Shown here: one piece after another, positions 1 through 64,000 of the stretch
How positions within the stretch are numbered: position 1 is the stretch's first letter
How the letters are laid out: every line of letters starts with the position of its first letter
NCBI GenBank assembly: GCA_007376295.1
Contig: VMGB01000002.1
Coordinates: forward strand, 2,843 to 66,842
DNA: 64,000 nucleotides
Direction: 5' to 3'
From: Parcubacteria group bacterium Gr01-1014_13
Lineage (GTDB): Bacteria > Patescibacteriota > Patescibacteriia > Magasanikbacterales > GWA2-37-8
Made by a program: the position numbers and the translations under genes
The notes under the pieces: generated by a model
The model's database searches: none
Seen by the model: only the letters and a program-made list of their open reading frames with translations
What the model was told of the DNA's origin: nothing

Positions 1-1447
1 ATCTGACGCCTATTACGCCGACCATTACCACCGCGGCCATCACTACAATCACGCTAAAAGAAAAAGCCAGTTTGTACTGAGGTGTGTTTTCAAGGGTGAA
101 ATGTTTTTCTTTCACCACGTTATGGCCAAGCAGAGATAATCCGGATATTATCATACCCAGTAATAACCACCAGAAAATCCAAAGAGAAACATTATAAAAA
201 TTTGTAACCATACCCACCCACATTACTATCCAGGCAATTACAGTCAAAAATACATCCAAACGGATATTGCTCTTGCTCAAATTAAGACTAAAAGTAATGC
301 CGGAACTGCTCCCTCTAGATTTAAACCAAGTGGTAAACACATGCCCCAAAACGAACAAAAGCATAAACACAAATCCCAAAGCCAACAACAATCCCCCTTC
401 GGATAAAATAGCAAAAAAGGTATTAAGGGGCTGATTAAATCTGAGTGACCATGCGGTTTTATCAAAATTAAAATCAACGGTTCTGAATTTAGAAAAATCA
501 ACGGCAAATGTTCCCAGCCCACTGCCAACCAAAAAATCTTTGGCTCCGGAAAATAAAACATTTTTTGTTATCGACCATGAAGGCTTAGCGCTCAACGAAG
601 TTTCGGCCGGCAAAACCGATTGCAGAGACCGCGGACTGCCAAACATTATAAAGACGCTAGTTACTATCAACAAAGCAAACAAAACCGAAAGCCAGCCCAA
701 TCGGGCATCTTGCAAAAAACTAACTCCCAATAATAAAAGCAGTATCAAGCCTACCAGCATCACCCACCAAAGAAACGCATAACCCATTACCAAGAGCGGC
801 ACTGCCGCTAGTATCATTATAAAAAAATAAAATAAAGCTCTGCTCACGCCAATATTCTTTTTTATCAGCGATCCGGCGGACAGGATAAAAATTATAATCA
901 TCCATAAACTAAAGGAGCTGTTCACGCTATCGACCACATTCCAAGCAAAACCGACAAATGGCAAGTTTAAACCAAAAAGTGTTTTTAAAATAAATAAAGT
1001 AGAAGCCGCTCCTCCCACCAATAATACCGTATCAAAAACTCCGCGCCATCGTTCGGGATTATGAAGCGTATTAACGATAACAAAATAAAATAAAACTAAA
1101 AAAAACAAGAACACAAAATTCAAAATAAAATATTCACCACGACCAAGAAAACTGTCGTACAGATTAACAGAAAACAGAGCGGATACCAAGGCCACCGCTA
1201 AAAATATGAGCAGAGGAATATCAAGTACCGATAACCGATAAGAAATTTTTTTTGCTAAAACAATTTTGACCGCAAAAAGCAACAAACTTAAGAGTAAAAA
1301 ACCTATAAAAACATACTGCTTGGATAATACATGGGGGTTAAATAAATTTTTATCAATAAAAAGAGATGCTAAAATAATATTTAATAGAATAACTCCATAA
1401 GAAGCTAGATCAAAAAATTTAATTAGGCCTTGATTTTGAGTTGACAT
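1..1447 (-). CDS. polytopic membrane protein, O-antigen ligase/Wzy_C-like (N-terminal ~482 aa; C-terminus runs off the window edge)
   Basis: Hand translation from the ATG at 1447 down to position 1 gives an uninterrupted frame. It is absent from the ORF track because the stop lies outside the window. Many TM helices. A GSGLGTF...PLNTFFAILSEGGLLG motif resembles the G-x-G-x-G-x-F...PHN...E-G-LLG motif of the O-antigen ligase paralog at 62621..63895. Confidence 0.5.
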   Translation of the reverse strand, partial: MSTQNQGLIKFFDLASYGVILLNIILASLFIDKNLFNPHVLSKQYVFIGFLLLSLLLFAVKIVLAKKISYRLSVLDIPLLIFLAVALVSALFSVNLYDSFLGRGEYFILNFVFLFFLVLFYFVIVNTLHNPERWRGVFDTVLLVGGAASTLFILKTLFGLNLPFVGFAWNVVDSVNSSFSLWMIIIFILSAGSLIKKNIGVSRALFYFFIMILAAVPLLVMGYAFLWWVMLVGLILLLLLGVSFLQDARLGWLSVLFALLIVTSVFIMFGSPRSLQSVLPAETSLSAKPSWSITKNVLFSGAKDFLVGSGLGTFAVDFSKFRTVDFNFDKTAWSLRFNQPLNTFFAILSEGGLLLALGFVFMLLFVLGHVFTTWFKSRGSSSGITFSLNLSKSNIRLDVFLTVIAWIVMWVGMVTNFYNVSLWIFWWLLLGMIISGLSLLGHNVVKEKHFTLENTPQYKLAFSFSVIVVMAAVVMVGVIGVR

Positions 1448-1615
1448 ATTATTGTTTAAATATTTTAAAGGCAGTGTTTAAATTATACCATGTCTTATAT
1501 TTTCAAGCAAAGTGAACAGAGCAAGTGTTTATACACAGGTTTTTGACAATTTTAAATTAATAAATTATAATGAGTATGTTTCTCAGAGAAACAGAATGTT
1601 TCATAAGAAACTTAT

Positions 1616-1993
1616 GTGTTAGAAACAATTCCGCTCCTACCCCTACCATCATATGACTTCATTGCCGGTCTATTAACTAGTACCGGATCTTTTCTTTGGG
1701 TAAAACAAAAAAACTCAGAGGTACCGGTTTTTCAGCTCAAAATGCAAGCTGGGGATCATGAGCTACTTGAACTTGTCAAATCCAAGTTAAGAATTAAAGA
1801 AAGTATACACCAATATATACATCAAGGCCGTAACTACTCACTTTTGCTCATCAGAAGCAGAAAAACAATTGAAACTATACTTATACCTATCTTTGATGGG
1901 CGGTTATTTGGACAAAAACAGGTTCAATTTGATTTATGGAAAAAGAAATACTTTGAGAAGAAACTTGATTTTGTGTATAAAAAGCATTCTTAA
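1616..1993 (+). CDS. LAGLIDADG-like homing-endonuclease fold protein, probably catalytically degenerate
   Basis: The N-terminal FIAGLLTSTGSF matches the LAGLIDADG-x-F block, but the conserved acidic residues are replaced by Thr. It is about 125 aa, like the single-motif family, and is free-standing rather than inside an intron. Confidence 0.35.
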   Translation: MLETIPLLPLPSYDFIAGLLTSTGSFLWVKQKNSEVPVFQLKMQAGDHELLELVKSKLRIKESIHQYIHQGRNYSLLLIRSRKTIETILIPIFDGRLFGQKQVQFDLWKKKYFEKKLDFVYKKHS

Positions 1994-2140
1994 ATATATA
2001 AATGTTCCGTGTGAAACATTTATCTCAAAAAATGCCTTATACACTGGATAAATTGAGTTATTTGTATACTCTAGTCTATACAATTGTGCACTTAACCACC
2101 CATTTATACACAGAGTTATCCACTTTTATAAACACCCAGA

Positions 2141-2170
2141 CAAAAATAAAAGGAGCGTTTTTGCGCTCCA
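2141..2170 (-). terminator. intrinsic terminator of the Cys-rich three-gene operon
   Basis: GGAGCG/CGCTCC hairpin followed by a T-tract on the minus strand, immediately after the stop of 2184..2489. Confidence 0.6.
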
Positions 2171-2183
2171 GAATAAACAACTA

Positions 2184-2489
2184 TTACTCGTCAGGTACGT
2201 AATCCTTAGGCTTCTCAGAAAAAAGTTTCATAGAAGCAATGGCGTGGGTTTGATCGCTTAGATCTTCACCTGTTACAGCGTCAAATGGTCCCTCCGCAAC
2301 ATCTAACCAAACCTTGCCTTCACTAACAGCTACTACTTCATCCTTCTCATAAAGGCCGCGTATAGCAACCCAAACGGTTTGCCCCTTCTTAAATACAGGC
2401 TTTGCACTAGGTTTTGGCTTATTATTAGCCTTTTTCTTGCTTTTCGCCATTTTTACTTTAACCATCCCTTCTCTTTCATTGCCTTGCAT
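2184..2489 (-). CDS. small hypothetical protein with basic N-terminus and acidic C-terminus; last gene of the operon
   Basis: ORF overlaps the stop of the upstream gene (ATGG overlap at M9), suggesting translational coupling. The true start is probably the internal Met. Confidence 0.45.
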   Translation of the reverse strand: MQGNEREGMVKVKMAKSKKKANNKPKPSAKPVFKKGQTVWVAIRGLYEKDEVVAVSEGKVWLDVAEGPFDAVTGEDLSDQTHAIASMKLFSEKPKDYVPDE

Positions 2490-2692
2490 TCACCGCAACA
2501 ATCCTTAATCTCGGTAGTGAAGTCACTTTCCGAAATTTTGGTAGTCAAGGCATAGCAATGCTTACAATAGTAACACATGGCAGTCCCGGCGGGCAGACTA
2601 CTACTATCTATCATCTTAGGTTCATTTTCGTCACGCCTCTTCTTAAAGGCTTCTACAGCAAGCCTCTGTTCTTTTGATACAGTTTCTTTCAT
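2453..2692 (-). CDS. small Cys-rich (CxxCxxC ... CCGEC) zinc-ribbon-like protein
   Basis: 79 aa ORF with two Cys clusters. Stop/start overlaps its neighbours within an operon. Confidence 0.5.
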   Translation of the reverse strand: MKETVSKEQRLAVEAFKKRRDENEPKMIDSSSLPAGTAMCYYCKHCYALTTKISESDFTTEIKDCCGECKAMKEKGWLK

Positions 2693-3147
2693 TACGGACT
2701 CCTTTTTGGTTCAGAGATCTGGTATAGACGCTCTGATTGGTTGCAACAGACAACTTGACCTTCCACCCATGTTCCTGCCATATACGAGGTATTAGCCAAA
2801 TCATTAAGGTGCCGGTGCCGCGTACAATCACCCTTCATTTCAGACGGACAACAGGCACAAAGATCTTTAACTTCGGCATTAAAAAGTTGCGGCTGAAGAT
2901 TACCAATCGTAGGCTTCGTGGGATCAAACTCTTCACCACGATGACTGAAAATCCGAAGCTTTTGGTATGAGAAACACGTTTTGATGATATGTTCTTGCCG
3001 TACGCCAGGTGTCTTGAATTCACCAATTAAATCAGAAGCCATATGATAGGCACAACCTAATTCATTTCTGCAACTTTTGCAGAGTGACTGAATCTTATGC
3101 TCCTTAAGCGATTTAATATTCTGACATGTTTCTTCTGAATTTGACAT
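2692..3147 (-). CDS. Cys-rich hypothetical protein (151 aa, about 13 Cys)
   Basis: Strong RBS AGGAGG 6 nt upstream of the ATG at 3147. A consensus promoter lies upstream. First gene of a three-gene operon. Confidence 0.6.
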   Translation of the reverse strand: MSNSEETCQNIKSLKEHKIQSLCKSCRNELGCAYHMASDLIGEFKTPGVRQEHIIKTCFSYQKLRIFSHRGEEFDPTKPTIGNLQPQLFNAEVKDLCACCPSEMKGDCTRHRHLNDLANTSYMAGTWVEGQVVCCNQSERLYQISEPKRSP

Positions 3148-3174
3148 GTTGACCTCCTAAAGGTGTTGAAGGCA

Positions 3175-3203
3175 AATATAACGAAAAGGTGACGGCGTGT
3201 CAA
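3175..3203 (-). promoter_or_regulatory. sigma70-like promoter TTGACA-17-TATATT for the Cys-rich operon
   Basis: Minus-strand -35 TTGACA (3198..3203), 17-nt spacer, -10 TATATT (3175..3180), just upstream of the RBS and ATG at 3147. Confidence 0.6.
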
Positions 3204-3244
3204 GCGCTTGCCAACAGATAAATTTTGAGTTAAAATGCCCACAT

Positions 3245-3316
3245 TGCCCCTGTCGTTCAGTGGATAGGACAAGGGTTTCCTAAACCTTAAACCCAGGTTC
3301 GACTCCTGGTGGGGGC
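3245..3316 (+). tRNA. tRNA-Arg (anticodon CCT)
   Basis: Hand-folded cloverleaf: 7-bp acceptor (two G-U pairs), D stem GTTC/GGAC, anticodon stem AGGGT/ACCTT with loop TTCCTAA, T arm CCAGG-TTCGACT-CCTGG, discriminator A. Confidence 0.8.
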
Positions 3317-3329
3317 ACAGAAGGTCAAC

Positions 3330-3400
3330 TGGGCCTATGGTCTAGTGGCATGACGTAGCATTCGCATTGCTGAAACGCGAGTTCGATTCTCGCTAGGTCC
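3330..3400 (+). tRNA. tRNA-Ala (anticodon CGC)
   Basis: Acceptor GGGCCTA/TAGGTCC with the G3:U70 alanine identity pair. Anticodon loop TTCGCAT. T arm GCGAG-TTCGATT-CTCGC. Confidence 0.8.
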
Positions 3401-3407
3401 ACAAAAT

Positions 3408-3626
3408 ATGTTTTCATTACAACCACAATTCTTCGATATATTTGGAGCCATCGCTTTTGTTTTTATCATCTACTTTTCTATACGAGGATTGTTTGACAGA
3501 CAAATTTTGTGGGGACTATTTGGCAAGAAAATTCCTAACTGGATGCTAATTACCCTTTTATCAATAGGACTCTTGGGATTAATCATAGATAGTATAATGG
3601 TTTACACGTTTTATCTAAAATACTAA
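3408..3626 (+). CDS. small two-TM membrane protein (72 aa), hypothetical
   Basis: ORF starts 8 nt after tRNA-Ala. Hydrophobic. An imperfect hairpin plus T-rich tract follows. Confidence 0.35.
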   Translation: MFSLQPQFFDIFGAIAFVFIIYFSIRGLFDRQILWGLFGKKIPNWMLITLLSIGLLGLIIDSIMVYTFYLKY

Positions 3627-3702
3627 GGTATTTTCTTCGTTCACTCGAGAAAGAAAATTTATTTTCTTTCTCCTCATTCAACTTGAAAATAATTTTTACC
3701 GT

Positions 3703-4788
3703 ATGCAAACTCTCATCATCATTTCTCTATTGCTCCTGCTATTTACCTCTCTAGTAATCGCTTTTTTGCTTTTTAAAAAAATAAATGAATCACAAAAACC
3801 AAAGGAAGGCGAACAGAATCTTTTTTTGATGCTGCAAAATCAAATTCAAGATTTAAATAGATTAGTAGAACAAAAAATTACTGACACTCACAAGGTAATG
3901 ACTGAAACGCAAACTAATTTAAACAAAACAATCCAAACGCAATTCGGCCAGAGCATGAAAATAATTACCGATGTTACGGAACAGTTAACTAAATTAGACG
4001 AAACAAACCGTCAAGTAATTAATTTCACGGATCAATTGCAAAGTTTGCAAGATATTTTAAAAAATCCGAAGCAACGCGGAATTTTAGGAGAATATTATCT
4101 GGAAACATTATTAAAAAATGTTTTGGCTCCAAGCCAATATCAAATGCAATACGGATTTAACAATGGCGAAATAGTTGACGCAGTGGTTTTTGTTAAAGAC
4201 AAAATCATACCAGTTGACTCCAAATTCAGTCTGGAGAATTATAACCGCATGATTGAAACAAATGAGCCTGCCGAAAAAATCAGATTAGAAAAACTTTTTG
4301 TAAATGATTTAAAATTGCGTATTAGCGAAACGGCAAAATATATTAGACCCGAAGAAGGGACAATGGAATTTGCTTTTATGTTTATTCCTCACGAAGCTAT
4401 CTACTATGATTTACTGATTAATAAAATCGGCGCTATTACCGAAGATACAGAAAATTTAATCCAACGGGCAGCAGGGAAGTATAAAGTAATAATTGTTTCA
4501 CCAACATCATTTCTCGCTTATTTGCAAACTGTCCTACAGGGTCTAAAGGCAATGCAGATAGAAGAAACAACTAAAGATATTATAAGACGTGTCGGGGAAA
4601 TAGGCACACACTTAAAAAAATACGAGGAATACCATGGCAAGCTAGGCAATTCTCTTGGTACGGTTGTCAGCCATTTCAATAACTCAAGCAAAGAATTCAA
4701 AAAGATAGACAAGGACGTTGTGCGTATTACCGGCGCCTCGGCCGGTTTTGAGACTACTTTGATAGACAAGCCAGACTTGGAAGAATAG
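3703..4788 (+). CDS. rmuC: DNA recombination protein RmuC
   Basis: N-terminal TM plus coiled coil, then a PKQRGILGE...L motif and conserved C-terminal RmuC-domain blocks. 361 aa. Confidence 0.8.
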   Translation: MQTLIIISLLLLLFTSLVIAFLLFKKINESQKPKEGEQNLFLMLQNQIQDLNRLVEQKITDTHKVMTETQTNLNKTIQTQFGQSMKIITDVTEQLTKLDETNRQVINFTDQLQSLQDILKNPKQRGILGEYYLETLLKNVLAPSQYQMQYGFNNGEIVDAVVFVKDKIIPVDSKFSLENYNRMIETNEPAEKIRLEKLFVNDLKLRISETAKYIRPEEGTMEFAFMFIPHEAIYYDLLINKIGAITEDTENLIQRAAGKYKVIIVSPTSFLAYLQTVLQGLKAMQIEETTKDIIRRVGEIGTHLKKYEEYHGKLGNSLGTVVSHFNNSSKEFKKIDKDVVRITGASAGFETTLIDKPDLEE

Positions 4789-4794
4789 ATCCCC

Positions 4795-4823
4795 TTGACA
4801 TATATCTAAAATATAGCTATAAT
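4795..4823 (+). promoter_or_regulatory. perfect consensus sigma70 promoter TTGACA-17-TATAAT for the dinJ-yafQ operon
   Basis: TTGACA 4795..4800, 17-nt spacer, TATAAT 4818..4823, about 30 nt upstream of the ATG at 4853. Confidence 0.7.
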
Positions 4824-4852
4824 ATATATGTTAAATCATTCATTTAAATAAT

Positions 4853-5128
4853 ATGGTAACACAAGTAATCTTCAAAATCGATAAAAAACTCAAAGATAAA
4901 GCTATGGCCAAGGCGCAAAACGAGGGTATTGCTTTTGCTTCAGTTCTTAAATTAGCCACTAAAGCATTTGTGGATGGAGATTTTAATATCGGCCTCATTA
5001 ATAGAGAGCTTAGTCCGCGAACAAAAAAAATGCTTGCTCGTGAAATTAAAGATATAAAGGCCGGTAAAAACATGTCGCCAGCATTTAACAATGCAAAGGA
5101 TGCCATTGCTTATCTTAGGGGATTGTAA
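4853..5128 (+). CDS. dinJ: type II antitoxin, DinJ/RelB family (ribbon-helix-helix)
   Basis: N-terminus KIDKKLKDKAMAKAQNEGI...LKLATKAFV resembles the DinJ RHH. Sits directly upstream (3-nt gap) of a YafQ/RelE-like toxin. Confidence 0.65.
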   Translation: MVTQVIFKIDKKLKDKAMAKAQNEGIAFASVLKLATKAFVDGDFNIGLINRELSPRTKKMLAREIKDIKAGKNMSPAFNNAKDAIAYLRGL

Positions 5129-5131
5129 TTC

Positions 5132-5386
5132 ATGAAAATCGTCTACAAAAAACGGTTTGAAAAAAATTTCAAAAAACTTCCGCCAAATGTCGGGGAACAG
5201 TTTTATCAACGGTTAAACTTATTTTTGCAGGATAAATTTGATAAAACACTTAACAACCATTCGGTATATAAAGTTTTTCCTAATTGCAGAAGTATTAATG
5301 TAAATGGTGATTACCGGGTAATTTTTGAAGATCATGGAGACTTGATTGTATTTATCACTATAGACACTCATTCAAATCTTTACTAA
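5132..5386 (+). CDS. yafQ: type II toxin, RelE/YafQ family mRNA interferase
   Basis: 84 aa with ...GDYRVIFEDHGDLIVFITIDTHSNLY, typical of the YafQ/RelE C-terminus. Confidence 0.75.
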   Translation: MKIVYKKRFEKNFKKLPPNVGEQFYQRLNLFLQDKFDKTLNNHSVYKVFPNCRSINVNGDYRVIFEDHGDLIVFITIDTHSNLY

Positions 5387-5483
5387 CCTTGCCCTTGACT
5401 TTTCTACTTATATATAGTACTCTTATTTCCAGTTAACAAACTTCACTCTCATTTTTGTTGACCTTTAATCGTTAATTTACACT

Positions 5484-5729
5484 ATGCCTAATATACAAAG
5501 CGCCAGAAAAGAACTTCGTAAAGCAAAAAAGCGCGCCGCTCTAAACAAGCTACGCCGCGAAAATTTTAAAGATTCTATCAAAAAGGCAATAAAAACACCT
5601 AGTGCTGACACTATCAAAGCTGCTCAAAAAGCTTTAGACAAGGCAGCAAAAGCCGGTGTAATAAAAAAGAATACGGCTTCCCGTAGACTTTCCCGCCTGA
5701 TGAAGAAACTAGCAAAAACAACAAAATAA
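5484..5729 (+). CDS. rpsT: 30S ribosomal protein S20
   Basis: MPNIQSARKELRKAKKRAALNKLRR... basic alpha-helical 81 aa protein, a classic S20. Confidence 0.9.
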   Translation: MPNIQSARKELRKAKKRAALNKLRRENFKDSIKKAIKTPSADTIKAAQKALDKAAKAGVIKKNTASRRLSRLMKKLAKTTK

Positions 5730-5740
5730 ATTAAAAATTT

Positions 5741-5926
5741 ATGAAAACTGTTAAGTGCGACTTATGCGAAGTAACTGTGGAAGGTGAGACTTTCGAAGAC
5801 TGGATGAACGCTCTTAAACCACACTATTTCGAAGCTCATGCGGACGTAATGAAGGATTCCACTAAAACTAAAGAAGATATGGAGAAGTGGATGGTAGAAA
5901 ATAAGGCGAGATTTGAAGCTGCTTAA
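5741..5926 (+). CDS. DUF1059-like small metal-binding protein
   Basis: MKTVKCDLCEV...FEDW...H..EAH pattern resembles the DUF1059 family. Confidence 0.4.
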   Translation: MKTVKCDLCEVTVEGETFEDWMNALKPHYFEAHADVMKDSTKTKEDMEKWMVENKARFEAA

Positions 5927-6882
5927 GCTAGCTTCCCTACAAACAAATCAATCAGCAAAGACTGGTCCGCAAGACCGGTCTTTGTTTTTATATCAATTTC
6001 GAGTAACTGGTTATATATATCTTTTAATTTATCTAAAGAATATTTTTTTATAAACGGCAAACTTTTTTTCACCACAAACGGATGCAGATCCAACATTTTG
6101 GCCATGGTGTCACTAGTAATATTTTCCTGGCGATTAAATAAATCGCGCATGGAAATTAATATTCTAAATTGTCGCAGTGCCATTCCAAAAATCAAACCGT
6201 CTTCTTCACCCAAACGCCGCTGTTCTTCTATAAGCTTAAAAGCTAATTTGCGATTACCAACTACAATTGCATCCACCATGTTAAAAATATTGTCATCAAC
6301 TTTTTCTTCCAAAAAAAGTTGCACATCAGCCAAAGAAATTTCTTTTCCTTCGGCATAGGCTATCAGTTGATCAATTAATGAATCCGCATACCAAATATCT
6401 TTACCAACATTTTGCGTTAGATACGCTATAGCAGCCGGATTTATACTTCCTCCGCGCTGCTCTGCTTCAGTTTTTATCCAACCACTCAATTGCGCGCCAA
6501 CTAAATTAATAAATTCTTTGGCCCATTTTTCTTTGGCCAATAATTTTTGTAGTTCTTGAACCAATTTGGATTTACCCATTGATTCACTTTGATAAAATAC
6601 CACGATATTTTTTTCTGGAATCTTTTTTATTCCTTCTACCAATGATTCTAATACATCTGTATCTTTGGTAGACAAAATATTTTGTACCACAATCATTTTT
6701 TTCTCTGCTAAAAATGGCGTGGCCGTAATTTCATTCCAAAGCTGACTACTTTCTACTTTTTGGCCATCTAAAAAAACTACGTTCATCCCTTGAGGATCAC
6801 GTTCTTTTTTAAAGCGTTCTACGTTTTGACTCAAAAAATCCCGGCTTCGAAATGTGTCTTCGCCGTATATATAGATGATCAT
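5923..6882 (-). CDS. holA: DNA polymerase III delta subunit
   Basis: 319 aa. The N-terminus MIIYIYGEDTF is the delta-subunit hallmark, and the helical C-terminus matches. Confidence 0.75.
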   Translation of the reverse strand: MIIYIYGEDTFRSRDFLSQNVERFKKERDPQGMNVVFLDGQKVESSQLWNEITATPFLAEKKMIVVQNILSTKDTDVLESLVEGIKKIPEKNIVVFYQSESMGKSKLVQELQKLLAKEKWAKEFINLVGAQLSGWIKTEAEQRGGSINPAAIAYLTQNVGKDIWYADSLIDQLIAYAEGKEISLADVQLFLEEKVDDNIFNMVDAIVVGNRKLAFKLIEEQRRLGEEDGLIFGMALRQFRILISMRDLFNRQENITSDTMAKMLDLHPFVVKKSLPFIKKYSLDKLKDIYNQLLEIDIKTKTGLADQSLLIDLFVGKLA

Positions 6883-7901
6883 ACTAATGCTCTTTTAATC
6901 ATAAATTCCACTTCCGAATTTGTATTAATATATGTTATTTTTTTATCCGGATGAGAATTTTGATAAGCTCTAAAAATCTCATCAACAAATCCTTGACCCA
7001 CCATCTCTACTCTATCGAAATCCAAAACGATTTCTTTAAACTCATTCAAACCGGCTAACAAACGTCTGGCTTGCGAGCGAGAAATAAAACTGGTATCCAA
7101 GGTATAAAGTTTCACTTTTATTTCGGTCTTGGTAAAACCATGCTCTACTCCGGCAAAATGCGCAAAAATATTTGCCAATTTCTTATTTGTATTTATGTTA
7201 ATCTTAAAAAAAACTTTCGTGCCTCGTTTGTGGCGATGCGGACGGACAAAAATATCATTGATTATATTTTCTATAATCAATTCCGTTTTTTCACTGGCCA
7301 AAGAAAAGACGTCGGCAGCTTTGGAAGTAAAGAAAATACCTTCGCCGGAATGAAACTCGCGCGCCGTAGTTTGTTTGCCTTTAAGCAGATCCTGTATGGC
7401 CTCATGTTCATTTTTCAAATGGCGGCTTCTCATGATTTTGTTAAATATGCCCACGCCAAAATCATCTACAACAAACTCTATGGCATTTTCCGCCTTCTTA
7501 AATTCCACAATAATTTGCCGCGAACCGGAGTGATCAATGGCATTATTCAACATTTCCGTAAAAGCGTATTCCAAAATATTGACCGTTTGTTCAGGAATGT
7601 CTTTAAAAAAATCGGAATTGTATTTTATATCTTTAAAAACTTCATCCTCGTTCAAATCTTTATTTTGCAATTGCTTGCGCCAAACCAACCCTTCCAATCG
7701 AAAAGCTTCTTCGGTATAAGCGATATAACGCACCTGATTTGTTCGGCCAAGGCGCATTATTTTTTTTTGATTAATAACCTCTCTTAAAATTCGGTTAACA
7801 TAGGCTCTGCTAAAACCAGTTAAACCAACCAAATCGGCTATGCTAGCCTCTTTTTTGGTGTTTATAAATTTTATTATTTTTTCTTTAATACCTGGCGCCA
7901 T
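6879..7901 (-). CDS. HTH domain - GHKL ATPase (HATPase_c) - DUF4325/STAS-like protein
   Basis: N-terminal wHTH (ADLVGLTGFSRAYVNRILREV). N-box EMLNNAIDHS and G-box VDDFGVGI of GHKL ATPases. C-terminal IVLDFDRVEMVGQGFVDEIF matches the DUF4325 STAS-like module. Confidence 0.6.
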   Translation of the reverse strand: MAPGIKEKIIKFINTKKEASIADLVGLTGFSRAYVNRILREVINQKKIMRLGRTNQVRYIAYTEEAFRLEGLVWRKQLQNKDLNEDEVFKDIKYNSDFFKDIPEQTVNILEYAFTEMLNNAIDHSGSRQIIVEFKKAENAIEFVVDDFGVGIFNKIMRSRHLKNEHEAIQDLLKGKQTTAREFHSGEGIFFTSKAADVFSLASEKTELIIENIINDIFVRPHRHKRGTKVFFKININTNKKLANIFAHFAGVEHGFTKTEIKVKLYTLDTSFISRSQARRLLAGLNEFKEIVLDFDRVEMVGQGFVDEIFRAYQNSHPDKKITYINTNSEVEFMIKRALV

Positions 7902-7955
7902 AAGGCAAATTTTTAAATAAGGGATTTAATGCCTTTATTATAACATAATTACATA

Positions 7956-8027
7956 AACTTGTCAACTAGTTATTAAAACTTGTATACTAACTTATCAACT
8001 AAATTTATTAACTTGTATACTAACTTA
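7956..8027. repeat. iteron-like direct repeats (about 16-18 bp units, AACTTGTATACTAACTTA x2 exact plus 2 variants) in the divergent intergenic region
   Basis: Exact 18-bp copies at 7977..7994 and 8010..8027. Variants at 7956..7972 and 7990..8008. Each contains a GTATAC core. Confidence 0.6.
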
Positions 8028-8129
8028 GATACAAAGGGTGGTTAGGGCGGCATAAGCAAACGGACCCTTTTTGAATATTTACAAAATCAAACTAACAATA
8101 TAATATATTTCTACCCCAAAAGGAGCCAA

Positions 8130-8393
8130 ATGTCCCAGGCACCAAAACCACCAAACCCATTTGACCCAGTGGAAGAAACAAAAAAACCTCGTAGCCAGCC
8201 TGATCAATCTGAGGAAACCCAAATCTCCAATATGGTGAATGAGGGTGGACATGAACCATCTGATTCTGAAACAGTGGTTCAAAGGGCGTTAGAAACCTTC
8301 AAAAGACTAAACGAAGGTGGTCCAGCCCCCAACCTTGTCATCGAGACAGATGGCAACCATAGCTCTGCCAGATGGGAAACTCCCAAGAAGTAG
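8130..8393 (+). CDS. hydrophilic hypothetical protein (87 aa)
   Basis: RBS AAAGGAG 5 nt upstream of the ATG. Low-complexity acidic/Pro-rich sequence. Confidence 0.4.
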   Translation: MSQAPKPPNPFDPVEETKKPRSQPDQSEETQISNMVNEGGHEPSDSETVVQRALETFKRLNEGGPAPNLVIETDGNHSSARWETPKK

Positions 8394-8404
8394 CCACAAA
8401 ACTA

Positions 8405-8433
8405 TTGACAAAAACCAAGAAATAGGGTATTAT
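8405..8433 (+). promoter_or_regulatory. consensus promoter TTGACA-17-TATTAT driving the GC-rich unit A
   Basis: TTGACA 8405..8410, 17-nt spacer, TATTAT 8428..8433. Confidence 0.55.
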
Positions 8434-8439
8434 AAGCCC

Positions 8440-8705
8440 TGCCTAACGATCGCTCGTCTAGGCCTACGGCAACTTTGCCGGGAGAACAGGAGGCAACGTG
8501 AACAGTATCCGCGGACCGACGAACATCAACCATGCCAATCATAACGCGAACTCGATCTCGTTCAATCTCGGCTAGCTCGACCTCGTCGACGCCGGCTCCG
8601 GCCTTGGCACAATTCCTCATTCTGAGGAGCTGAGCGCCACGGCCCCCAACCCCAGGAGGGTGACAAAGTGTCTTCGGACACCGCGTCGCCCTCCTCTTTT
8701 ATTTC
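8440..8705 (+). ncRNA. GC-rich (about 58%) self-contained transcription unit A: candidate sRNA or short-ORF mRNA (26-aa ORF with AGGAGG-GTG at 8498..8575), unclassified
   Basis: Promoter upstream. Strong terminator GGAGGGTGAC...GTCGCCCTCC with an inner UUCG hairpin plus T-tract at 8655..8705. GC content far above the flanking DNA. Confidence 0.35.
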
Positions 8706-8762
8706 ACGCTACTTGCGTGCTTTTTTTATTATGCTACACTACACTGTGTAGTATTTATTTTT

Positions 8763-9143
8763 ATGTTAAAAAATAGCATTCAATCTTTGGGCAGTTTGGA
8801 AGAAGAGATAATGCAAATTATTTGGAAAGAAAAAAACGTATCCGTACGTTTTATTTTTGATAAAATAAAAACAAAACGGCCAATTGCCTATACTACTGTC
8901 ATGACTATAATGTCACGCCTGCATACCAAAGGAATTTTAAACCGGCAACAGCAAGACGGTGCATATATTTATTCCCCGGCCCAAAGCAAAGAAAAGTTTT
9001 TAGAAAAAATTTCCGAAAAAATAATAAAAAATCTGATAAATAGTTATGGCGATGTGGCTGTAGCGCAATTTATCGATATTATTGAAGCGAGTCACTTAAA
9101 AAAATCTTCCGACTGGCAGAAAAGATTAAAAAAAATCAAATAA
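8763..9143 (+). CDS. BlaI/MecI/CopY family transcriptional repressor
   Basis: N-terminal winged helix (EEEIMQIIWKEKNVSVRFIFDKI...YTTVMTIMSRLHTKGIL) typical of penicillinase-repressor family proteins. Confidence 0.8.
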   Translation: MLKNSIQSLGSLEEEIMQIIWKEKNVSVRFIFDKIKTKRPIAYTTVMTIMSRLHTKGILNRQQQDGAYIYSPAQSKEKFLEKISEKIIKNLINSYGDVAVAQFIDIIEASHLKKSSDWQKRLKKIK

Positions 9144-9144
9144 T

Positions 9145-10206
9145 ATGCGTGCCAGCCTGCGAATAAAATCAAATTTGCTTTTTTTTCAAATTGTTTCTTT
9201 GGGAACAATCATATTTTTATTATTTGCCGGTCTGATTTTCAAAATTTATAACTATATTTTTTCCGCCACCGGTGAATTCGCTTTGGATAAAGCTAACGCG
9301 GCTTGCGGATGCACAACATTTGCTTCGCCAAACCACACTACTCTTATCGGCTTTCTTCTTTTTGTTGGTGCGGCTCTGGCACTGACACTAATCATCGCAG
9401 CCGGCCGGGTAATTTTTTCCACTATTAAAACAAACAGATTTGTTCGGTTTAAAAAAACAAAACTGACTCAAAAATCTTTTAAGTTAGCCCAAATTACGGA
9501 TATACTTGGCATTACCAGCAGAGTAGAAGAAATTGCCAGCAATGACCCAACTATCTTTTGCTACGGACTAATCAAACCAAAAATCTGCGTTTCGTCTAAA
9601 GTCGTAGATTCCCTCAGCTCTGCCGAATTGCGAGCAGTGTTAAGGCATGAAACTCAACATATGATCTCACGTGAACCAGCTAAATTACTGGTAATCAAAT
9701 TCATTAATACCTTCCGATTTATTCCGGGGATCAAAAACCTCACAAAAAAATATTTATCTTTTTCTGAACTAGCCGCCGACGAACTTGCCACAAACAATTT
9801 TACAGAAAAAACAGACCTGGCGCGGGCTATGAGCAAAATTTTGGCGCTTGAAGAAAAAACAATCATCCAAAAAGGTATGGCACTTTCCTTTTTCAGTCAA
9901 ATTACCGAAGACCGGGTGCGTGTGTTGAGTGAAAACGACTACATTCCAACATTTAGCCGAGAAATTATAAAAGTTTCTTTGGGTATTGCCGTAGCTATCG
10001 CGATATTTTTTTATTTCTCTTCCGAAATTAAAGCGCAGACAAATTATACCAAACAACTTTATGCAAATTCCCCGTGCATTAACCAAGAACTCAGACCTGA
10101 GCGATGTGAAAATGGCTGGACCAATTGTAAAAACCAAATTTTTCACAAAAAAAATATTTCCTGCAAAAATAACAACGTGTGGATAACTAATACTTTGACA
10201 AAATAA
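9145..10206 (+). CDS. BlaR1-like M56 family membrane metalloprotease (no sensor domain)
   Basis: Multiple TM helices. HExxH zinc motif (LRHETQHMISREP). 1-nt gap to the upstream blaI-like gene. 353 aa, with no beta-lactam sensor domain visible. Confidence 0.65.
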   Translation: MRASLRIKSNLLFFQIVSLGTIIFLLFAGLIFKIYNYIFSATGEFALDKANAACGCTTFASPNHTTLIGFLLFVGAALALTLIIAAGRVIFSTIKTNRFVRFKKTKLTQKSFKLAQITDILGITSRVEEIASNDPTIFCYGLIKPKICVSSKVVDSLSSAELRAVLRHETQHMISREPAKLLVIKFINTFRFIPGIKNLTKKYLSFSELAADELATNNFTEKTDLARAMSKILALEEKTIIQKGMALSFFSQITEDRVRVLSENDYIPTFSREIIKVSLGIAVAIAIFFYFSSEIKAQTNYTKQLYANSPCINQELRPERCENGWTNCKNQIFHKKNISCKNNNVWITNTLTK

Positions 10207-10254
10207 TTCTCTTCTACTACAATACGTAGTAGATATATAAATAATATAAAAATT

Positions 10255-10989
10255 ATGAAACTTCCGTTTCTAGAAAATAAAAAAAATGTTTTAAACTTGG
10301 TGCTATTGGGTCTACTCACAACTTCTATAGTGACCAACCAAACAGTTCTGGCTAATACTAAAAAAATAATTGGTGTAAATCATGGAGTTTTATCATCAAT
10401 CGGCTCAATTAAACTATTTAGCAACACAAAACTTACTGGTAACCTGTCAGAAGATGCCACTAAGATTTCATTTAAACAGGGCATACCCGAAAAATACGGC
10501 CCGGAATTAAATGTTAATTTTGACCAAGTACAGGGTGCTATAGACATTTTGAAACAATATGATCCTGGCTATGGCAGACAAAAAATTTCTTTGGCCGGCG
10601 AAGAAAAACAACGCTACATTAACGTCGGACGAAAAATATCCTGTGAATATTGCTGTGGAGTTGATGGTATTGTCTTTGCAAACGGAGAAGCCGCTTGTGG
10701 TTGCGCTCATTCCCAAGCAATGCGCGGTTTGGCAGCTTATTTAATAAAAAATCACGGCCCAGAATATACGGACGACCAAATTTTAAGAGAACTAGCCGCC
10801 TGGAAGGGTCGTTATTTCCCTAAACAAATGGTACAAAAAACCATGGACCAAATCCAAAGCGGTAAATATACTCCTGATATAGCCGCCCTGCTCTTAGATG
10901 TAAAGCTGCCAAAATATGGAGCAAATGACATCAAATCACCTGCGCCGTCTGACTTAGAAAATGCGCCAGGCATGGTGGGCGGATGTTAA
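10255..10989 (+). CDS. secreted Cys-rich protein ending in ...ENAPGMVGGC
   Basis: Signal peptide. Cys cluster CEYCCGVDG...ACGCAHS. The C-terminal nonapeptide is shared with the next ORF. Confidence 0.5.
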   Translation: MKLPFLENKKNVLNLVLLGLLTTSIVTNQTVLANTKKIIGVNHGVLSSIGSIKLFSNTKLTGNLSEDATKISFKQGIPEKYGPELNVNFDQVQGAIDILKQYDPGYGRQKISLAGEEKQRYINVGRKISCEYCCGVDGIVFANGEAACGCAHSQAMRGLAAYLIKNHGPEYTDDQILRELAAWKGRYFPKQMVQKTMDQIQSGKYTPDIAALLLDVKLPKYGANDIKSPAPSDLENAPGMVGGC

Positions 10990-11030
10990 AAATAATTGAA
11001 ATAATGAATAATTAAAAATAATTTAAAAAT

Positions 11031-11330
11031 ATGCACGACCACACAACAAATCAACAACCAATGCCGGAAAATAACACCCCTCACAACGAATTGGAAGCAA
11101 TAAAAAATGAAGTCACTGCTAAAATGGCAGAAACCAAGGATAAAAATTTACCTTGGGGAAATATTACTGTCACAGTTATTTTAGCAGCGCTTACGCTGAT
11201 GTCTGTGGGACAAACTGTAGAATCTGTTTATATCTTCAACAAACTAAAATCCGGCAATATTGGTCCATCGACTGGCGCGCCGCAGGCGAACTCACCACAG
11301 AACGCTCCGGACATGGTGGGTGGTTGCTAA
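11031..11330 (+). CDS. small membrane-anchored protein ending in ...QNAPDMVGGC
   Basis: One TM helix. Identical NAP-x-MVGGC C-terminal tail, but the body is unrelated to 10255..10989. Confidence 0.5.
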   Translation: MHDHTTNQQPMPENNTPHNELEAIKNEVTAKMAETKDKNLPWGNITVTVILAALTLMSVGQTVESVYIFNKLKSGNIGPSTGAPQANSPQNAPDMVGGC

Positions 11331-11344
11331 AATAAGATTTTATT

Positions 11345-12178
11345 ATGCAAGAAAATACTAAAGACGAATTAAAAATAAATCACCGATTTCTAATGGCGGT
11401 TTCTGCAGTAATATTTTTGGGTACGGCCGTTACTACCGCACTATTTGTCAAAAACAATGACGTTTTAAATAAAAAATTAGCGCAAACAGCTGAAACCAGC
11501 CGCCCAGCCAACTTAGAACTAGTGATGATAAATGACAAAACTTGCCCAGATTGTTTCGACACAGCCGCCATAATTAATCAAATAAAAAAAGAGGGCGTAA
11601 AAATTGATTCCGATAAGAATATAGATCGCTCTAGTGACGAAGGCAAACAACTAATTGCAAAATTTGCTATAAAAAAACTACCAACATTTTTGGTAAAAGG
11701 GGAATTGAAAAAAAATTCCGTCTTAGCCAATTTCTTTTCTCAGGCTGGAGATACAATTGATGATACTTTTGTCTTTAGACAAGTAGGCGGGCCATATTTT
11801 GATACAGCTACTAACAAAGTAAAAGGCAAAGTTAATTTGGTTTTAATTACAGATGTTACCTGCACCCAGTGTTATGATGTTGCCCAACATGAAGCAATTT
11901 TGAAACAATTTGGCATTACCACTGCAGCAAAAGTAGCGGATATAAAATCAGATCTTGGTAAAGCGTTAATAAAAGCTTATGGTATAAAAATGGTTCCGGC
12001 TTTCGTGCTAACTGGTGAAATAAAAGAATATCCTAGTTTGACATCAGTCTGGTCTCAAGTCGGTTTTGTAGCCAAAGACGGTGCTTATGTCTTTACCAAA
12101 GGCGTACCATTTATGGGTACTTACAAAGACCTCGCTACCAACAAAGTGGTAACTCCTGCGCCAGAAACATCTAACTAA
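11345..12178 (+). CDS. membrane-anchored tandem thioredoxin-like (DsbA/TlpA-like) protein, CxxC motifs CPDC and CTQC
   Basis: N-terminal TM. Two repeated domains of about 120 aa, each with a CxxC and the thioredoxin-fold pattern (KKLPTFLV / KMVPAFVL). Confidence 0.6.
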   Translation: MQENTKDELKINHRFLMAVSAVIFLGTAVTTALFVKNNDVLNKKLAQTAETSRPANLELVMINDKTCPDCFDTAAIINQIKKEGVKIDSDKNIDRSSDEGKQLIAKFAIKKLPTFLVKGELKKNSVLANFFSQAGDTIDDTFVFRQVGGPYFDTATNKVKGKVNLVLITDVTCTQCYDVAQHEAILKQFGITTAAKVADIKSDLGKALIKAYGIKMVPAFVLTGEIKEYPSLTSVWSQVGFVAKDGAYVFTKGVPFMGTYKDLATNKVVTPAPETSN

Positions 12179-12183
12179 CTTTT

Positions 12184-12684
12184 ATGAATGGTAATAACCA
12201 AAAATCCTCCCCTGTAGTTTGGATTATTATCGGTTTAATTACCGTTGCTGTTGTATTTCTTATTTTCAAGAGCACAAACGCTCCAGAGCGGCCACCTAAA
12301 ACAAATAGAGAAGTAGCTATGATTTGTACCACAGATATGGCTACCCAATTTCATATCCATCCTAATCTAAAAATTATAATCAATGGCCAGGCACAAGAAC
12401 TCCCCACAAATATCGGCATTAGTAATAGCTGTATGAATCCGCTTCATACTCATGATGACAGCGGAAAAATCCACGTTGAATCACCAGAAAAAAGAGATTT
12501 TACTTTGGCTGATTTCTTTGCCGTTTGGAAAAAAACTTTCACCAAAGACCAGATCCTAAATTACAAAGTTGACGAAACACACACTATCCGTGAAACAGTA
12601 AATGGTGTTGAAACAAAAGATTACGAAAATACCGTGCTTTATGATGGAGACCAAATAATTATCTACTACGAAGAAAAAAAGTAA
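12184..12684 (+). CDS. membrane-anchored extracytoplasmic protein with a His/Cys/Met cluster (HIHP...SCMNPLHTHDD...H), putative metal-binding
   Basis: N-terminal TM, then a beta-rich domain with H-x-H, C-M-x-x-x-H-x-H motifs. Confidence 0.4.
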   Translation: MNGNNQKSSPVVWIIIGLITVAVVFLIFKSTNAPERPPKTNREVAMICTTDMATQFHIHPNLKIIINGQAQELPTNIGISNSCMNPLHTHDDSGKIHVESPEKRDFTLADFFAVWKKTFTKDQILNYKVDETHTIRETVNGVETKDYENTVLYDGDQIIIYYEEKK

Positions 12685-12685
12685 T

Positions 12686-13171
12686 ATGATGTTGCTGCAA
12701 ATTATTACCTCTGTTTTAAAAAGAAAAAAATACGGCCTTATTGCGCTGGGCGCGGGAATTATAATGGCCGGACTTTCGTATTATCTTACAATTGTAAATG
12801 TGGCCTTCCATAGTTTCTCAATTCTTTTACAGATGGACGGACCATTATTTACCACCGTTTCCTTTGCGCTTTCTCTGGCTATTTCGGCGCTATTTGGAAT
12901 CTACCTGGGGTTAATTTTTTTTAGACATGACCTGATGAAAGGCAATAAAAATGCCAAAGCAATGGCATCTGGCTTAGGAGGTACTATTGCCGGGGTTGTC
13001 GCTTCAGCCTGCCCTACTTGCGGAGCGCCCTTACTAGCTTTGTTTGGCGCGCCTTTAGGCCTGATGGCTCTGCCTTTTCAAGGATTGGAAATTAAAGTTG
13101 TGAGTATTTTACTTCTACTTCTTTCTGTTTATCTTCTAGCTCAGAGTATAGAGAAAAAATTGAATTGTTAA
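12686..13171 (+). CDS. integral membrane protein with an intramembrane CPTC (CxxC) motif, possibly a VKOR/DsbB-type thiol oxidoreductase or metal transporter
   Basis: 4-5 TM helices. ASACPTCGAPLLALFGAP within a TM segment. Start overlaps the stop of the upstream gene. Confidence 0.35.
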   Translation: MMLLQIITSVLKRKKYGLIALGAGIIMAGLSYYLTIVNVAFHSFSILLQMDGPLFTTVSFALSLAISALFGIYLGLIFFRHDLMKGNKNAKAMASGLGGTIAGVVASACPTCGAPLLALFGAPLGLMALPFQGLEIKVVSILLLLLSVYLLAQSIEKKLNC

Positions 13172-13240
13172 AACCGACCGGACAAATCCAAATCCCAATC
13201 CAAAACCGCTGACATCCGAATCCAAATTCCAAATCCAAAT
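13172..13240. repeat. degenerate CCAAATC heptamer microsatellite between convergent genes
   Basis: ...caaatccaaatcccaatccaaaacc...atccgaatccaaattccaaatccaaatc... Confidence 0.6.
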
Positions 13241-14347
13241 CTATTTCTGTTTGCGCGAGAGGACGAGACGAACGGCAATATCCGGATTAGCAAAGACACG
13301 CCAGTAGTCGCCTACGCGAGCAGCCCCACCATCATCACGGTCGCGGCCAATAAGGCCGTGACGGTCATCGACCCCAAGAAAATAATTATCAAAATTGGTC
13401 CAAAGATCTTTTTGACCCCAGCCTTGAGCTGACGCTAGTCGGGCATATTCGTCTTGTCTAATGGGGCGAAATTCAAATTGTTCAGGGTCGCATTTTAGTT
13501 TATTTAGGATTTCTTTGTGTTTTTTGGTGGGAATACGTTTGGCCGGATCTCCTTCCCAGAGGGCGGTGTCTAGGTCTTGTCGGCGGATATTTACCGCGCT
13601 ATCAGCAGACTTTCTGCCATGTTGATTGGCCAGCTCTGGAGGAAGCAGGGCTTTTAAAAGTTTGGATGTGTGAGATTTTTTGGCTTTTTTATCTTCATAG
13701 TCTTGTTCTGTCCAGTTATCTACAAAAAGAATTTCGTCTTCTTGAAAACGAGGAGCGGCAGACTGCCTGTCTGCTCCTTCTAAATTAGAGACAATTCTGT
13801 TTTGGGCTAATTGTTGTAGATACCAAAAATCGTTTGGCGGCACACAGGGCATGGAAAGGTTAGGACATTCTTTTTTCCAATTCTTGATAAAGGCTTGTTG
13901 ACCCTGTTCTGTATTTATATCCATCTTGTTGTTTATCACTTCTTGCAACAGACGCTCGGCAGCTTCGCTGCCGCGGATAATACTTAATTCTAGATTATAT
14001 TCTTCTTTGGCTTTTTCATAGTCTATATTATTGGTTTCAGGGTCGGATTGAAGAGCGGCGGCGGCTTCTTCATCAGTAAGTGTTAAAGAATATTGCGAAC
14101 GCAATTTGTCTAATTTTTCTTTAATTATTTTTGGTTCTGGCCAAATTTTTTGATCTATATATTGGAGAATGATATCTGCCTTGGTGGAGTCAAAGCTATT
14201 TAGAAATTCAAAATATTCGGCTGTGTCGGTTTTCACAACTCCCAATTCCTCTAATTTATCATGGAGTACGTGATGCTCCGGAGAGAATTTGGCAACTTCG
14301 ACTTGGATTTTTTGAGATTCGGGGTTAAATTCTTGGGATTCGGACAT
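13241..14347 (-). CDS. hypothetical protein (368 aa), acidic and hydrophilic
   Basis: Long ORF with typical host codon usage. No recognisable motif. Confidence 0.5.
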   Translation of the reverse strand: MSESQEFNPESQKIQVEVAKFSPEHHVLHDKLEELGVVKTDTAEYFEFLNSFDSTKADIILQYIDQKIWPEPKIIKEKLDKLRSQYSLTLTDEEAAAALQSDPETNNIDYEKAKEEYNLELSIIRGSEAAERLLQEVINNKMDINTEQGQQAFIKNWKKECPNLSMPCVPPNDFWYLQQLAQNRIVSNLEGADRQSAAPRFQEDEILFVDNWTEQDYEDKKAKKSHTSKLLKALLPPELANQHGRKSADSAVNIRRQDLDTALWEGDPAKRIPTKKHKEILNKLKCDPEQFEFRPIRQDEYARLASAQGWGQKDLWTNFDNYFLGVDDRHGLIGRDRDDGGAARVGDYWRVFANPDIAVRLVLSRKQK

Positions 14348-14417
14348 ATGGGTTAGAGTTTAAAAATTTAAATTATTTAATTTATACTTACTCTTAAAAA
14401 ACCCCAATTTAAAACGA

Positions 14418-17156
14418 CTACTTCATTTCACCCCAACTGCGGTTGATACTAATACCAACTTTTACCGGTACACGCAGAGTCACCACATTCTCCATTATAC
14501 TTTTTACCAGATCGGCAACTTCGTCGGCCAATTCTTTTTTTACTTCCAAAACCAATTCGTCGTGTACCTGTAAAAGTATTTTGGCCTGACTTAGAGATTT
14601 ATTTTTATTATCTTTTATTTTTTTATGCACTTCAATCATCGCCATCTTCATCAAATCCGCGGCTGTACCCTGTATTGGATGATTTACAGCCATGCGTTCA
14701 GCAGCTGCCCGCATCTGAAAATTAGTTGCGTTTAATTCTGGCAAATAACGGCGGCGGCCAAACAAAGTTTCGCAATAACCTTCTTTTTTAGTAAATTCCA
14801 AAGTCCGGTCTATATATTCCCGCACCCCGCTAAACGCCTCAAAATATTTTCTGATAAAATCTTTGGCTTCGGCCTGGGAAATACCGGTGCGCCAGCTAAG
14901 CCCATACGAACCCATGCCGTAGAGCACGCCAAAGTTTACTTCCTTGGCTGCATAACGCATCTCTTTGGTTACTTCTGAGAGTGGCACGTTGTTTATGGCC
15001 GCGGCAGTCGCTTTATGAATATCTTCATCGTTGTTAAAAATCTCAATCATGCGCTTGTCTTGGGCTAGCGAGGCCACTATACGCAATTCAATCTGTGAAT
15101 AATCCGCGCTGACCAAAACATTGCCCGGTTCAGCCACAAAGGCCTTGCGTATTTCTCGTCCTAACTCGCTACGAATAGGAATATTTTGCAAATTTGGATC
15201 CAAGCTAGACAAACGGCCAGTAGCAGCCACAGTTTGATTAAAGTGAGAGTGGATTCTGCCGGTTTTTTTATTTATCAAATCCGGCAGTACATCTATATAT
15301 GTATTTTTCAGCTTAGCCAGTTCGCGATAGGTAGAAATCTCTTCGATAATCGGATGCAGACCGCGCATTTTTTCCAATTCTTCAGCTGAAGTAGAGAGAC
15401 CGGTCTTGCCTTTTTTTATACCAGCCACAGAAATATCTAATTTATCAAACAGAACTTCCCTTAATTGTATTGGCGAAGCGATATTAAATTCCATGCCGGC
15501 TAGTTTATATATTTTTTTGGTTAATTTGTCTAAACTTTCTGTTGCTTCAACGGATAATTTTTTTAACATGGTTTTATCTACCGCAATGCCATTTAGTTCC
15601 ATCTCAGCCAAAACATATTCCAACTGCATTTCCATTTTTTTAAACAAACCAAAATTATCAGCTTTTTCCAATTCAATTTTTAATTTTTCTTTGGCCTGAT
15701 TGATTAAAAATATCTCTTCCGCCAAACTTTTTTTATCTATGCCAAACAAACTTGTTTGCGCTGTATTTTGCGGCAGAACTTTTCCCAAAACTTTTAGCAG
15801 TATGCTGGTAATATCGTGCGCTTTACTGCCAGAATTTAATAAATACGAAGCAACCATCACATCAAACATGTCATTTTCTGGAACTAATTCAAAATTGTAT
15901 TGCAAAGTTTTTATTAATTCTTTCAGATCATGACCAACTAATTCTAAACTGCTGTCCTTAAACAAAGGTAAAACTTTTTTTACCATTTTAGCATCAACAA
16001 AAAATACTTCTGACTTAACAGTTACCATTAAACCAAGAAATTCACTATCCAAAACTTCTTTGCCGCTTAAAACTGCCCGGCAAGCAAATGATTTATTTTC
16101 TTTTACTAATTTAATTAATTTTTCCAATTCATTTTCTTTATTTACTTCAGAAAAAATCATTTTTTCTGCACTTTTGTGTTTTCCCTGCTTGTCATGTAGT
16201 TCCGCTTCAGTAGAAAAACCGGGAATTCTTTTTAAAAGTGAAACAAATTCAAACTTTTGGAATAGCTTACTGATTTTCTCCTTATCAAAATCTTTAATTT
16301 CGCAATGCTTAAAATCAAACTTTAAATCGGGAACATCACAATTTATGGTCGACAATTCTTTGCTCATCTTAGCGCTGGCTTCGCCCTCAATCAGTTTGGC
16401 TATCACGCCAGGTTTTAATTCTTTAGCTATTTTTTCTCTATTTTTTAATTGTTTATATATATTATCTATACTCCCAAATTTTAAAATTAATTCGGTTGCG
16501 CTTTTCTCTCCGATTCCAGGCACGCCTGGAATATTGTCTGAAGCATCACCGCGTAAAGCTTTATAATCCACCATTTTTTCTGGTCCAAAACCAAATCTGG
16601 CTTTTACGCCAGCTACATCATAAACTACTACATCGCTAATTCCTTTGCGCAAGGTATATACTTTTGCTTTGTCGCTCACTAGTTGTAAAGTATCCATATC
16701 GCCAGTGACGATAAATACTTCTGTGTCCTTTTCTTTTTCCAATTTTTTTACAATCGTGCCAATCACATCATCGGCTTCATAACCTTTTTTTTCATAAATC
16801 GGCAAATCAAAAGATTCTACCAATTCGTGTACCAAAGGTATCTGATCATATAATGCTTGATCTGCTTTTACCCGCGTGGCTTTGTATTCTTTGTATTGCA
16901 CATGCCGAAAAGTCGGGCCAGACATATCAAAAGTCACGGCAATACAGCTTGGCTGTAAATCTTTCCAAACTTTAAGCAGCATGGAAGCAAATCCATAAAC
17001 TGCATTTACCATTTTTCCATCTTTAGTGGTAAGCGGAGGAATAGCGTGATAGGCGCGATGGATAATGGCGTTGCCGTCGAAAATAATAATTCTTTTCATA
17101 CAAAAAACGAAAAAGTTTAGCAGTACTATTCTACCTTGTTGAATTTTTTTGAGCAA
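14418..17156 (-). CDS. polA: DNA polymerase I (5'-3' exonuclease + polymerase domains)
   Basis: MKRIIIFDGNAIIHRAYHA 5'-nuclease N-terminus and conserved polymerase motifs (RRxAKxxNFGxxYG, YxQIELR, HDELVLE). The likely true start is the internal Met about 19 codons into the ORF (near 17099). Confidence 0.95.
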   Translation of the reverse strand: MLKKIQQGRIVLLNFFVFCMKRIIIFDGNAIIHRAYHAIPPLTTKDGKMVNAVYGFASMLLKVWKDLQPSCIAVTFDMSGPTFRHVQYKEYKATRVKADQALYDQIPLVHELVESFDLPIYEKKGYEADDVIGTIVKKLEKEKDTEVFIVTGDMDTLQLVSDKAKVYTLRKGISDVVVYDVAGVKARFGFGPEKMVDYKALRGDASDNIPGVPGIGEKSATELILKFGSIDNIYKQLKNREKIAKELKPGVIAKLIEGEASAKMSKELSTINCDVPDLKFDFKHCEIKDFDKEKISKLFQKFEFVSLLKRIPGFSTEAELHDKQGKHKSAEKMIFSEVNKENELEKLIKLVKENKSFACRAVLSGKEVLDSEFLGLMVTVKSEVFFVDAKMVKKVLPLFKDSSLELVGHDLKELIKTLQYNFELVPENDMFDVMVASYLLNSGSKAHDITSILLKVLGKVLPQNTAQTSLFGIDKKSLAEEIFLINQAKEKLKIELEKADNFGLFKKMEMQLEYVLAEMELNGIAVDKTMLKKLSVEATESLDKLTKKIYKLAGMEFNIASPIQLREVLFDKLDISVAGIKKGKTGLSTSAEELEKMRGLHPIIEEISTYRELAKLKNTYIDVLPDLINKKTGRIHSHFNQTVAATGRLSSLDPNLQNIPIRSELGREIRKAFVAEPGNVLVSADYSQIELRIVASLAQDKRMIEIFNNDEDIHKATAAAINNVPLSEVTKEMRYAAKEVNFGVLYGMGSYGLSWRTGISQAEAKDFIRKYFEAFSGVREYIDRTLEFTKKEGYCETLFGRRRYLPELNATNFQMRAAAERMAVNHPIQGTAADLMKMAMIEVHKKIKDNKNKSLSQAKILLQVHDELVLEVKKELADEVADLVKSIMENVVTLRVPVKVGISINRSWGEMK

Positions 17157-17157
17157 G

Positions 17158-17187
17158 AAAAAAGACGGTTCCCGAAGGATTGCCGTC
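17158..17187 (-). terminator. intrinsic terminator of unit B (GACGG-CAAUCCUUCGGGAACC-GUC plus U6)
   Basis: Hairpin with an inner UUCG-capped stem followed by TTTTTT on the minus strand, about 60 nt upstream of the polA start. Confidence 0.65.
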
Positions 17188-17467
17188 TGTAGTCTGGCTG
17201 GTAAGCCTCTGGTCCAACTTAGCCGGGACTAGAGAAACATCATCAGCCAGGCAAGGGCTAGAATCAAAACGAAAGTGGTTGCTTCCAGCAGAACAATTAC
17301 TGCTGGCTCGATCTTCAGTCCCACCCGCTGCAACCACAGATGGTGGTAGCGGCGGTGTGAAAGCTGCTGATTCTGCAAGTAAGAAGGCCTGTCCTTCATA
17401 TCAATCATTTCTGAAATTCCCCCTTTAGCGATTCTTGTTGTTATGGTGAAAATTCACCAATTACTCG
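17188..17467 (-). ncRNA. GC-enriched transcription unit B: highly structured RNA of about 280 nt, or mRNA of a 59-aa membrane peptide (17229..17408)
   Basis: Consensus promoter upstream and terminator downstream. Several perfect hairpins (CCAGCAG-N8-CUGCUGG; CUCUAGUCC-N10-GGACCAGAG; GGUGAAUUUUCACC). An in-frame 59-aa ORF MIDMKDRPSYLQNQQLSHRRYHHLWLQRVGLKIEPAVIVLLEATTFVLILALAWLMMFL is preceded by GGGGGA. Confidence 0.4.
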
Positions 17468-17473
17468 ACCGCT

Positions 17474-17502
17474 ATTATACTCTAAAACAAGCCTTTTGTC
17501 AA
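17474..17502 (-). promoter_or_regulatory. perfect consensus promoter TTGACA-17-TATAAT for unit B
   Basis: Minus-strand TTGACA at 17497..17502, 17-nt spacer, TATAAT at 17474..17479. Confidence 0.6.
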
Positions 17503-17598
17503 GAGTATAATGCCATTTTTTGGCTAATATTAGAAAAAAGAAGACCCGCCGAGGCTTTATGCCAAGACGGGTTGTTGGTTGGGTCTACTATTATAGAG

Positions 17599-18168
17599 TC
17601 AGAGTCGCCGCCACAAACGGTAAGTGAAGAATAGTGGCGGAATACTGAACAGAAAGAAGCCAAGAGCGTAGAAGATATTGTTGGGAAAGACACTGATGCC
17701 GCTGGGTACTGTTACCTTGTACCCGTCATTCCCGTGATCCAGAAGCGTTTCACGCAACTTGAGTAAGATATTACTCCGCTCCAACTGCGTGGTTTCCGGT
17801 TTCACCTTCTCCAACTCATCGAGAGAAGATTTCAGGTTATTATACCAGAATCCAACATCATCATCTGGAGTATTGTACAGAATGGAAGTGTAGCCTTCCA
17901 TCATCTTGTTCTCTTCGAGATACGAGACAACAATTCTCATTTCCTTCGCAGCCATCTCTACGGTATTTGCATCAGCCGCCCGCTTAATATGATTGCCACA
18001 GTCACGGTCGAACAATACCATCTTAACGACACGCGCCCCGCTCAAAACAAGTAGTGGCAAAAGGACAAGTGTTCCCTTAAACACCCATTTCCAAAGCTTA
18101 TTTCTTGTCTTGGCCTGTTCTTTCTTGATCTCTTCCAGGATGCTTTGTGTCTTTTTACTGTAACTCAT
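17599..18168 (-). CDS. hypothetical membrane-anchored protein (N- and C-terminal hydrophobic segments)
   Basis: RBS GGAGGA 4 nt before the second ATG of ATGATG. An intrinsic terminator (GACCC...GGGTC plus T-tract) follows at about 17540..17585. GC content is somewhat elevated. Confidence 0.5.
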   Translation of the reverse strand: MSYSKKTQSILEEIKKEQAKTRNKLWKWVFKGTLVLLPLLVLSGARVVKMVLFDRDCGNHIKRAADANTVEMAAKEMRIVVSYLEENKMMEGYTSILYNTPDDDVGFWYNNLKSSLDELEKVKPETTQLERSNILLKLRETLLDHGNDGYKVTVPSGISVFPNNIFYALGFFLFSIPPLFFTYRLWRRL

Positions 18169-18267
18169 CATTCCTCCGGTTCGTAGTTGCAGATTCACCT
18201 AAAATTTACTCTAAAAAGACCCTCGTGTCAACAAGATGCTGGGTAAATTTATTACTACTGAAAAGTG

Positions 18268-18339
18268 AGGTCGCGGTGGGAATTGCACCCACGCATAGAG
18301 GTTTTGCAAACCACTGCCTTACTGCTTGGCTACGCGACC
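18268..18339 (-). tRNA. tRNA-Cys (anticodon GCA), with one U-U mismatch in the anticodon stem
   Basis: Acceptor GGTCGCG/CGCGACC, T arm GTGGG-TGCAATT-CCCAC, anticodon loop TTGCAAA, discriminator U73 (a Cys identity element). Confidence 0.7.
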
Positions 18340-18384
18340 ATTTAAGTGATAGAACACTATCACTTATTATAAAATTTTTCAAGC

Positions 18385-19692
18385 CTACTTCACAAATCTA
18401 AACGGATTGGTACGAATATTGTTTACCCAAACCTCAAAGTGCAGGTGGATACCTGTAGGACCGCGTACATTACCAGTGTTACCCATCAAACCGACAGTTT
18501 GTCCGGCGTCAACAAGCTGACCGACATTCACCAACAGTCGGGAATTGTGTCCGTACAAAGTTTTTATTCCACCACCGTGATCTATCACAACTACACAGCC
18601 ATAACCAGAGTTCCAGCCACATTGAGATTTAATGACCACACCCGATTTAACCGCATAGTTCGGAGTAGAAAAGCCCCCGCCAGCAATATCAATACCGCTA
18701 TGCTTCCAAGTAAAGTACTGGGTAACCAAACGAGTCGCAGTCGGCCAAATAAATCCAGAAACAGAAGGTACCTGCCGTGATGATGGCGGTGTGGCAATCC
18801 GGCTAATATTACGCAATGGGACTACATTTAATTTTGTAGGTTGCTTTACTCCATTTGGAACTATGATTTTTTCTCCGATTACCAAATCAGAGCCATCAGC
18901 TTTTAATTTATTGAACTTGATTATGGCTTCTGCAGTAGCGCCATACAGAGTGGCGATTTTTTTGATTGTATCACCTTTCTTTATGACATGAGTCAAACCA
19001 CTAACTGGAAGGATTTTTAATTTATCACCGGGGTGCAAAAAGGAATTCAAACCTAAATTATTTTCCCAAAGAATTGTAGCAATAGTAATCTGGAATTTCT
19101 GCGCGATACTGCCCAAAGAGTCACCGGGCTGTACTTCGTGGGTAATAATTTTATCACGAGTACCACCCGGAGCTTGGCCAGGAAAAATTATTGGTTTTGA
19201 TAAAGCCGACCCACCGGCCACCACGCTACCTAACTCGATATCTTGAATTGAGGTGTAAGAAAATTGATCTGAACTGACTGCGCCCGCTGTCCAAAATGGA
19301 GATGGGGAAGTAAACTGCGTTTCGTCAGCAAAAACTTCCTCTATGGAATAATCTGTATCAGAAGGGGTTAAGCGGTAAGCCAAGGTTTGTTGGCCCGGCA
19401 AACTGACCTCTTTTTTAGCATAAAGCTTGGTTTGGGGCAGGGCTACTATAAATAGAATAAGAAAAACAGCCACTTGCAAATTGTCGCGTTTTACCAGCTG
19501 TCGGTCTAGCCCGGCGGCACTGATTATTTTTTTGAAAAAATACTCAGTCTTGTAATGAATAAAGCCGATTAAACGCCAGCCAGGAGCGAATATTTTGGCT
19601 AAAACAAAAAGACTTTTGGCGCCTAACCACCAAAAAAATCTTTTTACGTATATCAGGACTCGCAGCGTTTTAAGCAGTATTTTATAACGCAT
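18385..19692 (-). CDS. M23 family metallopeptidase with two LysM domains (cell-wall hydrolase)
   Basis: LysM repeats (GDSLGSIAQKF, GDTIKKIATLYG). C-terminal M23 motifs (HxxxD ... GNTGNVRGPTGIHLHFEV). Confidence 0.85.
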   Translation of the reverse strand: MRYKILLKTLRVLIYVKRFFWWLGAKSLFVLAKIFAPGWRLIGFIHYKTEYFFKKIISAAGLDRQLVKRDNLQVAVFLILFIVALPQTKLYAKKEVSLPGQQTLAYRLTPSDTDYSIEEVFADETQFTSPSPFWTAGAVSSDQFSYTSIQDIELGSVVAGGSALSKPIIFPGQAPGGTRDKIITHEVQPGDSLGSIAQKFQITIATILWENNLGLNSFLHPGDKLKILPVSGLTHVIKKGDTIKKIATLYGATAEAIIKFNKLKADGSDLVIGEKIIVPNGVKQPTKLNVVPLRNISRIATPPSSRQVPSVSGFIWPTATRLVTQYFTWKHSGIDIAGGGFSTPNYAVKSGVVIKSQCGWNSGYGCVVVIDHGGGIKTLYGHNSRLLVNVGQLVDAGQTVGLMGNTGNVRGPTGIHLHFEVWVNNIRTNPFRFVK

Positions 19693-19697
19693 ATAGC

Positions 19698-19726
19698 TTG
19701 ACGTAAAAGCTATATTAGCATATCAT
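19698..19726 (+). promoter_or_regulatory. promoter TTGACG-17-TATCAT upstream of hppA
   Basis: Spacing and hexamers close to consensus, about 80 nt upstream of the ATG at 19808. Confidence 0.45.
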
Positions 19727-19807
19727 ATTGATTAAAACAACCTGGCTTTTGGGCTTTTTAAAGACTCAAACCGGGGCAAAATATCTAATTTTTAAATCAA
19801 ACAACGT

Positions 19808-21793
19808 ATGACCGTTTTTTTATACGCGATATTGCCAGCTCTTTTGGCAATAATTTATGGAGTAGTTTTAATTACCTGGATAAACAGACAACCAAATGGC
19901 GATGACCGCATGAAGTCTATTGCCAAGGCTATCCAAGAAGGCGCCAAAGCCTATTTGGGACGACAATACAAAACAATTGCGATCGTAGCTGCAGCCGTCT
20001 TTGTAGTGTTATGGTTAACCGTAGGATCGCTCACAGCGCTTGGTTTCTTGACTGGCGCGTTTTTATCTGGTCTAGCGGGAGTTATTGGCATGAACGTTTC
20101 TGTACGCGCTAATATCAAAACTGCTGAAGCTGCCAAAAAAGGATTAAAAGAAGCTTTGAATGTGGCTGTTCGCGGCGGAGCCACCACTGGTTTATTCGTT
20201 GTCGGTTTGGGATTACTCGGTGTAGCTGGTTTTTATTTACTAACAAAAGATTTATCCGCTCTAATCGGTCTGGCATTTGGCGGCAGTTTGATTTCAATTT
20301 TTGCCAGAATCGGCGGCGGTATATTTACTAAAGCGGCTGACGTGGGCGCAGATTTAGTAGGTAAAGTAGAAAAAGGAATTCCTGAAGATGATCCACGCAA
20401 CCCAGCTGTGATTGCTGACAATGTCGGAGACAATGTTGGTGACTGTGCTGGCATGGCGGCAGATTTATTTGAAACATACGCAGTGACTGCTATTGCCACT
20501 ATGGTACTTGGCGGATTAATTTTTGTGGGCAATGAAAAAGTTGTTATCTATCCTTTAGTTTTGGGCGGCGTATCAATTATTGCTTCCATCTTGGGAACTT
20601 TCTTCATCCGCTTGGGCAAAACTCAACACATCATGAATTCTTTATACAAAGGTTTGGCTGCTTCCGGAATTCTTGCTCTCATCGCTTTTTATCCAGTGAC
20701 CAAATGGCTCATGACCGGACTTGATGGATACAGTGTGAACAAAATTTATCTTGCTTCTGTAATTGGTTTGGTTCTGGCCGCCGTTATGGTTTGGATTACT
20801 GAATATTATACTTCTACTGAATACGCTCCGGTAAAACAGATTGCCAAGGCGAGTGAAACTGGCCACGGCACTAATGTTATTTCCGGTTTGGCAGTATCAA
20901 TGAAATCTACCGCTTGGCCGACATTCTTTATAGTTGCCGCAATTTTATCTACTTACTGGCTAGCTGGATTATACGGCGTAGCTGTCGCAGCTATGAGCAT
21001 GCTATCTCTGGCTGGAATTATCGTTACTATTGATGCTTACGGACCAATCACTGACAATGCTGGCGGTATTGCTGAAATGAGTGAACTACCAGAAAATGTC
21101 CGTGAAATTACTGATAAATTAGATGCGGTTGGCAACACTACTAAAGCTGTTACTAAAGGTTACGCTATTGCCTCTGCCGCTCTTGCCTCCCTCGTTCTCT
21201 TTGCCGATTACACTCACAAACTTCCAGATACAGTAAAATTCCTAATTAATGATCCAAAAGTTTTAGCCGGATTATTTATCGGCGGTTTGCTTCCATATCT
21301 ATTTGGTTCCATGCTTATGGAATCAGTTGGAAAAGTTGCGGGAAAAGTTGTAGAAGAAGTACGCCGACAATTTAGAGAAATTCCAGGAATTATGGAAAGA
21401 ACTGCCAAGCCAGATTACGGCAAGGCGGTAGACATCGTAACCAAAGGCGCGATTGGCCAAATGATTTTACCAGCCACTATCCCTGTTTTAGCTCCGGTAC
21501 TAGTTGGTTGGATTTTGGGTGTAGAAGCTTTAGGCGGATTACTTCTTGGAACTATCATCACCGGATTATTCGTGGCCATTTCTATGACTACCGGCGGCGG
21601 CGCTTGGGATAACGCAAAGAAATATATTGAAAAAGGAAATTACGGCGGCAAGGGATCTTTTGCTCACCAAGCTGCAGTTACTGGAGATACCGTTGGTGAC
21701 CCATACAAAGATACTGCTGGTCCGGCTATTAACCCAATGATTAAAGTTGCCAACATTGTCGCTTTATTGATTGTAGGGTTGTTGATTAGATAA
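19808..21793 (+). CDS. hppA: membrane-bound proton/sodium-translocating pyrophosphatase
   Basis: 661 aa, about 15 TM helices. Conserved [21 protein letters not shown] and [14 protein letters not shown] motifs. Confidence 0.95.
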
Positions 21794-21811
21794 AATATTA
21801 TATTAAAAACA

Positions 21812-21843
21812 AAAGAAGGTCGTTAACAGCGATCTTCTTTTTA
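21812..21843 (+). terminator. intrinsic terminator after hppA
   Basis: GAAGGTCG-TTAACA-GCGATCTTC hairpin plus TTTTT. Confidence 0.6.
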
Positions 21844-21914
21844 ATTTGCCAACAATACAAGCCATTGACTTTGTCTAATAAAAATGATAGTGTCCTCCTC
21901 ATAGGAGGTTTCAA

Positions 21915-22352
21915 ATGCAAATCGACGTGGAAGTGGAAATAGAACAAACTCCACCAAGTAAACTGTACTTTGGCAAAATCCTCATCAAAATTGAGGAATG
22001 TCGATTTTCCAAAAATTTTACATTCACAATTGACGGTAATAAAGAAGATGGCACTAGGCATCTAACTATCCGAAAAGGGTTAGAAAAAGATAGTGAGACT
22101 GTGTTGAATATTACTACGGCCGCAATCAAAACCGGAGTTCTTTCAACTTTATCAGAGAAGCAACTCACGATGTACGAAATAACTTTTCCAGTAATACAGC
22201 GAGCACTTTTGAACCTAGCTGAGGAGCACTACAAACCTCCTCGCTATATATTGTTGGGTAAAAAATACGAAGCAACGGCAGAATGCAAAGTCACTGCAAA
22301 CAACAAAAGTGACATCAAGCGTATCTTGCATGATCTAGAAATATCAGCCTAA
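21915..22352 (+). CDS. hypothetical protein (145 aa)
   Basis: Strong RBS AGGAGG 6 nt upstream. No recognisable domain. Confidence 0.5.
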   Translation: MQIDVEVEIEQTPPSKLYFGKILIKIEECRFSKNFTFTIDGNKEDGTRHLTIRKGLEKDSETVLNITTAAIKTGVLSTLSEKQLTMYEITFPVIQRALLNLAEEHYKPPRYILLGKKYEATAECKVTANNKSDIKRILHDLEISA

Positions 22353-22362
22353 ACTTTGGCCA

Positions 22363-22397
22363 GGCCGTCACGATCAAATCGAGACGGTTTTTATTTT
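22363..22397 (+). terminator. intrinsic terminator, copy 1 of a duplicated about 36-nt terminator element
   Basis: GGCCGTCACGATCAAATCGAGACGGTTTTTATTTT. The near-identical copy is at 22981..23017. Confidence 0.6.
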
Positions 22398-22490
22398 ACA
22401 ACTTAATATTTTTAATATCAACGCTGCGGACTTATTGATTATCTCTCCGTTATATGCTAGGGTAAATCCACACACAAAGGAGTGTGGCTC

Positions 22491-22730
22491 ATGCCAACAA
22501 TCAAAGTCAAAATGAATGACACGCAATTTAAAAACGCGATGGCTATAATTGAGGCTTGGGAAAAAGATCCAAAATATTCCGGTCTAATAGAGGTTCTGGA
22601 CACTCCCGATGAGGAGAGACACAAGGATATCGAAACGACTTTGCTAAAGGTAAGCGGCGGAATTACCTACGATATCTGGAATGAGTTTTGCCGCCACCTA
22701 AGAATGAAGATTCCGTTCCCCATTAATTAG
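22491..22730 (+). CDS. small hypothetical protein, paralog 1 of a tandem pair (MPTIKVKM...WNEFC)
   Basis: RBS AAGGAG. Clearly alignable to the next ORF (MPKIAKVKM...DP+..GLI...W NEFC). Confidence 0.5.
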   Translation: MPTIKVKMNDTQFKNAMAIIEAWEKDPKYSGLIEVLDTPDEERHKDIETTLLKVSGGITYDIWNEFCRHLRMKIPFPIN

Positions 22731-22747
22731 GAATAAGGAGCAATGTC

Positions 22748-22972
22748 ATGCCAAAAATTGCAAAAGTCAAAATGACCGCAAATCAGGTGGGTGTAGCTCT
22801 AGACATACTTCGCGATTGGAACCAAGACCCAAAACGTAAAGGTCTAATAAAGATTATAGCGGAAACCTTGGATAAATTTGTCTGGATTCAAGCAAGCAGC
22901 GATATTACCGAGGAACTGTGGAATGAATTCTGCGCGCAAGTGGAAATTCAAGGCCCCGTCACATGGCATTAG
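22748..22972 (+). CDS. small hypothetical protein, paralog 2 of the tandem pair
   Basis: RBS AAGGAG. 74 aa. Conserved blocks shared with 22491..22730. Confidence 0.5.
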   Translation: MPKIAKVKMTANQVGVALDILRDWNQDPKRKGLIKIIAETLDKFVWIQASSDITEELWNEFCAQVEIQGPVTWH

Positions 22973-22980
22973 GAGGCAGC

Positions 22981-23017
22981 GGCCGTCATGATAAAATCGA
23001 GACGGCTTTTTTATTTC
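22981..23017 (+). terminator. intrinsic terminator, copy 2 of the duplicated element
   Basis: GGCCGTCATGATAAAATCGAGACGGCTTTTTTATTTC. Confidence 0.6.
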
Positions 23018-23027
23018 TCATCCACCA

Positions 23028-23056
23028 TTGACAATTGCCTAGTTTTATACTATACT
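23028..23056 (+). promoter_or_regulatory. promoter TTGACA-17-TATACT
   Basis: Precedes RBS GGAG and the ATG at 23090. Confidence 0.55.
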
Positions 23057-23089
23057 CCGACCGAACAACCGAAACAAAACAGGAGAACC

Positions 23090-23524
23090 ATGTCTCTACT
23101 ATGTGGCGTCTGCAAGTATGATATTCGTGAAGGCTATGGACTTATCTATGGCCTACAGCGTAGTAAAGATGGCGATATCATCCTTCCCGACATGAAAAAT
23201 GATATCGTGCCGCCAAATTGTGCGGTGTGCGACGGGTGTTTTGGGAGGGTACCGGAGGGTATCGTTGGGCCAGTAACTTCTGCCCAAGATCTGACAAAGA
23301 TGGATGACCCCATCTATGTCTATGCAAAAGCAAGTAGTGGCACTGGCATGTTTGGTGCCAGGGAATGGAGTAGTATCCAGGCCGACGACAACAATCTTCG
23401 TCCTGTACAGGCGGCGTGGCTCAAACAAAATTTTGCTTTCCTTGCTAAAATTATTGCCAACATGGCAAAGAACAAGGAAGAACCGATGGAAATTCGGGTT
23501 GGAGTTGTTACCACAAAAGCCTAA
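23090..23524 (+). CDS. hypothetical protein with an N-terminal CxxC...CxxC zinc-ribbon
   Basis: Internal Met start with RBS AGGAGAA. CGVCKYD ... CAVCDGC. Confidence 0.5.
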   Translation: MSLLCGVCKYDIREGYGLIYGLQRSKDGDIILPDMKNDIVPPNCAVCDGCFGRVPEGIVGPVTSAQDLTKMDDPIYVYAKASSGTGMFGAREWSSIQADDNNLRPVQAAWLKQNFAFLAKIIANMAKNKEEPMEIRVGVVTTKA

Positions 23525-23585
23525 GTATAGAAATATGCTCATGGCAGGCTACTAGCGACAATGTCGTAAGTAGCCTTTTTTATTT

Positions 23586-23626
23586 TAATTAAAAAACCCC
23601 AAGTAGAAAATTATTCTACTTGGGGC
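23586..23626 (-). terminator. 12-bp perfect hairpin terminator (bidirectional) after the minus-strand small membrane gene
   Basis: CCCCAAGTAGAA-AATTA-TTCTACTTGGGG flanked by A-run/T-run. Confidence 0.65.
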
Positions 23627-23646
23627 CAGATACAAGACAAAAATTT

Positions 23647-23859
23647 TTAGTCCCCCCAATACATTTGACGATCCCGAAGATACTTCAAATTCTTATAGTT
23701 CTTAACTGTAAAAAATACAGATATGATTACCATCAATGAAAGCACAAAGACTTTCATCCACTCTTCCTGAAACGCATTTAATACAACGAAACTGCTAAGA
23801 AGAATGATGCCAAAAATACTGAACATAATAACCAGACTAACTGAGGTGGTGGGCTTCAT
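23647..23859 (-). CDS. small two-TM membrane protein (about 70 aa)
   Basis: RBS AAAGGAG before the internal Met at 23859. Hydrophobic. Confidence 0.45.
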   Translation of the reverse strand: MKPTTSVSLVIMFSIFGIILLSSFVVLNAFQEEWMKVFVLSLMVIISVFFTVKNYKNLKYLRDRQMYWGD

Positions 23860-23967
23860 TTTCTTTCTCCTTTGAACCACACTATCACATATAAACCCCA
23901 AAGTCAATGCTTGACATTTCGCTATTTTTCAATTAAAATTAGCGGGTATTAAATACTATATAACTAT

Positions 23968-25254
23968 ATGAAATACGAAGTAAAACCAATGGAAAAATCA
24001 CAAGTAGAACTGACTATTACTGTCGAGCCTGATGACTACAAAAAAGAAATGGATGCTGCCGCTGTCCGCATCTCCGAACGAGCCGCTATCAAAGGCTTCC
24101 GCCCAGGTAAAGCCACCTATGACACCGTCAAACAACAGGTTGGCGAAATCCGCATCATTGAAGAAGCTATGCAAAGCATTGTGGAAAAGAACTTTTTTGA
24201 TGCTGTTAAAAAAGAAGGGCTAGACACCGTAGGCATGCCGCAAATTACCATTACTAAAGTAGCTCCGGGCAATGCATTAGAATTTAAAGCGGTTGTTGGC
24301 TTGTTGCCAAAAATTAAACTGGGTGATTTTAGTTCAGTAAAAGTAAAACACCAAGCCAAAGAAATTTCCGACAAAGACGTGGATGCTGTTTTGAATGATT
24401 TGAAAAAAATGCAGACCAAAGAAATTTTAAAAAATGGCGCTGCTACCAAAGAAGATAAGCTGGTGGTAAATTTAGAAATGTTTTTGGATAAAGTACCAGT
24501 CGATGGCGGCCAAGCTCCGAACCACCAAGTATATCTAAACGAACCTCACTATATCCCCGGCCTCGCCGAACAATTAATCGGTGTAAAAAAAGACGACATC
24601 CGTGAATTTAACTTAAAATTCCCTAAAGATCATTACCAAAAAAATTTAGCTGGTAAAGACATTGATTTTAAAGTAAAAATCAATGATGTTTTTGAGTTAC
24701 AACATCCCGCCTTGGACGACGAATTTGCCAAATCTCTGGGACAGGAAAGTATGGAAAAATTAAAAAATGTTTTGCGAGAAAATTTAATTGCTGATGCTAA
24801 ACACAAGGATGATCAGAAGATAGAGATAGAAATTTTGGACAATCTGATTGAATCCAGCGAGATCAGCGAAGTGCCAGACGTTCTTATCAATGCCGAAAAA
24901 AATAAAATCTTCCATGAGTTGAAAAATAGTCTTGGCTCCCAAGGTATAGAAATGGAACAATACCTAAAAGATCTAAAAAAATCCGAAGAAGATATCTACA
25001 AAGACTTTACCGAACAGGCTTTGCGCCGGGTAAAGGCTGCCTTAGTGTCCCGCCAAGTGGCTTTGGAAAACAAAATTGAAGCAGACAAAAAAGATATTGA
25101 GGAAGAAGTAAAAATGATTAAAGCCGCTTATCCAGACAACAAAAATGTAGAAGAAAATCTCAAGAAACCGGAGGTTATGGAAACTCTGGCTCTTACCATT
25201 CAAAACCGCAAAGTTCTTAGCTTCTTAAAAGAAAAAATCTTAGATAAAAAGTAA
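23968..25254 (+). CDS. tig: trigger factor
   Basis: 428 aa. N-terminal ribosome-binding domain with the GFRPGK motif. Central FKBP-like and C-terminal helical arm. Confidence 0.9.
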   Translation: MKYEVKPMEKSQVELTITVEPDDYKKEMDAAAVRISERAAIKGFRPGKATYDTVKQQVGEIRIIEEAMQSIVEKNFFDAVKKEGLDTVGMPQITITKVAPGNALEFKAVVGLLPKIKLGDFSSVKVKHQAKEISDKDVDAVLNDLKKMQTKEILKNGAATKEDKLVVNLEMFLDKVPVDGGQAPNHQVYLNEPHYIPGLAEQLIGVKKDDIREFNLKFPKDHYQKNLAGKDIDFKVKINDVFELQHPALDDEFAKSLGQESMEKLKNVLRENLIADAKHKDDQKIEIEILDNLIESSEISEVPDVLINAEKNKIFHELKNSLGSQGIEMEQYLKDLKKSEEDIYKDFTEQALRRVKAALVSRQVALENKIEADKKDIEEEVKMIKAAYPDNKNVEENLKKPEVMETLALTIQNRKVLSFLKEKILDKK

Positions 25255-25325
25255 TACTGATTGGAAATAAAAATGTCCTGCCCGATAAATATCGAACAGG
25301 ACGCCTACGCCCTCCCCTCAACCAA

Positions 25326-25541
25326 CTAACTGCTGCTGAAATCCTTGTTATCGTCCCGTTTCTGTTCTCGCTCTTCCAGAATCATTTCGAGCGTCTCCTC
25401 TTCTTCTCGAGGAGAGCCCTCCTTTGCGTATAGTTTTGCCAGATTGGCAAAAAAATTATCCTCATGACAGTCATTACAGATGTCTGGATTGTCACTGTCG
25501 CTGGGCCTGAAGCGCACCTGACAACACTTGCATATTTGCAT
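25326..25541 (-). CDS. small zinc-ribbon protein (paralog of the 25559..25849 gene)
   Basis: MQICKCCQVRF...C..C N-terminus parallels MIQCKRCSLCF...C..C of the upstream ORF. Confidence 0.4.
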   Translation of the reverse strand: MQICKCCQVRFRPSDSDNPDICNDCHEDNFFANLAKLYAKEGSPREEEETLEMILEEREQKRDDNKDFSSS

Positions 25542-25558
25542 TCTTTTTCCTCCTATCC

Positions 25559-25849
25559 TTACTCTTCTACGGGGCTTTGTTTGAACCACGCCGCTTCTTC
25601 AGGAGACAACGACCCCCAGCCAACGTCGAAGCCTTCATTAGGAGATCGTGGAAGAGAAATCACGACTTCTTTTTTGGGCCTTTCGGGCAACACGACCTTG
25701 CTTGGCTTGTAATCTTTGTGCACTTCCGCCAATAAGCGGCTCAAGCCTGGTCTCTCCTTAAGACAGCTGTTGCAGACGACCTGGCTAATATTGCTAGGTT
25801 CGAAACAAAGGCTGCAACGCTTGCACTGGATCATGCAGATAGTAATCAA
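25559..25849 (-). CDS. small zinc-ribbon protein
   Basis: Four-Cys N-terminus. Paralog of 25326..25541. Confidence 0.4.
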   Translation of the reverse strand: MITICMIQCKRCSLCFEPSNISQVVCNSCLKERPGLSRLLAEVHKDYKPSKVVLPERPKKEVVISLPRSPNEGFDVGWGSLSPEEAAWFKQSPVEE

Positions 25850-25930
25850 AACAACGCTCCCTGGTTATGGTCTGCAAAATTACAGACGGGAACATTTATA
25901 CCACAGGTACTCCAGGTTGTCAAGATAACT

Positions 25931-25959
25931 TTGACGATAAAATTTTTAAATACTATAAT
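25931..25959 (+). promoter_or_regulatory. promoter TTGACG-17-TATAAT upstream of nfo
   Basis: Near-consensus hexamers with 17-nt spacing, 30 nt upstream of the ATG. Confidence 0.55.
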
Positions 25960-25988
25960 CTATATATCGTAATATTTTAAATATTTTT

Positions 25989-26819
25989 ATGTATTTTGGA
26001 GCTCATATATCTATTGCCGGCGGTTTGCCTAATGCGCCGCTAAACGCAGCCAAAATTGGCTGTGAAGTTTTTCAGATGTTTACTCGTTCTCCCCGTGGCG
26101 GCTGGGTAGCTCCGCTAGATGAAGCCATTGCCAAACAGTTTAAAGATAATTGTAAAGAAAAAAACCAAAAAGAATGGGTCATCCACGCCCCGTATTTTAT
26201 AAACTTCTCTTCTGCCAACCCAAAAATTAAGCATGGCTCAATTTCCGTAATCCGCCAGGAACTTGAACGCGGCACTATGCTCGGCGCCGCTTACCTTATG
26301 ACCCACCTGGGCAGCTACAAAGACTTAGGACCAGAAAAAGGATTTAAAGCCTTAATAGACGGCCTGGCAGAATCAATCAAAGGTTACAAAGGCACTACAC
26401 AACTGCTAGTAGAAATTTCTGCGGGCTCCAGCAATGCTATTGGCAGTACATTTGAAGAATTAGGAAAAATTGTTCACCATCCCAAATTAAAAAACAAGGT
26501 TGGTGTCTGTTATGACACCCAGCATGGCTTTGTCGCTGGCTATGATTGCCGCACTCCCCAATCTGCCAAGGCCACTTTAGATAAATTTGACCAGGAAATT
26601 GGTCTGGAATATTTCAAAATGTCTCATTGTAATGATTCCAAAACTGATTTTGGCTCTCATGCCGATAGGCACGACCATATTGGTGATGGCAAAATTGGCT
26701 TGGGCGGATTTAAGTCTCTGTTAGCAGACAAAAGACTCGCTAAAGTTAACTTTATTCTGGAGACCGAAGACGACAAGGTTGTACAGGATTTGGAAATATT
26801 GAAAAAAATAAGGGGATAA
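25989..26819 (+). CDS. nfo: endonuclease IV (AP endonuclease family 2)
   Basis: MYFGAHISIAGG...HAPYFINF...THLGSY blocks of the TIM-barrel Nfo family. Confidence 0.9.
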   Translation: MYFGAHISIAGGLPNAPLNAAKIGCEVFQMFTRSPRGGWVAPLDEAIAKQFKDNCKEKNQKEWVIHAPYFINFSSANPKIKHGSISVIRQELERGTMLGAAYLMTHLGSYKDLGPEKGFKALIDGLAESIKGYKGTTQLLVEISAGSSNAIGSTFEELGKIVHHPKLKNKVGVCYDTQHGFVAGYDCRTPQSAKATLDKFDQEIGLEYFKMSHCNDSKTDFGSHADRHDHIGDGKIGLGGFKSLLADKRLAKVNFILETEDDKVVQDLEILKKIRG

Positions 26820-26887
26820 ATAAATGACAACATTTTTGTCTTGTAGTAAAATATAATTACTGCGATTTTAATTTAAACTTCTGTATT

Positions 26888-27991
26888 ATGTTCAACTCTT
26901 CAAATCTTCTCTGGTTTGGTTTAGTTTTAGCAGCTACGGCTGTTGTTTATTTTGTCCAAAGAAAAAAAGGCGGGTCTTTTTTCTCCAAATTTCAGGGTGG
27001 TAGTTCTAATACTCCTTTTCTAAGTTTGTACACCGTAGATTTCACCAAAATGGCCAAGGATGGCAAGTTAGATCCGGTTGTTGGCCGAGAAGAAGAGGTC
27101 CGAAAACTTACCCAGATTTTAGCCAGACGCGGAAAAAATAACGCTATGCTGATTGGTGATCCGGGAGTAGGCAAAACCGCTATTGTCGAGGGATTTGCCA
27201 ACCTCATTGCTAAGGGAGATATCCCAGATACGCTCAAAGACAAACGAGTATTGGCATTAGATGTAGCTGGCCTGCTATCTGGCACAAAATACCGTGGAGA
27301 ATTTGAAAACAGAGCTAAAAAAATCGTCCAGGAAATCAGCAACTCCCACCGTTCTATAATCCTTTTCATCGATGAAGTCCAATCTGTGGTTCAATCCCAG
27401 GGCAGCGAGGGCTCAATTAACTTTTCCGATATCCTCAAGCCAGCCCTAGCACGTGGTGATTTACAGATGATCGGGGCCACCACTGTAAATGAATATGAAA
27501 AATATATTAAAACCGATCTTAGTTTAGAAAGAAGATTCCAGCCGATAGAGGTTGGCGAACCAAGCGAAGATGAAACATTTACAATCATGACTGGAATCAA
27601 AGACAGATACAGAGAATACCACAAAGTAGAGTTTACCGATGCCGCTCTAAAAGCCGCTGTGGAATTAACTAAAAAAATGATTAATGACAGAAAGCTTCCG
27701 GATAAAGCTATTGATGCCATAGACGAAGCAGCTGCCATGGTGCGTGTTTCTCATCTTCACGGGGCAGTTTCGGCTGTGCTGTATAAAGCAGTGGCGGAAA
27801 AATATCCAAATGTGGAAACACTCTGGAAACAGATCCAAGATACTGATGCTAAAATTAGCCAAAGTACTGGCTCTGATAAAGAATCCGCCATCAAACAAAG
27901 AGAAGATCTGGAAGCTCAGTTATCGGCTGAGGGTATGTCTGTTGTTGATTCAAGCGACATTGAAAAAGTAGTAACAGAATGGGTTAAATAA
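26888..27991 (+). CDS. membrane-anchored ClpA/ClpB-like AAA+ D1 module only (truncated Clp ATPase, possible pseudogene)
   Basis: N-terminal TM instead of the Clp N-domain. Walker A GDPGVGKT and Walker B ILFIDE. The ORF stops at the D1/D2 junction (...DIEKVVTEWVK). Confidence 0.55.
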   Translation: MFNSSNLLWFGLVLAATAVVYFVQRKKGGSFFSKFQGGSSNTPFLSLYTVDFTKMAKDGKLDPVVGREEEVRKLTQILARRGKNNAMLIGDPGVGKTAIVEGFANLIAKGDIPDTLKDKRVLALDVAGLLSGTKYRGEFENRAKKIVQEISNSHRSIILFIDEVQSVVQSQGSEGSINFSDILKPALARGDLQMIGATTVNEYEKYIKTDLSLERRFQPIEVGEPSEDETFTIMTGIKDRYREYHKVEFTDAALKAAVELTKKMINDRKLPDKAIDAIDEAAAMVRVSHLHGAVSAVLYKAVAEKYPNVETLWKQIQDTDAKISQSTGSDKESAIKQREDLEAQLSAEGMSVVDSSDIEKVVTEWVK

Positions 27992-28035
27992 ATATCTCAA
28001 GGTCGATAAATATTTTAATTATATAAAATTTTACT

Positions 28036-28479
28036 ATGCCAACTGATACTTTAACAAAAACTAAAACTAAAACAAAACTTTTAATAGCCACTGCTGCTTT
28101 AGCCGCGGCCGGCGGACTGGCTTTTATTATGTTACCAAGGCTTTCTTCTTCCCTTACGACTACCAAAACTGCCATTACCAGTACCAGTAGTCTCATTTGC
28201 GTAGATTCCGACGGAGGAAACAAGCCAGGTACAAAAGGAACGGCTAGTGTTCAAGACACTGCCAATAATTACAATGTAGTCACCTCTGGCACAGATTATT
28301 GTATATTCTCTACTGCACTAATAGAATTTAACTGTTTAAGCAGTTCTACTATAGAACAATCTCTAGCTTCCTGTACTTATGGTTGTACATCCGGATTTTG
28401 CGCGTCCCAATTTTCTCTTCCAACTACTCTGCCAAAAACGGAGGTATATCAAACATCAACAAATGTACTAACGCAATAA
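28036..28479 (+). CDS. secreted Thr/Cys-rich small protein, paralog 1 (shared N-terminal KLLIATAALAAAGGLAF)
   Basis: Signal/anchor segment near-identical to the next ORF. 12 Cys in the C-terminal half. Confidence 0.45.
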   Translation: MPTDTLTKTKTKTKLLIATAALAAAGGLAFIMLPRLSSSLTTTKTAITSTSSLICVDSDGGNKPGTKGTASVQDTANNYNVVTSGTDYCIFSTALIEFNCLSSSTIEQSLASCTYGCTSGFCASQFSLPTTLPKTEVYQTSTNVLTQ

Positions 28480-28480
28480 T

Positions 28481-28723
28481 ATGGATAAACTACTTAATAA
28501 AAATATGCAAACAATAACTTCAACTACAACTAAATCAATCACCAAAACAAAAATGCTGATCGCTACTGCTGCTTTGGCAGCCGCGGCTGGGCTGGCTTTT
28601 CTTGCGACTCCAAAACTGCAATCTCCGACTAACACTAATACCACTACTACCAGTCCAACCCTTGCGGAATACAGCATTATCACCGCAGTAATCAATGTAA
28701 TCAATGTGCTCACTAGTAAATAG
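28481..28723 (+). CDS. secreted Thr-rich small protein, paralog 2
   Basis: Shares the KMLIATAALAAAAGLAF segment with 28036..28479. Confidence 0.4.
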   Translation: MDKLLNKNMQTITSTTTKSITKTKMLIATAALAAAAGLAFLATPKLQSPTNTNTTTTSPTLAEYSIITAVINVINVLTSK

Positions 28724-28740
28724 GAAAAAATTGTCTACCA

Positions 28741-28776
28741 AAAAACCATCCCGACTTAATCGGGATGGTTTTTTAA
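28741..28776. terminator. bidirectional intrinsic terminator
   Basis: ACCATCCCGA-CTTAA-TCGGGATGGT hairpin flanked by A6 and T6. Confidence 0.7.
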
Positions 28777-28796
28777 ATTAAATTACTAAAAACGGA

Positions 28797-29081
28797 TTAT
28801 TTAACAGGGTCAACCCCACCTTTAGTCCAAGGATTACAACGCAAAATACGCCAAGCTGTTTTGAGGATACCGATTATTAGGCCGTATTTCTGGATACTTT
28901 GGTAGCCATATTCACTACAAGTAGGGTAAAACCGGCAATAACCGTGCGGAAAAGCAGCTTTAAACAAGCCATGATCCGGAGAGATAGTATTTTGATAGAA
29001 TTTTATTAATAACAAAATTGGTTTTCTTGGCAGAGTTAAGAGAAAATGTACTATTTTATTACTCATACGCTTTATATTCAC
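28797..29081 (-). CDS. yidD: membrane protein insertion efficiency factor YidD
   Basis: [10 protein letters not shown]...AI.KYG...RILRCNPW signature. Confidence 0.85.
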
Positions 29082-29128
29082 CCCCTGAATTTACAGAATT
29101 TATCCGCTTCACGGAGAACGATAAATAT

Positions 29129-29524
29129 CTATGCTTTTAAAACTTTCCCGCGGCTTAACAATAACTTCAATTCTGCGCTAATCTCTGCATAATTTTTATC
29201 CAAAACTTCCTTTTTTGCCACTATTAAAACATAAAAACCAATTTTTAATAGATTATCCTTAATTAGAAGCCGGATGGCTTCCCTGATCTGCCGGCGCACC
29301 CGATTCCGCTTTACAGCGCTTTTATGCACCTTTAAACCGGCTGCAATGGCTAACTTTAGCTGTTTTTTGAAACTTTCCGGATCTTCTTTTTTGGGAAAAA
29401 AGTTTTGATTCTTGGCTAACTCTAATACTTTGATATCCAAAAACCGGCCATTTACCCATTGGCCATGCTTCATTACCAAGTTAAAGTCTCTTAATTTCCT
29501 TAGTCGGTTGTCTTGCTGTAACAT
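29129..29524 (-). CDS. rnpA: ribonuclease P protein component
   Basis: Basic 131-aa protein with AVKRNRVRRQIREAIR. Located between rpmH and yidD, the classic order. Confidence 0.85.
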   Translation of the reverse strand: MLQQDNRLRKLRDFNLVMKHGQWVNGRFLDIKVLELAKNQNFFPKKEDPESFKKQLKLAIAAGLKVHKSAVKRNRVRRQIREAIRLLIKDNLLKIGFYVLIVAKKEVLDKNYAEISAELKLLLSRGKVLKA

Positions 29525-29575
29525 ATCTACAATATTACCATAATAAAACCCGCTTTAGAAGCGGGTCTTATGTTA

Positions 29576-29755
29576 TTAACGTGTTTTTCTAGTTCTCTTT
29601 CCCTTTCTCTCGTCAGAAACCGTAAGTTTCTTTCGTCCTTTTAGGCGTCTGCGGCTTAAAACTCCGCGTCCACCTTTAGTTTTCATTCTAGCGCGAAAAC
29701 CATGGGACTTAGCTCGCTTTCTTTTCTTTGGTTGATAGGTTCTCTTTGTTGACAT
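29576..29755 (-). CDS. rpmH: 50S ribosomal protein L34 (59 aa, C-terminally extended)
   Basis: Hand translation: [46 protein letters not shown]... Absent from the ORF track because it is under 60 aa. Confidence 0.8.
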
Positions 29756-29984
29756 ATTTTTAAAAGACCATTAAGATTTACAGAGAGATTATACGTCACT
29801 TTTTAAACTCTGTCAAGCCGGTAAGAAAAATTTCCCACACCTATCCCCAGTTCATCCCCATTCTTTCCCCTCACATCTTTTCTTCACTATTGGTCCTTAT
29901 TTCTTACTGTGATAGAATTAAATTTCCGAAGAACTCTTAGGGCGCTTCTAAAAATTTTAACTCTCTACTTTTTCAACCTCGTTT

Positions 29985-31379
29985 ATGTCCAACCACGAAA
30001 TATGGCAAGCTGTTCTGGCAGAGCTAGAATTGTCTATTTCTAAACCAAATTTTGTAACTTGGTTTAAAAATACTGACATAATCTCCTACCAAGATGGCTG
30101 TGCTGTCGTGTGTGTTCCCAATGAATTTAATCGTGCCTGGATGGAAAAAAAATACAATCAAATGATTGTTAAATCTCTGGAGAGAGTAACCGGAAAACCG
30201 ATAAAAAAACTTGAGTATAAAATCTGTAGTATTAAAAATATCCCTGCTCAACAACCGGTTAGTCAACAGGAAAACAAAGTTGAAGAATTTTCCACTATTT
30301 CTACAAGTTCTGCTCCAAGTGAAGCAGCCGTTCCGCCGCGAATAGGTGAATTTGGTTTAAATCAAAAATATGTTTTTGAAACTTTTGTAGTTGGCGGCGG
30401 TTCCGAACTAGCTTATGCTGCCGCTCAAGCGGTGGTAAACAAACCCGGCGAAGCTTACAACCCGTTATTTATCTATGGCGGTGTCGGATTAGGTAAAACT
30501 CATCTTATCCAAGCTATTGGTAATCATATTTTAGCTGTCCGGCCCCAAACCAGTATCATGTATGCTAGCGCCGAGAAGTTTACCAACGACTATATCTCTT
30601 CAATGCGCGATGGTAGCGCTAAAAATTTTCAAAACAGATACCGCAACATCGATGTTTTACTTATCGACGACATTCAATTCATTTCTGGTAAAGAAAAAAG
30701 CCAGGAATCTTTCTTCCATACCTTCAATGACTTACACCAACAGAACAAGCAGGTGGTAATGACCTCTGACAGGCCACCAAAAGCCATTCCTGCCCTAGAA
30801 GACCGCTTAAAATCACGTTTTGAGTGGGGTATGATTGTAGATGTGGCTCCACCAGACCTAGAGACACGCATCGCTATTTTACAAAAAAAGTGTCTAGAAA
30901 AGAGTTTTGCTCTGGCCCAAAACATTTTACAAGTAGTAGCCGCCACCTTCCAACGAAACATCCGTGAATTAGAAGGTGCGTTAAACAAAATTATCGCTTT
31001 CCACCAACTAAAGGCTATGGAACCGACTCTAGAATCGGTAAAATCACTTCTTTCTAGTTTAGAAGTACGATCTATCCACCGTTCAGTCACACCCCAACAG
31101 ATTATAGATGCGGCTAGTCAGTTCTACGCGATAAATATTTCCGACCTACTTGGCCAAAGCAGAGAAAAAAAGTTCTCCTTCCCTCGCCAAATCATTATGC
31201 ACTTGATGAGAAAAGAACTTAGTATGTCTTATCCAGCCATCGGCAACGAACTTGGCGGCCGAGATCACACCACAGCTATGCACGCTGATAATAAAATAAC
31301 TCGTGAATCAGAAAATGATTTGAAATTGAAACAAGAAATAGAGTTAATAAAACAAAAATTGTATATAAACATGATGTAA
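29985..31379 (+). CDS. dnaA: chromosomal replication initiator DnaA
   Basis: 464 aa. AAA+ domain with GGVGLGKTHL Walker A. C-terminal DNA-binding helix. Confidence 0.95.
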   Translation: MSNHEIWQAVLAELELSISKPNFVTWFKNTDIISYQDGCAVVCVPNEFNRAWMEKKYNQMIVKSLERVTGKPIKKLEYKICSIKNIPAQQPVSQQENKVEEFSTISTSSAPSEAAVPPRIGEFGLNQKYVFETFVVGGGSELAYAAAQAVVNKPGEAYNPLFIYGGVGLGKTHLIQAIGNHILAVRPQTSIMYASAEKFTNDYISSMRDGSAKNFQNRYRNIDVLLIDDIQFISGKEKSQESFFHTFNDLHQQNKQVVMTSDRPPKAIPALEDRLKSRFEWGMIVDVAPPDLETRIAILQKKCLEKSFALAQNILQVVAATFQRNIRELEGALNKIIAFHQLKAMEPTLESVKSLLSSLEVRSIHRSVTPQQIIDAASQFYAINISDLLGQSREKKFSFPRQIIMHLMRKELSMSYPAIGNELGGRDHTTAMHADNKITRESENDLKLKQEIELIKQKLYINMM

Positions 31380-31660
31380 AAAGTTAACAACCTGGGGATA
31401 ACAAATGTATAAGTGTAAAAATTTATTAACTTTTCACACACTTACGAGATAAGTTATAAACACCAACTGAAAAAATAAATTTCTTTCCACACACTTTATA
31501 GATTTATCCTCAACAAGTTTTGCACTGATAAAAAAATAAAAAACGTTTAGATTACAGTAAAAAAATAGTTTTACCACCTTATCCACTCCATTATAGTTAC
31601 GATTATAATTTATAAATAAATATTTAGACAATATAACGATGCAAATAAAATGAATAAAAA
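31380..31660. promoter_or_regulatory. candidate oriC: AT-rich dnaA-dnaN spacer with at least 5 DnaA-box-like 9-mers and an A/T-rich unwinding tract
   Basis: Box matches: TTATCCCCA (reverse, 31393), TTATAAACA (31453), CTTTCCACA (31484), TTATCCTCA (31504), TTATCCACT (31578). An AT-run lies at 31530..31575. Confidence 0.5.
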
Positions 31661-31690
31661 ACCCGCTGGTTGGCGGGTAAGGTAACAAAT
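31660..31690 (-). terminator. intrinsic terminator of the GC-rich gene C
   Basis: CCCGCCAACCAGCGGG hairpin plus T-tract on the minus strand. Confidence 0.6.
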
Positions 31691-31707
31691 AACTAAATTG
31701 TGTGCTG

Positions 31708-32004
31708 CTAGCGGTGACGACCGTTGTTGACTCGCCAGTAGCTGGCGCCGCGACTCTCACGACGCAGATCGCCGTCGCGGAGCCTGGCATCCTTGCGGAG
31801 GCCGACGGTGCGCGGGGAGGTCTGAGGATTGAACTCCCTCAGGTAGATACCCCGTTCGGAGACGTCTTCCACGATGTTGTGGAAGTGGTCGTCCTCGATG
31901 TCTTCAATGAGCTTGAGGGTATGGTCGGGGATCCAGCGGAAGCGACGGTTGACCTGGAAGTTGCCTTCGGGGTCGGCGGACGCGATCATCGTATCCTGCA
32001 GCAT
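31708..32004 (-). CDS. GC-rich (about 60%, GC3-biased) foreign-looking gene for a 98-aa hydrophilic protein, inserted between dnaA and dnaN
   Basis: Codon usage (CTG/GAC/ATC/GCG) unlike the host. RBS AGGAAGG. Host-type consensus promoter and terminator. Confidence 0.55.
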   Translation of the reverse strand: MLQDTMIASADPEGNFQVNRRFRWIPDHTLKLIEDIEDDHFHNIVEDVSERGIYLREFNPQTSPRTVGLRKDARLRDGDLRRESRGASYWRVNNGRHR

Positions 32005-32056
32005 CTAGAGATCCTTCCTGTAAAAGTGTGGTTTTTAGCCAAAATGGCTGGAGCAG

Positions 32057-32085
32057 ATAATATCACAAAAACACGATTTTGTCAA
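32057..32085 (-). promoter_or_regulatory. consensus promoter TTGACA-17-TATTAT for gene C
   Basis: Minus-strand TTGACA 32080..32085, TATTAT 32057..32062. Confidence 0.6.
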
Positions 32086-32107
32086 TATATAACAATAATC
32101 TACCTAT

Positions 32108-33229
32108 ATGAAATTCTTTTGTACTAGAGAAAACCTATCTAAAGCCTTAGCGCTAGTAATCGGTATAGCTGGAAAAAGCATTAATTTGCCTATACTTAGC
32201 AATGTTTTGATCCGGGCTAGTGAACAAAAAGTGGAATTTATTGCCACCAACCTGGAATTGGCTATAGTTTCCAATTTACGGGCTAAAATAGAAGAACCAG
32301 GGATGTTTACTGTCCCAGCCAGAACGCTAAACGACTTTGTAAACCTGCTTTCTGATGAAAAAGTAGAATTAAGACTAAAGGATAATGAGTTAGAGGTGGT
32401 TAGTGGTAAGTCGGCTACAAAGATAAAAGGTACTCCAGCAGATGAGTTTCCGGTTGTGCCGGTAGTTGGAGAGGGTAAAGGATATTTAATCGATGCAGAG
32501 GCCTTTAAAAGAGGTTTAGGACAGGTATCACAGGCTGCGGCCAAGACCGAGATTCGTCCAGAGTTGGCTGGAGTACTGTTTTGTTTTAATGATGAACCAA
32601 ACACTCTTACTATGGCCGCCACAGACAGTTATCGTTTGGCTGAAAAAAAGATAAAACTATTACAAGGTGAAGAAAAGGCGAGAATAATAATCCCTGCCCG
32701 TACAGCGCAGGAGATAAATCATATCCTATCTTTGTCAAAGGGTATGGAAAATGAAAAAAATGTCCGTTTACTAGTTACTGATAGTCAGGTAGTACTACGC
32801 TGTAACGAGGTGGAGTTAGTTTCTCGGTTGGTAGAGGGGCAATATCCGGATTATACCCAGATTATTCCAAAAGAATTCAAAACAGTGGCCGAATTTTCAA
32901 CAAATCAAATTACTAAAGAGATAAAAGCGGCTAGTTTGTTTACTACGACCGGTGTAAATGCGGTGAATTTTGATTTTGACACTGCCGCTGGCGCTATTTT
33001 AATCTCTTCTACATCTACCCAGACCGGCGAACACAAATCTGAAGTTACGTCGGATATTAAAGGAGATAAAAATAATATATTACTCAACCATAGATATGTT
33101 TTGGATGGTTTAGCAAATATCGATACGGAAAACTCTTTATTGAAAGTGATTAACGCAGACAGTCCTTGTGTTTTTGCGCCGAAGGAAGATAAAAATTTCG
33201 TTTATATTGTGATGCCGATTCGGCAGTAG
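32108..33229 (+). CDS. dnaN: DNA polymerase III beta sliding clamp
   Basis: 373 aa, three-domain clamp. MKFFCTRENLSKAL N-terminus. Follows dnaA. Confidence 0.95.
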   Translation: MKFFCTRENLSKALALVIGIAGKSINLPILSNVLIRASEQKVEFIATNLELAIVSNLRAKIEEPGMFTVPARTLNDFVNLLSDEKVELRLKDNELEVVSGKSATKIKGTPADEFPVVPVVGEGKGYLIDAEAFKRGLGQVSQAAAKTEIRPELAGVLFCFNDEPNTLTMAATDSYRLAEKKIKLLQGEEKARIIIPARTAQEINHILSLSKGMENEKNVRLLVTDSQVVLRCNEVELVSRLVEGQYPDYTQIIPKEFKTVAEFSTNQITKEIKAASLFTTTGVNAVNFDFDTAAGAILISSTSTQTGEHKSEVTSDIKGDKNNILLNHRYVLDGLANIDTENSLLKVINADSPCVFAPKEDKNFVYIVMPIRQ

Positions 33230-33252
33230 GTTTAATAAAATATTTTTAAATT

Positions 33253-33759
33253 ATGGACGAAGATACTAATAAATCAGTAGAGCAACAATTTGCTAAAATG
33301 CTAGCAGATCGGGAGTGGAATGATGTTAAGTATTCAAATGATAGGGAAAATAAAGTTTCAGATCAAATGATGGCTACGGAGGTGCAGGCATCTGCTATTT
33401 TTATAACGCTTCTGGGGGTTTTTCTTGGGAAGGGGGAAGGTTTGGTGTTTCTCGATAAATTATTTTTAGTGGTTGGAATTCTTTTGTTTGCTATAAGTAT
33501 TGTTTTTGGAATTTTGGGTTTTTATATTAAAGAATTGTTTTGGAAAGGTATGGCAAAAAAATATAATCTTTCTAGTTCAGAATGGGTTGAAGTTTGGAGA
33601 GGGAGATCAAAAGAGGAACATGCGTTAAAATTTGTGCAATTTATTAGAAATGGTGTTACTTACAATCAGTCACCATCCTGGCCGGTATTACTACAAATAG
33701 TCTTCTTTTTTCTTGGGTTAGTATTGTCTTTTATTGGTTTGGTCAGCGGTAGTTTTTAG
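33253..33759 (+). CDS. hypothetical membrane protein (168 aa, 4 TM)
   Basis: Hydrophobic ORF. Confidence 0.45.
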   Translation: MDEDTNKSVEQQFAKMLADREWNDVKYSNDRENKVSDQMMATEVQASAIFITLLGVFLGKGEGLVFLDKLFLVVGILLFAISIVFGILGFYIKELFWKGMAKKYNLSSSEWVEVWRGRSKEEHALKFVQFIRNGVTYNQSPSWPVLLQIVFFFLGLVLSFIGLVSGSF

Positions 33760-33866
33760 AGGTGTATCTTCTGAAAAAATTAAAAAATATACCCAGAACG
33801 GGGTGTTTAATATTGACACCGCGTTATATTTTTGTTATACATAAACTAACCTCAGTAGGAGAAATC

Positions 33867-34157
33867 ATGCCCGTTAAACAGAAGTGGAAGACGTTTTTCT
33901 TTGACTCCAACACATGGTTTGATGTGGTGGAAACACCGGACAAATTTAAAGATTTGTTGTACACGCATAATGGTAATCTAGAAGAAATTCTTGGTTCGAA
34001 GCGTTCGGTGATGTCAGAAGAGAAAAAACATACCGATGAAATGCCAAGGTTTGGTAATCGCCGTGAGCATGTTGGCGGTAAGCAAACTCTTGGTGAATGG
34101 TTAAAAGAAAACAAAATTGATTTGGGGTTTTTAAAATCCCAGAAAAGGAAAAAATAA
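33867..34157 (+). CDS. hypothetical protein (internal start with RBS AGGAGAA)
   Basis: Promoter TTGACA-17-TATACA at about 33803..33831. Basic C-terminus. Confidence 0.4.
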   Translation: MPVKQKWKTFFFDSNTWFDVVETPDKFKDLLYTHNGNLEEILGSKRSVMSEEKKHTDEMPRFGNRREHVGGKQTLGEWLKENKIDLGFLKSQKRKK

Positions 34158-34426
34158 TGCGTAAAGGAAGAGGGTTGGTTGAAGTGGAAATTTATGACGA
34201 GCTCCTTAAGATTACTGGTTGCGCAAAAATTCTTTTGGATAACATTTGTAATCACAGAGAAAATCCAAAAACAAAAAAGTTGTGCGCGGAAATTAATGAG
34301 GAAGCTTGGCCACAGGTTAAGAAGATGGTCGCAGACTTCAAGCGTCTAAAGGCACAAAAAAAGAAGACGTCTCCAGAACAACTTCCATCACCAGTTGAGG
34401 GTAAATACTCGGTAAGACGAAGATAA
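34157..34426 (+). CDS. hypothetical basic protein (89 aa)
   Basis: TAATG overlap with the upstream gene. Confidence 0.4.
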   Translation: MRKGRGLVEVEIYDELLKITGCAKILLDNICNHRENPKTKKLCAEINEEAWPQVKKMVADFKRLKAQKKKTSPEQLPSPVEGKYSVRRR

Positions 34427-34470
34427 GGAGAAAGAAAATTTAGGCAGCTAAAAAATAGCTGTCTGTTTTA

Positions 34471-37320
34471 TTATGATTCTATATTGACACTCAAAACCTT
34501 TTCGACAGTTTGTCCTGAGTTACCTGTTAAAATTGCTCTGAGGGTATGTAAGCCAGCTGCAGGCGCATTTTTCCAAGTAAATATTAATTGGTTATTGGTT
34601 AGATTGTCCTCTTTATGATTGAAATTGTAAATTAATTTTGGCGTACCAGTTTCAGAAGAAAGATAGATATCAATTTGTTTGGTATCTTCCCAGCGGAATG
34701 GATTTATACTCATGCTGCGAGGAAATTCTTCCGGACTTAGTGTTACTGAACTGCCATCAGCCCAATCAAAATTTGGCGGATCAAATTCTGCTTGCAAAGC
34801 AAAATTAACACTTTTTTGGGTGCTGTTGTTTTGGTCGTCAATCGCTACCGCGCTTAAAGTATGGGGGCCTTTTAATAGCGCTTGGGCGTAGTAAGAAAAG
34901 TTAAAAGGAAACTCCGTAACTTCGCCAATGGAATGTCCATCTAATTGGTACATAACTTTTTTGACTCCACGCGCTGAGCTGGCGCTTACTTGAATATCGA
35001 TAGTGCGCGAATTTAATATTGCGCCTTCGGTTGGAGAAATAAATTCTAGAGTTGGTACCAAGTCAGAAGAATTTGGGTCGTCATACTGAGTTGGTGGTTC
35101 TTCTAGTGTTATGCTTCCTCCCAAGCCATTTGCCCAAGCGTGTAGACCGGCTTCCCAAGCCATATATTGTGGATCATCAGCTGGAAAAGCTGGATAAGGT
35201 CCGCGTGGATCGTCTTTAATCACATAATGCAAAATATCATGAGGTGGTAAATAGGTGCGTTGGACAATTAAACTTTCCGGAGTAGATGAACTGGCTATTT
35301 TTCCAGTTTCGGAATTTATATTCAAAGTAATACCGCCGCTACCACCTCGTAGTACTGGTTTGGTAGCATCATTTGGCAGTGGGGCTGGGAAATATTCCGG
35401 CTGAGTACCCTTTAATGATTCACGCATGAATTTATTCCAAATTGTACCGGCTAACGCGTTACCACCAGCTTTCATTGGTGAAGGAATTGTGTTGCCCACC
35501 CAGACACCAACAGCCAGTGATGGCACATACCCCATAGTCCAGGCATCCTTATTGTCATTGGTAGTACCGGTTTTAGCTGCGACTGGGCGATCTGGAAGAG
35601 TAAGGTTGCCACGAGCGCCGAAAATAAAGGCGCGTTGTACATCGTCGCTAAGAACATCCGAAATTGTAGCGGCAAGTTCTGGTGTTACTGCCTCTTGTTC
35701 GCTAGCCGGTGTCCATTCGTAGAGGGTTTCGTCAGCACTGTTGGTAATTTTCAAAACACTGGCGGGTTCTTTGTATGCACCATTGTTGGCCAAAGTGGCA
35801 TAACCGTTGGTGTGTTCTAATAAATTTACTTCCTCACCACCTAAAACTAACCCTAAACCAGATACTCCGGTAAAAGTACTGTAGCCAAATTTTTTGGCAA
35901 AGTTTATAGTATTTTTTGTGCCTACTAAATAAAGGGTTTTTACGGCCGGAATGTTTAGTGATCCTTGCAGGGCGCGGCGCATAGTAACTAAACCGTGGCT
36001 TTTGCCATCATAATTTTTCGGAGTGAAATTTTCACCGGCGCGCGCATCAAAATTTGTAGTAACATCGTAGAGAACAGTTTCTGGAGTGTAGCCTTTTTCA
36101 AAGGCGGCAGTATAAACAAAAGGTTTAAAAGAAGAACCAGGCTGACGTTTGCCGAGCGTAGCTACATTGAATTGGCCATTGATATCTTCGTTGTTGTAAT
36201 CACGTGAACCTACCATTGCCAAAATTTGCGCAGTTTTTGGATCTATAGCCACAAGTGCAGCATTGTTGGCGTTGGCATTCTTTGCATTCTTATCTCCCAA
36301 TTCTTTTACAATAGCTTCTGCACTTTTTTGTTTATCATAATCAAGGGTGGTGATTACTTTTAATCCGCCCTCATCGATTGTTCTCTCACCGAATCTGTCA
36401 GCCAAAAGTTGTTTTACATAAAGTACAAAGTGCGGCGCGTCCATAGGTCCGCCACTGCGGAAAATTCGCAGTGCTGCGCCCTGCGCTTCTTTTTTTTCTG
36501 CTTCGGTGATGTATCCTTGATCATGCATTAAAGCCAAAACCAAATCGCGGCGATCGCGCAACGCGTCTAAATTATTTAAATATTTACTTGGAGCTTTTGG
36601 TATGGCTGCTAAAGTAGCGCTTTCGGCTAAATTTAATTCCGCAGCTGTTTTATGGAAATATGATTGGCTGGCCGCCTCTATACCGTAGTTGGTGGAGCCG
36701 TAAGGAATTTCGTTTAAGTATAATTTTAGGATTTGATCTTTGGTATATTTTTTTTCTAGACGAATAGCCAGAATCGCTTCCTTTAATTTTCTAAAGTAGC
36801 CTGCGAAACCTCTGCGTTCATCGCCGACAATCGCGTTTTTAATAAGTTGTTGGGTAAGGGTGGAGGCTCCTCCCGAACCGGCTTTGCGTCCAATTAAGTT
36901 GTTAAATCCGGCCCGGATAATACTTTTGACCTGTATACCGCCATGCTCATAAAAATTTTTGTCTTCTACGGCTACAGTGGCTTTTAGCGCTGAGGTGGCA
37001 ATTTTATCTAACTCAACTAAAGTTCTCTTTTGGTTTTGATAAACTTCATAAAGCATGTGCTCGCCAGTGCGATCGTAGATTTTTGTGCTTTGGGAGACTT
37101 GGCGGTCATTTAATCTGTTTGGGTCAGGCAAGTCCCGGCTTACCCAGGCAACAAGGATTGTACCGATAACAAAAAGAATAGTTGCACCTATTAAGGCGGC
37201 TTGGGAAATAAGTTTTATTAGCTTTTTTCTGTTATGGGCAGCCTTTTCTTTGCGGGGAGCTGGTTCGGTATCAGGGAGCCGTCCATAATGTCGGGATTGG
37301 TGTAATTGGGGAATTGGCAT
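34471..37320 (-). CDS. mrcA: class A penicillin-binding protein (transglycosylase + transpeptidase) with a long C-terminal extension
   Basis: N-terminal TM. GT51 motifs (EDKNFYEHGG, RKAGSGGASTLTQQL). Transpeptidase SxxK/SxN/KTG motifs. About 300-aa C-terminal beta-rich extension. Confidence 0.9.
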   Translation of the reverse strand: MPIPQLHQSRHYGRLPDTEPAPRKEKAAHNRKKLIKLISQAALIGATILFVIGTILVAWVSRDLPDPNRLNDRQVSQSTKIYDRTGEHMLYEVYQNQKRTLVELDKIATSALKATVAVEDKNFYEHGGIQVKSIIRAGFNNLIGRKAGSGGASTLTQQLIKNAIVGDERRGFAGYFRKLKEAILAIRLEKKYTKDQILKLYLNEIPYGSTNYGIEAASQSYFHKTAAELNLAESATLAAIPKAPSKYLNNLDALRDRRDLVLALMHDQGYITEAEKKEAQGAALRIFRSGGPMDAPHFVLYVKQLLADRFGERTIDEGGLKVITTLDYDKQKSAEAIVKELGDKNAKNANANNAALVAIDPKTAQILAMVGSRDYNNEDINGQFNVATLGKRQPGSSFKPFVYTAAFEKGYTPETVLYDVTTNFDARAGENFTPKNYDGKSHGLVTMRRALQGSLNIPAVKTLYLVGTKNTINFAKKFGYSTFTGVSGLGLVLGGEEVNLLEHTNGYATLANNGAYKEPASVLKITNSADETLYEWTPASEQEAVTPELAATISDVLSDDVQRAFIFGARGNLTLPDRPVAAKTGTTNDNKDAWTMGYVPSLAVGVWVGNTIPSPMKAGGNALAGTIWNKFMRESLKGTQPEYFPAPLPNDATKPVLRGGSGGITLNINSETGKIASSSTPESLIVQRTYLPPHDILHYVIKDDPRGPYPAFPADDPQYMAWEAGLHAWANGLGGSITLEEPPTQYDDPNSSDLVPTLEFISPTEGAILNSRTIDIQVSASSARGVKKVMYQLDGHSIGEVTEFPFNFSYYAQALLKGPHTLSAVAIDDQNNSTQKSVNFALQAEFDPPNFDWADGSSVTLSPEEFPRSMSINPFRWEDTKQIDIYLSSETGTPKLIYNFNHKEDNLTNNQLIFTWKNAPAAGLHTLRAILTGNSGQTVEKVLSVNIES

Positions 37321-37427
37321 AATTTTATTGATTTTTTCCCCGCCAAAGCGGAATTCTCCTTCGGGGAACCCTGATATTCTATACCAAGTGGTCAGATTTT
37401 ACCAGTCCTCTGACTCTGTCCGAATGA

Positions 37428-37456
37428 TTGACAAAAAGCTCAATTTATGGTATGAT
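37428..37456 (+). promoter_or_regulatory. promoter TTGACA-17-TATGAT for the 3D-domain gene
   Basis: Consensus -35 and 17-nt spacer. Confidence 0.55.
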
Positions 37457-37512
37457 TCTCCGTTAATTCATTGAAGGTATCCCTAAGGGGTACTTTCGTT
37501 AAATAACGAATT

Positions 37513-38067
37513 ATGAGCATGGTTAACACGAAATCTGCCACGATTACCTTGCAAATTGCCATTAATTTGGCAGTTTTAGGAGCTGTAATTAGCCAAATTG
37601 CCCTTCCGCTGGTAGTAAAAGCTAATGTTAGCACAGAAATGCCTAAGATTAGTCCAGATACTGTATTTCAGAAGCCAACTTTCATAAAACTTCCATCTGC
37701 CCCTACTAAACTCGGATTACGACCAGCAGATAGGGAAGTACCTGATAGGGTAATTACCAAAGCTGTAATTACTGCCTATACCAGTACCCCTGACCAGACT
37801 GATGATTCTCCGTTTATTGCTGCTTCTGGTAAAAGAGTACATGATGGTATGATTGCCGCCAACGGTTTACCGTTTGGTACCAGAGTCAAAATCCCAGCTG
37901 TTTATGGTGAAAAGATCTTTGTGGTCGAAGACCGCATGAATCGTCGCTATGGATACGGACGTTTTGATGTTTGGTTGGATACAACCAGAGCTGAAGCCAG
38001 AAAGTTTGGCGTGAAGCGAGTGGAGGTAGAAATATTCTATCCGGAGAAAATGGTTGCTAAGAAATAA
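37513..38067 (+). CDS. 3D (Asp-Asp-Asp) domain cell-wall-binding protein (MltA/RlpA-like fold)
   Basis: Signal/anchor, then ...AANGLPFGTRVKIPAVYGEKIFVVEDRMNRRYGYGRFDVWLD, typical of the 3D domain. Confidence 0.7.
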   Translation: MSMVNTKSATITLQIAINLAVLGAVISQIALPLVVKANVSTEMPKISPDTVFQKPTFIKLPSAPTKLGLRPADREVPDRVITKAVITAYTSTPDQTDDSPFIAASGKRVHDGMIAANGLPFGTRVKIPAVYGEKIFVVEDRMNRRYGYGRFDVWLDTTRAEARKFGVKRVEVEIFYPEKMVAKK

Positions 38068-38079
38068 TACTTAATAAAA

Positions 38080-38110
38080 CAAAAAAGACCCATTATGGGT
38101 CTTTTTTGTT
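38080..38110. terminator. bidirectional intrinsic terminator
   Basis: AGACCCATTATGGGTCT flanked by A6/T6. Confidence 0.7.
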
Positions 38111-38122
38111 TTATTTTAAAAT

Positions 38123-38857
38123 TTATTTCTCCACGATTTCAATCGAAAGAATTTTTACTGGATTAACGGGTTTAGAATTTTCACCGGATGAACTCATAGT
38201 TACTTGAGCCATAGCAATTTTATCGACTACATCCAGACCTTTGGTAACTTTTCCAAAAATTACATAATTTGGCGGCAATGGATAATCATCATGCATGATG
38301 AAAAATTGACTGCCATTAGTATTTGGTCCGGAGTTGGCCATAGCCAAAGTGCCGCGTAAGTATTCACCGGTAAATGGCTCGTCATTAAATTTATATCCTG
38401 GTCCGCCTTTGCCAGTTCCTTCTGGATCGCCACCTTGAATCATAAATCCTTTTATTACGCGGTGGAAAATAGTGTTGTCGTAGAAATTTTTCTTGGACAG
38501 GAACACAAAATTGTTTACAGTTTCCGGTGTCATGCTTGCATTCAAAGCAATTTCCATTTCTCCGGCGGTTGTTTTCATTTTGGCGGTGTAAGTTTTCTTT
38601 TGATCGATAATCATAATCGGAATTTTGTATATAGATAAATCCATATTTAATTTGCTTTTAGGGGTGTTGTCTACGGTAGAAGTTGTGCTGGTAGAGTTTG
38701 GTGCAGTTACGTTCATATCGGTTGAGGTAGGCTGGGAAGTTTGGGTGCTGGTAGTTTCTGTAGCCGGTTGTGGTGATGCGGCCTTTTGTTTACGGTATAA
38801 GTAAGCTCCGCCAACCAAAACTGCTACAACGAGCAGGAAAATAAATGCTTTTTTCAT
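38123..38857 (-). CDS. ppiB: cyclophilin-type peptidyl-prolyl cis-trans isomerase, membrane-anchored with a low-complexity linker
   Basis: FHRVIKGFMIQGGDP...GTLAMANSGPNTNGSQFFI catalytic blocks. Confidence 0.9.
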   Translation of the reverse strand: MKKAFIFLLVVAVLVGGAYLYRKQKAASPQPATETTSTQTSQPTSTDMNVTAPNSTSTTSTVDNTPKSKLNMDLSIYKIPIMIIDQKKTYTAKMKTTAGEMEIALNASMTPETVNNFVFLSKKNFYDNTIFHRVIKGFMIQGGDPEGTGKGGPGYKFNDEPFTGEYLRGTLAMANSGPNTNGSQFFIMHDDYPLPPNYVIFGKVTKGLDVVDKIAMAQVTMSSSGENSKPVNPVKILSIEIVEK

Positions 38858-38917
38858 GTTAATTTAATTAAATTTTAATTGTTAGAATTGTAACAGGAAC
38901 AAATTTTTTTAGCAAAT

Positions 38918-39358
38918 TTATTCAACTTTTTTTGTTTTTAAGCCGAATAGATATATTACTAGTCCTCCCACTATCAACACATCACCTAAATTTATTATAG
39001 CCGTACCGATTAAAAAATAATCTATTACCTGATGGTAAATTATTCTATCAAGCAAATTGGAGATTGATCCAGCCAGCAACATAGACCAAGCTAATAAAAG
39101 TTTTGGCGTATTTAAATTTTTATAAAATAAATAAGTGATCAGTCCGATCATCGGCAGAGTGATTAGGATAGTAAAAATATTTGACAGTGGCAAACCAAAA
39201 GCTACGCCTTTGTTTAAGAAAAGTTGCCAGCCAAAGTAGGGAAAAATTAATTTTGTTGTAGTCCAATGATAAAAGGCTTGAAATTTTAAAATTTGGTCTG
39301 TTAACAAAAAAAGCCCGCTGAAAATAATTATTATCAAACGAGCTTTTTTCGGAGACAT
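38918..39358 (-). CDS. lspA: lipoprotein signal peptidase II
   Basis: 146 aa, 4 TM. NKGVAFGL and ISNLLDRI..HQVIDYF conserved blocks. Confidence 0.85.
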   Translation of the reverse strand: MSPKKARLIIIIFSGLFLLTDQILKFQAFYHWTTTKLIFPYFGWQLFLNKGVAFGLPLSNIFTILITLPMIGLITYLFYKNLNTPKLLLAWSMLLAGSISNLLDRIIYHQVIDYFLIGTAIINLGDVLIVGGLVIYLFGLKTKKVE

Positions 39359-39359
39359 A

Positions 39360-39752
39360 TTAAACCTCTTGGGTAATAGTTTTTTTGCAACTCATGCAAG
39401 AGCTGGAAGTCAGTCTGGCGAGCAATCTTTTTTCTTCAATTGGTTTGTGGCAATACTTGCAGATGCCATAGTCGCCTTTTTCCATTCTGGCCAAGGATTG
39501 ATTGGTATCACGTAAGGATTTTTCTAAATTTTCTTCCAAAGAAAGATTTACCACATAGTCGGCCACTTCGGCAGCGTTTTCATCTTCTTTATCGCCGTAG
39601 TCAGGGAAAGTAGTATCAAAATCATCACCAGAGTTGGATTTTTTTTTGGCAAACTTAGCCAATTCTTTTTCGAGTTTGGTTTTTTCTTCCAAAAGCAAAG
39701 CTTTTACTTTCTTTAGGAAATCAGCTGAATAGGGTAATTTTGTCTTGCTCAT
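39360..39752 (-). CDS. DksA/TraR family C4 zinc-finger protein
   Basis: Coiled-coil N-terminus. C-terminal CKYCHKPI...SSSCMSCK four-Cys finger. Confidence 0.8.
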   Translation of the reverse strand: MSKTKLPYSADFLKKVKALLLEEKTKLEKELAKFAKKKSNSGDDFDTTFPDYGDKEDENAAEVADYVVNLSLEENLEKSLRDTNQSLARMEKGDYGICKYCHKPIEEKRLLARLTSSSCMSCKKTITQEV

Positions 39753-39861
39753 AAGGGCAGGGGTTCTATTTTAGAAAAAATAAAGCAGTCGGAGCGACTG
39801 TTTTTACTGTCTGTGAGTATTTTATCAGTGAGCTGCACGGTTGTCAATAACAGCAACTGTA

Positions 39862-40212
39862 AGCAAATTAATTATAAAAGGCGATCACCTTCTACCTCAA
39901 TTTTTAAATTGATACAGAAGGCGGATCGCCTTTGAAGATATTACTAAGGGGAGGTACTTTCTCCCTCTTAAGGAGAACTTGTACGCTACCTACCTCTGGT
40001 AATATTGAAATTTTGACCCTAACCGCTTGTGGGTAGAGCCCCAGTGTTAAAGTGACCCGAGGGTATTTAACTAATTTAGGGTTACCCGGGAAGAAGTTGG
40101 GCACGCCATTGCTTTTTTTCTATGTAAAGCAGTTGTTTGCCCAGTTCTAAATTGCAGTTTATAGGTCATTTGTATACAGAAGTGTATACATTTGAATTGT
40201 AGAATGAACTAC
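39862..40212 (-). ncRNA. candidate structured ncRNA of about 340 nt (unit E), unclassified
   Basis: Perfect TTGACA-17-TATAAT promoter at 40219..40247 on the minus strand. A 17-bp-stem terminator hairpin at 39877..39934 is followed by a U-rich tract. Multiple internal hairpins. The only ORF (GTG start, no RBS, Pro-rich) is unconvincing. Confidence 0.4.
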
Positions 40213-40374
40213 AAAGATATTATAGCATTTTTTTCACCCTTTGTCAACTATTTGTATACACTAGTATATACAAATATATTTTAGCTGTAATTAGCTAAAA
40301 TTTCCACAGTTTATCCACATTCCCTATAGGTTATACCCAAAGTTATCCACAGTTGTATACACTAGTGTATACAA
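40171..40374. promoter_or_regulatory. regulatory hub: three paired palindromic TGTATACA operators (40171..40190, 40253..40272, 40353..40374) and two perfect DnaA boxes TTATCCACA (40311..40319, 40343..40351) plus weaker boxes
   Basis: Each operator is two self-complementary 8-mers separated by 4 nt (TTGTATACActagTGTATACAA is a perfect 22-bp palindrome). The boxes lie in the same orientation between divergent promoters. Confidence 0.6.
40219..40247 (-). promoter_or_regulatory. perfect consensus promoter TTGACA-17-TATAAT for unit E
   Basis: Minus-strand TTGACA 40242..40247, TATAAT 40219..40224. Confidence 0.6.
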
Positions 40375-40399
40375 ATTTTAATTTTTTTAAATTAACAAC

Positions 40400-40428
40400 T
40401 TGACAAAACACCTGTTTCATCATATATT
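40400..40428 (+). promoter_or_regulatory. promoter TTGACA-17-TATATT for the 40445 gene
   Basis: Followed by RBS GGAGG and an ATG. Confidence 0.55.
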
Positions 40429-40444
40429 CTGTTTGGAGGTTACA

Positions 40445-40921
40445 ATGAACGTACCCCGGATAAAATCAGTCGACCAAGCAACTATTGGGTTAGTCAGTCT
40501 CATCAAAGAGGCAGTCGGCCCAAAAAACATCTACAATATCCACGAGAATTTCTTTTCCAAGCAGTTCAGGAAAAAGGGTATCCTAATGGGTGGGAAGCCA
40601 CTCATTGCGCCATTTTTGGATGGTGAGACTGGCTATGGAGCCCTGAATCGTCTGGCTGCTCATTATACAGGTAAAAATTTCGAATTCTCAAATACATTTA
40701 GCTTGGCTCGGTACATGATTGATAATTCGGCTGAAGTTAGTAAATTTGCCGGAGTTTTGGCTATGAGCGGGGACTCCCTGTGGGTATCGCCGGATAGCCA
40801 TGCTTACTACGCTCCATATGCTTTTGCGAGTGGCGATAGGCGTCGAAGCTTTAGCTTTTATGAGCTTGGTGCTAAGTTCAGTTCTAGGCAAGGGATACTC
40901 CTTTTTGGTCCTAGCGCCTAA
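40445..40921 (+). CDS. hypothetical protein, paralog 1 (..SGDSLWVSPDSHAYYAPYA..)
   Basis: Internal Met with RBS GGAGG. Shares an S-x-D-S-x-W-x-x-P-D block with 41063..41662. Confidence 0.5.
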   Translation: MNVPRIKSVDQATIGLVSLIKEAVGPKNIYNIHENFFSKQFRKKGILMGGKPLIAPFLDGETGYGALNRLAAHYTGKNFEFSNTFSLARYMIDNSAEVSKFAGVLAMSGDSLWVSPDSHAYYAPYAFASGDRRRSFSFYELGAKFSSRQGILLFGPSA

Positions 40922-40945
40922 AAAGGTGGTTAGTAAGGAGTAGAT

Positions 40946-40970
40946 GGGGTTCCACAAGGACCCCTTTTTT
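40946..40970 (+). terminator. intrinsic terminator
   Basis: GGGGTTCCACAAGGACCCC plus T6. Confidence 0.65.
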
Positions 40971-40972
40971 AA

Positions 40973-41001
40973 TTGACAAAACCTTTTATCCACTATATAT
41001 T
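40973..41001 (+). promoter_or_regulatory. promoter TTGACA-17-TATATT containing a DnaA-box-like TTTTATCCAC in its spacer
   Basis: Immediately after the terminator. Drives 41063..41662. Confidence 0.5.
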
Positions 41002-41062
41002 TGTATTTACAATTGACGCTAAAAACATCCAGTTTTGGGATAGTGCGTCTAGGAGGAAAAAC

Positions 41063-41662
41063 GTGGAGAATACAGAGGATAAGAATAATCTCAATCGTGG
41101 GTTTTTGGTTTCCTATGATCAGTCAATGGACATTCAAGAGTTGATGAAACTATCCCTGAATGTGCTAAATAGTAGAAACATCAACTATGATATTACCCAA
41201 GAGCATTTTGACAAACTCTCGGGAGTTGGTATTCGGACAGTGAGTTTGCGGGTAGAGCCGTACCTTTTGATTGAAACAAGCGCACAGGCTGTCCTGCGAC
41301 TAGTAGCCGCGGGTCACACTTTGGCAAACCTGAAGGATCTGGCGGCCTTTATTCGTAGTTATCCCGAGGAAGCAAAAAAGTGGTGGTGGATATTTGCGCT
41401 CAGTGAGGACTCTTGGTGGGCATACCCTGATAATACTAGAGTGGTATATGCCAATATGCAGGGTTGGCTTGGTTACACTCATTGGGGTTTACGCGACCAG
41501 GTCAGTTCGTCAAAATCTGATCTAAACGGAATTCTTGTGTTGGCGGAATCCGACGAGGTATTGGAAGCAAAACGAATTCTTGCTTCAGCTCCCGTGCTGA
41601 AGAAGGGAGACAAAGTAGATCTAGATCAGCTGCAGAAAGATATTAGTAAGTTGGGAACTTAA
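41063..41662 (+). CDS. hypothetical protein, paralog 2 (..SEDSWWAYPDNTRVVYANMQG..), GTG start
   Basis: RBS AGGAGG 6 nt before an in-frame GTG. Trp-rich. Confidence 0.45.
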   Translation: MENTEDKNNLNRGFLVSYDQSMDIQELMKLSLNVLNSRNINYDITQEHFDKLSGVGIRTVSLRVEPYLLIETSAQAVLRLVAAGHTLANLKDLAAFIRSYPEEAKKWWWIFALSEDSWWAYPDNTRVVYANMQGWLGYTHWGLRDQVSSSKSDLNGILVLAESDEVLEAKRILASAPVLKKGDKVDLDQLQKDISKLGT

Positions 41663-41764
41663 ACCACACCCCTCAAATTCGCATCGCGGTTTGGGGGTTT
41701 TATATTTTTGACTTGTGTATCGGGGGTGATATAATTCAAAAGGCTAATTTTTACCTTAATTTGT

Positions 41765-43198
41765 ATGCGTCATATCCCTTTGGCTTTAACTTACGACGAT
41801 GTTTTAATTATTCCAAAAAGATCCACACTTTTTTCCCGAAGCGAAGCAATTACCAAAACTCGACTCACCAAAAAAGTTAATTTAAATATTCCGATTGTTA
41901 GTTCCAATATGGATACGGTCAGTGAATCAGAAATGGCGATTGCTATGGCGCGATTGGGTGGAATTAGTATCATCCACCGGTTCATGACTATCGAAGAAAA
42001 TGCCGAAGAAATTAAAAGAGTAAAACGCGCGCAGAATTTTATTGTTCCCGATCCGTATACTATTGATGTAAACAAAACAGTTGGCGAAGCAAAAAGATTT
42101 ATTGCCGCTCACGGGGTGAGCGGGCTACTCGTTACTAGTGGCGATCGCCGACTTCGCGGCATACTTTCTAAACGTGATTTTGTTTTTGTAAAAGATGATA
42201 ATCAGTTTGTGGAACAAGTGATGACTCCGAGAGAAAAATTAATTGTTGGCGGCAGAAATACAAATTTTGTGGAAGCTAAGGAAAAAATGATGATGTATAA
42301 AATAGAAAAGTTGCCTCTAGTGGATGAAAATGATTTTATTATCGGACTAATTACGGCAGATGATATTAAAAATTTAACTGAATACCCATTAGCCAATATT
42401 GATTCTTCCGGCCGGTTGATTGTCGGTGGTTCAGTAGGCGTGCATGGTGATTATTTAGAACGAGCGCAAGAATTGGTGAAAGCCGGAGCAGATGTGCTCG
42501 TGGTAGATATTGCGCATGGCCATTCAGAAATGATGTTTAATGCTTTAAAAAATTTACGAGATAAATGTGGTGACGCGCAAGTTATTGCTGGCAATGTTGC
42601 CACAGCTGATGGCGCCAGAGAATTATGTGAAGCCGGAGTAGATGCAATAAAAGTTGGCGTCGGGCCAGGTACGATTTGTATTACCAGATTAGTTACCGGT
42701 TGTGGTGTACCGCAACTCACTGCGGTAATGGAAGCCGCAGATATGGCTAAAAAATATGGCGTGCCGGTGATTGCTGATGGTGGTATTCAAAAATCAGGAG
42801 ATATAGTAAAGGCTTTGGGCGCGGGTGCAGACAGTGTGATGCTGGGCGGATTATTGGCCGGTACCAAAGAAAGTCCGGGGGTAATAATGTCGCGCGGCGA
42901 TAAAAAATATAAAGTATGTCGAGGCAGCGCCAGTTTTGCCGTGGCTCAGCGTCGCCAAGCTGTACAGCAGGAAAATAAAAATTTAAGCGAAGTTGTTCCC
43001 GAAGGCGTGGAATCGGTAGTGCCATACAAAGGGCCAGTGGCAGATTTGGTAGGCCAATTGGTGGGCGGTTTGAAGTCGGGAATGAGTTATACAAATTCAC
43101 ACACAATTGCAGAACTACAAAATAATACGGACTTCGTACAAATTACTTCTGCGGGTTCTCGCGAAAGCGGGGCGCATGATTTGATAGATGTGAAATAG
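41765..43198 (+). CDS. guaB: inosine-5'-monophosphate dehydrogenase
   Basis: 477 aa TIM barrel with a CBS pair. [18 protein letters not shown] catalytic-Cys loop. [18 protein letters not shown]. Confidence 0.95.
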
Positions 43199-43274
43199 AT
43201 TGACAAAATCATACTTCTGTATTTAAATTGAATGAACAATTCAGCGAATTTTTCGTTGGAAAAAAATAGGAGGC

Positions 43275-44255
43275 ATGCTCATGGCCGAAGACGTTACAGC
43301 ATTTGTGGAAAGAGTTGGATTGACCGATGCGCTAGAAATTTTGGGCGAGGATGTTTGGAAATACACCAAATTTTCTTTTGAACAGTGGGCTGAAGAGCAC
43401 AACCCTTGTATGTATGATCAGGCGCTAAAGGCAAAGGTCTTGGCCAAAATGGTGGAGATCGCTTCTGTTACTGAGCATTGGCTCAAGATTTGGCATCTGG
43501 CACCGGCTGATAGTGTGGAGCACAGGTTGGTCATTGAAAAAATAAAAGAGAGGCTCAATTTGTTAACCACCTTTGAAGAAGTTCAGAAGTGGCAGCCGTT
43601 TGATTTTCGCCTGGATTTTCAGGGAAAGAACAAAAAGCTAAACACGCTTTGGCTGCAGAGATTAGCAGAGGTGGCGATAGGCTTTGAACAGTGGAAAGCT
43701 GTTTTTTACGAAGCAAATAATTTGCCGACAAAAAATAGCGACGTGTCTGATTTGGCTTTGGCAAATATGGTGGGGAATGCCACAAACGGCAGACGCTGGC
43801 TGGAAGTTTATCATGCTGCTCAAGACGGTAGCTTTGCGCAAAAGAAAGCGCTTGATTATTTCTTCAATCAAGCCAAGACGTATGACGATTGGTTTGATGT
43901 TTGGTATAGAGCCAGAAATAAAGATGAAAATATGGCAAAGCTGGCGCTGGCCAAAGCAGTTCGTAGCGCCGAAACTTTTTCACAGTGGCATCAGTTATTC
44001 TCGCACCACAAAGACAACCAAACACTTCGTGATCTTTGTCTAGAAAAACTTGTGCCTCGGGCCAAAACCTTTTACGATTGGCTATGTGTTTATCAGGCAA
44101 GCGAAGGCCAGGCAAAGCTGGACGCTTTGGAGCAATTGTTGACCAAACCAGAAAATGTAGGTGACTGGCTACATATTTGGCATCATACCCCCGAAGACAG
44201 CAAAGCCAAAGCCAGGGCATTGCACTGGCTGCAAAGTTTCGTCATTAGAGATTAG
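43275..44255 (+). CDS. Trp-rich internal-repeat protein (WLxIWHxxPxDS repeats), hypothetical
   Basis: At least four repeats of about 40 aa (WLKIWHLAPADS ... WLHIWHHTPEDS). Confidence 0.5.
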   Translation: MLMAEDVTAFVERVGLTDALEILGEDVWKYTKFSFEQWAEEHNPCMYDQALKAKVLAKMVEIASVTEHWLKIWHLAPADSVEHRLVIEKIKERLNLLTTFEEVQKWQPFDFRLDFQGKNKKLNTLWLQRLAEVAIGFEQWKAVFYEANNLPTKNSDVSDLALANMVGNATNGRRWLEVYHAAQDGSFAQKKALDYFFNQAKTYDDWFDVWYRARNKDENMAKLALAKAVRSAETFSQWHQLFSHHKDNQTLRDLCLEKLVPRAKTFYDWLCVYQASEGQAKLDALEQLLTKPENVGDWLHIWHHTPEDSKAKARALHWLQSFVIRD

Positions 44256-44375
44256 TTTTGTTCATTATCCAACCAGTGTACAGAAACACTGGTTTTTTGT
44301 TTACTTTTTTACAACCTTTGTTATATAATAAGCGTACATTAAAATGTATAGGGAGGGAGAAGCTTCTGTGTTGTT

Positions 44376-46931
44376 ATGAAAAAGTTCGTTGCTGCTTTTG
44401 GTATTTTATTACTGGGCAGTTTTTTTGTTTTTAATACAGTTTTTTCTGCTAATACGGACATTATTATAAACGAAATTGGCGCGTATGCTACCAGCACGCA
44501 CGAATGGATTGAAATTTGGAACAAAGGCAGTGAGCCGGTAGATCTAACTGGTTGGAAATTTTGGGAAAACAATACCAATCATGGTTTGTCAGTTAGTAGT
44601 ACGGATGCAGTTGTATCTGTGGGTGAATACGCAGTCATTGTACAAGATGCAAATCAATTTATTTTAGATTATCCTTTTTTTCTCGGCTCAATTTTTGATT
44701 CTTCTTGGACAAGTTTAAATGAAAGTGGTGAAGAGATCGGTTTAAAAGATAGTGAAGGAAATTTTATTGAACAATTCACATATATTTCCGCCCCAGACTA
44801 TTCTCTGCAGAGACGTGATCCGTTTTTGGCAGATTATACGAGCGCCAATTGGGCCGAACATGTAAGCAGTAATACAGTTGGATTTTTAAATAATTTTTTG
44901 AATATAATTTCTACTACCACCGCTTCTTCCACAGATAATGAAGACGATGGCGTGGGTGGTACACCAACTGAGTCGGATTATAGTAATTGGTTAAATTTAA
45001 AACTTAATGAATTTGTTTCCGATCCGGATTTGGGAAATGAGTGGGTAGAAATATTTAATCTCACAACCAGCAGTTTGGATGTTGCAGGCGGATATATTTG
45101 TGATTCCAAGAACACCACTTCCACCTGCAAAATTATTAGCGGCATAATTCCGGCAAATGGCTGGTTAAAAATAGATTTACAGACTGATAGTTATTTAAAT
45201 AATACCGGGGACACAGTGATTTTGAAAAATCCTGATGGCGATATTATTGATTCTGTTGTTTATAGCGAAGATAACGCGCCGACCAAAGGCCAGTCATGGG
45301 CCCGCAGTGTGGATGGCGAAGGAAACTGGCAAATTACCACTCAAATTACTCCGGAGGCGGCTAATGTTATAGTTGCTCCAGTTGTTCAGTCGCAATCAGG
45401 CTCCGGAAGCGGTGGCGGCAGTTCTTTTGTACTGGAAAGTCCAAACACTGTCAGCAGCAGTTCCAAAAAAACTAATTCGGCCAGTACAATAAAAAAATCA
45501 AAAGAAGAAAAAAACATTGGTTTGAAATGGAAGATAAAATATGATTTGCGCTTGCGCCAAAATGAAGAAAATGTTTTTGACGCTTCCAAAAGTATAGATC
45601 CCCGCGGGGGCAGGATAAATTATAGTTGGAATTTTGGCGGTCAAATTATTTCTGGAGCCACTATTAAATATTCTTTTACTACTTCGGGAACTCATTCTGT
45701 AGTTGTCCGCGCCACCAGCACTGCTGGTACAGTCGATGAAAAGAAATTAACAATTATGGTGTATCCGGCTACAGAAACTTCTGGGTCAGGAATAATTTTC
45801 AGTGAACTTTTGCCTCGTGCCAGTAGTATAGAAGACGAATATATCCAATTGAAAAATATTTCCGACCATGCGGTGAACATGTCCAATTGGAAAATAGTTT
45901 ATAAAAACGATATTTACGAAATTCCGACCAGTACGTTTTTGTCAGCCAATGATTATTTAACTTTTTATCAAACTATCACCGGATTTACTTTAAATAATTC
46001 GGGTGCGGAGTTGTTGCTTTTGAATCAGGAAAATATTTTAATAGACCAAATGGAATATGGAAAAGCAGATGAAAATGTGGCATATATATTTAATGGTGAA
46101 AAATGGAGTTGGAAAGTTCCGACAACATCAGCCAAAGTATTGGGGATTAAAATAACAACGACTGAGAAAAAAACATCGACTTCCGGCAAATTCTTTACTA
46201 GTATTGCCGATGCTCGTGCTGGACAAAAAGGCGACTGGGCCAGAGTTAAAGGAGTAGTGGCAGTTTTGCCTGGAATTTTTGGCAGTCAATATTTTTACCT
46301 CACTGACGGCAATAGCGGTATCCAAATTTATCAAAATAAAAAAGATTTTCCGCCTTTAGAGGTGGGGGATTTGGTGCAAGTATATGGCATGATTTCGGAA
46401 GCCAGTGGTATCAAAAGAATTAACGCAAGAAGCAAGGACGATATAGATATTTTGGCTATTGGTGGCATTGTAACCAGCACAGAATTAAATGTAGACGAAA
46501 TTGATGAGGCTTTGGCTGGCGGACTGGTGCAAACAGAGGGCGAGATTACCGAGATAAAAAGCAATTTTATGTATATCGATAATGGCTCTGATGAAACGGT
46601 CGCATATTTCAAACAAGGAGCAAAAATAGATAAGCATAAGTTTAAAGAGGGAGAAAATGTGCGGGTGGTGGGTATTTTGGAGCAGACAAAGACTGGTTGG
46701 CAGATTTGGCCGCGTTCCCAAAGTGATATTGAATCCCTGGGTCCGTCGGCAGATTTACTGGCTAAAGAGAGTGTAAACAAGGCAGTTGGTGCAAAACCGA
46801 AGTATTGGACAGCTACCGCTGGCGGGGCGGCTGCCATGATATTGGCGTTTTTAGCCAGAGCACGAGGGCCGATGATGTTAGGTGGAATAAAGAAAATTTT
46901 TAAGAAAGATAAGATAGAGAACCAGCCTTGA
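44376..46931 (+). CDS. secreted surface protein with three lamin-tail domains (LTD), a PKD domain and a C-terminal OB-like module, TM-anchored
   Basis: LTD signatures (IIINEIGAYA..EWIEIWNKG..DLTGWKF; LNEFVSDPD..EWVEIFN; IIFSELLP..EYIQLKN..MSNWKIV). PKD (INYSWNFGG...TSGTHSVVV). C-terminal TM. Confidence 0.7.
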   Translation: MKKFVAAFGILLLGSFFVFNTVFSANTDIIINEIGAYATSTHEWIEIWNKGSEPVDLTGWKFWENNTNHGLSVSSTDAVVSVGEYAVIVQDANQFILDYPFFLGSIFDSSWTSLNESGEEIGLKDSEGNFIEQFTYISAPDYSLQRRDPFLADYTSANWAEHVSSNTVGFLNNFLNIISTTTASSTDNEDDGVGGTPTESDYSNWLNLKLNEFVSDPDLGNEWVEIFNLTTSSLDVAGGYICDSKNTTSTCKIISGIIPANGWLKIDLQTDSYLNNTGDTVILKNPDGDIIDSVVYSEDNAPTKGQSWARSVDGEGNWQITTQITPEAANVIVAPVVQSQSGSGSGGGSSFVLESPNTVSSSSKKTNSASTIKKSKEEKNIGLKWKIKYDLRLRQNEENVFDASKSIDPRGGRINYSWNFGGQIISGATIKYSFTTSGTHSVVVRATSTAGTVDEKKLTIMVYPATETSGSGIIFSELLPRASSIEDEYIQLKNISDHAVNMSNWKIVYKNDIYEIPTSTFLSANDYLTFYQTITGFTLNNSGAELLLLNQENILIDQMEYGKADENVAYIFNGEKWSWKVPTTSAKVLGIKITTTEKKTSTSGKFFTSIADARAGQKGDWARVKGVVAVLPGIFGSQYFYLTDGNSGIQIYQNKKDFPPLEVGDLVQVYGMISEASGIKRINARSKDDIDILAIGGIVTSTELNVDEIDEALAGGLVQTEGEITEIKSNFMYIDNGSDETVAYFKQGAKIDKHKFKEGENVRVVGILEQTKTGWQIWPRSQSDIESLGPSADLLAKESVNKAVGAKPKYWTATAGGAAAMILAFLARARGPMMLGGIKKIFKKDKIENQP

Positions 46932-47006
46932 AATTTTTATGGTTTTGTGATAGTTTATTAGAGCTCTATAAAAATATTGGCAACAGAGCCTGCCCGGCAA
47001 CAGAGC

Positions 47007-47093
47007 GGAGGGGTGCGAGAGTGGTTTAACCGAACAGTCTTGAAAACTGTCGCCCATGAAAGTGGGCCGTGGGTTCGAATCCCACCCCCTCCG
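47007..47093 (+). tRNA. tRNA-Ser (anticodon TGA)
   Basis: Acceptor GGAGGGG/CCCCTCC, anticodon loop CTTGAAA, long variable arm, T arm GTGGG-TTCGAAT-CCCAC, discriminator G. Confidence 0.85.
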
Positions 47094-47152
47094 CTCTTGT
47101 GCTGGGTCTCATCGCCCTTAACGGCGAATCACGTCGCAAGGCGTCACCGAAT

Positions 47153-47181
47153 AAAAAAGAAGCGAAAAGCTTCTTTTTTGA
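47153..47181 (+). terminator. intrinsic terminator after tRNA-Ser
   Basis: AAGAAGC-GAAAA-GCTTCTT plus T6. Confidence 0.6.
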
Positions 47182-47235
47182 TTCAGCTTGCCAACAAGAA
47201 GCGGTTAAGCTAAGGTGTAAATATAGAGTATTAAC

Positions 47236-48381
47236 ATGCTTATGGAACCCCTTGCTTATAAAATCAGACCTAAAAATTTAGCCGAATTTATCGGCCAAAA
47301 ACATTTGGTGGAAAAAGGTAAACCACTCGAAGTTGCTATATCCAAAAAACACCTGTTCTCTTTTATTCTTTGGGGGCCGTCCGGTGTAGGTAAAACAACT
47401 TTGGCAAAAATTTACGCCAAAGCTCTTAATGCGGATTATCACGAACTTTCCGCTGTTTCTGCCAGCAAAGAAGATATAAAGAAAATTATTAATTCTGACG
47501 GCGGACTTTTTGGTCCAAAGATTTTATTTTTAGACGAGATACATCGTTTTAATAAAGCTCAACAGGATTTTTTGTTGCCCTACGTGGAGTCGGGCAAATT
47601 AACGCTAATAGGTGCGACTACGGAAAATCCAAGCTTTGAAGTTATCTCGGCTTTATTATCTCGTTGCCGGGTTTTTGTTTTAAACGAATTAAGTGATAGT
47701 GAAATGGAAGAAATAGTGAAAAGAACCGGGTTTGCTTTGGATAAGGAAGCCGAAGATTGGCTGATTAGCATGGCCGCAGGTGATGCCAGACAAGCAATTG
47801 CTATGCTGGAAAATACTCATAAGTTATATGGAAAAATAACGGTTGAGAATTTAAAAAATACCTTGCAGTCCAAACATTTGCGTTACGATAAAAAAGGAGA
47901 TGAGCACTATAATACTATCAGTGCTTTTATAAAAAGTATGCGGGCTAGCCAACCCGATGCAGCCCTGTATTATTTGGCACGGATGATTGATTCAGGGGAG
48001 GATCCAAAATTTATCGCTAGACGAATGGTGATATTTGCTAGCGAAGATATTGGTATGGAAGATCCTCATGCCTTGGTTTTGGCCAACGCGGTTTTTCGGG
48101 CGGTAGAAATTATTGGTTATCCAGAAGCAGGAATAAATCTTTCTCACGGTGTAGTTTATCTTTCTATGGCACCAAAAACTAAAGCCGTTTATTACGCCTA
48201 TTTGGCGGCCATGAAAGACGCTAAAGAGTATGGGAATTTACCAATTCCAATGAAAATTCGCAATGCCCCCACAAAACTAATGAAAGATTTGGGATATGGA
48301 GAGGATTATGAAAAGTATACTAAAGAGGACCTATTGCCGGAAAAGATAAAAGGCAAAAAATATTTTAATCCTAAGAAGTAA
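47236..48381 (+). CDS. rarA: replication-associated recombination protein A (AAA+)
   Basis: FIGQKHL..ILWGPSGVGKTTLA Walker A, then LFLDEIHRF, and the C-terminal MgsA helical domain. Confidence 0.9.
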   Translation: MLMEPLAYKIRPKNLAEFIGQKHLVEKGKPLEVAISKKHLFSFILWGPSGVGKTTLAKIYAKALNADYHELSAVSASKEDIKKIINSDGGLFGPKILFLDEIHRFNKAQQDFLLPYVESGKLTLIGATTENPSFEVISALLSRCRVFVLNELSDSEMEEIVKRTGFALDKEAEDWLISMAAGDARQAIAMLENTHKLYGKITVENLKNTLQSKHLRYDKKGDEHYNTISAFIKSMRASQPDAALYYLARMIDSGEDPKFIARRMVIFASEDIGMEDPHALVLANAVFRAVEIIGYPEAGINLSHGVVYLSMAPKTKAVYYAYLAAMKDAKEYGNLPIPMKIRNAPTKLMKDLGYGEDYEKYTKEDLLPEKIKGKKYFNPKK

Positions 48382-48383
48382 TT

Positions 48384-49151
48384 TTATTTTTCGCTTAATT
48401 CCTGTGAATCTGCAAAGTAAATCATCCCGTCCCTCATAAATTCTGCTAAGCCTGTGGCCACGTTTTCATAATTTACTTTGAATCTTGGGTCATCCACATA
48501 CATTTTAGCCATACCTCGGTACATTTGTAGATTCGGTTCATAGAATGTCCGCAGGCTATCATAATGTCTGGCAATTAGTTTTTGTACGGCTTCACTTTTT
48601 GGATCTTGGCCAGCAGCCATAGCCGCGGCAATTTCCAAAGTTAGTTTACCACTCTCTTCCAATACTTTATTTAAACCAGCTTTACCCATCTTTTTTACTC
48701 TTTCCTGTGATTGTTTGAATGCTTCGGTGTGGCCCCAACGTTGCTTAGCTTCTTCGGTATATTTTTCCATTTCTTCTTTGGAAAAATTTCCGTATAATTC
48801 TTCGTCTTTCATATTTATTTTTTTATTAATTTTTTTAATTGTCTTATCTATAGTTTTTATTAGCCCATCCAGGCGATTTCTTTTGAGTTTAATCAATTCT
48901 TTTTGGTCGCGTAACGCTGATTTCATATCAAAGCGGGGAGAAGAGAGGATGCGCCGTATATCATCCAAAGAAAAATCTAGCTCACGGAAGAACATTATCT
49001 GTTGCAACTTTAACAATTCGGTTTCTTCGTAATAGCGATACCCGTTGCTTTGCACCCGGGCTGGTTTGAGTAGACCCACTTCGTCATAGTAGTGGAGGGT
49101 GCGTACACTGACCCCCGCTAGATTGGCTAATTGTTGCACTGTATAAGACAT
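48384..49151 (-). CDS. MerR family regulator with a TipAS-like C-terminal effector domain
   Basis: MSYTVQQLANLAGVSVRTLHYYDEVGLL HTH. Coiled-coil. TipAS-like C-terminus. The start is taken at the internal Met of the track ORF. Confidence 0.75.
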   Translation of the reverse strand: MSYTVQQLANLAGVSVRTLHYYDEVGLLKPARVQSNGYRYYEETELLKLQQIMFFRELDFSLDDIRRILSSPRFDMKSALRDQKELIKLKRNRLDGLIKTIDKTIKKINKKINMKDEELYGNFSKEEMEKYTEEAKQRWGHTEAFKQSQERVKKMGKAGLNKVLEESGKLTLEIAAAMAAGQDPKSEAVQKLIARHYDSLRTFYEPNLQMYRGMAKMYVDDPRFKVNYENVATGLAEFMRDGMIYFADSQELSEK

Positions 49152-49317
49152 ATTTTGGTGTCGACCTAGTATTTTTAGACTCACCTTAACATACTGTAAA
49201 CTATTACGCAACGTCAGAGTCAAGAGTGAGAACAAGTATTGTTCATTTTTTCTACATGTTTGTTTTGTTATAGTATGTGGTATTATGTAGAAGCTTTTTA
49301 ATTAAATAATTAAACAT

Positions 49318-49728
49318 ATGTACAAAAATCCTGTCGTCCATTTTGAAATGCCAGCCGAGGATAAGGCGCGCATGAATAAATTCTATGAAAGCGCTTTTGG
49401 CTGGGAAACGAGACAGCTCGGCCCGGAAATGGGAGAGTATGTAATCGTTACCACTACCGAGACCGATGAAAATCGGATGGTAAAAACTCCTGGCACTATT
49501 AATGGCGGATTTTATCAGAAAAAAAAGCCAGATCAGTATACCAGAATCACAATTGCGGTAGATGATATCCAAGAGGCAATGAAAAAAGTAATAGAAGCTG
49601 GTGGTACAGTTGTTGGCGGCATGCAAAATCCTGGTCAGCCAGATAATATTCCTGGCGTTGGACTTTATGCGACTTTTATAGACACCGAAGGCAACCTTGC
49701 TAGCATGCTACAGCCTTTTAATAAATAA
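49318..49728 (+). CDS. VOC (glyoxalase/bleomycin-resistance) family protein
   Basis: VVHFEMPAEDKARMNKFYESAFGW fold signature. Confidence 0.75.
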   Translation: MYKNPVVHFEMPAEDKARMNKFYESAFGWETRQLGPEMGEYVIVTTTETDENRMVKTPGTINGGFYQKKKPDQYTRITIAVDDIQEAMKKVIEAGGTVVGGMQNPGQPDNIPGVGLYATFIDTEGNLASMLQPFNK

Positions 49729-49738
49729 TTAAAAAAAT

Positions 49739-50230
49739 ATGCAAAAAGAATTTAAAATTACTCGCGTTTTTGACGCACCACGTGAGGTGGTCTGGGCAGC
49801 ATTTACTGAACCAGAAATGGTGAAGCACTGGTGGGGACCAAAAGATTTTACTGCACCAAGCATAAAAATTAATTTAAGGGTTGGTGGCAAATACATTTTT
49901 GCTATGCAAGGACCTGCGGGTTCAGAGTGGGACAAAGTAATGTACAGCGCTGGTACATACAAAGAAATTGTTCCAATGGAAAAAATTGTCTGTACGGATC
50001 ATTTCTCCAATGAAAAGGGAGATATCCTTCCGCCAGAGTCATATGGTTTGCCAGCCAATTTTCCAAAGGAAAATATTGTGATGTTTACCTTTGAGAGCAT
50101 GGGCGACGACAAAACAAAACTCACTATTCTATATGTAGTTGATGAGGAAGTTCTAGAGATTATGAATAAAGTTAAAATGAGGGAAGGTTGGGAAAGTTCT
50201 CTAGATAAACTGGCTGAGATTTTAGAATAA
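49739..50230 (+). CDS. SRPBCC/AHSA1-domain protein
   Basis: ITRVFDAPREVVWAAFTEPEMVKHWWGP is the Aha1-domain hallmark. Confidence 0.75.
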   Translation: MQKEFKITRVFDAPREVVWAAFTEPEMVKHWWGPKDFTAPSIKINLRVGGKYIFAMQGPAGSEWDKVMYSAGTYKEIVPMEKIVCTDHFSNEKGDILPPESYGLPANFPKENIVMFTFESMGDDKTKLTILYVVDEEVLEIMNKVKMREGWESSLDKLAEILE

Positions 50231-50240
50231 GATGTAAAAT

Positions 50241-50660
50241 ATGAATCAAGATAATACAATCACTGTAGAAACCATGGTACATGCCCCAATGGAAAAAGTT
50301 TGGGAGTCTTGGACAAAACCGGAGCATATTGTAAATTGGGCCTTTGCTTCTGATGATTGGGAGGCGCCTGTTGCGGAAAATGATTTACGTGTCGGTGGAA
50401 AATTTAAAACTGTGATGGCGGCAAAAGATAAGAGTGCCAGCTTTGATTTCGCAGGAGTCTATACAGATGTGCAAGAACATGGTTTTATTGAATACACCAT
50501 GGATGATGGCCGGGTAGTAAGCATACAATTTGTACAACTTCCCGAAGGTATAAAAATTATTGAGGTTTTTGATCCAGAAAAAATAAATTCGCAAGAGAAG
50601 CAACGTGCCGGCTGGCAGGCAATTTTAGATAATTTTAAAAAATATACGGAGAGTTTATAA
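50241..50660 (+). CDS. SRPBCC/AHSA1-domain protein (tandem paralog)
   Basis: VHAPMEKVWESWTKPEHIVNW. Confidence 0.75.
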   Translation: MNQDNTITVETMVHAPMEKVWESWTKPEHIVNWAFASDDWEAPVAENDLRVGGKFKTVMAAKDKSASFDFAGVYTDVQEHGFIEYTMDDGRVVSIQFVQLPEGIKIIEVFDPEKINSQEKQRAGWQAILDNFKKYTESL

Positions 50661-50672
50661 ATAATAATCAAT

Positions 50673-51074
50673 ATGAATATGAAAAAAAATCGGACAAAAA
50701 CGAACTCAGCCAAGTACGTTGATGGATTTGTGCTCGTGGTTCCCAAAAAGAAAGTAGCCGCTTATCGCAAAATGGCTCAAGAGGGTAGTAGAATATGGAA
50801 GAAGTACGGAGCGCTTGAGTACAAGGAATGTGTGGGTGATGATCTCAGCCCTAATATGGGAGGTATGCCGGCACTTACCTTTCCGAAGATGATAAAATTA
50901 AAAAAGGGCGAGACTGTGTGGTTTTCATTTGTTACTTATAAATCACGCGCGCACCGCGACCAGGTAAATAAAAAAGTGATGGCAGAGATGGATAAGAAAT
51001 ACAAAGACGCGCCGCCTATGCCATTTGATATGAAACGGATGGCCTATGGTGGGTTTAAAGTAATAGTTGATTAA
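50673..51074 (+). CDS. DUF1428 (YbaA-like) protein
   Basis: YVDGFVLVVPKKKVAAYRKMAQEGSRIWKKYGALEYKECVGDD pattern. Confidence 0.7.
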   Translation: MNMKKNRTKTNSAKYVDGFVLVVPKKKVAAYRKMAQEGSRIWKKYGALEYKECVGDDLSPNMGGMPALTFPKMIKLKKGETVWFSFVTYKSRAHRDQVNKKVMAEMDKKYKDAPPMPFDMKRMAYGGFKVIVD

Positions 51075-51098
51075 AACTAATTCTTTAACTTTAATTGT

Positions 51099-51986
51099 AT
51101 GCAAAAAATTACCCCAAATTTATGGTATAACAAAGAAGCTAAAGAGGCCGCCGAGTTTTATGTTTCGGTATTTCCGGATTCAAAAATTAACAGCCTAAGA
51201 ACCCTTCGTAACACTCCATCTGGAGATACTGATGTTGTATCTTTTGAACTTTTAGGCTACAAATTTATGTCGATTAGTGCAGGTCCTTTTTTTAAATTCA
51301 ATCCATCAGTTTCATTTTTAGTTACCTGTCAAAGCAAAGAAGAGGTTGATAATTTCTGGAAAAAACTCTCTCCAGGTGGCAAAGTAATGATGGAGCTCGG
51401 AGAGTATCCTTTTAGTAAACACTACGGCTGGACAGCTGATAAATATGGAGTTTCGTGGCAAATAATGCTCGCTGATGAACATTATCAATTTAAACAGAAG
51501 TTAACACCGACATTGATGTTTGTCGGAGAAAATGCAGGTAAAGCAGAAGAAGCAATGACATTTTATGCTTCAATATTCCCAGATAGTAAGGTTGGCGGGA
51601 TAGCAAGGTACCCTGCTGGAATGGATCCGGAAAAAGAAGGCACGGTTATGCATGGAGCTGTTGTTTTGGCTGGACAGGAATTCTTTGCAATGGACAGCGC
51701 TCGCGAACACAAGTTCGCTTTTAACGAAGCAATATCGTTTATTGTCAACTGCGATACGCAAGAAGAAATTGATTATTTCTGGGAAAAGCTTTCAGCTGTT
51801 CCCGAATCCGAACAGTGCGGCTGGTTAAAAGATAAATATGGTTTTTCCTGGCAAATTGTTCCTAATATTATGGATGAAATGATGAAAGATAACGATGAAG
51901 AAAAGCTGGCGCGAGTTACCGAAGCGTTTCTTAAAATGAAGAAGTTTGACATCGCGAAGTTAAAAGAAGCGTACGAAGGAAAATAA
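51099..51986 (+). CDS. tandem PhnB-like VOC-fold protein (3-demethylubiquinone-9 3-methyltransferase-like domains x2)
   Basis: Two repeated halves, each with ITPNLWYNKEA../LTPTLMF and YGVSWQI / YGFSWQI. Confidence 0.7.
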   Translation: MQKITPNLWYNKEAKEAAEFYVSVFPDSKINSLRTLRNTPSGDTDVVSFELLGYKFMSISAGPFFKFNPSVSFLVTCQSKEEVDNFWKKLSPGGKVMMELGEYPFSKHYGWTADKYGVSWQIMLADEHYQFKQKLTPTLMFVGENAGKAEEAMTFYASIFPDSKVGGIARYPAGMDPEKEGTVMHGAVVLAGQEFFAMDSAREHKFAFNEAISFIVNCDTQEEIDYFWEKLSAVPESEQCGWLKDKYGFSWQIVPNIMDEMMKDNDEEKLARVTEAFLKMKKFDIAKLKEAYEGK

Positions 51987-51990
51987 TTTT

Positions 51991-52788
51991 TTATTTTAAC
52001 AAAAAGTAAATCAGCACCAATACTCCAAGAACAATTCGGTAATATCCAAACGGAACGAAGTTTTTTGTTTGAATATATTTCATGAACATTTTGATTACTG
52101 CCAGTGCAACCAAAAAAGAAGTTACAAATCCGGTGAGTAGGATAACAGCCTCTGAACCAGTCATATTTAATCCATTTTTGAGCAAGGAATATATGGAAGC
52201 GGCCGCGATAGTAGGGATAGCCAAGAAAAAAGAAAATTCTGCCGCTAGTACTCGCGAAGCACCAAGCAACATCGCACCGATAATGGTGGCTGCCGAGCGG
52301 GAAGTGCCTGGTATCATGGCCAGAGTTTGAATTAAGCCGATAGCAAAAGCTGTTTTGTAGCTTAATTCGGCTACGGAATTAATTTTATGATCCACCTTTC
52401 TTCTTTCCAGTAAAATTAAAGCTATACCGCCGATGATAAGGGTAATGGCAACTGTGATTGGATTAAAAAATTTGGCTTCTATTGTTTTGGCCAGAAAAAA
52501 TCCAATTACCAGTGCTGGTAGAACAGCGACCAGAGTTTTTCTCCAAAGCGCAAACACTTCTTTTTTATTTGCATATCGGCTAAGTGGGCAAATACGAGAG
52601 TTGAAGTACAATGCTACAGCTACAATTGCTCCAAGCTGAATCACAATATCAAACATTTGGGTAAAATGCTTGTCAAACTTCAGCCACTCGTTTACTATTA
52701 TCAAGTGTCCGGTAGAGGAAATTGGTAGAAATTCGGTAATTCCTTCTACAGCGCCCAGGATTATGGCTTTAAGCAAGTCAAAAATCAT
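51991..52788 (-). CDS. uppP: undecaprenyl-diphosphate phosphatase
   Basis: ILGAVEGITEFLPISSTGHL signature. 8 TM. The start is taken at the internal Met so it does not overlap the divergent glycosylase gene (the track ORF extends to 52872). Confidence 0.85.
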   Translation of the reverse strand: MIFDLLKAIILGAVEGITEFLPISSTGHLIIVNEWLKFDKHFTQMFDIVIQLGAIVAVALYFNSRICPLSRYANKKEVFALWRKTLVAVLPALVIGFFLAKTIEAKFFNPITVAITLIIGGIALILLERRKVDHKINSVAELSYKTAFAIGLIQTLAMIPGTSRSAATIIGAMLLGASRVLAAEFSFFLAIPTIAAASIYSLLKNGLNMTGSEAVILLTGFVTSFLVALAVIKMFMKYIQTKNFVPFGYYRIVLGVLVLIYFLLK

Positions 52789-52833
52789 AAAAAAGTTAAA
52801 TAACAGAATTATTATATCCCAAAGCCAGACTTT

Positions 52834-53460
52834 ATGCCATTGAAAGTTAATTTTAAAAAATCCATAGATCATTTAAAGTCAGTCGATCCTATTTTAGCAA
52901 AGTTGTTCGATTCTTGCTCGCCAGTTGTTTTGCGTCCGCATACTAATTATTTTCAATCGCTCACAGAAGCGATTATTAGTCAGCAATTGTCTGACAAAGC
53001 AGCTACAACCATTGTAAATCGGTTTAAAGCTTTGTTTCCCGGCGTAGATTTCCCATCGCCAAAACAAGTTTTACGCAAAAAAGATAGTGATTTGCGTAGT
53101 GTTGGTGTGTCTGGGGCTAAAGCTTCGTATATTAAAAATTTAGCCACCGCTATGGAAGATAAAACGGTTCATTTTGTAGATATATCCAAAATGACAGATG
53201 AAGAAATTATTGAAATGTTGGTGAAAGTAAAAGGGATTGGACGTTGGACTGCGGAGATGTTTCTAATTTTTTCTTTGGGCAGATTGGATGTATTTTCTTT
53301 TGGAGATTTAGGATTACGTAATGCGATAAAAAAATTATATTCTCTGCGCCAAGATCCGTCGCCGAAACAAATGCAAAAAACGTCTATCTGTTGGCAACCA
53401 TATCGCACTTGCGCTTCACTGTATTTGTGGGCGAGTTTGAATAATAGACAAAAGCCTTAA
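52834..53460 (+). CDS. HhH-GPD superfamily DNA glycosylase (AlkA/3-methyladenine glycosylase II-like)
   Basis: Helix-hairpin-helix with GIGRWTAEMFLIFSLGR and the catalytic Asp region. Confidence 0.75.
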   Translation: MPLKVNFKKSIDHLKSVDPILAKLFDSCSPVVLRPHTNYFQSLTEAIISQQLSDKAATTIVNRFKALFPGVDFPSPKQVLRKKDSDLRSVGVSGAKASYIKNLATAMEDKTVHFVDISKMTDEEIIEMLVKVKGIGRWTAEMFLIFSLGRLDVFSFGDLGLRNAIKKLYSLRQDPSPKQMQKTSICWQPYRTCASLYLWASLNNRQKP

Positions 53461-53491
53461 TTTTCGATAGAATTCGCGTATTCGTATATTA

Positions 53492-53580
53492 TGGAGAGGT
53501 GTCTGAGTGGTCGAAAGTGCCGCTCTCGAAAAGCGGTAGGGTTCATAGCCCTCGTGGGTTCGACTCCCACCCTCTCCGCC
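53492..53580 (+). tRNA. tRNA-Ser (anticodon CGA), CCA encoded
   Basis: Acceptor GGAGAGG/CCTCTCC, anticodon loop CTCGAAA, long variable arm, T arm GTGGG-TTCGACT-CCCAC, G73 then CCA. Confidence 0.85.
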
Positions 53581-53676
53581 AAGTTTTGAATTCCAGCAGA
53601 CTTGACGAAATAACCAGTGCATGGCATGCTATGGTCTCATTCTCCCCACAAAAAACAACAGAAAGGATTGTGTAAA

Positions 53677-53976
53677 ATGAAGACCCCTGAAGTGTCATTG
53701 GATGTTGCTTTTAGCCAGCTTAGCAAACGTGAACGACAAGTGCTCGTCGCGCTCGCGCAGGGTTATTCTAACCGTGAGGTTGCGACGGAGCTTGGGGTTA
53801 ACCCAAAAACTGTCGATTCGCATCGAAGCCAGGTACGCAAGAAGCTCGGTCTACGCAACAACAGTGATTTTGTTCGCTATGCCATCAAGAACGGATTGAT
53901 GGATGTCAACGGCAAGGAGTCTCCGACTCCACCGCCGGTTGAAAGATTTGATCCGCAGGCCGAACAGATGTTGTAG
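53677..53976 (+). CDS. LuxR/GerE-family HTH solo regulator, GC-rich (about 55%) foreign-looking gene
   Basis: LSKRERQVLVALAQGYSNREVATELGVNPKTVDSHRSQVRKKLGL. RBS AGGA before the internal Met. A terminator follows (GCACCTC-UCCG-GAGGUGC plus U-run, 53993..54019). Confidence 0.7.
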   Translation: MKTPEVSLDVAFSQLSKRERQVLVALAQGYSNREVATELGVNPKTVDSHRSQVRKKLGLRNNSDFVRYAIKNGLMDVNGKESPTPPPVERFDPQAEQML

Positions 53977-54089
53977 ATATTTGTACCAGTACGCACCTCT
54001 CCGGAGGTGCGTTTTCTCTCCAGTTTGCTTTTTTTAAACTATCGTGTATAATACTAACCAGATAAATTAATTTATTTAATTCAAAAGTT

Positions 54090-54344
54090 ATGCCAAAAGC
54101 AAACTCTGCTTTTATGAAGCCGTTGAATGTCAGCGCCGAACTCGCCGCTGTCGTTGGTAAAGGTCCTATGCCACGCTCAGAAGTGGTCAAAAAACTCTGG
54201 GTTTATATCAAAAGCAAGAATCTACAGGACCCAGCCAAGAAGCGTAATATTCACGCCGACGCAGCTTTAAAAGCAGTATTTGGCGGTAAAGAAACAGTGG
54301 ACATGTTTGAAATGACAAAACTCGTTTCCAAACACCTTTCCTAA
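54090..54344 (+). CDS. SWIB/MDM2 domain protein
   Basis: LSAELAAVVGKGPMPRSEVVKKLWVYIKSKNLQDPAKKRNIHADAALKAVFG matches the SWIB fold consensus. Confidence 0.8.
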   Translation: MPKANSAFMKPLNVSAELAAVVGKGPMPRSEVVKKLWVYIKSKNLQDPAKKRNIHADAALKAVFGGKETVDMFEMTKLVSKHLS

Positions 54345-54394
54345 TTATAAAAAACAAAAAATCCTCCAACTTATGGGGGATTTTTTTGTAGCGG

Positions 54395-55717
54395 TTAATT
54401 TCCCAAATCTTTTATATCCTGTTCATATTTGGCAGTCAGGGTCAAAACATTATCGCCATAAAAACGATATTTGGTATTGGTTCCTCCGGAGAAGTAACGC
54501 ATAGCTGCTTTCCATTGTCCGTCTTTAGTATTATTAGCTCCATTATTTTTTAAAAGCAGACCAGCAGCCATAAACGCATCGCGAATATCCCAAGGGTCAG
54601 CTGGACTTTTTCCGGTTAAAGCGCTGACTTTGTCTTTATATCCAATCCAAGTGGAAGGAATAAATTGAGCCGGTCCCATGGCTCCGCCCCAGCCTAGCTG
54701 ACTGCCATTTTTATTTTTCATGGGGCAAGAAACCGGAGTTATATCCGGATCACGGCCTAACTCTTCGGTAATTTTTTTAAATGGTTCCTGGTCACGAGCG
54801 GGCTTCATAATAACCCTCCAGCCTTTTTCGGGTGGATCGCCCGGCCGGTTGCAAGTGCCGACATTTTTCCCCAAGTTTGATTCTTGAGTGAGGATAGCCA
54901 GAAGAAATGCCGCTGGCACGCCGGTTTGGCTATCGGTTGCTTGAGCAATCGTAACGGCTTGGCCAAAAGTAATTTGAGTACCGACTCCCAATAATTCGTA
55001 AATACGGCTTCTGATTTCGGCCGCTTGTTTTTTACTATCCTTTAAAAGATTTTGGAAAGTGGTTTCCAGCCCTTGAGTCTGCTTCAGTAGTTGCGTTTGT
55101 TCGTCTAATTTGCCGACAAGAGAATTTTGTTGAATTTTAGCAATGCTTAAAAGTTCGCGAGTATCATCCTGTTGCTCTTCATAGGTTATTTGTTGGGAAT
55201 TTAATTGTTGTTCCGCTATTCTGGACTCTTGCACTAGGGCGCCAATAGAAGTGGATAATTTTTGGTAATTAGCTAATTCGGTAAATGCTTCATTTAAACC
55301 GCCATCAACCAAAAGCTTAAGCAAGAACAGTTCTTGATCTTTTTGATTTAAAAGTCGTAGCAATTTGGATAAATCTATTTTTAAACGCGCGATTTTGGCT
55401 TTGTTGGTCTCTATAGCTTTGACTGTGGTGGAAATTTTTTTATCTAAATCACCCAATTTAATATTGGTAGATTTAATCTGCAGACGCAGACGCTCTTGTT
55501 CGTTTTTGAGTTGTTTAATTTTATTTGCCAGAGTTTTTTTCTCGCCTTTAGTGGTGTTTAATTGTTGTTCTAGGGCCGTGATTTGGGTTTGAATGACTTG
55601 TAATTGTTGTTCCAGCTCTAGTCGGGCGGCTTCATCTGGTGCGGCGGCTGTTAAAATCGGGAAAACTAAAAAAATAACTAGGAGGGCGCCAATATATTTT
55701 TGCCAGAGTTTTTTCAT
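54395..55717 (-). CDS. coiled-coil + lytic transglycosylase (SLT domain) membrane-anchored cell-wall enzyme
   Basis: N-terminal TM, about 250 aa of heptad repeats. C-terminal ...LTQESNLG...GPAQFIPSTW is the SLT family 1 signature. Confidence 0.7.
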   Translation of the reverse strand: MKKLWQKYIGALLVIFLVFPILTAAAPDEAARLELEQQLQVIQTQITALEQQLNTTKGEKKTLANKIKQLKNEQERLRLQIKSTNIKLGDLDKKISTTVKAIETNKAKIARLKIDLSKLLRLLNQKDQELFLLKLLVDGGLNEAFTELANYQKLSTSIGALVQESRIAEQQLNSQQITYEEQQDDTRELLSIAKIQQNSLVGKLDEQTQLLKQTQGLETTFQNLLKDSKKQAAEIRSRIYELLGVGTQITFGQAVTIAQATDSQTGVPAAFLLAILTQESNLGKNVGTCNRPGDPPEKGWRVIMKPARDQEPFKKITEELGRDPDITPVSCPMKNKNGSQLGWGGAMGPAQFIPSTWIGYKDKVSALTGKSPADPWDIRDAFMAAGLLLKNNGANNTKDGQWKAAMRYFSGGTNTKYRFYGDNVLTLTAKYEQDIKDLGN

Positions 55718-55836
55718 AGTAGAGGTAGGATACCAACTTTTACTATATTTTTCAATTTATGCACAGTCTTCTAGCAGTTAAAGTTAATTTTTGTTATAAT
55801 TAAGTACAAGTTAATTTATTCATTTTTTTAAAGCTT

Positions 55837-58443
55837 ATGTTCAAGCTTAAGGAAATTCTCAAATTCGGCGCGTTGTCGCTGGCTTTGAGTTTGGTTATAA
55901 TATTTTCTGCGCAAGCGCAGACCGCAACGGATACAAGCTCTGGTTCTACAACACAGACCCATGACGAGCAGTGTTTAAGTGGTGGCGGAAAATTGTGTAA
56001 GAATTCAGACGGGAGCAATTGGTGTTCTTACTCTACGAGTCCTTGTCCAGCTTATGACACAGCCAGCTGTTCTTCGCAAGGCGGAGAATGGTGCAATTAT
56101 GCTGGCACTACCAATGGTTATTGCGCCAGCACTCCTGGAAGTTGTCCTATAAACGATGAAGCGGGTTGTACGGCCAAGAGTAGGCCATGGTGCAAGTATA
56201 GCACTGGCGGTTCTGGTTATGGTGGAGGATGGTGCGCCGAGGTGGGGTATAAGTGCCCGGCCTATGACGAACCTTCCTGTGTCGCGCAAGGTAGTGAATG
56301 GTGCACATCTTCATACGGATCCGGATGGTGCAGTACCACACCTGGAAGTTGTCCGGTAAATGATAAGGCGACTTGTGAATCAAAAAGCAGAACATGGTGT
56401 GTTGATAGTAGTTCATATAGTACTAGTGGCGGTTGGTGCGCTAATACCGGCAGCACCTGTCCGAGCAGTTCCACAAGCACAACTCCTACCCCAACACCTG
56501 TATACCCAATTTCTTCCTGGCCAAATACAGAAAGCGATTGTACGAAATATAAAGGTGTTTGGTGTGTAAATACATATACCAGTGGTTATGGCACGATGTC
56601 CGGCTCTTGTATGACGGCAGGGCAAACCTGTTATGTGACTCCTCCGTCTGGAAAAATGAGTTGCTGGGATGGTTCTTTTGTGGACACATATTCCAGTTGT
56701 CCGTCCACTCCTACCACCAAAAGTGATTGTGAAACAAAAGGAAACAAATGGTGTGATTCGTCCACTGTTTCCACTTACAGTACTTATAGTTCCGGTTGGT
56801 GTACTGGAAAAACTCAAAACTGTCCCGCTTATCCTCCGGTCGGAAAAATGACTTGTCCGGATGGCGTTACTTTTGCTACAACCTTAACCGAGTGTCCGAC
56901 TGCTGGGACAACTTTGATTTCACCAACTCTAAAAACTTGCCCAGACGGATCTATTGTAGATAAATCATGGGTATGTCCGGTAGTTCTCATTATTTGTTCA
57001 GATGGCACTAAACTTAGAGACTCAACTGACTGTCCGGTAAAAACCGACGACAGCGTATCTGTTTGTCTTAACAAGAAAGGTGTCTGGTGTTTGGATAAAG
57101 CGGGCGGGAGCGGGTATTGCGCGTTAGAGGGCAGATGTAAGACAGATTTACCAGATGAAAAAGAGGTGCTTGATGCCAAGCAAATTAAACTAATAGAAAG
57201 CATGAAGAAAGATTATGCGCGTAATCTGGATACTTTGGAAAAAACATTTAAACGCTTGGAAGATACAGAATCATTGGCAAAAATTGCGGCCCTGAAGGAA
57301 AAATTAGCTTCATTGCCATCTGACACATCTGTTTTTGATGCCTTGGAAGCTATGAAAGACGACATCATGACTCTGCGTGAGGTAAAGGATGATTTAATTA
57401 GCAAAAAAGGCGAGATTGAAATGTCGGAACGGGATTTGGAGATGCAAGCAAAAGCCTTAAAACAGATGAAGAAGAATATGCTTGCTTTTGAAAAGCAGCT
57501 TAAGAAAATGGATACAAAGGCCGCTGCGCTAAAAAAACAAGGGTTTAGTTTGCCCAGCGCGCTTGAGGACATTTTAACGCAAGGAAAAGTATTGATGGGA
57601 AAAATCAAAGCCAGTACAAATTTTGAGGAAGCGCGCGATGCTGGGGAATCGCTGGCTGAATTAAGTGAAGATTTGAATTTATGGGCAATAAATATTGACC
57701 AGTTGGTAAAAATAAGTTCTGTGCTTAGGAATATAAATGGGCAGATTACCAACCGAGAATCAGCTCTTAAGAGTGTAAAGGCGCTGGCCACAAGATTAAA
57801 AGTTGATTTGCAAGCAAATTTGGACGACGTTAGCGCGACACTTGCCTCTGTTCGGGAAGCGTATGGCCAATTAAAGACAAGGGCATGGGGGGAAGAAGAG
57901 CCATTTGAATTTGTTCAATCAGCCATCATTGATAAGCTGGAAAATGCGGATAATGACATGGCCAATATCAGGGCCCTTGCCAACCTGAAGGCCTCGGTAA
58001 ATAAAATAGCGACCCAAATCAAGAACTTTGATACCAGAATTGCTCGTCTGGTAAAACAAAAGAAAGATGTGGCGGAATTGGCGAGTCTTGTTGATCAATT
58101 AAAAGAAGTTCATGGTGAGCTAAAAGCATTAGCTGGAGAAAAATTGGCTAACTTGGATCTGGATAATGTGCTTGAAAAATTAGGCGCCGCGAACTCTTTA
58201 ATGGAAGAAATTAATGACTTGTTAAAGATTAGCGCTCCTTCTATTCTGGAGAGACAGTTGAAACAAAATTTTAAAGTGGAGAAAATAAATGTTCCAGAAG
58301 TTGAAAAAGAAGTAATCCGCGCTTATAGGGTCGCCACATTCTTCCGCAGAGCTCCTGCACAGATGGCAGAATACGTAAGTTCTATAAAGGAAGCCGGTGT
58401 TAATACTATTAACCGATGGAGAAATCGTTTGGCGATTGATTAG
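55837..58443 (+). CDS. secreted protein: N-terminal Cys-rich tandem repeats (C-x-S-x-G-G-E-W-C ... G-x-G-W-C ... G-S-C-P) and a C-terminal about 400-aa coiled coil
   Basis: Signal peptide. At least 8 repeats of roughly 30-60 aa, each with an invariant WC and CP. Long heptad-repeat C-terminal half. Confidence 0.6.
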   Translation: MFKLKEILKFGALSLALSLVIIFSAQAQTATDTSSGSTTQTHDEQCLSGGGKLCKNSDGSNWCSYSTSPCPAYDTASCSSQGGEWCNYAGTTNGYCASTPGSCPINDEAGCTAKSRPWCKYSTGGSGYGGGWCAEVGYKCPAYDEPSCVAQGSEWCTSSYGSGWCSTTPGSCPVNDKATCESKSRTWCVDSSSYSTSGGWCANTGSTCPSSSTSTTPTPTPVYPISSWPNTESDCTKYKGVWCVNTYTSGYGTMSGSCMTAGQTCYVTPPSGKMSCWDGSFVDTYSSCPSTPTTKSDCETKGNKWCDSSTVSTYSTYSSGWCTGKTQNCPAYPPVGKMTCPDGVTFATTLTECPTAGTTLISPTLKTCPDGSIVDKSWVCPVVLIICSDGTKLRDSTDCPVKTDDSVSVCLNKKGVWCLDKAGGSGYCALEGRCKTDLPDEKEVLDAKQIKLIESMKKDYARNLDTLEKTFKRLEDTESLAKIAALKEKLASLPSDTSVFDALEAMKDDIMTLREVKDDLISKKGEIEMSERDLEMQAKALKQMKKNMLAFEKQLKKMDTKAAALKKQGFSLPSALEDILTQGKVLMGKIKASTNFEEARDAGESLAELSEDLNLWAINIDQLVKISSVLRNINGQITNRESALKSVKALATRLKVDLQANLDDVSATLASVREAYGQLKTRAWGEEEPFEFVQSAIIDKLENADNDMANIRALANLKASVNKIATQIKNFDTRIARLVKQKKDVAELASLVDQLKEVHGELKALAGEKLANLDLDNVLEKLGAANSLMEEINDLLKISAPSILERQLKQNFKVEKINVPEVEKEVIRAYRVATFFRRAPAQMAEYVSSIKEAGVNTINRWRNRLAID

Positions 58444-58584
58444 TAATTGAAATTAAAAAAAGACCCGCCTGGTTTTTATCGGGCGGGTCTTTTTTATGGA
58501 CAAGTAGTATTGATTTTGATATATTTAATATTATATCGCAATTGACTTTACGCATAGATTTTGTGTTTAATTTTATAGATTAGT

Positions 58585-61500
58585 GTGATTAGCTTGAGAA
58601 ATTTATTTTTAACTTTGGTACGGGGCAGAAATGGAAAGCGCCTTTTCGCTTTTCTTTTAGTGTTATCATTGCTTTTTCAGAATTTCTTATTTCTAGTTCC
58701 CTCCGTATCTGCTGTAGATTGGTATAGTTCGGAGTGGTCTTACCGGAAACCAATTACCATCAACAACTCAAGTAACTCCGAGTCTTTGACGAACTATCAA
58801 GTGCAAGTTTCTCTTGACTCTTCTAATTTTGATTTTTCAAAAGCGTTGAGTAGCGGGAATGATATCCGATTTACAGATGACGATGGGGACACCCTTATCA
58901 GTCACCACACTGAAAGTTACGACTCAAGCTCGCAAACAGGAACAATTTGGGTCAAAGTACCATCAATCTCTGCTTCTTCTAACAAAACTATATATATGTA
59001 CTATGGCAATTCGTCAGCCACTAGCACATCAAACGCCAATGATACATGGGTTTTATACGATGAATTCACCAGTGGCAGCACTATTACAACAAGCAGTATC
59101 TATACGGCAGTAGAAAACGCAATCGGCGAAGAAACAGGAAGTGATGGCGGAGCTCTCTACGATTTAGATCAAGACGGTAAGATGGATATGGTGGTTTCGG
59201 CAGAAGAAGGCGGAAAAATTATGTGGTACAAACAGGTGTCCTCAACTTCATGGACAGAGTTTACGATTACCAGCGGATGGGGAGGAGGGCCAGAAGATGT
59301 GGATGCAGGAGATTTAGATAATGATTCTGATACAGATCTAGCTTTTGTTACTGATTTAGAAGGGGATGTTGTCATCGCAATAAATACTACGACAGCAACT
59401 ACCACTCCATGGACTACAAGAGTGCTGTTAGCTGGAGCAACAAGTGTAAATAGGCCAATAAATACCAAACTCACAGATGTAAATGGCGATGGCTACAAAG
59501 ATATTATTTATGCGGACAAAGGATCCACCTCAAGCAAGTATGTATGGCTTGAGAATCCCGACGGTGATACTTTGTCAGGGACGTGGCTTCCCCATATCAT
59601 GACTACAAGTACTAATGCAAACGGAGCTTTTGAAGTAACGTTGGTTGACTGGGATTCAGATGGAGATACTGATGTATTAGGATCAGGAAGAGACTCTAAT
59701 GATATATTTTGGCTTGAACACCCTGCAGATCCGGCAGCGATATGGACACTTAATCGTATCGCTACAGATATAGTTACTGATCCCACAGAAGTAGAAACAG
59801 CCGATATTGATAGAGATGGAGATAATGATGTAGTAGTCACTGCATTTACAGGCCAACAAGTTGTTTGGTTTAGAAATGAAGGAAATAATAACTTTACAGA
59901 TTTTTTAGTATCCAATACTACTAGCACTGTTCAAGGACTTGGCCTCTATGATGTCGATGGTGACGGCCAGACAGAAATTGTCGTTGCAGACTACATAAGC
60001 ACCGACAACACTTCAAGTATCCATATTTTTGAACCCAATAACGGGGTAACAGAAACTTGGACGCCTTTCGCCTTGATAAACAATATAACCTCAGGTGATG
60101 AGATATTTTTTCATGATGTAGACAGCGATGGTACGGTAGAACTTTTTACGACTAGCAATGACCGATCTTTTACTGCTGCAGGCGGGAGAACGTTTTGGCT
60201 GGATCTTACTATTGGAGCCTCTTCAATCGGTACAGTCAGTACCAGTAAATGGGCTGTGGGGCCAGCATATCCTAGTATTTCAGGCGGAGTTGCTTCCCTC
60301 GATGAGAACAAGCATATTAGGACTGTATCAAAACTTGGACAGTCAGAAAAACTGATTGTCGAGACAAGGGTGAGAAATTCTTCAGGAGATCCACAGCTCT
60401 CAAATACATTTTCCGATCATGCGCGAAGTTTAGATTTTAACGGAGGGGATTATGTAAAGATACCCGATCATGCCGACTTTGATTTAACTAATGGCACGCT
60501 AGAGTTTTGGTTTAAGCCTGATGGTGGCTGGGATGGCACAGATTCTAACAGCCAGTTTGTTTTTAGCAAGAATGCTTCTGTAGCTGCAGCAGGAGATCTT
60601 CAGTTAACTTTAGCCGGATCAGGTACGCCATCTGAGGCAGGCAAGTTAAAGTTTTCCATACATGGTGGTGGATCATTTCGAAATATTTTTTCCGGTTCTA
60701 CGTCCTGGAATGATCAGTGGTATCATGTCGCTGCTACTTGGGGCAGTGCAGGCATAAAGATGTATGTTGATGGCGCATTACAAACTAGCACGCATGCCAA
60801 CACCAGTTCATCCATGAATAATGCGCAAGACTTTTATATAGGTACACGGGCAACAGCTCCCACAAATGCAAATACGTCGTTTGATGGAAAACTTGATGAT
60901 GTCCGGATATGGAATACAGCCAGAACTATAACAGAAATTCAAAATAATAAGGACCAGGAGTTAAATGGAGATGAAAGTGGATTGTATTTTTATTGGAAAT
61001 TTAATGATGTTGGAACCCAGAATACGCTTGATTCAACCGATAGAGGTCATACCGGAGATTTAGGTGTGGGTGGACTTGTAGATTCTGGCGATCCGGCGTG
61101 GCCAACCGATTATTGGAATTCAAGTATTTTTATAAAAGAAAACAATAGCGCGTTTGGCTATCCAAGTTCATCGCTTGAAGTGTGGAGTGCTGTCGACGAA
61201 ATTGGCAGAATGGTTTGGTTTACAAGTTCTTCGCAAAGTAACGATGCCAGCACGCGAGCGGGCTGGGAAACATATCGTTGGTTTTGGGAATCTGATAAAT
61301 TAAGAGGGTATAGGGTAGATAGCACAACTCAAAGTTTCTCTCAGGATTTTACAGCCCTTTATGGAAGTTATTTGGATGGATATTTTAACTATGGCGGAAC
61401 ACAGCCAACTGCAGCGGGCGGATTTTATTTAGAATTTTTTACGGATTCTCCTACCCAAAGCACAGAAATTGATTATGTAAAAGTGCGTAAATATACTGCA

Positions 61501-62022
61501 ACCGAGCCATCCACTTCGGTTGGAAGTGAAGAGGATAATGCTCCTGCATCTGGCACAACTCCGACAAGTTACGTAATTCTTTCTCCTTTTTCTCCCTCTA
61601 AATTAATTGAAATGTCCAACCAATTGTTTAATACATTAGTTAATCAGCCAAACTCTGTGCAGCCAAAATTAGAACCGGTTATACCAGTTATACCAACACC
61701 AACACAAGAAGATCAGGAGGTGCCCGTTCCAACGCCAACAAAACAGATAAGCATTCCTATAGAATCTCCTAGCGGAAACTCGGGTAGCGTCAAAGTGATC
61801 GAGAATACCAGAACACCTGTCGAAGTAGTTACAGCAACTTTGTTTTTAACTCCGGAGGCAGCAACCACAAGCAAAAAAGAAGAAGTTATAAATGTTAAGG
61901 ATGTTGAAACCAAACAAAAAGCTTCAGCTTTTCGTAGTGCATACAAATCAATTGCTAATGCTGTAGGTTCGATATTTACTGCCATTTCTAATCTTTTTGC
62001 AAAGATGAAATGGAAATTATAG
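58585..62022 (+). CDS. giant (1145 aa) surface protein: DUF2341-like N-terminus, FG-GAP/VCBS beta-propeller repeats, LamG/ConA-like lectin domain, Pro/Thr-rich stalk, C-terminal hydrophobic tail
   Basis: FG-GAP calcium-binding repeats (DLDQDGKMDMV, VDWDSDGDTDV, DIDRDGDNDVV, YDVDGDGQTEIV). LamG block (LDFNGGDYVKIPDHADFDLTNGTLEFWFKPD ... FDGKLDDVRIWNTARTITEI). Confidence 0.7.
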   Translation: MISLRNLFLTLVRGRNGKRLFAFLLVLSLLFQNFLFLVPSVSAVDWYSSEWSYRKPITINNSSNSESLTNYQVQVSLDSSNFDFSKALSSGNDIRFTDDDGDTLISHHTESYDSSSQTGTIWVKVPSISASSNKTIYMYYGNSSATSTSNANDTWVLYDEFTSGSTITTSSIYTAVENAIGEETGSDGGALYDLDQDGKMDMVVSAEEGGKIMWYKQVSSTSWTEFTITSGWGGGPEDVDAGDLDNDSDTDLAFVTDLEGDVVIAINTTTATTTPWTTRVLLAGATSVNRPINTKLTDVNGDGYKDIIYADKGSTSSKYVWLENPDGDTLSGTWLPHIMTTSTNANGAFEVTLVDWDSDGDTDVLGSGRDSNDIFWLEHPADPAAIWTLNRIATDIVTDPTEVETADIDRDGDNDVVVTAFTGQQVVWFRNEGNNNFTDFLVSNTTSTVQGLGLYDVDGDGQTEIVVADYISTDNTSSIHIFEPNNGVTETWTPFALINNITSGDEIFFHDVDSDGTVELFTTSNDRSFTAAGGRTFWLDLTIGASSIGTVSTSKWAVGPAYPSISGGVASLDENKHIRTVSKLGQSEKLIVETRVRNSSGDPQLSNTFSDHARSLDFNGGDYVKIPDHADFDLTNGTLEFWFKPDGGWDGTDSNSQFVFSKNASVAAAGDLQLTLAGSGTPSEAGKLKFSIHGGGSFRNIFSGSTSWNDQWYHVAATWGSAGIKMYVDGALQTSTHANTSSSMNNAQDFYIGTRATAPTNANTSFDGKLDDVRIWNTARTITEIQNNKDQELNGDESGLYFYWKFNDVGTQNTLDSTDRGHTGDLGVGGLVDSGDPAWPTDYWNSSIFIKENNSAFGYPSSSLEVWSAVDEIGRMVWFTSSSQSNDASTRAGWETYRWFWESDKLRGYRVDSTTQSFSQDFTALYGSYLDGYFNYGGTQPTAAGGFYLEFFTDSPTQSTEIDYVKVRKYTATEPSTSVGSEEDNAPASGTTPTSYVILSPFSPSKLIEMSNQLFNTLVNQPNSVQPKLEPVIPVIPTPTQEDQEVPVPTPTKQISIPIESPSGNSGSVKVIENTRTPVEVVTATLFLTPEAATTSKKEEVINVKDVETKQKASAFRSAYKSIANAVGSIFTAISNLFAKMKWKL

Positions 62023-62071
62023 ATGGGTCTTTAATGGACAAGCGAAGAATATTTTGTTACAGTAATGTCCT

Positions 62072-62617
62072 ATGAAAAAAGAACGCCTCGGCCCCGTAAA
62101 ACAAGTTTTTAAAGGAACTATCTTTAATATTTTGCAAAGAGACGTCTTTTTTCCCAATGGAAAAAAGAAACTTTTTGAATTTTGCGTGCGTCCAGATTCT
62201 GTTACAATTTTGCCATTTGATAGCCAGGGAAGACTACTTTTAATAAAAGAATACAGGCACGGTTTTCGCAAGAATGTTTGGTTTTTGCCAGCCGGAAGAA
62301 TTGATAAAGGCGAGTCGCCGCTAGAGGCAGCTAAAAGAGAACTGCGTGAAGAAACCGGGTTAGGCGCAAAAATTTTTAAAAAAATTTATCAAAAATCTCC
62401 AAGCAATACTTTGATTTGGGATATCCATATCTATGCTGCCAAGAATTTGTTTCCGGCGCCGTTAAAGGGCGACGAGGATTATCCGATAAAAGTAGTGCCG
62501 ACTCCTTTTGCCAAAGCGCTAAAAATGGCATTGGACGGTACGATAAAGAACGAATTTATCGCTTTTCATATTATTAAGTTTGATTACATGCTTAAGCATG
62601 GGCAGTTTAAGTGGTAA
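62072..62617 (+). CDS. NUDIX hydrolase
   Basis: Nudix box GRIDKGESPLEAAKRELREETGL. Confidence 0.85.
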   Translation: MKKERLGPVKQVFKGTIFNILQRDVFFPNGKKKLFEFCVRPDSVTILPFDSQGRLLLIKEYRHGFRKNVWFLPAGRIDKGESPLEAAKRELREETGLGAKIFKKIYQKSPSNTLIWDIHIYAAKNLFPAPLKGDEDYPIKVVPTPFAKALKMALDGTIKNEFIAFHIIKFDYMLKHGQFKW

Positions 62618-62620
62618 TTT

Positions 62621-63895
62621 ATGGTTGTTGCTTTAGTGGCAATTTATTTTTTACTTTTTTTCTTACTGGCTTGGAAAAATTTTCGTTTGGCGTTTGTTTT
62701 TTTTATAATTCTTCTTCCTACTTATCTTATACGATTTCAAGTTGGGCCGTTACCATCTACGGTTTTAGAGTTATCTTTTGGCGCTTTATTTTTAGTCTGG
62801 CTCATTAAATACAGTCGGTATGATTATAAAAATATTTGGGCGGTAAGCCAAAAACATAAGCTGTTATTTATTGCCTTTGATATATTTTTTCTTTCTTCCA
62901 TAGTCAGTATCTTTGTTAGCGACATGTGGTGGTTTTCGTTGGGTGAATGGCGTGCTTACTTTTTAGAGCCAATGATCCTGTTTTTGATTTTGGTGGGACG
63001 AAAAAACGCTGTAAAAATATCGGACTTGGTTTGGGGTTTGGCGCTTTCGACAGTTAGTATTAGCTCTTACTCGGTAGTACAAAAATTTACCGGTTGGGGT
63101 ATAGCTACTCCTGAATGGACCGATGAAGCAACTCGCAGAGTGACGGCTTTTTTTAGTTCTCCCAACGCCGTGGCCTTATATCTGGCACCGATATTTATTC
63201 TGGTAATTTTTTTAATTATAAATAAAAAGGAAAAGCCTAAGAATTTAGAGTTTTGGGGTGCGGTTGTAATAGGGGTATTATCACTTCTAACAATAGTTTT
63301 CACCAAGTCTCAAGGCGCCTGGGTAGGGTTGGCAGCCGCAGTGTTAGCCTTTTTATTTTTTGTTGGCTACAAGAAAATAGCTATAGCTATGGCAGTTTTG
63401 GGTGTAATTTTTGCTTTGGTTGTACCCCCGATGCGGCAAGCTGTTTTATTCCAAGACCAGGCCAACCAAAACCGTTTGCGGCTTTGGGGTTATTCTTGGA
63501 CATTTCTTGGTCATTCACCCAAGAATTTTGTTTTAGGTACAGGCGTGCGGCAGTTTTTTAGAAAAGTGCAAAAGCCATACTATGACAAAATAGTTATGGA
63601 GAGGTTAATTTATCCTCACAATATTTTTATTAATTTTTGGACAGAGACAGGTCTTTTGGGGATGCTGGCAATAACTACAATATTGGGGTATACTTTTTAT
63701 CTGGCCAACAAAATAAGAAAGACTAATAAATTAATGGGTGCCGCGCTTTTAGGCGTGCTGACAGTATTGGTGGTACACGGTTTGGTAGATGTGCCATATT
63801 TCAAAAACGACCTATCATTTTTATTTTGGATAATTATCGCGTTTCCATTTTTTTATCATGAAAATTTTTATCAAAGCCAAACCAATGTCGCATGA
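62621..63895 (+). CDS. O-antigen ligase/Wzy_C-like polytopic membrane protein
   Basis: About 12 TM helices. GTGVRQFF...YPHNIFINFWTETGLLG signature loop. Confidence 0.7.
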   Translation: MVVALVAIYFLLFFLLAWKNFRLAFVFFIILLPTYLIRFQVGPLPSTVLELSFGALFLVWLIKYSRYDYKNIWAVSQKHKLLFIAFDIFFLSSIVSIFVSDMWWFSLGEWRAYFLEPMILFLILVGRKNAVKISDLVWGLALSTVSISSYSVVQKFTGWGIATPEWTDEATRRVTAFFSSPNAVALYLAPIFILVIFLIINKKEKPKNLEFWGAVVIGVLSLLTIVFTKSQGAWVGLAAAVLAFLFFVGYKKIAIAMAVLGVIFALVVPPMRQAVLFQDQANQNRLRLWGYSWTFLGHSPKNFVLGTGVRQFFRKVQKPYYDKIVMERLIYPHNIFINFWTETGLLGMLAITTILGYTFYLANKIRKTNKLMGAALLGVLTVLVVHGLVDVPYFKNDLSFLFWIIIAFPFFYHENFYQSQTNVA

Positions 63896-64000
63896 GGAAA
63901 AAGTTGAGAAAATCGAAGGGTCTCATTTTTTGGTTTGTGTACCCGAACCTCCACAGAATGGGCTGGCAAACAAAGGGATTGTGAGAGCTTTGGCAAAATA
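63885..64000 (+). CDS. DUF167 (YggU-like) protein, partial (runs off the window)
   Basis: MSHEEKVEKIEGSHFLVCVPEPPQNGLANKGIVRALAK... ATG overlaps the stop of the upstream gene. Confidence 0.4.
   Translation, partial: MSHEEKVEKIEGSHFLVCVPEPPQNGLANKGIVRALAK

What the first reader, a model, noticed from the sequence alone, without database searches (positions are those of the whole stretch)
17158..18340. Small islet downstream of tRNA-Cys carrying a structured GC-enriched unit B (about 280 nt RNA or 59-aa membrane peptide) with a perfect promoter and a UUCG terminator
Immediately 3' of tRNA-Cys (18268..18339, minus strand) lie a moderately GC-enriched membrane-protein gene and then unit B. Unit B has a consensus TTGACA-17-TATAAT promoter (17474..17502) and an RNA with several perfect hairpins (7-bp CCAGCAG/CUGCUGG, 9-bp CUCUAGUCC/GGACCAGAG nested in CUGGCUG/CAGCCAG). 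It ends in an intrinsic terminator about 60 nt before polA. The transcript also encodes, behind GGGGGA, a 59-aa peptide with a hydrophilic His/Arg-rich head and a C-terminal TM helix. That architecture is reminiscent of type I toxin-like or small membrane regulatory peptides. Placement at a tRNA 3' end suggests acquisition by integration.
Basis: partly seen in the sequence, partly recalled or inferred. Interest (0 to 1): 0.65.

Follow-up and report, generated by a model that had tools for sequence, protein, structure and literature searches.

The report
Small tail-anchored membrane peptide gene
Between tRNA-Cys and polA this groundwater Magasanikbacteria (CPR) genome carries a self-contained gene for a rare 59-residue membrane peptide of unknown function, with a conserved hairpin over its stop codon; it is not a structured RNA gene and shows no signs of a toxin-antitoxin pair.

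Summary
On the minus strand lie tRNA-Cys, a two-TM orphan ORF (unit A), then unit B, 60 nt before polA. Unit B has a 12/12 promoter, an SD, a 59-aa ORF, nested hairpins and a UUCG terminator.

Unit B is a protein-coding gene. Eleven homologous units exist, and they are all that turned up in 5.8 billion proteins and 1.84 billion representatives. All sit upstream of polA in related Magasanikbacteria. Only the annotated frame is stop-free in all eleven. All encode 54-63 aa with an N-terminal motif (K-x-P-S-F-L-x-N-Q-x-V), an Arg/His/Trp-rich middle and a C-terminal TM helix. dN/dS is 0.4-0.6.

No Rfam, Pfam, NCBIfam or PADLOC family matches. Conserved RNA structure is confined to the 3' end: a roughly 57-nt hairpin spanning the stop codon, plus the terminator, both with covariation.

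The SD is mostly accessible and no conserved antisense promoter exists, so type I toxin membership is not supported.

The tRNA-Cys/polA junction is a variable hotspot. Many relatives have the two genes abutting. There is no integrase or att repeat, and unit B looks mostly vertically inherited with losses.

GC3 is persistently high (0.57-0.83 against a host range of 0.28-0.48), which is unexplained.

Peptide function is inferred only. This is a modestly interesting new small-protein family.

The parts
18267..18339 (-). tRNA-Cys (GCA), the upstream boundary of the variable junction
   Evidence: ARAGORN; Rfam RF00005, 59.1 bits.
18203..18231 (-). Unit A promoter-like site, TTGACA-17-TAAATT. It is related to the unit B promoter (80% identical over 25 nt).
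   Evidence: 10/12 match; direct repeat D1.
17599..18171 (-). Unit A: an orphan 190-aa ORF (199 aa from GTG at 18198). It has N- and C-terminal TM helices around a helical bundle. GC3 is 0.55.
   Evidence: ORF. Only identical copies on record. No tblastn relatives in the fetched loci. No Pfam, NCBIfam or PADLOC family. Single-sequence AF2 model is all-helical, pLDDT 69. Foldseek against PDB gives only generic four-helix bundles, E >= 0.4.
17533..17571 (-). Unit A terminator-like hairpin (CCCGUCUUGGC-AUAAA-GCCUCGGCGGG) followed by a U run
   Evidence: Read from the sequence. Not tested further.
17503..17527 (-). Conserved block upstream of the -35, TTAGCCAAAAA-N3-GCATTA-N. It is an A-tract in the position of an UP element.
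   Evidence: Conserved in 8 of 11 units. The UP-element role is inference.
17474..17502 (-). Unit B promoter, TTGACA-17-TATAAT, with a conserved spacer (AAAGG-N4-TTTT-NGNG)
   Evidence: 12/12 match. The spacer pattern occurs only at unit B (and at unit A of the window) among 99 loci. Perfect promoters in the window: 6 observed against 0.03 expected.
17445..17458 (-). 5'UTR hairpin GGUGAAUUUUCACC, shared only with unit L099
17418..17423 (-). Shine-Dalgarno GGGGGA, 9 nt before the ATG
   Evidence: Sequence. Every homologous unit has a strong SD at the same distance.
17229..17408 (-). 59-aa ORF, MIDMKDRPSYLQNQQLSHRRYHHLWLQRVGLKIEPAVIVLLEATTFVLILALAWLMMFL. It encodes a tail-anchored membrane peptide.
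   Evidence: Family of 11. Only this frame is stop-free in all 11, and all have a C-terminal 20-aa window with KD 2.15-2.61. dN/dS 0.40-0.62. AF2 predicts a single helix 9-58, with pLDDT above 90 in the TM part.
17194..17250 (-). Conserved 3' composite hairpin. The outer stem pairs CUGGCUG (Trp-Leu codons) with CAGCCAG in the 3'UTR. The inner stem CUCUAGUCC/GGACCAGAG encloses the UAG stop codon.
   Evidence: Present in the individual MFE folds of most units. RNAalifold predicts it. Pair counts: 88.6% of cells paired against 27-56% for slid controls; 11 pairs with changes on both sides against 3-5; 0 of 500 shuffles reach the observed values.
17158..17188 (-). Intrinsic terminator, AGACGGCAAUCC-UUCG-GGAACCGUCU plus a U run
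   Evidence: Conserved nearly base for base in 9 of 11 units. A CM built on the hairpin plus terminator hits only unit B copies in 508 kb.
17128..17156 (-). polA promoter, TTGCTC-17-TAGAAT. It is not part of unit B.
   Evidence: The same CTTGCTCAAAA...TAnnAT block precedes polA in relatives that lack unit B (L009, L014, L016).
14418..17099 (-). polA (DNA polymerase I, 893 aa), the downstream boundary
   Evidence: Pfam 5_3_exonuc_N, 5_3_exonuc and DNA_pol_A on the called gene.

Best explanation
Unit B is an autonomous, probably strongly expressed gene for a lineage-restricted small membrane protein of 54-63 aa. It is not an RNA gene.

The product is a single long helix. Its last ~22-25 residues form a C-terminal (tail-anchor) transmembrane segment, with at most a few residues beyond it. 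The N-terminal ~30 residues should stay in the cytoplasm. They carry a conserved motif (K-x-P-S-F-L-x-N-Q-x-V) followed by an Arg/His/Trp-rich stretch next to the membrane.

The most likely mode of action is inferred, not shown. The peptide would act as a membrane-anchored adaptor or regulator, using the conserved N-terminal helix to hold or modulate a cytoplasmic or membrane partner. This is how other tail-anchored bacterial miniproteins work.

The mRNA carries a conserved 3' module: a ~57-nt hairpin whose 5' arm is the last codons plus the stop codon, then a UUCG-loop terminator. This module most plausibly stabilises the transcript and insulates it from polA (inferred).

The gene sits in a junction between tRNA-Cys and polA that is variable across Magasanikbacteria. 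It appears to be an old accessory gene of one subclade, inherited mostly vertically and lost repeatedly. Unit A (190 aa, two TM) is a lineage-specific addition that uses a related promoter.
For: Coding:
- Eleven homologous units were found.
- The annotated frame is the only one free of stops in all 11.
- ORF length stays at 54-63 aa despite 19-79% pairwise identity among the eight units with polA sequence.
- P8 and Q14 are invariant and L11 is nearly invariant.
- Every member has a C-terminal 20-aa window with KD hydropathy 2.15-2.61 and a positively charged or neutral N-part.
- dN/dS is 0.40-0.62.
- A strong SD lies at constant distance in every unit.
- AF2 with the family alignment gives one helix 9-58 with a confident TM part.

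Expression signals:
- The promoter is a 12/12 match. Perfect promoters are 200-fold enriched in the window, and one drives rpmH.
- Promoter and terminator are conserved across units and found nowhere else in the loci.
- The SD region is mostly unpaired: mean unpaired probability 0.5-0.76 in 8 of 11 units.

3' RNA module: covariation statistics, RNAalifold, and a CM that finds only unit B copies.

Synteny and inheritance:
- All members lie between the M23/LysM peptidase (plus tRNA-Cys) and polA, or directly upstream of polA.
- There is one copy per locus and no paralogues.
- Peptide identity tracks polA identity (rho 0.58).
- tRNA-Cys abuts polA in L006, L008-L014, L016, L021 and L078.
Against: - No experiment or expression data were available, so transcription, translation and membrane insertion are all inferred.
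- The adaptor/regulator function has no direct support. No partner is known and no homology to any characterised family was found.
- dN/dS of 0.4-0.6 is high, so constraint on most of the peptide is weak.
- GC3 is 0.57-0.83 in all 11 lineages against 0.28-0.48 for host polA and 0.32 for rpmH. Ordinary codon bias does not explain this. It points to constraints at the RNA level, or to repeated lateral replacement, that this explanation does not fully cover.
- The promoter and terminator are better conserved than the peptide. That is unusual for a plain protein gene.
Confidence: 0.6

Rival explanations
1. Unit B is a type I toxin-antitoxin-like module, or another membrane-damaging peptide. The hydrophobic peptide would be toxic and kept in check by an RNA antitoxin encoded in cis or elsewhere. 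The structured, GC-rich mRNA would serve stability and delayed activation, as in hok/Sok.
For: - The peptide is under 65 aa with one TM helix.
- The Arg/Trp-rich stretch next to the membrane resembles membrane-active peptides (the resemblance is from general knowledge).
- The mRNA is strongly folded, z = -3.6.
- Distribution is patchy and evolution is fast, in a variable junction next to a tRNA.
- The CCUCU at the stop codon is complementary to SD sequences, so a 5'-3' interaction is conceivable (read from the sequence).
Against: - No positionally conserved antisense promoter exists in the 11 units.
- The terminator has no U run on the opposite strand, so it is not bidirectional.
- The SD is accessible in most predicted ensembles, and 5'UTRs are short (25-59 nt) and not conserved in structure.
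- A perfect promoter plus a strong SD with no visible antidote would be lethal for a real toxin.
- The TM is C-terminal with a polar N-terminal head. This is the reverse of Hok, Fst, TxpA and Ldr (general knowledge).
- PADLOC gives no hit.
- The only complementarity elsewhere in the window is a 15-nt match inside a 949-aa ORF, in a non-conserved part of the CDS.
Confidence: 0.15
2. The functional product is an RNA, either a non-coding or a dual-function transcript. The conserved promoter, the 3' hairpin and the terminator would define an sRNA or a 3'-derived RNA, and the ORF would be secondary.
For: - Promoter, 3' hairpin and terminator are the best conserved parts.
- Covariation in the 3' module is significant.
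- High GC3 is kept in all lineages, which suggests selection at the RNA level.
Against: - No Rfam family matches even at E <= 10.
- No conserved structure exists outside the last ~110 nt.
- The single-stranded linker between hairpin and terminator is not conserved, so there is no seed.
- The reading frame, SD spacing, N-terminal motif and C-terminal hydrophobic helix are kept in all 11 units, while the other five frames break.
- dN/dS is below 1.
Confidence: 0.08
3. The whole islet (units A and B) is recently acquired foreign DNA. It would be moron-like cassettes delivered by a phage or integrative element that targets the 3' end of tRNA-Cys, with no adapted host function.
For: - Each unit has its own promoter and terminator and deviates in composition. 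GC3 is 0.55 and 0.63 against a host maximum of 0.48.
- Occupancy of the junction varies from 1 to 2406 nt among relatives.
- Other GC-rich cassettes sit at the same spot in L003 and L024.
- L021 and L078 keep a 25/27-nt remnant of a different tRNA-Cys 3' end directly on the polA start, so recombination has happened at this junction.
- Unit A has no relatives in the other loci.
Against: - There is no integrase, no phage gene and no tRNA-derived direct repeat in the window islet.
- Unit-specific promoter and terminator patterns hit only unrelated sequences in 2.9 million viral contigs.
- Unit B occupies the same site in 11 lineages whose polA proteins are 70-83% identical. Synonymous divergence is saturating (dS 0.26-1.46), and peptide divergence correlates with polA divergence.
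- Ancient foreign DNA should have drifted towards host composition, yet GC3 stays high everywhere.
Confidence: 0.15

Closest known systems
Tail-anchored bacterial membrane miniproteins (for example Listeria Prli42, which tethers the stressosome, and E. coli ElaB/YqjD/YgaM, which bind ribosomes). Recalled from general knowledge.
   Same: Both have a short polypeptide with a cytoplasmic N-terminal part that carries the conserved interaction surface. Both have a single TM helix at the extreme C-terminus with almost nothing beyond it.
   Different: There is no sequence similarity to any such family. The partner is unknown. This family is restricted to a subclade of Magasanikbacteria and evolves fast.
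Type I toxins (Hok, Fst, TxpA, TisB and similar)
   Same: Both involve a small hydrophobic peptide, a highly folded mRNA, an intergenic location near a tRNA, and a patchy distribution.
   Different: Unit B has no conserved antisense promoter and an accessible SD. It has a consensus promoter on the peptide gene. Its polarity is reversed, with a polar head at the N-terminus and the TM at the C-terminus.
Phage 'morons' (autonomous promoter-ORF-terminator modules of deviant composition). Recalled from general knowledge.
   Same: Units A and B, and the cassettes in L003, each carry their own sigma-70 promoter and intrinsic terminator. They are GC-richer than their surroundings and sit between two conserved genes.
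   Different: They are not in a prophage, and no phage genes are nearby. No copies were found on viral contigs. Unit B is stably syntenic across 11 lineages.
tRNA-linked genomic islets or integrative elements
   Same: The element lies directly 3' of a tRNA gene, and occupancy of the site varies among close relatives.
   Different: The window has no integrase and no att-type repeat of the tRNA 3' end. A tRNA-end remnant is seen only in L021 and L078.

Membership tests
Type I toxin-antitoxin system | Small (under ~60 aa) hydrophobic peptide with a TM helix | tested here: met
   The peptides are 54-63 aa. The best 20-aa window has KD 2.15-2.61 in all 11.
Type I toxin-antitoxin system | Antisense or overlapping sRNA antitoxin gene at the locus | tested here: not met
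   Six of 11 units have no antisense promoter-like site. The others have weak 9/12 sites at non-homologous positions. The terminator is not bidirectional. A trans-encoded RNA cannot be excluded.
Type I toxin-antitoxin system | Toxin mRNA held translationally inert by SD sequestration or 5'-3' pairing | tested here: not met
   Mean unpaired probability of the SD is 0.5-0.76 in 8 of 11 units. There is no conserved 5' structure.
Type I toxin-antitoxin system | Toxicity of the peptide on expression | not testable with these tools
   This needs induction in a heterologous host.
Known structured RNA family (Rfam, including housekeeping RNAs) | Match to a covariance model | tested here: not met
   Only tRNAs reach gathering score in the window. 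Nothing credible appears at E <= 10 in 17000-18400.
Structured non-coding RNA (novel) | Structure conserved with covariation along the transcript, and no conserved reading frame | tested here: not met
   Conserved pairs occur only in the last ~110 nt. The reading frame is conserved in all 11 units.
tRNA-targeting integrative element or genomic island | Integrase gene and direct repeat of the tRNA 3' end at the far border | tested here: not met
   The islet holds only unit A and unit B. No repeat of the tRNA end occurs in 17000-18500.
tRNA-targeting integrative element or genomic island | Site empty in close relatives | tested here: met
   tRNA-Cys lies 1-122 nt from polA in 11 relatives, including the two closest by polA identity (L021, L078).
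Phage moron | Own promoter and terminator plus deviant composition | tested here: met
Phage moron | Located in a phage or prophage genome | tested here: not met
   Neighbours are an H+-PPase, an M23 peptidase and polA. Viral-contig scans with unit-specific patterns found only unrelated sequences.
Tail-anchored membrane miniproteins (Prli42; ElaB/YqjD type) | C-terminal TM anchor with a cytoplasmic N-terminal functional part | tested here: met
   The TM window ends 0-9 residues before the C-terminus. The N-part has net charge 0 to +8 in 10 of 11 units and -1 in L112. AF2 predicts a single helix.
Tail-anchored membrane miniproteins (Prli42; ElaB/YqjD type) | Sequence homology to a described family (for example DUF883) | tested here: not met
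   No Pfam or NCBIfam hit at E <= 1 beyond noise.
Tail-anchored membrane miniproteins (Prli42; ElaB/YqjD type) | Binding of a cytoplasmic partner | not testable with these tools
   This needs pull-down or complex prediction against the organism's proteome.

The most novel reading that the evidence does not exclude
The peptide could be a new kind of membrane-anchored decoy. Its invariant N-terminal P-x-F-L-x-x-Q helix would mimic a short linear motif of a core cytoplasmic machine and sequester that machine's partners at the membrane.

One candidate, recalled from memory only, is the FtsZ C-terminal peptide: DIPAFLRKQ in E. coli and DIPTFLRNR in B. subtilis. That would make the peptide a division regulator. 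Expression might be gated by a repressor that binds the conserved promoter spacer, and by the hairpin over the stop codon.

A related reading that is also not excluded is a toxin whose antidote is encoded elsewhere.
Probability: 0.08. Interest if true: 0.65.

Novelty: new member of a known kind. Interest (0 to 1): 0.33.

Why it matters
CPR bacteria are full of unannotated small genes. The source assembly's gene caller missed this ORF and called an opposite-strand ORF instead.

The locus gives a clean, testable example of a conserved CPR small membrane protein with defined expression signals. It also shows a stop-codon-spanning mRNA hairpin supported by covariation, and a synonymous-site GC excess kept for a long time in AT-rich genomes. 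If a partner for the N-terminal motif were found, it could reveal a regulatory layer specific to Magasanikbacteria.

As it stands, it is an orphan accessory gene in a variable junction. It is useful for annotation but not surprising.

Tried and rejected
1. Known RNA family: Rfam at gathering score and at E <= 10 gave nothing.

2. tmRNA, RNase P, SRP and 6S RNA were considered from size and GC content. ARAGORN and Rfam reject them.

3. Whole-transcript conserved structure: RNAalifold finds only the 3' module. The CCAGCAG/CUGCUGG hairpin inside the CDS is window-specific.

4. Homology of the peptide or of unit A: Pfam, NCBIfam, PADLOC and the PDB sequence profile gave only noise. The best PDB resemblance is to eukaryotic eL29 (PKFLRNQRYA), at chance level with E of 0.6-2.5. 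No FtsZ chain appeared.

5. FtsZ-tail mimicry could not be tested.

6. Phage origin: two viral-contig scans returned only unrelated terminators or promoters.

7. A metagenome scan with the terminator pattern gave 23 loci. Only one was a new family member (L112) and one was a known member; the rest were unrelated.

8. The CM of the 3' module, searched over 508 kb of window and loci, found no further copies. The marginal L024 hit lies in unrelated sequence.

9. Paralogues: a profile search of all stop-to-stop fragments of the window and loci found none.

10. Trans-antisense partner in the window: the only hit is a 15-nt match inside a 949-aa ORF, judged to be chance.

11. Attenuator control of polA by the peptide ORF: no alternative pairing between the 3' arm of the hairpin and the terminator was seen by eye, and polA keeps its own promoter in relatives without unit B.

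12. Integron cassette: each unit has its own promoter and terminator and no integrase is nearby, so this was rejected.

13. The 199-aa ORF upstream of the peptide gene in L094 is unrelated to the window's unit A. It is a lipoprotein-like metzincin with an HELGHxxGLGH motif.

14. The unit A fold gave only generic four-helix bundle matches. The afdb50 library was unavailable.
Full report
**Observation.**
- tRNA-Cys lies at 18267-18339.
- Unit A is a 190/199-aa ORF at 18171(18198)-17599 with a promoter-like site at 18231-18203.
- Unit B starts with a 12/12 TTGACA-17-TATAAT promoter at 17502-17474.
- The SD GGGGGA is at 17423-17418 and the 59-aa ORF at 17408-17229.
- The nested hairpin CUGGCUG...CUCUAGUCC/GGACCAGAG...CAGCCAG is at 17250-17194.
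- A UUCG-loop terminator with a U run is at 17188-17158, about 60 nt before the polA ATG at 17099.
- The transcript folds better than all 100 shuffles, with z = -3.6.
- The window holds six perfect sigma-70 consensus promoters against 0.03 expected. One of them drives rpmH, so such sites are real strong promoters in this organism.

**Source and relatives.** The window comes from a 159-kb ENA metagenome contig. Its polA places it among Candidatus Magasanikbacteria (CPR), with about 25 relatives at 51-86% polA identity.
- In 11 of these, tRNA-Cys lies 1-122 nt from polA. This group includes L021 and L078 (86% and 80% identity over polA; 88% and 86% over the first 250 residues).
- In others the gap is 367-2406 nt and holds varied content.
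- The junction is therefore a variable hotspot, and the islet is accessory.

**What unit B is.** nhmmer and tblastn found homologous units upstream of polA in L002, L003, L004 and L007.
- Profile searches of 5.8 billion proteins and of 1.84 billion cluster representatives returned ten peptides and nothing else.
- A metagenome scan with the terminator pattern added an eleventh, L112.
- Every member lies in the same place. It is either between the M23/LysM peptidase plus tRNA-Cys and polA, or directly upstream of polA.
- There is one copy per locus and no paralogues.
- The peptides are 54-63 aa. They share M-x-D-M-K-x-x-P-S-F-L-Q-N-Q-Q-V, then an Arg/His/Trp/Tyr-rich stretch, then a hydrophobic C-terminal helix ending in W-L-x-x-F-L. 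P8 and Q14 are invariant.
- Only the annotated frame is free of stop codons in all eleven units.
- Each has a 20-residue window of KD 2.15-2.61 that ends 0-9 residues before the C-terminus.
- dN/dS for the closer pairs is 0.40-0.62.
- A strong SD sits at constant distance.
- AlphaFold2 with the family alignment gives one helix from 9 to 58, with a confident TM part.
- Together these results establish a protein-coding gene for a tail-anchored membrane peptide.
- No Pfam, NCBIfam, PADLOC or PDB-sequence relative exists.

**RNA level.** Rfam has no match.
- RNAalifold on the eleven full transcripts predicts conserved pairing only in the last ~110 nt.
- The outer stem joins the Trp-Leu codons (CUGGCUG) to CAGCCAG in the 3'UTR.
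- The inner stem (CCUCU-A-GUCGC / GCGAC-A-AGAGG in most units) encloses the stop codon. The terminator follows.
- On the 3' alignment, 88.6% of cells pair, against 27-56% when partners are slid.
- Eleven pairs show changes on both sides, against 3-5 in the slid controls.
- No shuffle out of 500 reaches the observed values.
- The module appears in the individual MFE folds of most units.
- A covariance model of it finds only unit B copies in 508 kb.
- The 5'UTRs are short (25-59 nt) and not conserved. The SD is mostly unpaired.
- The CCAGCAG/CUGCUGG hairpin is specific to the window.
- Unit B is therefore an mRNA with a conserved structured 3' end, not a 280-nt structured RNA.

**Toxin question.**
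- A scan of the opposite strand of all eleven units found no positionally conserved promoter.
- The terminator is not bidirectional.
- The SD is not sequestered.
- The gene has a consensus promoter.
- The peptide polarity, with a polar N-terminal head and a C-terminal TM, is the reverse of classic type I toxins.
- A 15-nt complementarity elsewhere in the window lies inside a long ORF and in a non-conserved part of the CDS.
- Membership in type I TA systems is therefore not supported. Toxicity itself was not testable.

**Origin.**
- The window islet has no integrase and no repeat of the tRNA 3' end.
- Unit-specific promoter and terminator patterns occur only at unit B among 99 loci. In 2.9 million viral contigs they hit only unrelated sequences.
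- Peptide identity (19-79%) correlates with polA identity (70-83%), with Spearman 0.58.
- Synonymous divergence is large, with dS 0.26-1.46.
- This fits an old accessory gene of one subclade, with repeated loss.
- Unit A has no relatives in the other loci. It shares 80% of a 25-nt promoter core with unit B.
- In L094 the same promoter drives a lipoprotein-like metzincin plus the peptide gene as an apparent operon.
- In L003, three GC-rich cassettes with related promoters and terminators occupy the junction.
- The architecture (own promoter, own terminator, deviant composition) resembles phage morons, but nothing links it to phages.

**Unexplained.**
- GC3 of the peptide gene is 0.57-0.83 in all eleven lineages. 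Host polA has 0.28-0.48, rpmH has 0.32, and the maximum among the window's long ORFs is 0.48.
- Foreign DNA of this age should have drifted towards host composition, and expression-linked codon bias does not produce this.
- Selection on mRNA stability or structure, or cassette exchange between lineages, are possible causes but remain untested.
- The promoter (including its spacer) and the terminator are also more conserved than the peptide.

**Mechanism, with what is shown and what is inferred.**
- Shown by sequence comparison: the gene is coding, the peptide has a tail-anchor architecture and a conserved N-terminal motif, and the mRNA has a conserved 3' module. The unit has strong autonomous expression signals and a syntenic, patchy distribution.
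- Inferred: high expression; cytoplasmic orientation of the N-terminus, from the positive-inside rule; action as a membrane-anchored adaptor or regulator through the N-terminal helix, by analogy with Prli42 and ElaB/YqjD; and the 3' hairpin as a stabiliser or insulator.
- The resemblance of P-x-F-L-x-x-Q to the FtsZ C-terminal peptide is from memory and could not be tested. No ftsZ is in hand, and the PDB profile search listed eL29 at chance level and no FtsZ chain.

**Verdict.** The locus is a new, very narrowly distributed small-protein family of a known general kind. Its conserved stop-codon hairpin and its persistent GC3 anomaly are mildly intriguing. Interest is modest.

Noticed in passing
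window 39753-40247 (minus strand): A perfect TTGACA-17-TATAAT promoter at 40247-40219 is followed by about 460 nt without a long ORF, before the next minus-strand ORF at 39752. This could be a long leader or an unannotated RNA. Rfam gives no credible match.
   Followed up: partly
L021 5969-6003 and L078 (same sequence), compared with L003 4252-4275: In the two closest polA relatives, which lack unit B, a 25/27-nt fragment sits directly on the polA start codon, after a tRNA-Cys with a different acceptor stem. The fragment is GGCCGGCACCTCAAACTATATGC. It matches the 3' end plus trailer of the L003-type tRNA-Cys, so it looks like a remnant of tRNA replacement or recombination at this junction.
   Followed up: partly
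L003 4297-4362 and 5302-5360 (also L083-L086): The 15-nt repeats TTGACCCTNTTAAAT, paired with (A/T)(G/A)CAGGGTTGAC, precede cassettes 1 and 3 of the three-cassette islet. They could be operators or recombination sites. They are found only in this lineage.
   Followed up: partly
L094 400-1366 (also L095, L096): The unit B promoter here drives a 199-aa lipoprotein-like metzincin (LVSAC lipobox, HELGHAGGLGH motif). The peptide gene follows 40 nt later, so a cargo gene has been inserted inside the unit.
   Followed up: partly
window 23155-23542 (minus strand): Another ORF, about 129 aa, has GC3 of 0.55. It ties with unit A as the compositional outlier among the window's ORFs of at least 120 aa.
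   Followed up: no
window 17099-17231 (minus strand): After the UAG of the peptide ORF, the same frame stays open for 43 codons and runs in frame into the polA ATG. The ORF listing therefore reports a 912-aa TTG-started polA. L002 has an early stop in this stretch, so this is probably coincidence.
   Followed up: partly
window 4795-5130 (plus strand): A perfect consensus promoter drives a ~95-aa ORF. A second ORF starts at its stop (…GL* then ATGAAAATC). The layout is reminiscent of a type II toxin-antitoxin pair. It was not analysed.
   Followed up: no
L001 10538-10729, equal to window 17443-17634 (plus strand): The source assembly's gene calls include a 63-aa ORF on the opposite strand across the unit B promoter, and omit the conserved 59-aa ORF. 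This is an annotation error that may be typical for such small genes.
   Followed up: yes
L022 5602-6000: The tRNA-Cys/polA gap here holds no ORF. It has short AT-rich repeats (TTTCCAAAT-type) and two terminator-like hairpins, so the same junction has different content in this lineage.
   Followed up: no

What the first reader, a model, noticed from the sequence alone, without database searches (positions are those of the whole stretch)
31380..32107. Foreign high-GC gene with host-type promoter and terminator inserted into the dnaA-dnaN spacer next to the probable oriC
The dnaA-dnaN intergenic region is about 730 bp. Its left half is AT-rich with at least five DnaA-box-like 9-mers and an A/T-run, so it is a likely oriC. 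Its right half is a compact module of about 60% GC on the minus strand. The module has a perfect TTGACA-17-TATTAT promoter, an RBS, and a 98-aa ORF with strong GC3 codon bias utterly unlike the surrounding genes (CTG, GAC, ATC, GCG). The ORF reads MLQDTMIASADPEGNFQVNRRFRWIPDHTLKLIEDIEDDHFHNIVEDVSERGIYLREF... and is followed by an intrinsic terminator. A horizontally acquired gene lodged at the replication origin, wired to a consensus host promoter, is unusual. It could influence initiation or simply exploit a permissive site.
Basis: seen in the sequence. Interest (0 to 1): 0.7.

Follow-up and report, generated by a model that had tools for sequence, protein, structure and literature searches.

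The report
GC-rich orphan gene beside oriC
Next to the replication origin of a low-GC Magasanikbacteria (Patescibacteria/CPR) genome sits a real, self-contained 98-codon gene with foreign, GC-rich composition. It belongs to a rare, fast-evolving, unnamed protein family that seems native to high-GC Patescibacteria, so it is probably imported cargo at a tolerant site and not a replication factor.

Summary
The 728-bp dnaA-dnaN spacer has an AT-rich, DnaA-box-bearing left half at the GC-skew minimum. Its right half is a minus-strand unit: TTGACA-17-TATTAT promoter, RBS, 98-aa ORF (GC 0.62, GC3 0.81 against 0.36±0.04 for host ORFs) and an intrinsic terminator.

- The gene is compositionally foreign, and most related genomes have an uninterrupted spacer of about 260-400 bp.
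- It is not a one-off. Eleven divergent versions (the window plus ten other assemblies) sit at the same dnaN-oriC junction in Magasanikbacteria, so a chimera is excluded.
- The family is tiny: 25 clusters among 1.84 billion representatives. It matches nothing in Pfam, PHROGs, NCBIfam, PADLOC or the PDB.
- No actinobacterial relative was found. The other members lie in 62-65% GC Patescibacteria, upstream of rplJ, where the composition is native and the site is also sometimes empty.
- The promoter belongs to a class the host uses elsewhere.

The protein has an acidic N-terminal half and a basic tail. It evolves about 10-17 times faster than DnaA and DnaN, yet keeps a high GC3, which is unexplained. 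Function is unknown. My best guess is an accessory nucleic-acid- or partner-binding protein at a permissive hotspot.

The parts
29985..31379 (+). dnaA (context, left flank)
   Evidence: 464-aa ORF. It is 90% identical or less to DnaA of Magasanikbacteria/Patescibacteria MAGs.
31380..31650 (.). Probable oriC: AT-rich, with a DnaA-box cluster, conserved across Magasanikbacteria
   Evidence: 25-26% GC. Five DnaA-box-like 9-mers. Cumulative GC-skew minimum. Conserved blocks in 8 aligned spacers, e.g. ACCACCTTATCCACTCCATTATAGTTACGATTATAATTTAT. Promoter-like sites inside it on both strands are consensus matches only: + 31570-31597 and - 31631-31602.
31651..31678 (-). Intrinsic terminator of orfX (hairpin 31678..31661 plus T-run), abutting the oriC edge
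   Evidence: It is the only terminator-like site in 31300-32200. Every homologous cassette has an equivalent hairpin plus T-run.
31708..32004 (-). orfX: 98-aa CDS, GC 0.62, GC3 0.81. The first 58 residues are acidic (net -7) and the last 40 are basic (net +7).
   Evidence: ORF. Composition. Homologs. Core dN/dS of 0.25 against L001, and most variable columns at codon position 3. Charge. AF2 model: beta-hairpin 8-18, helix 27-51, pLDDT 67.
32005..32050 (-). 5'UTR of about 45 nt, with the RBS AGGAAGGA (32019..32012) and a small hairpin AGCCA-TTT-TGGCT (32049..32037)
   Evidence: Sequence. The element GCCATTTTGGCC...AAAACC(G)CAC recurs in the homologous cassettes. Longer UTRs elsewhere carry an extra hairpin with weak covariation.
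32057..32085 (-). Promoter TTGACA-17-(TG)n-TATTAT. The -35 hexamer lies only 22 bp from the dnaN ATG.
   Evidence: 11 of 12 match with TG. The class TTGACAAAA-N14-TATNAT occurs 4 times in the window against 0.01 expected. It is present in all 11 cassettes examined.
32108..33229 (+). dnaN (context, right flank)
   Evidence: 373-aa ORF. The homolog in locus L084 (93% identical) carries the three DNA_pol3_beta Pfam domains.

Best explanation
orfX is a real, stand-alone, probably strongly expressed protein-coding gene. It carries its own consensus promoter, short structured leader, RBS and terminator. It belongs to a very rare, undescribed family of small proteins (about 90-160 aa) confined, as far as located, to Patescibacteria.

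The family shares these features:
- a near-invariant N-terminus, M-x-Q-x-x-P-[VI]-A-[ST]-A-[ST]-P-[DN]-G ... R-x-R-W-I-P;
- a long acidic helix;
- a basic Arg-rich tail.

Its composition matches 62-65% GC Patescibacteria, where it lies between lipoprotein genes and rplJ. In low-GC Magasanikbacteria it is an imported accessory cassette. There it occupies one tolerant slot, the boundary between oriC and dnaN. It has been inherited, lost, diversified and probably exchanged by recombination there, while ameliorating only slowly.

Shown:
- anatomy;
- foreign composition;
- family membership and rarity;
- fixed site in Magasanikbacteria;
- presence/absence polymorphism in both host groups;
- fast protein evolution under weak purifying selection.

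Inferred:
- direction of transfer (high-GC Patescibacteria to Magasanikbacteria);
- entry by recombination without a dedicated mobility gene;
- that the product binds nucleic acid or a partner through its basic tail;
- that the origin-adjacent position reflects permissiveness (a long non-coding region in a compact genome, high gene dosage) and not a role in initiation.
For: Anatomy.

Foreign composition:
- GC3 is 0.81 against 0.36±0.04 for host ORFs, and this is the top GC window (z=4.5).

Coding:
- The start codon, RBS and frame are conserved in 11 cassettes.
- Core dN/dS is 0.25-0.56, and variable columns fall 30/23/15 at codon positions 3/1/2.
- Profile searches find only small proteins that align over the same motifs.

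Rarity:
- 25 hits in 1.84e9 representatives, and 22 in the word-indexed 5.8e9 set, each on 1-3 contigs.
- No phage match for orfX and no plasmid match for the high-GC member P0009.

Same site in Magasanikbacteria: window, L001/L083, L002, L005, L006, L084, L091/92, L093, L094/95 and L097.

Empty sites:
- Most of the 80 species representatives, including L004 and L053, which are interleaved with carriers on a DnaN tree.

High-GC homes:
- L085-90 lie upstream of rplJ-rplL, with GC3 0.87-0.96 against L10/L12 at 0.86-0.90.
- Their L10 is 80% identical to a protein named 'Patescibacteria group bacterium'.
- That relative's site is empty.

Fast evolution and mosaicism:
- dN is 0.10-0.19 against 0.011-0.014 for dnaA and dnaN in the same genome pair.
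- Two allele groups, A and B, occur in closely related hosts.
- The window core is closest to P0001, but its tail is closest to P0003.

Hotspot:
- A second small gene, orfY, and small palindromic inserts occupy the same spacer in L002, L003 and L005.

Dipolar protein with a basic tail. Consistent AF2 secondary structure in two members.
Against: - No mobility gene, clean target-site duplication or terminal repeat was found. The only flanking repeat is a 14-nt, 86% match that overlaps promoter-like -35 elements and may be chance. The transfer mechanism is therefore unknown.
- GC3 stays at 0.76-0.95 in all Magasanikbacteria copies, although host synonymous sites are saturated between clade members. 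Simple 'old import plus neutral amelioration' does not predict this.
- Exclusive use of one site next to oriC in 11 of 11 located Magasanikbacteria copies could also mean a functional tie to the origin or to dnaN.
- Only 3 of about 10 presumed high-GC members were placed in a genome. The taxonomy of those genomes rests on one named L10 relative.
- No expression data are available.
Confidence: 0.55

Rival explanations
1. The cassette is functionally tied to the origin or to dnaN. One route is that its protein modulates DnaA, the clamp or oriC. The other is that its strong transcription, directed into oriC and head-on to any dnaA/oriC-to-dnaN transcription, tunes initiation or dnaN expression, together with a GC-rich block between oriC and dnaN.
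For: - All 11 located Magasanikbacteria copies lie at exactly the oriC-dnaN boundary, in the same orientation.
- The terminator abuts the oriC edge, and the -35 hexamer is 22 bp from the dnaN ATG.
- A conserved promoter-like site overlapping a DnaA box inside oriC points towards dnaN. Its transcript would have to cross orfX in antisense.
- GC3 is retained against host mutational bias.
- The tail is basic.
Against: - Homologs in high-GC Patescibacteria sit upstream of rplJ, not at an origin.
- Sister genomes with 90-97% identical DnaA or DnaN lack the cassette completely.
- The protein evolves about 10-17 times faster than DnaA and DnaN and differs by 26-70% among hosts whose DnaA is 90-99% identical.
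- It has no similarity to any known initiation regulator or clamp-binding motif.
- Promoter matches are consensus hits only.
Confidence: 0.15
2. It is a conflict-type or selfish gene, for example an anti-phage, anti-host or addiction function. Diversifying selection and frequent lateral replacement would then explain the hypervariability and the presence/absence pattern.
For: - Deeply divergent alleles (groups A and B, 30-45% identity) occur at one locus among close relatives.
- Tails are mosaic.
- The distribution is patchy in both host groups.
- dN/dS approaches 1 outside the conserved motifs.

Against: - No match to 5027 defence-system models or to phage protein families.
- No partner gene, as would be needed for a toxin-antitoxin pair.
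- No homolog in 50,697 phage records for orfX, or in 72,556 plasmid records for P0009.
- dN/dS values near 1 for distant pairs come from saturated comparisons.
Confidence: 0.2
3. The GC-rich block is a structured non-coding RNA, and the ORF is incidental.
For: - High GC in an AT-rich genome is typical of structural RNAs.
- The whole transcript folds better than shuffles (z=-4.0 in the window, -3.1 in L084).
- A second GC-rich, ORF-less island with the same promoter class exists at 8405-8712.
Against: - No Rfam match at E of 10 or better, except a below-threshold terminator-like Trp_leader hit.
- The ATG, RBS and reading frame are conserved across 36 proteins whose DNA has diverged.
- Permuting synonymous codons within the CDS removes the folding signal. 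The z-scores run from -3.1 to +1.8 (mean about -0.5), like the controls. The whole-transcript z therefore reflects mixed composition plus the terminator.
Confidence: 0.03
4. It is an assembly chimera or a contaminating high-GC fragment, or a recent transfer from Actinobacteria.
For: An abrupt GC step of about 300 bp inside a 40% GC contig.
Against: - The same junctions, dnaN-cassette-oriC-dnaA, occur in independent assemblies from ENA, Logan, JGI and NCBI samples.
- The UTRs, promoter and terminator are AT-rich and continuous with the flanks.
- Exhaustive profile searches and scans of species-representative genomes gave no relative outside these Patescibacteria contexts.
Confidence: 0.02

Closest known systems
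Horizontally acquired ORFan genes or genomic islets at integration hotspots (compositionally atypical accessory genes)
   Same: Atypical GC and codon usage. Presence/absence among close relatives. Recurrent use of one intergenic slot that also holds other small inserts. Relatives in a lineage whose composition matches the gene.
   Different: It is a single 430-bp promoter-to-terminator unit with no integrase, transposase, tRNA/attachment site or clear repeats. It lies at the oriC-dnaN boundary. GC3 is retained over divergences at which host synonymous sites are saturated.
Origin-flanking transcription units that modulate initiation (E. coli mioC and gidA flanking oriC; from general knowledge)
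   Same: A promoter-driven transcript is directed towards the origin and stops at its edge.
   Different: No evidence that transcription matters here. The unit is absent from sister genomes and located elsewhere (upstream of rplJ) in other lineages. There is no homology.
Small accessory regulators of DnaA or the clamp (SirA, YabA, Hda, DiaA, HobA; from general knowledge)
   Same: A small protein encoded in the dnaA/dnaN neighbourhood.
   Different: No sequence or fold similarity. Not conserved with the replication genes. Hypervariable.
Small basic, extended helical nucleic-acid-binding proteins (nucleoid- or ribosome-associated)
   Same: Arg-rich basic tail and helical, non-globular AF2 models (pTM 0.35). 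Strong promoter and RBS. In the high-GC genomes it adjoins rplJ-rplL.

Membership tests
Compositionally foreign, horizontally acquired accessory gene | Base composition and codon usage far from the host genome | tested here: met
   GC3 is 0.81 against 0.36±0.04 for host ORFs. It is the top 300-bp GC window (z=4.5). It uses CTG/CTC, GTC, ATC and AAG where the host prefers TTA, GTA/GTT, ATT and AAA.
Compositionally foreign, horizontally acquired accessory gene | Patchy presence among close relatives, with an intact empty site | tested here: met
   L004, L053, L007, L009 and others have spacers of 295-428 bp with no remnant, and they interleave with carriers on a DnaN tree.
Compositionally foreign, horizontally acquired accessory gene | Homologs in a lineage whose composition matches the gene (candidate donor) | tested here: met
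   L085, L088 and L090 lie in 63-65% GC genomes, with gene GC3 0.87-0.96 against L10/L12 0.86-0.90. The L10 is 80% identical to a 'Patescibacteria group bacterium' protein. The direction of transfer is inferred, not shown.
Mobile element (IS, MITE, integron cassette, integrative island) | Transposase or integrase, terminal inverted repeats, target-site duplication or an attC/att site | tested here: not met
   The unit holds no other ORF. The junction alignment with empty sites shows no duplication. The repeat scan gives only a 14-nt, 86% direct match overlapping -35-like elements.
Bacterial sigma-70 monocistronic transcription unit | -35/-10 with 17-bp spacing, RBS, ATG and intrinsic terminator in order on one strand | tested here: met
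   The promoter class is enriched in the window, 4 against 0.01 expected. Actual transcription cannot be tested here.
Replication-initiation regulator | Homology to a known regulator, or co-conservation with dnaA, dnaN or oriC across the family | tested here: not met
   No Pfam, NCBIfam or PDB match. The high-GC members lie upstream of rplJ. The gene is absent from sister genomes.
Replication-initiation regulator | Physical binding to DnaA, DnaN or oriC, or an effect on initiation | not testable with these tools
   This needs biochemistry, or ori/ter coverage and transcript comparisons in carrier and non-carrier populations.
Structured non-coding RNA | Match to a curated RNA family, or a fold signal and covariation beyond composition | tested here: not met
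   No Rfam hit. Synonymous-codon permutation z-scores centre near 0. The 5'UTR hairpin shows only weak covariation, with 2 compensatory pairs in 6 sequences.
Anti-phage defence or toxin-antitoxin component | Match to known defence or TA models, or a paired partner gene | tested here: not met
   PADLOC gave 0 of 36 members. PHROGs gave only isolated weak hits. The unit is monocistronic.

The most novel reading that the evidence does not exclude
Selection keeps the GC-rich cassette at the oriC-dnaN boundary because it acts there. In this reading it is a strongly transcribed, GC-rich unit, convergent with dnaA/oriC-to-dnaN transcription. It would insulate the origin or set dnaN dosage, or its dipolar protein would be a lineage-specific initiation modulator. 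That would explain both the invariant site in 11 of 11 Magasanikbacteria copies and the retention of GC3 against the host's AT-biased mutation pressure.
Probability: 0.1. Interest if true: 0.75.

Novelty: new variant of a known kind. Interest (0 to 1): 0.4.

Why it matters
Patescibacteria have small, compact genomes, and very little is known about how they acquire genes or control replication. This locus shows three things:
- a defined, reusable insertion slot at the oriC-dnaN boundary;
- gene flow between high-GC and low-GC Patescibacteria, instead of from a host phylum;
- a small, undescribed, fast-evolving protein family that keeps GC-rich codons in AT-rich genomes.

If the GC retention reflects selection or biased gene conversion at a recombination hotspot, the locus would be a compact natural test case for those forces. 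If the protein or its transcription acts on the origin, it would be a new kind of initiation modulator. As the evidence stands, it is a well-characterised curiosity and not a mechanistic discovery.

Tried and rejected
- Non-coding RNA reading. Rfam found nothing. The whole-transcript folding z-scores (-4.0 and -3.1) disappeared when only synonymous codons were permuted within the CDS. The first attempt at that test timed out.
- Phage, plasmid or virus origin. tblastn of orfX against phages and of P0009 against plasmids found nothing, and the IMG/VR pattern scan gave no confirmed match.
- Actinobacterial donor. No relative was found outside Patescibacteria contexts in the 1.84e9-representative HMM search, the profile search of 5.8e9 clusters, or the pattern scan of 185,579 species genomes.
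- Frameshifted or truncated C-terminus in the window. Rejected, because the short tail LRRESRGASYWRVNNGRHR is a recurrent tail type (P0003, P0017, P0021).
- Antisense 141-aa ORF as the real gene. Rejected. It lies in exact codon register, and the signals and substitution pattern favour the minus strand.
- Clamp-binding motif in the C-terminal extensions of some members. There is no canonical QL[SD]LF, and the window protein lacks the extension altogether (inspection).
- Target-site duplication. Only a weak 14-nt repeat was found.
- Literature. No paper describing oriC or dnaA-dnaN inserts in Patescibacteria was found.
- Accession-based taxonomy of the high-GC contigs could not be retrieved. 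An L10 homology search was used instead.

Full report
**What is there.**
The window comes from a low-GC (about 40%) member of Candidatus Magasanikbacteria (Patescibacteria/CPR). Its DnaA is up to 90% identical to DnaA of MAGs labelled Magasanikbacteria or Patescibacteria, and a few of the nearest MAGs carry obviously unreliable labels.
- dnaA (29985-31379, +) and dnaN (32108-33229, +) are separated by 728 bp.
- The left 270 bp is 25-26% GC.
- It holds five DnaA-box-like 9-mers, against 1.3±1.15 per 280-bp window elsewhere.
- It coincides with the minimum of cumulative GC skew.
- It is conserved block by block in related spacers. I accept it as the probable oriC.

The right 430 bp is a complete minus-strand transcription unit:
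- promoter TTGACA-17-TATTAT with an upstream TG (32085..32057);
- a leader of about 45 nt with a small hairpin;
- RBS AGGAAGGA, 7 nt before the ATG;
- a 98-codon ORF (32004..31708);
- a hairpin plus T-run terminator (31678..31651).

The ORF is the strongest compositional outlier in the 64 kb. The 300-bp GC is 0.617 (z=4.5). GC3 is 0.81, against 0.36±0.04 for the 30 long host ORFs, and codon choices are opposite to the host's.

**It is a protein-coding gene.**
- The ATG, the RBS and the frame are conserved in eleven homologous cassettes.
- Between the window and its closest relatives, variable columns fall 30/23/15 at codon positions 3/1/2.
- Core dN/dS is 0.25-0.56.
- Profile searches recover only small proteins that align over the same motifs.
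- The 141-aa ORF on the plus strand lies in exact codon register. It is open simply because the sense strand avoids TTA, CTA and TCA.
- Rfam finds nothing.
- The better-than-shuffle folding of the whole transcript disappears when synonymous codons are permuted within the CDS.

**The family.**
An HMM search of 1.84 billion cluster representatives returned 25 proteins. A profile search of 5.8 billion clusters returned 22. All are 86-198 aa, unnamed or 'hypothetical', and each occurs on 1-3 contigs.

Conserved features are:
- the N-terminus M-x-Q-x-x-P-[VI]-A-[ST]-A-[ST]-P-[DN]-G;
- R-x-R-W-I-P;
- an acidic helix (IE-x-IE-x-x-H);
- GIY;
- IG-x-R-[KR]-[DA]-A;
- an Arg-rich tail of several types.

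In the window protein, residues 1-58 carry net charge -7 and residues 59-98 carry +7. Two AF2 models (pLDDT 67 and 70, pTM about 0.35) agree on a beta-hairpin, a 25-residue helix and short C-terminal helices, with no compact fold. The window's short tail is a recurrent type, closest to P0003, and not a frameshift. Its core is closest to P0001, which hints at mosaicism.

**Where the relatives sit.**
Every member I could place in a low-GC genome lies exactly where orfX does, between dnaN (divergent) and oriC-dnaA. The loci are L001/L083, L002, L005, L006, L084, L091/92, L093, L094/95 and L097. These come from independent ENA, Logan, JGI and NCBI assemblies, which excludes a chimera.

Among 80 species-representative genomes fetched through DnaA, the usual spacer is about 220-400 bp with no GC island. 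Close relatives such as L004 (DnaA 90%) and L053 (DnaN 97% to carrier L091) have clean empty sites. On a DnaN tree, carriers fall in two clades interleaved with non-carriers.

The same slot also holds another small gene, orfY, in L003 and L002, and small palindromic inserts in L005, L003, L084 and L094. It behaves as an insertion hotspot.

Three more distant members (P0009, P0016, P0020) lie in 63-65% GC genomes between lipoprotein genes and rplJ-rplL. There the gene's GC3 (0.87-0.96) equals that of its neighbours. The L10 of those genomes is 80% identical to a protein named 'Patescibacteria group bacterium'. That relative's site upstream of rplJ is empty.

No actinobacterial, phage or plasmid relative appeared anywhere. 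The likely source is therefore a high-GC Patescibacteria lineage. The direction of transfer is an inference from composition.

**Promoter.**
The same class, and leader elements such as GCCATTT..GGCC..AAAACC, also accompany the gene in the high-GC genomes. One cannot say that the gene was rewired on arrival. Longer leaders carry an extra hairpin with weak covariation.

**Evolutionary dynamics.**
- Between the window and L001, dnaA and dnaN have dS of about 0.85 and dN of about 0.012. orfX has dN of 0.10-0.19, which is 10-17 times faster, with a lower apparent dS.
- Hosts whose DnaA is 98-99% identical carry orfX proteins that are only 41-74% identical.
- Two allele groups coexist in closely related hosts.
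- GC3 stays at 0.76-0.95 in all ten measured Magasanikbacteria copies, against 0.34-0.49 for their dnaN, although host synonymous sites are saturated between clade members.
- Polarised synonymous changes show AT-ward drift in orfX, at about 40% of the dnaN rate (11/111 against 16/64, Fisher p=0.01).

I cannot tell whether this reflects selection on GC or codons, biased gene conversion at a recombination hotspot, or repeated re-import. A specific mRNA fold is not the reason.

**Mechanism and function.**
The most likely reading (0.55) is an imported, strongly expressed accessory gene parked in a permissive, high-dosage, non-coding slot. It would encode a dipolar small protein that binds nucleic acid or a partner through its basic tail.

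An origin- or dnaN-linked role (0.15) is kept alive by three points:
- the invariant site;
- transcription aimed at oriC;
- a conserved DnaA-box-overlapping promoter-like site in oriC (31570-31597, +), whose transcript towards dnaN would have to cross orfX in antisense.

Three points weaken it:
- the rplJ-linked homologs;
- absence from sister genomes;
- the hypervariability of the protein.

A conflict-type or selfish function (0.2) fits the diversity but has no direct support. No mobility gene or clean target duplication was found, so how the unit moves is unknown.

**Verdict.**
The gene is foreign and origin-adjacent, but it is recurrent, Patescibacteria-internal and not demonstrably replication-related. 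It is a new variant of a known kind: a compositionally alien accessory gene at a hotspot. It has one unexplained property, persistent GC3, and an undescribed protein family. Interest is moderate.

Noticed in passing
window 8405-8712 (+): A second GC-rich island (300-bp GC 0.567, z=3.5). It has the same promoter class (TTGACAAAA-N14-TATTAT at 8405-8433) and a strong terminator hairpin near 8650-8700. It has no ORF longer than about 33 aa on the transcribed strand and no Rfam match. Its MFE z-score is -3.0. It is a candidate unannotated ncRNA or tiny-peptide gene.
   Followed up: partly
window 17229-17502 (-): A stand-alone 59-aa ORF with a hydrophobic C-terminal helix. It has its own TTGACAAAA-type promoter (17474-17502), an RBS and a terminator, and it lies just upstream of polA. 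No Rfam match in the region.
   Followed up: partly
window ~1500-2140: The densest cluster of DnaA-box-like 9-mers in the window: 9 in 280 bp, more than at the dnaA-dnaN spacer. It flanks a small ORF with a LAGLIDADG-like motif (FIAGLLTSTGSF), 30 kb from dnaA.
   Followed up: no
window 40311-40351 (+): Two perfect TTATCCACA DnaA boxes 32 bp apart.
   Followed up: no
L003 5806-5967 (-); L002 386-538 (+): A different small gene, orfY (50-53 aa, MAY-x-V-[DE]-EF-x-KL...), of host-like composition. It has its own promoter-like site and terminator and occupies the same dnaN-oriC slot. In L002 it lies in tandem with the orfX cassette.
   Followed up: partly
L005 6290-6500; L003 5400-5490; L084 4760-4830; L094 560-600: Small palindromic or MITE-like inserts in the same dnaA-dnaN spacers of relatives, e.g. 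GTCATTCTGA...TCAGGATGAC and GGGCTTCGC...GCGAAGCCC.
   Followed up: no
L085 939-3856; L088 3274-3876; L090 1-1101: In the high-GC Patescibacteria, the cassette follows an array of paralogous lipoprotein-like genes of variable number, each with a signal peptide plus Cys. None has a significant Pfam match (one marginal Lpp-LpqN hit, E 0.004, below cutoff). rplJ-rplL there is not preceded by rplK-rplA.
   Followed up: partly
record titles (L003, L005, L006 and others): Several of the nearest MAGs are labelled 'uncultured Gammaproteobacteria' or 'Udaeobacter', although they encode Magasanikbacteria-type DnaA and DnaN. These are probably mislabelled public records.
   Followed up: no

What the first reader, a model, noticed from the sequence alone, without database searches (positions are those of the whole stretch)
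39862..40440. A ~340 nt structured RNA transcribed divergently from a control region packed with perfect DnaA boxes and palindromic TGTATACA operators
A textbook TTGACA-17-TATAAT promoter (40219..40247, minus strand) drives a transcript that ends about 340 nt later. It terminates at an unusually strong hairpin (17-bp stem, 39877..39934) followed by a U-rich tract, and the body contains several further stable hairpins. The only ORF inside (GTG start, no RBS, Pro-rich) is unconvincing, so this looks like a dedicated ncRNA. Its 5' region and upstream flank carry three operator sites, each made of two self-complementary TGTATACA octamers spaced by 4 nt (one is a perfect 22-bp palindrome, TTGTATACActagTGTATACAA). 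Between the divergent promoters sit two perfect DnaA boxes (TTATCCACA at 40311 and 40343) plus weaker ones, all in one orientation. The plus-strand promoter on the other side (40400..40428) drives two paralogous hypothetical proteins; the second gene's own promoter again embeds a DnaA-box-like TTTTATCCAC. This is a dense, composite regulatory node, possibly DnaA- or cell-cycle-coupled, controlling an unknown RNA and an unknown protein pair. It lies about 9 kb from dnaA.
Basis: seen in the sequence. Interest (0 to 1): 0.8.

Follow-up and report, generated by a model that had tools for sequence, protein, structure and literature searches.

The report
Conserved DnaA-box-linked structured RNA gene
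This is a real, previously undescribed ~340-nt highly structured non-coding RNA gene of Magasanikbacteria (candidate phyla radiation), and it matters because its consensus promoter sits behind a fixed array of DnaA boxes and 24-bp palindromic operators near the replication origin, which suggests its production is tied to the replication initiator.

Summary
On the minus strand a perfect TTGACA-17-TATAAT promoter (40247..40219) precedes a ~340-nt ORF-free transcript (about 40212..39872). It ends in a 24-bp hairpin followed by a U-tract.

Homologous loci from about 60 related genomes and metagenome contigs keep the promoter, the RNA and the upstream sites. A hand-built model of the 155-nt core (49 base pairs, three-way junction) is 90% paired in 31 sequences. 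Compensatory changes occur at 43 of 49 pairs, against 16-18 in slid controls. No Rfam family, tmRNA or tRNA model matches, and no ORF is conserved.

The "octamer pairs" are really one 24-bp dyad, TTTGTATAnACT|AGTnTATACAAA. O1 abuts three co-oriented DnaA boxes at fixed spacing (0, +12, +32). O2 lies at or upstream of the -35 hexamer. "O3" is RNA hairpin P2 and is specific to this lineage.

The divergent paralogous proteins are a lineage-specific insertion, not part of the conserved node. The conserved neighbour is a dksA-like gene downstream.

More distant CPR lineages keep DnaA boxes, a promoter, a ~400-nt RNA and dksA, but lack the dyad.

Best reading: an independent structured RNA gene whose transcription is gated by DnaA and an unidentified palindrome-binding protein. 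The RNA's own function is unknown.

The parts
40352..40375 (.). Operator O1: 24-bp dyad GTTGTATACACT|AGTGTATACAAA, directly abutting DnaA box 1
   Evidence: 1 mismatch to the family consensus TTTGTATAnACTAGTnTATACAAA. Present at this position in all Magasanik-type loci.
40343..40351 (+). DnaA box 1, TTATCCACA (perfect); it reads TGTGGATAA in the RNA-sense direction
   Evidence: Perfect in 21 of 22 relatives that were fetched independently of this motif.
40331..40339 (+). DnaA box 2, TTATACCCA (2 mismatches), 12 bp from box 1
   Evidence: Conserved position with consensus tGtGtATAA, 1-2 mismatches in most of 54 loci.
40311..40319 (+). DnaA box 3, TTATCCACA (perfect), 32 bp from box 1
   Evidence: At most 1 mismatch in 34 of 54 loci, at the same spacing.
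40279..40302 (.). Palindrome TTTTAGCT-N6-AGCTAAAA (GCTAA/TTAGC type) between the DnaA boxes and O2
   Evidence: Both arms change together compared with relatives that carry TTTTGGCT-N6-AGCCAAAA. Similar palindromes occur upstream of the -35 hexamer in 49 of 85 loci, including distant CPR groups.
40251..40274 (.). Operator O2: perfect match to the 24-bp dyad, ending 3 bp before the -35 hexamer
   Evidence: 0 mismatches. Every locus has an O2, either abutting the -35 hexamer or 72-98 bp upstream of it.
40219..40247 (-). Promoter TTGACA-17-TATAAT with TG extension; the transcription start is inferred at about 40212
   Evidence: 12 of 12 matches. At least 11 of 12 in essentially all of about 60 homologous loci.
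39870..40212 (-). The ~340-nt structured non-coding RNA gene (the 3' end is approximate)
   Evidence: Fold z = -8.35. nhmmer E-values from 1e-42 to 1e-81 in 15 species. No conserved ORF. No Rfam or ARAGORN match.
40199..40212 (-). P1: 5'-terminal hairpin GUAG-N6-CUAC
   Evidence: Predicted in 13 of 13 homologues, with covarying variants GUGA/UCAC and GUAGAG/CUCUAC.
40169..40192 (-).
   Evidence: A hairpin is present in 13 of 13 homologues with completely different stem sequences. As DNA it has 4 mismatches to the dyad. Dyad-like sites inside the transcribed region recur at other positions in other lineages.
40015..40169 (-). Core domain: three-way junction with closing helices P3/P4, arm P5a-d and arm P6-P9. 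It holds the invariant stretches GCCCAACUUCUUC and CAAGCGGUU.
   Evidence: With 31 sequences: 49 pairs, 89.8% paired against 37-45% when slid, and 43 pairs with compensatory change. The covariance-model hit in the window scores 149.5 bits and is the only copy.
39938..40005 (-). 3' domain: long irregular hairpin P10-P13
   Evidence: 13 pairs with compensatory change in 13 sequences; 93% paired against 42-55% when slid.
39870..39933 (-). Terminator: 24-bp hairpin (39933..39877) plus U-rich tract
   Evidence: The lower stem AAAGGCGAUC/GAUCGCCUUU is invariant in close relatives. In distant relatives it is replaced by other complementary sequences.
39360..39752 (-). dksA/traR-type zinc-finger gene. 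It is the conserved downstream neighbour, a separate unit with its own promoter (39847..39819) and leader hairpin (39800..39786).
   Evidence: Pfam zf-dskA_traR. It lies downstream of the RNA in 31 of 32 assessable loci that were retrieved without reference to it. Foreign genes are inserted between the RNA and the dksA promoter in L016, L014 and L006.
2061..2084 (.). A fourth dyad site elsewhere in the window (2 mismatches), next to DnaA-like boxes at 2104 and 2116

Best explanation
The region is an independent gene for a ~340-nt, highly structured, non-coding RNA on the minus strand, about 40212..39872.

Architecture:
- two 5' hairpins (P1, P2)
- a 155-nt three-way-junction core
- a long 3' hairpin domain
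- a long terminator hairpin

Transcription starts at a consensus sigma-70-type promoter. Conserved DNA sites upstream control that promoter's output. First, an array of three co-oriented DnaA boxes has fixed spacing and is presumably bound by DnaA. Second, there are 24-bp dyads (O1 abutting box 1, O2 at the -35 hexamer, and here a weaker O3 at +22). An unidentified dimeric or tetrameric DNA-binding protein presumably binds these dyads, and may loop O1 to O2 around the DnaA boxes. A third GCTAA/TTAGC palindrome lies between them.

The inferred consequence is that the amount of RNA follows the state of the replication initiator. The RNA most likely acts in trans, probably as a protein-binding or scaffold RNA rather than a short-seed antisense RNA. 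The reason is that its most conserved nucleotides sit in and around a multi-helix junction.

Shown: the gene, its structure, the conservation and geometry of the sites, and its independence from flanking genes.

Inferred: DnaA binding, repression through the dyads, and action in trans.

Unknown: the RNA's molecular target.
For: RNA and strand:
- Consensus promoter, kept at 11-12 of 12 matches in about 60 loci.
- Fold z = -8.35.
- The RNA and its upstream region are alignable in 15 GTDB species at E = 1e-42 to 1e-81.
- Core structure: 90.9% paired with 16 compensatory pairs in the unfitted MAFFT alignment, against 1-5 when slid. With 19 sequences, 31 of 49 pairs are compensatory. With 31 sequences, 43 of 49 are compensatory and the covariation score is 0.471 against at most 0.103.
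- An invariant U.G pair and frequent G.U pairs fit only this strand.
- The 3' domain covaries. P1 and P2 are present in 13 of 13 homologues.
- No conserved ORF. No known RNA family matches.

Independence from neighbours:
- dksA has its own conserved promoter.
- Unrelated genes are inserted between the terminator and that promoter in L016, L014 and L006.
- The upstream neighbours vary.

Regulatory sites:
- Dyad consensus from 54 O1 and 49 O2 sites.
- Dyad hits in the window: 5 against 0.1 expected.
- Box 1 is perfect in 21 of 22 relatives retrieved without using the motif. The boxes sit at 0, +12 and +32.
- All 41 metagenome contigs that carry O1 plus box 1 are RNA loci. dksA lies downstream in 31 of 32 assessable ones.
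- Within the fetched loci of up to 14 kb, dyads cluster within 450 bp at the module, with one exception (L100).
- None occurs in IMG/VR.

Depth of conservation:
- DnaA boxes, a promoter, a ~400-nt ORF-free RNA and dksA persist in other CPR lineages that lack the dyad.
- The locus lies near dnaA/dnaN in the window (about 9 kb) and in L022, L075, L094, L118, L147 and L155.
Against: - There are no expression data, so the transcription start and the 3' end are predictions.
- DnaA binding is inferred from sequence alone.
- The dyad-binding protein is unidentified. The one candidate tested by comparative genomics did not fit.
- O1-O2 distances (72-135 bp) show no consistent helical phasing, which weakens a simple looping model.
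- The tight linkage to dksA over large evolutionary distances could mean a cis or operon-level role.
- Retrieval bias: GTDB loci were fetched through DksA, and metagenome loci through O1 plus box 1. RNA copies in other contexts would therefore have been missed.
- The covariance-model alignments are fitted to the model. The unfitted alignment shows the same signal, but more weakly.
- Homology between the Magasanik-type RNA and the RNAs of distant CPR groups rests on synteny, layout and short motifs. The R1 model and an nhmmer profile did not reach them.
Confidence: 0.6

Rival explanations
1. The DnaA-box and dyad cluster is mainly a chromosomal element that controls DnaA itself. It could be a titration or DnaA-inactivating/reactivating site like datA, the DARS sites or the B. 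subtilis DnaA-box clusters, or an auxiliary part of the origin. On this view the strong RNA promoter and its transcript serve mainly to modulate occupancy of that element.
For: - The locus is origin-proximal in the window and in several relatives. In L075 it directly follows rpmH-rnpA-yidD next to dnaA.
- The unit O1 plus three boxes keeps its internal geometry, while its distance to the promoter varies from 104 to 326 bp.
- A second dyad with DnaA-like boxes lies between convergent genes at 2061..2124, where no promoter is needed.
Against: - The RNA itself is under strong structural selection. A by-product transcript would not show this.
- The GC-skew minimum places oriC at the dnaA-dnaN spacer, about 31.4-32.1 kb, not at 40.3 kb.
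- Three boxes are few compared with known titration clusters (own knowledge).
- No DnaA-trio or unwinding-element pattern is evident next to the boxes (read from the sequence).
Confidence: 0.15
2. The RNA is a very divergent form, or a functional replacement, of a housekeeping RNA. An RNA-polymerase-binding regulator of the 6S/Ms1 type is the most attractive option because of the conserved pairing with dksA.
For: - The promoter is a consensus, presumably strong one.
- The RNA is conserved in very small genomes across a wide CPR clade.
- It is invariably next to a DksA-type RNA-polymerase secondary-channel factor that carries the acidic-tip motif (and the sequence).
- Group B relatives contain the string GGAUUUCGAC, which resembles the tmRNA 5' region.
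Against: - No hit to tmRNA, RNase P, SRP or 6S models even at E up to 10, in the window or in the distant homologue L033. There are also no hits at gathering score in 13 loci.
- ARAGORN finds no tmRNA in 22 loci.
- The 5' and 3' ends do not pair. There is no acceptor/T-arm, no P4-type pseudoknot motif and no rod with a central bubble.
- RnpA is present, so a normal RNase P RNA is expected elsewhere in the genome.
Confidence: 0.1
3. The RNA is a cis-acting leader, such as a riboswitch or attenuator, that controls read-through into the dksA-lspA operon.
For: - It has the same orientation as dksA and lies immediately upstream of it in almost every locus.
- A junction-rich core is followed by a terminator, as in many riboswitches.
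Against: - A conserved TTGACA-17 promoter lies between the terminator and dksA.
- Insertions of 0.3-2.2 kb of unrelated genes separate the RNA from dksA. They leave the RNA with its module and the second promoter with dksA.
- A 70-nt hairpin domain separates the core from a very stable 24-bp terminator, and no alternative pairing is evident.
Confidence: 0.08
4. One reading: one bidirectional control region that co-regulates the RNA and the divergent pair of paralogous hypothetical proteins.
For: - The plus-strand promoter at 40400..40428 lies 25 bp beyond O1.
- The second paralogue's promoter contains TTATCCACT.
Against: - Protein A has no homologues outside this genome in 5.8 billion sequences.
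- The pair and IMPDH are present upstream only in this sublineage. The sequence beyond O1 is not conserved.
Confidence: 0.05

Closest known systems
CcnA, the cell-cycle non-coding RNA of Caulobacter crescentus (PMC8959179)
   Same: - It is a stand-alone ncRNA gene embedded in or next to origin-region DNA that carries DnaA boxes.
- Its promoter is controlled by a cell-cycle DNA-binding regulator, through a CtrA box.
- The RNA is proposed to link replication status to gene expression.
   Different: - CcnA is 182 nt, lies inside Cori itself, contains weak DnaA boxes within the gene, and acts by base-pairing with the ctrA and gcrA 5' UTRs.
- The RNA here is ~340 nt with a complex junction fold and shows no sequence or structural similarity to CcnA.
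- It lies 9 kb from oriC, has strong boxes upstream of the promoter, and has no known target.
Orphan structured ncRNAs such as the raiA motif RNA (ModT; PMC11706538) and other large bacterial ncRNAs (OLE, ROOL, GOLLD; own knowledge)
   Same: - It is an independent transcription unit with its own promoter and terminator.
- It has a multi-helix fold with strong covariation and invariant junction nucleotides.
- It keeps a conserved genomic neighbourhood.
- It was found by comparative genomics before any function was known.
   Different: - No Rfam 15 family matches.
- It is restricted to CPR bacteria.
- It differs in having a conserved, multi-site promoter architecture with DnaA boxes.
DnaA-regulated promoters and DnaA-box clusters (dnaA autoregulation; P. 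aeruginosa gidAB-parAB, PMC13438810; B. subtilis DnaA-binding intergenic regions, PMC2533591)
   Same: - Closely spaced consensus 9-mers lie upstream of a promoter near the origin.
- DnaA acts as a transcription factor or is titrated.
   Different: - The regulated product is a structured RNA, not a protein gene.
- The boxes form a fixed unit with a 24-bp palindromic operator. This resembles the antagonism of CtrA, Spo0A or MtrA with DnaA at origins (own knowledge), but it occurs at a promoter.
6S RNA / Ms1 (RNA-polymerase-binding RNAs)
   Same: - It is a presumably abundant structured RNA made from a strong regulated promoter.
- Here it is genetically paired with an RNA-polymerase-binding factor gene (dksA).
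   Different: - It lacks the rod-with-central-bubble architecture and has no Rfam 6S hit.
- Binding to RNA polymerase is untested.

Membership tests
tmRNA (Rfam RF00023 and permuted forms) | A tRNA-like domain in which the 5' and 3' ends pair into an acceptor stem with a T-arm and CCA; a tag reading frame; a match to covariance or ARAGORN models | tested here: not met
   - ARAGORN finds no tmRNA in the window or in 22 homologous loci.
- There is no Rfam hit at E up to 10.
- The ends do not pair.
Bacterial RNase P RNA (RF00010/RF00011) | P4 pseudoknot with conserved GGAAAGUCC and ACAGAA-CCGGCUUA segments; a P1 helix joining the ends; a covariance-model match | tested here: not met
   - There is no hit even at E up to 10, and none at gathering score in 13 loci.
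- The motifs are absent from the consensus.
- RnpA is present at 29129..29524, so a normal RNase P RNA is expected elsewhere.
6S RNA (RF00013) and SRP RNA | For 6S: a long closed rod with a central bubble. For SRP: the helix 8 GNRA/AGCA motif. For both: a covariance-model match. | tested here: not met
   Searches gave no hits. The fold is two hairpins, a three-way junction and two further hairpins.
Structured non-coding RNA gene (general kind) | A conserved secondary structure supported by compensatory base changes, and no conserved reading frame | tested here: met
   - 43 of 49 core pairs show compensatory change in 31 sequences, with 0 of 500 shuffles reaching the observed value and slid controls at 16-18.
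- The unfitted alignment gives 16 against 1-5.
- ORFs are not conserved.
Sigma-70-type promoter plus intrinsic terminator unit | -35 and -10 hexamers at 17-bp spacing; a G+C-rich hairpin followed by a U-tract on the same strand | tested here: met
   - 12 of 12 matches in the window, and at least 11 of 12 in about 60 loci.
- A hairpin plus U-tract is conserved.
- Actual transcription is not testable here.
DnaA box / DnaA-controlled promoter | 9-mers matching TTATCCACA (TTWTNCACA) in a cluster, conserved in orthologous regions; DnaA binding that changes promoter activity | tested here: inconclusive
   - The sequence criteria are met: two perfect boxes and one weak box, at fixed spacing, conserved in 21 of 22 relatives retrieved without using the motif.
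- Binding and any regulatory effect cannot be tested with these tools.
Chromosomal origin (oriC) | Sign change of GC skew; DnaA-box cluster with an adjacent AT-rich unwinding element, usually next to dnaA | tested here: not met
   - The cumulative GC-skew minimum is at 30-32 kb.
- Imperfect boxes and an AT-rich stretch lie in the dnaA-dnaN spacer at 31380..31690.
- Skew is positive on both sides of 40.3 kb.
Riboswitch or cis-regulatory leader | Lies in the 5' UTR of the regulated gene with no promoter in between; the terminator competes with an alternative pairing | tested here: not met
   - A conserved promoter at 39847..39819 lies between the terminator and dksA.
- Foreign genes are inserted between them in L016, L014 and L006.
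Mobile-element or phage-borne RNA | Association with integrase, transposase or phage genes; patchy distribution; presence in viral contigs | tested here: not met
   - Synteny is stable: LTD protein, RNA, dksA, lspA, PPIase, PBP1a.
- The dyad is absent from IMG/VR, and only 4 chance-level hits to the 17-mer were found there.

The most novel reading that the evidence does not exclude
A clade-wide RNA of the candidate phyla radiation forms a regulatory circuit with the replication initiator. It is found in Magasanikbacteria and, in altered form, in Uhr-, Falkow-, Kerfeld- and Veblenbacteria and related lineages. DnaA occupancy of a fixed box array sets the level of a structured RNA. That RNA then acts on the transcription machinery, together with the invariably adjacent DksA-type factor, or acts back on initiation. 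This would be a new class of cell-cycle RNA in organisms with minimal regulatory repertoires, with a second, lineage-specific layer of control through a 24-bp dyad and an unknown protein.
Probability: 0.2. Interest if true: 0.85.

Novelty: new variant of a known kind. Interest (0 to 1): 0.68.

Why it matters
CPR bacteria have tiny genomes, cannot yet be grown alone, and have almost no characterised regulatory RNAs. This locus gives three things.

First, it adds a new structured RNA family with unusually strong covariation support. The family is ready for a full covariance model and for structural work.

Second, it provides one of the clearest sequence-level cases of a non-coding RNA gene hard-wired to DnaA boxes. 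That makes the link between replication initiation and RNA-based regulation directly testable in vitro with recombinant DnaA.

Third, it defines a 24-bp operator whose binding protein can be sought by DNA affinity or by phylogenetic profiling.

The conserved pairing with dksA also offers a concrete hypothesis for how these organisms couple growth control to replication.

Tried and rejected
- Known RNA families: Rfam at gathering score on the window and 13 loci, Rfam at E up to 10 on the window region and on L033, and ARAGORN on 23 sources. Nothing was found beyond tRNAs.
- Coding potential: no conserved ORF.
- Protein A as an anchor for homologous loci: it is an orphan.
- oriC at 40.3 kb: rejected by GC skew.
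- The wHTH-HATPase-DUF4325 protein (6879..7901) as the dyad binder. It has more than 7,300 homologues across CPR, a far wider spread than the dyad. Upstream regions in four relatives carry AGTTGACAAGTT-type repeats and no dyad. The TGTATAC strings at 7981 and 8014 are variants of that other repeat.
- LexA/SOS-box idea for the dyad: no support was obtained.
- Literal literature search for TGTATACA: uninformative.
- Antisense target search with the invariant CCCAACUUCUUCC stretch: only purine-rich chance matches.
- Relation of the ORF inserted in L006 to proteins A and B: none.
As a result, homology to the distant CPR RNAs could not be tested formally. An nhmmer profile did not reach them.
- Literature searches for a prior description in CPR/Patescibacteria: found none.
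Full report
**Source and setting**

The window is part of a 159.6-kb metagenome contig. An NCBI source name for the encoded protein attributes it to 'Parcubacteria group bacterium Gr01-1014_13'. Its closest relatives in GTDB are annotated as Magasanikbacteria.

dnaA (29985..31379), dnaN (32108..33229) and rnpA (29129..29524) were confirmed by Pfam. Cumulative GC skew has its minimum at 30-32 kb. The dnaA-dnaN spacer holds imperfect DnaA boxes and an AT-rich stretch. oriC is therefore there, about 9 kb from the finding.

**Checking the observation**

- The minus-strand promoter at 40247..40219 is a 12-of-12 TTGACA-17-TATAAT with a TG extension.
- The minus strand from 40212 to 39862 folds to -114 kcal/mol, z = -8.35.
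- The RNA ends in a hairpin at 39933..39877 with stems of 10, 8 and 6 bp, followed by a U-rich tract.
- Exact TGTATACA occurs five times in 64 kb, all between 40171 and 40373.
- The paired pattern gives 7 hits against 0.33 expected by chance.
- Perfect TTATCCACA boxes lie at 40311 and 40343. Only one other perfect copy exists in the window.
- The plus-strand promoter, the two paralogous hypothetical proteins (30% identity) and the TTATCCACT in the second promoter were also confirmed.

**Relatives**

Protein A has no homologue outside this genome, so I used the downstream dksA-type gene to fetch 56 loci from GTDB species representatives.

The whole non-coding region, both the RNA and its upstream sites, aligns in 15 species at nhmmer E-values between 1e-42 and 1e-81, and more weakly in others.

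More divergent Magasanik-type loci (L018, L021-L023, L025-L028) keep the same order of parts: dyad, DnaA boxes, second dyad, GCTAA/TTAGC palindromes, TTGACA-17-TATAMT promoter, an RNA of 350-430 nt that starts with a GUAG...CUAC hairpin, a long terminator, then dksA.

**The RNA is real and structured**

On a plain MAFFT alignment of the 155-nt core from 15 sequences I drew a structure of 49 pairs. It has closing helices P3/P4, one arm P5a-d and one arm P6-P9.
- 90.9% of cells are paired, against about 40% when partners are slid.
- 16 pairs show changes on both sides, against 1-5 in slid controls.

A covariance model built from this alignment finds one copy in the window. It also finds the expected position in further loci, down to E about 1e-3.
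- With 19 sequences, 31 of 49 pairs are compensatory.
- With 31 sequences, including metagenome contigs, 43 of 49 are compensatory and 89.8% of cells are paired. The covariation score is 0.471 against at most 0.103 for slid controls, and none of 500 shuffles reaches it.

These last alignments are fitted to the model, but the unfitted one shows the same pattern.

Further points:
- An invariant U.G pair in P4 and many G.U pairs fit only the minus strand.
- The 3' hairpin domain has 13 pairs with compensatory change.
- P1 and P2 fold in all 13 sequences tested. P2 uses a different stem sequence in nearly every species.
- The terminator's lower stem is invariant among close relatives. In distant ones it is replaced by other complementary sequences.
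- ORFs inside the RNA differ in place, frame and length between species.

**It is not a known RNA**

Rfam 15 gives nothing at gathering score in the window or in 13 related loci. It also gives nothing relevant at E up to 10, in the window region or in the distant homologue L033. ARAGORN finds no tmRNA.

The ends of the RNA do not pair. It has no acceptor/T-arm, no RNase P P4 motifs, no SRP helix 8 motif and no 6S-like rod. I found no earlier description in the searchable literature.

**The upstream sites**

I compared about 60 loci.

The repeated element is one 24-bp dyad, TTTGTATAnACT|AGTnTATACAAA. Its ACTAGT centre is as conserved as its arms. The inner self-complementary octamers are partly incidental, because position 9 varies.

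In the window:

| Site | Coordinates | Mismatches to the dyad |
|---|---|---|
| O2 | 40251..40274 | 0 |
| O1 | 40352..40375 | 1 |
| Further site | 2061..2084 | 2 |
| 'O3' | 40169..40192 | 4 |

O1 always abuts DnaA box 1. Boxes 2 and 3 follow at +12 and +32, all in one orientation. Box 1 is perfect in 21 of 22 relatives that were retrieved without using the motif.

O2 either touches the -35 hexamer, as here, or lies 72-98 bp upstream of it. The distance from the O1-box unit to the promoter ranges from 104 to 326 bp.

A GCTAA/TTAGC-type palindrome lies between the boxes and the promoter. In the window both of its arms have changed together relative to close relatives.

'O3' is hairpin P2 of the RNA. 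Dyad-like sequences inside the transcribed region also occur in other lineages, but at other positions. A downstream site may therefore be gained repeatedly. In this window it coincides with P2.

**Is the module dedicated to the RNA?**

- 41 of these carry the full dyad.
- 21 of the 41 have a covariance-model hit for the RNA core.
- dksA lies 0.7-1.1 kb or more downstream in 31 of the 32 that have enough sequence.
- The other 79 stretches lack the dyad and the RNA.

Within the fetched loci, dyads cluster at the module with a single exception. The dyad is absent from IMG/VR.

**What belongs to the unit**

The ancestral order is: LTD/PKD/OB-fold protein (divergent), module, RNA, dksA, lspA, PPIase, PBP1a.

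IMPDH and the two hypothetical proteins are inserted upstream only in the window's sublineage. The sequence beyond O1 is not conserved.

In L016, L014 and L006, unrelated genes lie between the RNA terminator and dksA. The second promoter and a CAGTC-N5-GACTG hairpin stay with dksA. The RNA with its module is therefore an independent unit, and a cis-leader role is unlikely.

**Wider distribution**

The loci annotated as Uhr-, Falkow-, Kerfeld- and Veblenbacteria and other Patescibacteria have DksA 43-55% identical to the query. Most of them share this layout:
- two or three co-oriented TGTGGATAA-type boxes 550-750 nt upstream of dksA
- a GCTAA/TTAGC palindrome
- a near-consensus promoter
- an ORF-free stretch of about 400-450 nt containing an AAAACAAAAACAAAA run
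- a long terminator
- dksA with its own promoter

They have no 24-bp dyad. Six non-CPR loci lack all of this.

Five such RNAs from one subgroup give 82 predicted pairs, 34 of them with compensatory change.

In intermediate Magasanik-type sequences the A-rich run sits at the tip of the P5 arm.

Homology between these distant RNAs and the window's RNA is plausible from synteny, layout and short shared motifs (ACUG...GGUAAC...CGGU). It was not demonstrated formally. The R1 model and an nhmmer profile did not reach them, and a broader model could not be built.

**Interpretation**

The best-supported reading is an independent, probably abundant, structured RNA whose promoter is gated by two inputs. 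One is DnaA at the box array. The other is an unidentified protein at the dyads, with O2 placed to block the -35 hexamer and O1 placed to interact with DnaA at box 1.

DnaA control appears to be the older feature. The dyad is an addition specific to Magasanikbacteria.

The RNA's own role is unknown. Its invariant junction nucleotides suggest a protein- or ligand-binding fold rather than a simple antisense seed. Its constant pairing with a DksA-type factor, and its position near the origin, point to growth or replication control.

The closest functional precedent is CcnA of Caulobacter, an origin-located ncRNA under a cell-cycle regulator (PMC8959179). The closest in kind are orphan structured RNAs such as the raiA motif RNA, ModT (listed).

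**Limits**

There are no expression or binding data. Locus retrieval was anchored on dksA or on the O1/box 1 junction, so RNA copies in other contexts would have been missed.

Noticed in passing
window 1995-2130 (dyad at 2061-2084): A second composite site lies 38 kb from the RNA locus. It has a good 24-bp dyad (2 mismatches), DnaA-like boxes TTATACACA (2104) and TTATCCACT (2116) spaced 12 bp apart, further box-like strings, and a TGTTCC-N4-GAAACA palindrome (2003-2018). It sits between convergent genes. L100 (11760-11960) has a similar pairing of dyads with TGTTCC-N4-GGAACA palindromes next to tRNA-Ala(cgc).
   Followed up: partly
window 1520-1993: A LAGLIDADG_1 endonuclease-like ORF (1616-1993, GTG start) lies behind a consensus TTGACA-17-TATAAT promoter (1545-1573). 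A TTATACACA box precedes the promoter. A dyad-like string lies inside the ORF at 1802-1821.
   Followed up: partly
window 31690-32010: About 320 bp of markedly G+C-rich DNA sits inside the AT-rich dnaA-dnaN spacer, the presumed oriC. It carries open reading frames on both strands. It may be foreign DNA or an assembly artefact.
   Followed up: no
window 39786-39847: Between the RNA terminator and dksA there is a conserved TTGACA-17 promoter. It is followed by an invariant CAGTC-N5-GACTG hairpin with a T-run, and in relatives by a further -10-like TATATAAT. This could be an attenuator, a very small RNA or a protein-binding site.
   Followed up: partly
window 7940-8035; L180 2390-2470; L181 1165-1235; L183 2020-2095: The upstream region of the wHTH-HATPase_c_2-DUF4325 gene (6879-7901) carries repeated AGT(T/A)(G/T)A(C/T)AAGTT motifs, based on the palindrome AACTTGTCAAGTT. 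These motifs are also found upstream of its homologues. This is probably the operator of that very widespread CPR regulator family (more than 7,300 homologues).
   Followed up: partly
window 40445-44255; L016 3766-5880; L014 2190-2925; L006 5210-5990: Both flanks of the RNA gene are insertion hot spots. Different lineages carry IMPDH, orphan proteins, C92 peptidases or a 607-aa ORF immediately upstream or downstream of it.
   Followed up: partly
L033 5040-5110, L036, L040 and other group B loci: The distant CPR versions of the RNA contain CUACUGUCCGGAUUUCGACC...GGCCGAGG followed by an A-rich run. This superficially resembles the 5' part of tmRNA, yet neither Infernal nor ARAGORN reports a tmRNA there.
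   Followed up: partly
L075 1240-2480 (read in the orientation where dksA is on the + strand): In this relative the RNA locus directly follows rpmH-rnpA-yidD, which lie next to a divergent dnaA. The RNA therefore lies about 1.2 kb from the dnaA upstream region, which has its own DnaA boxes.
   Followed up: no
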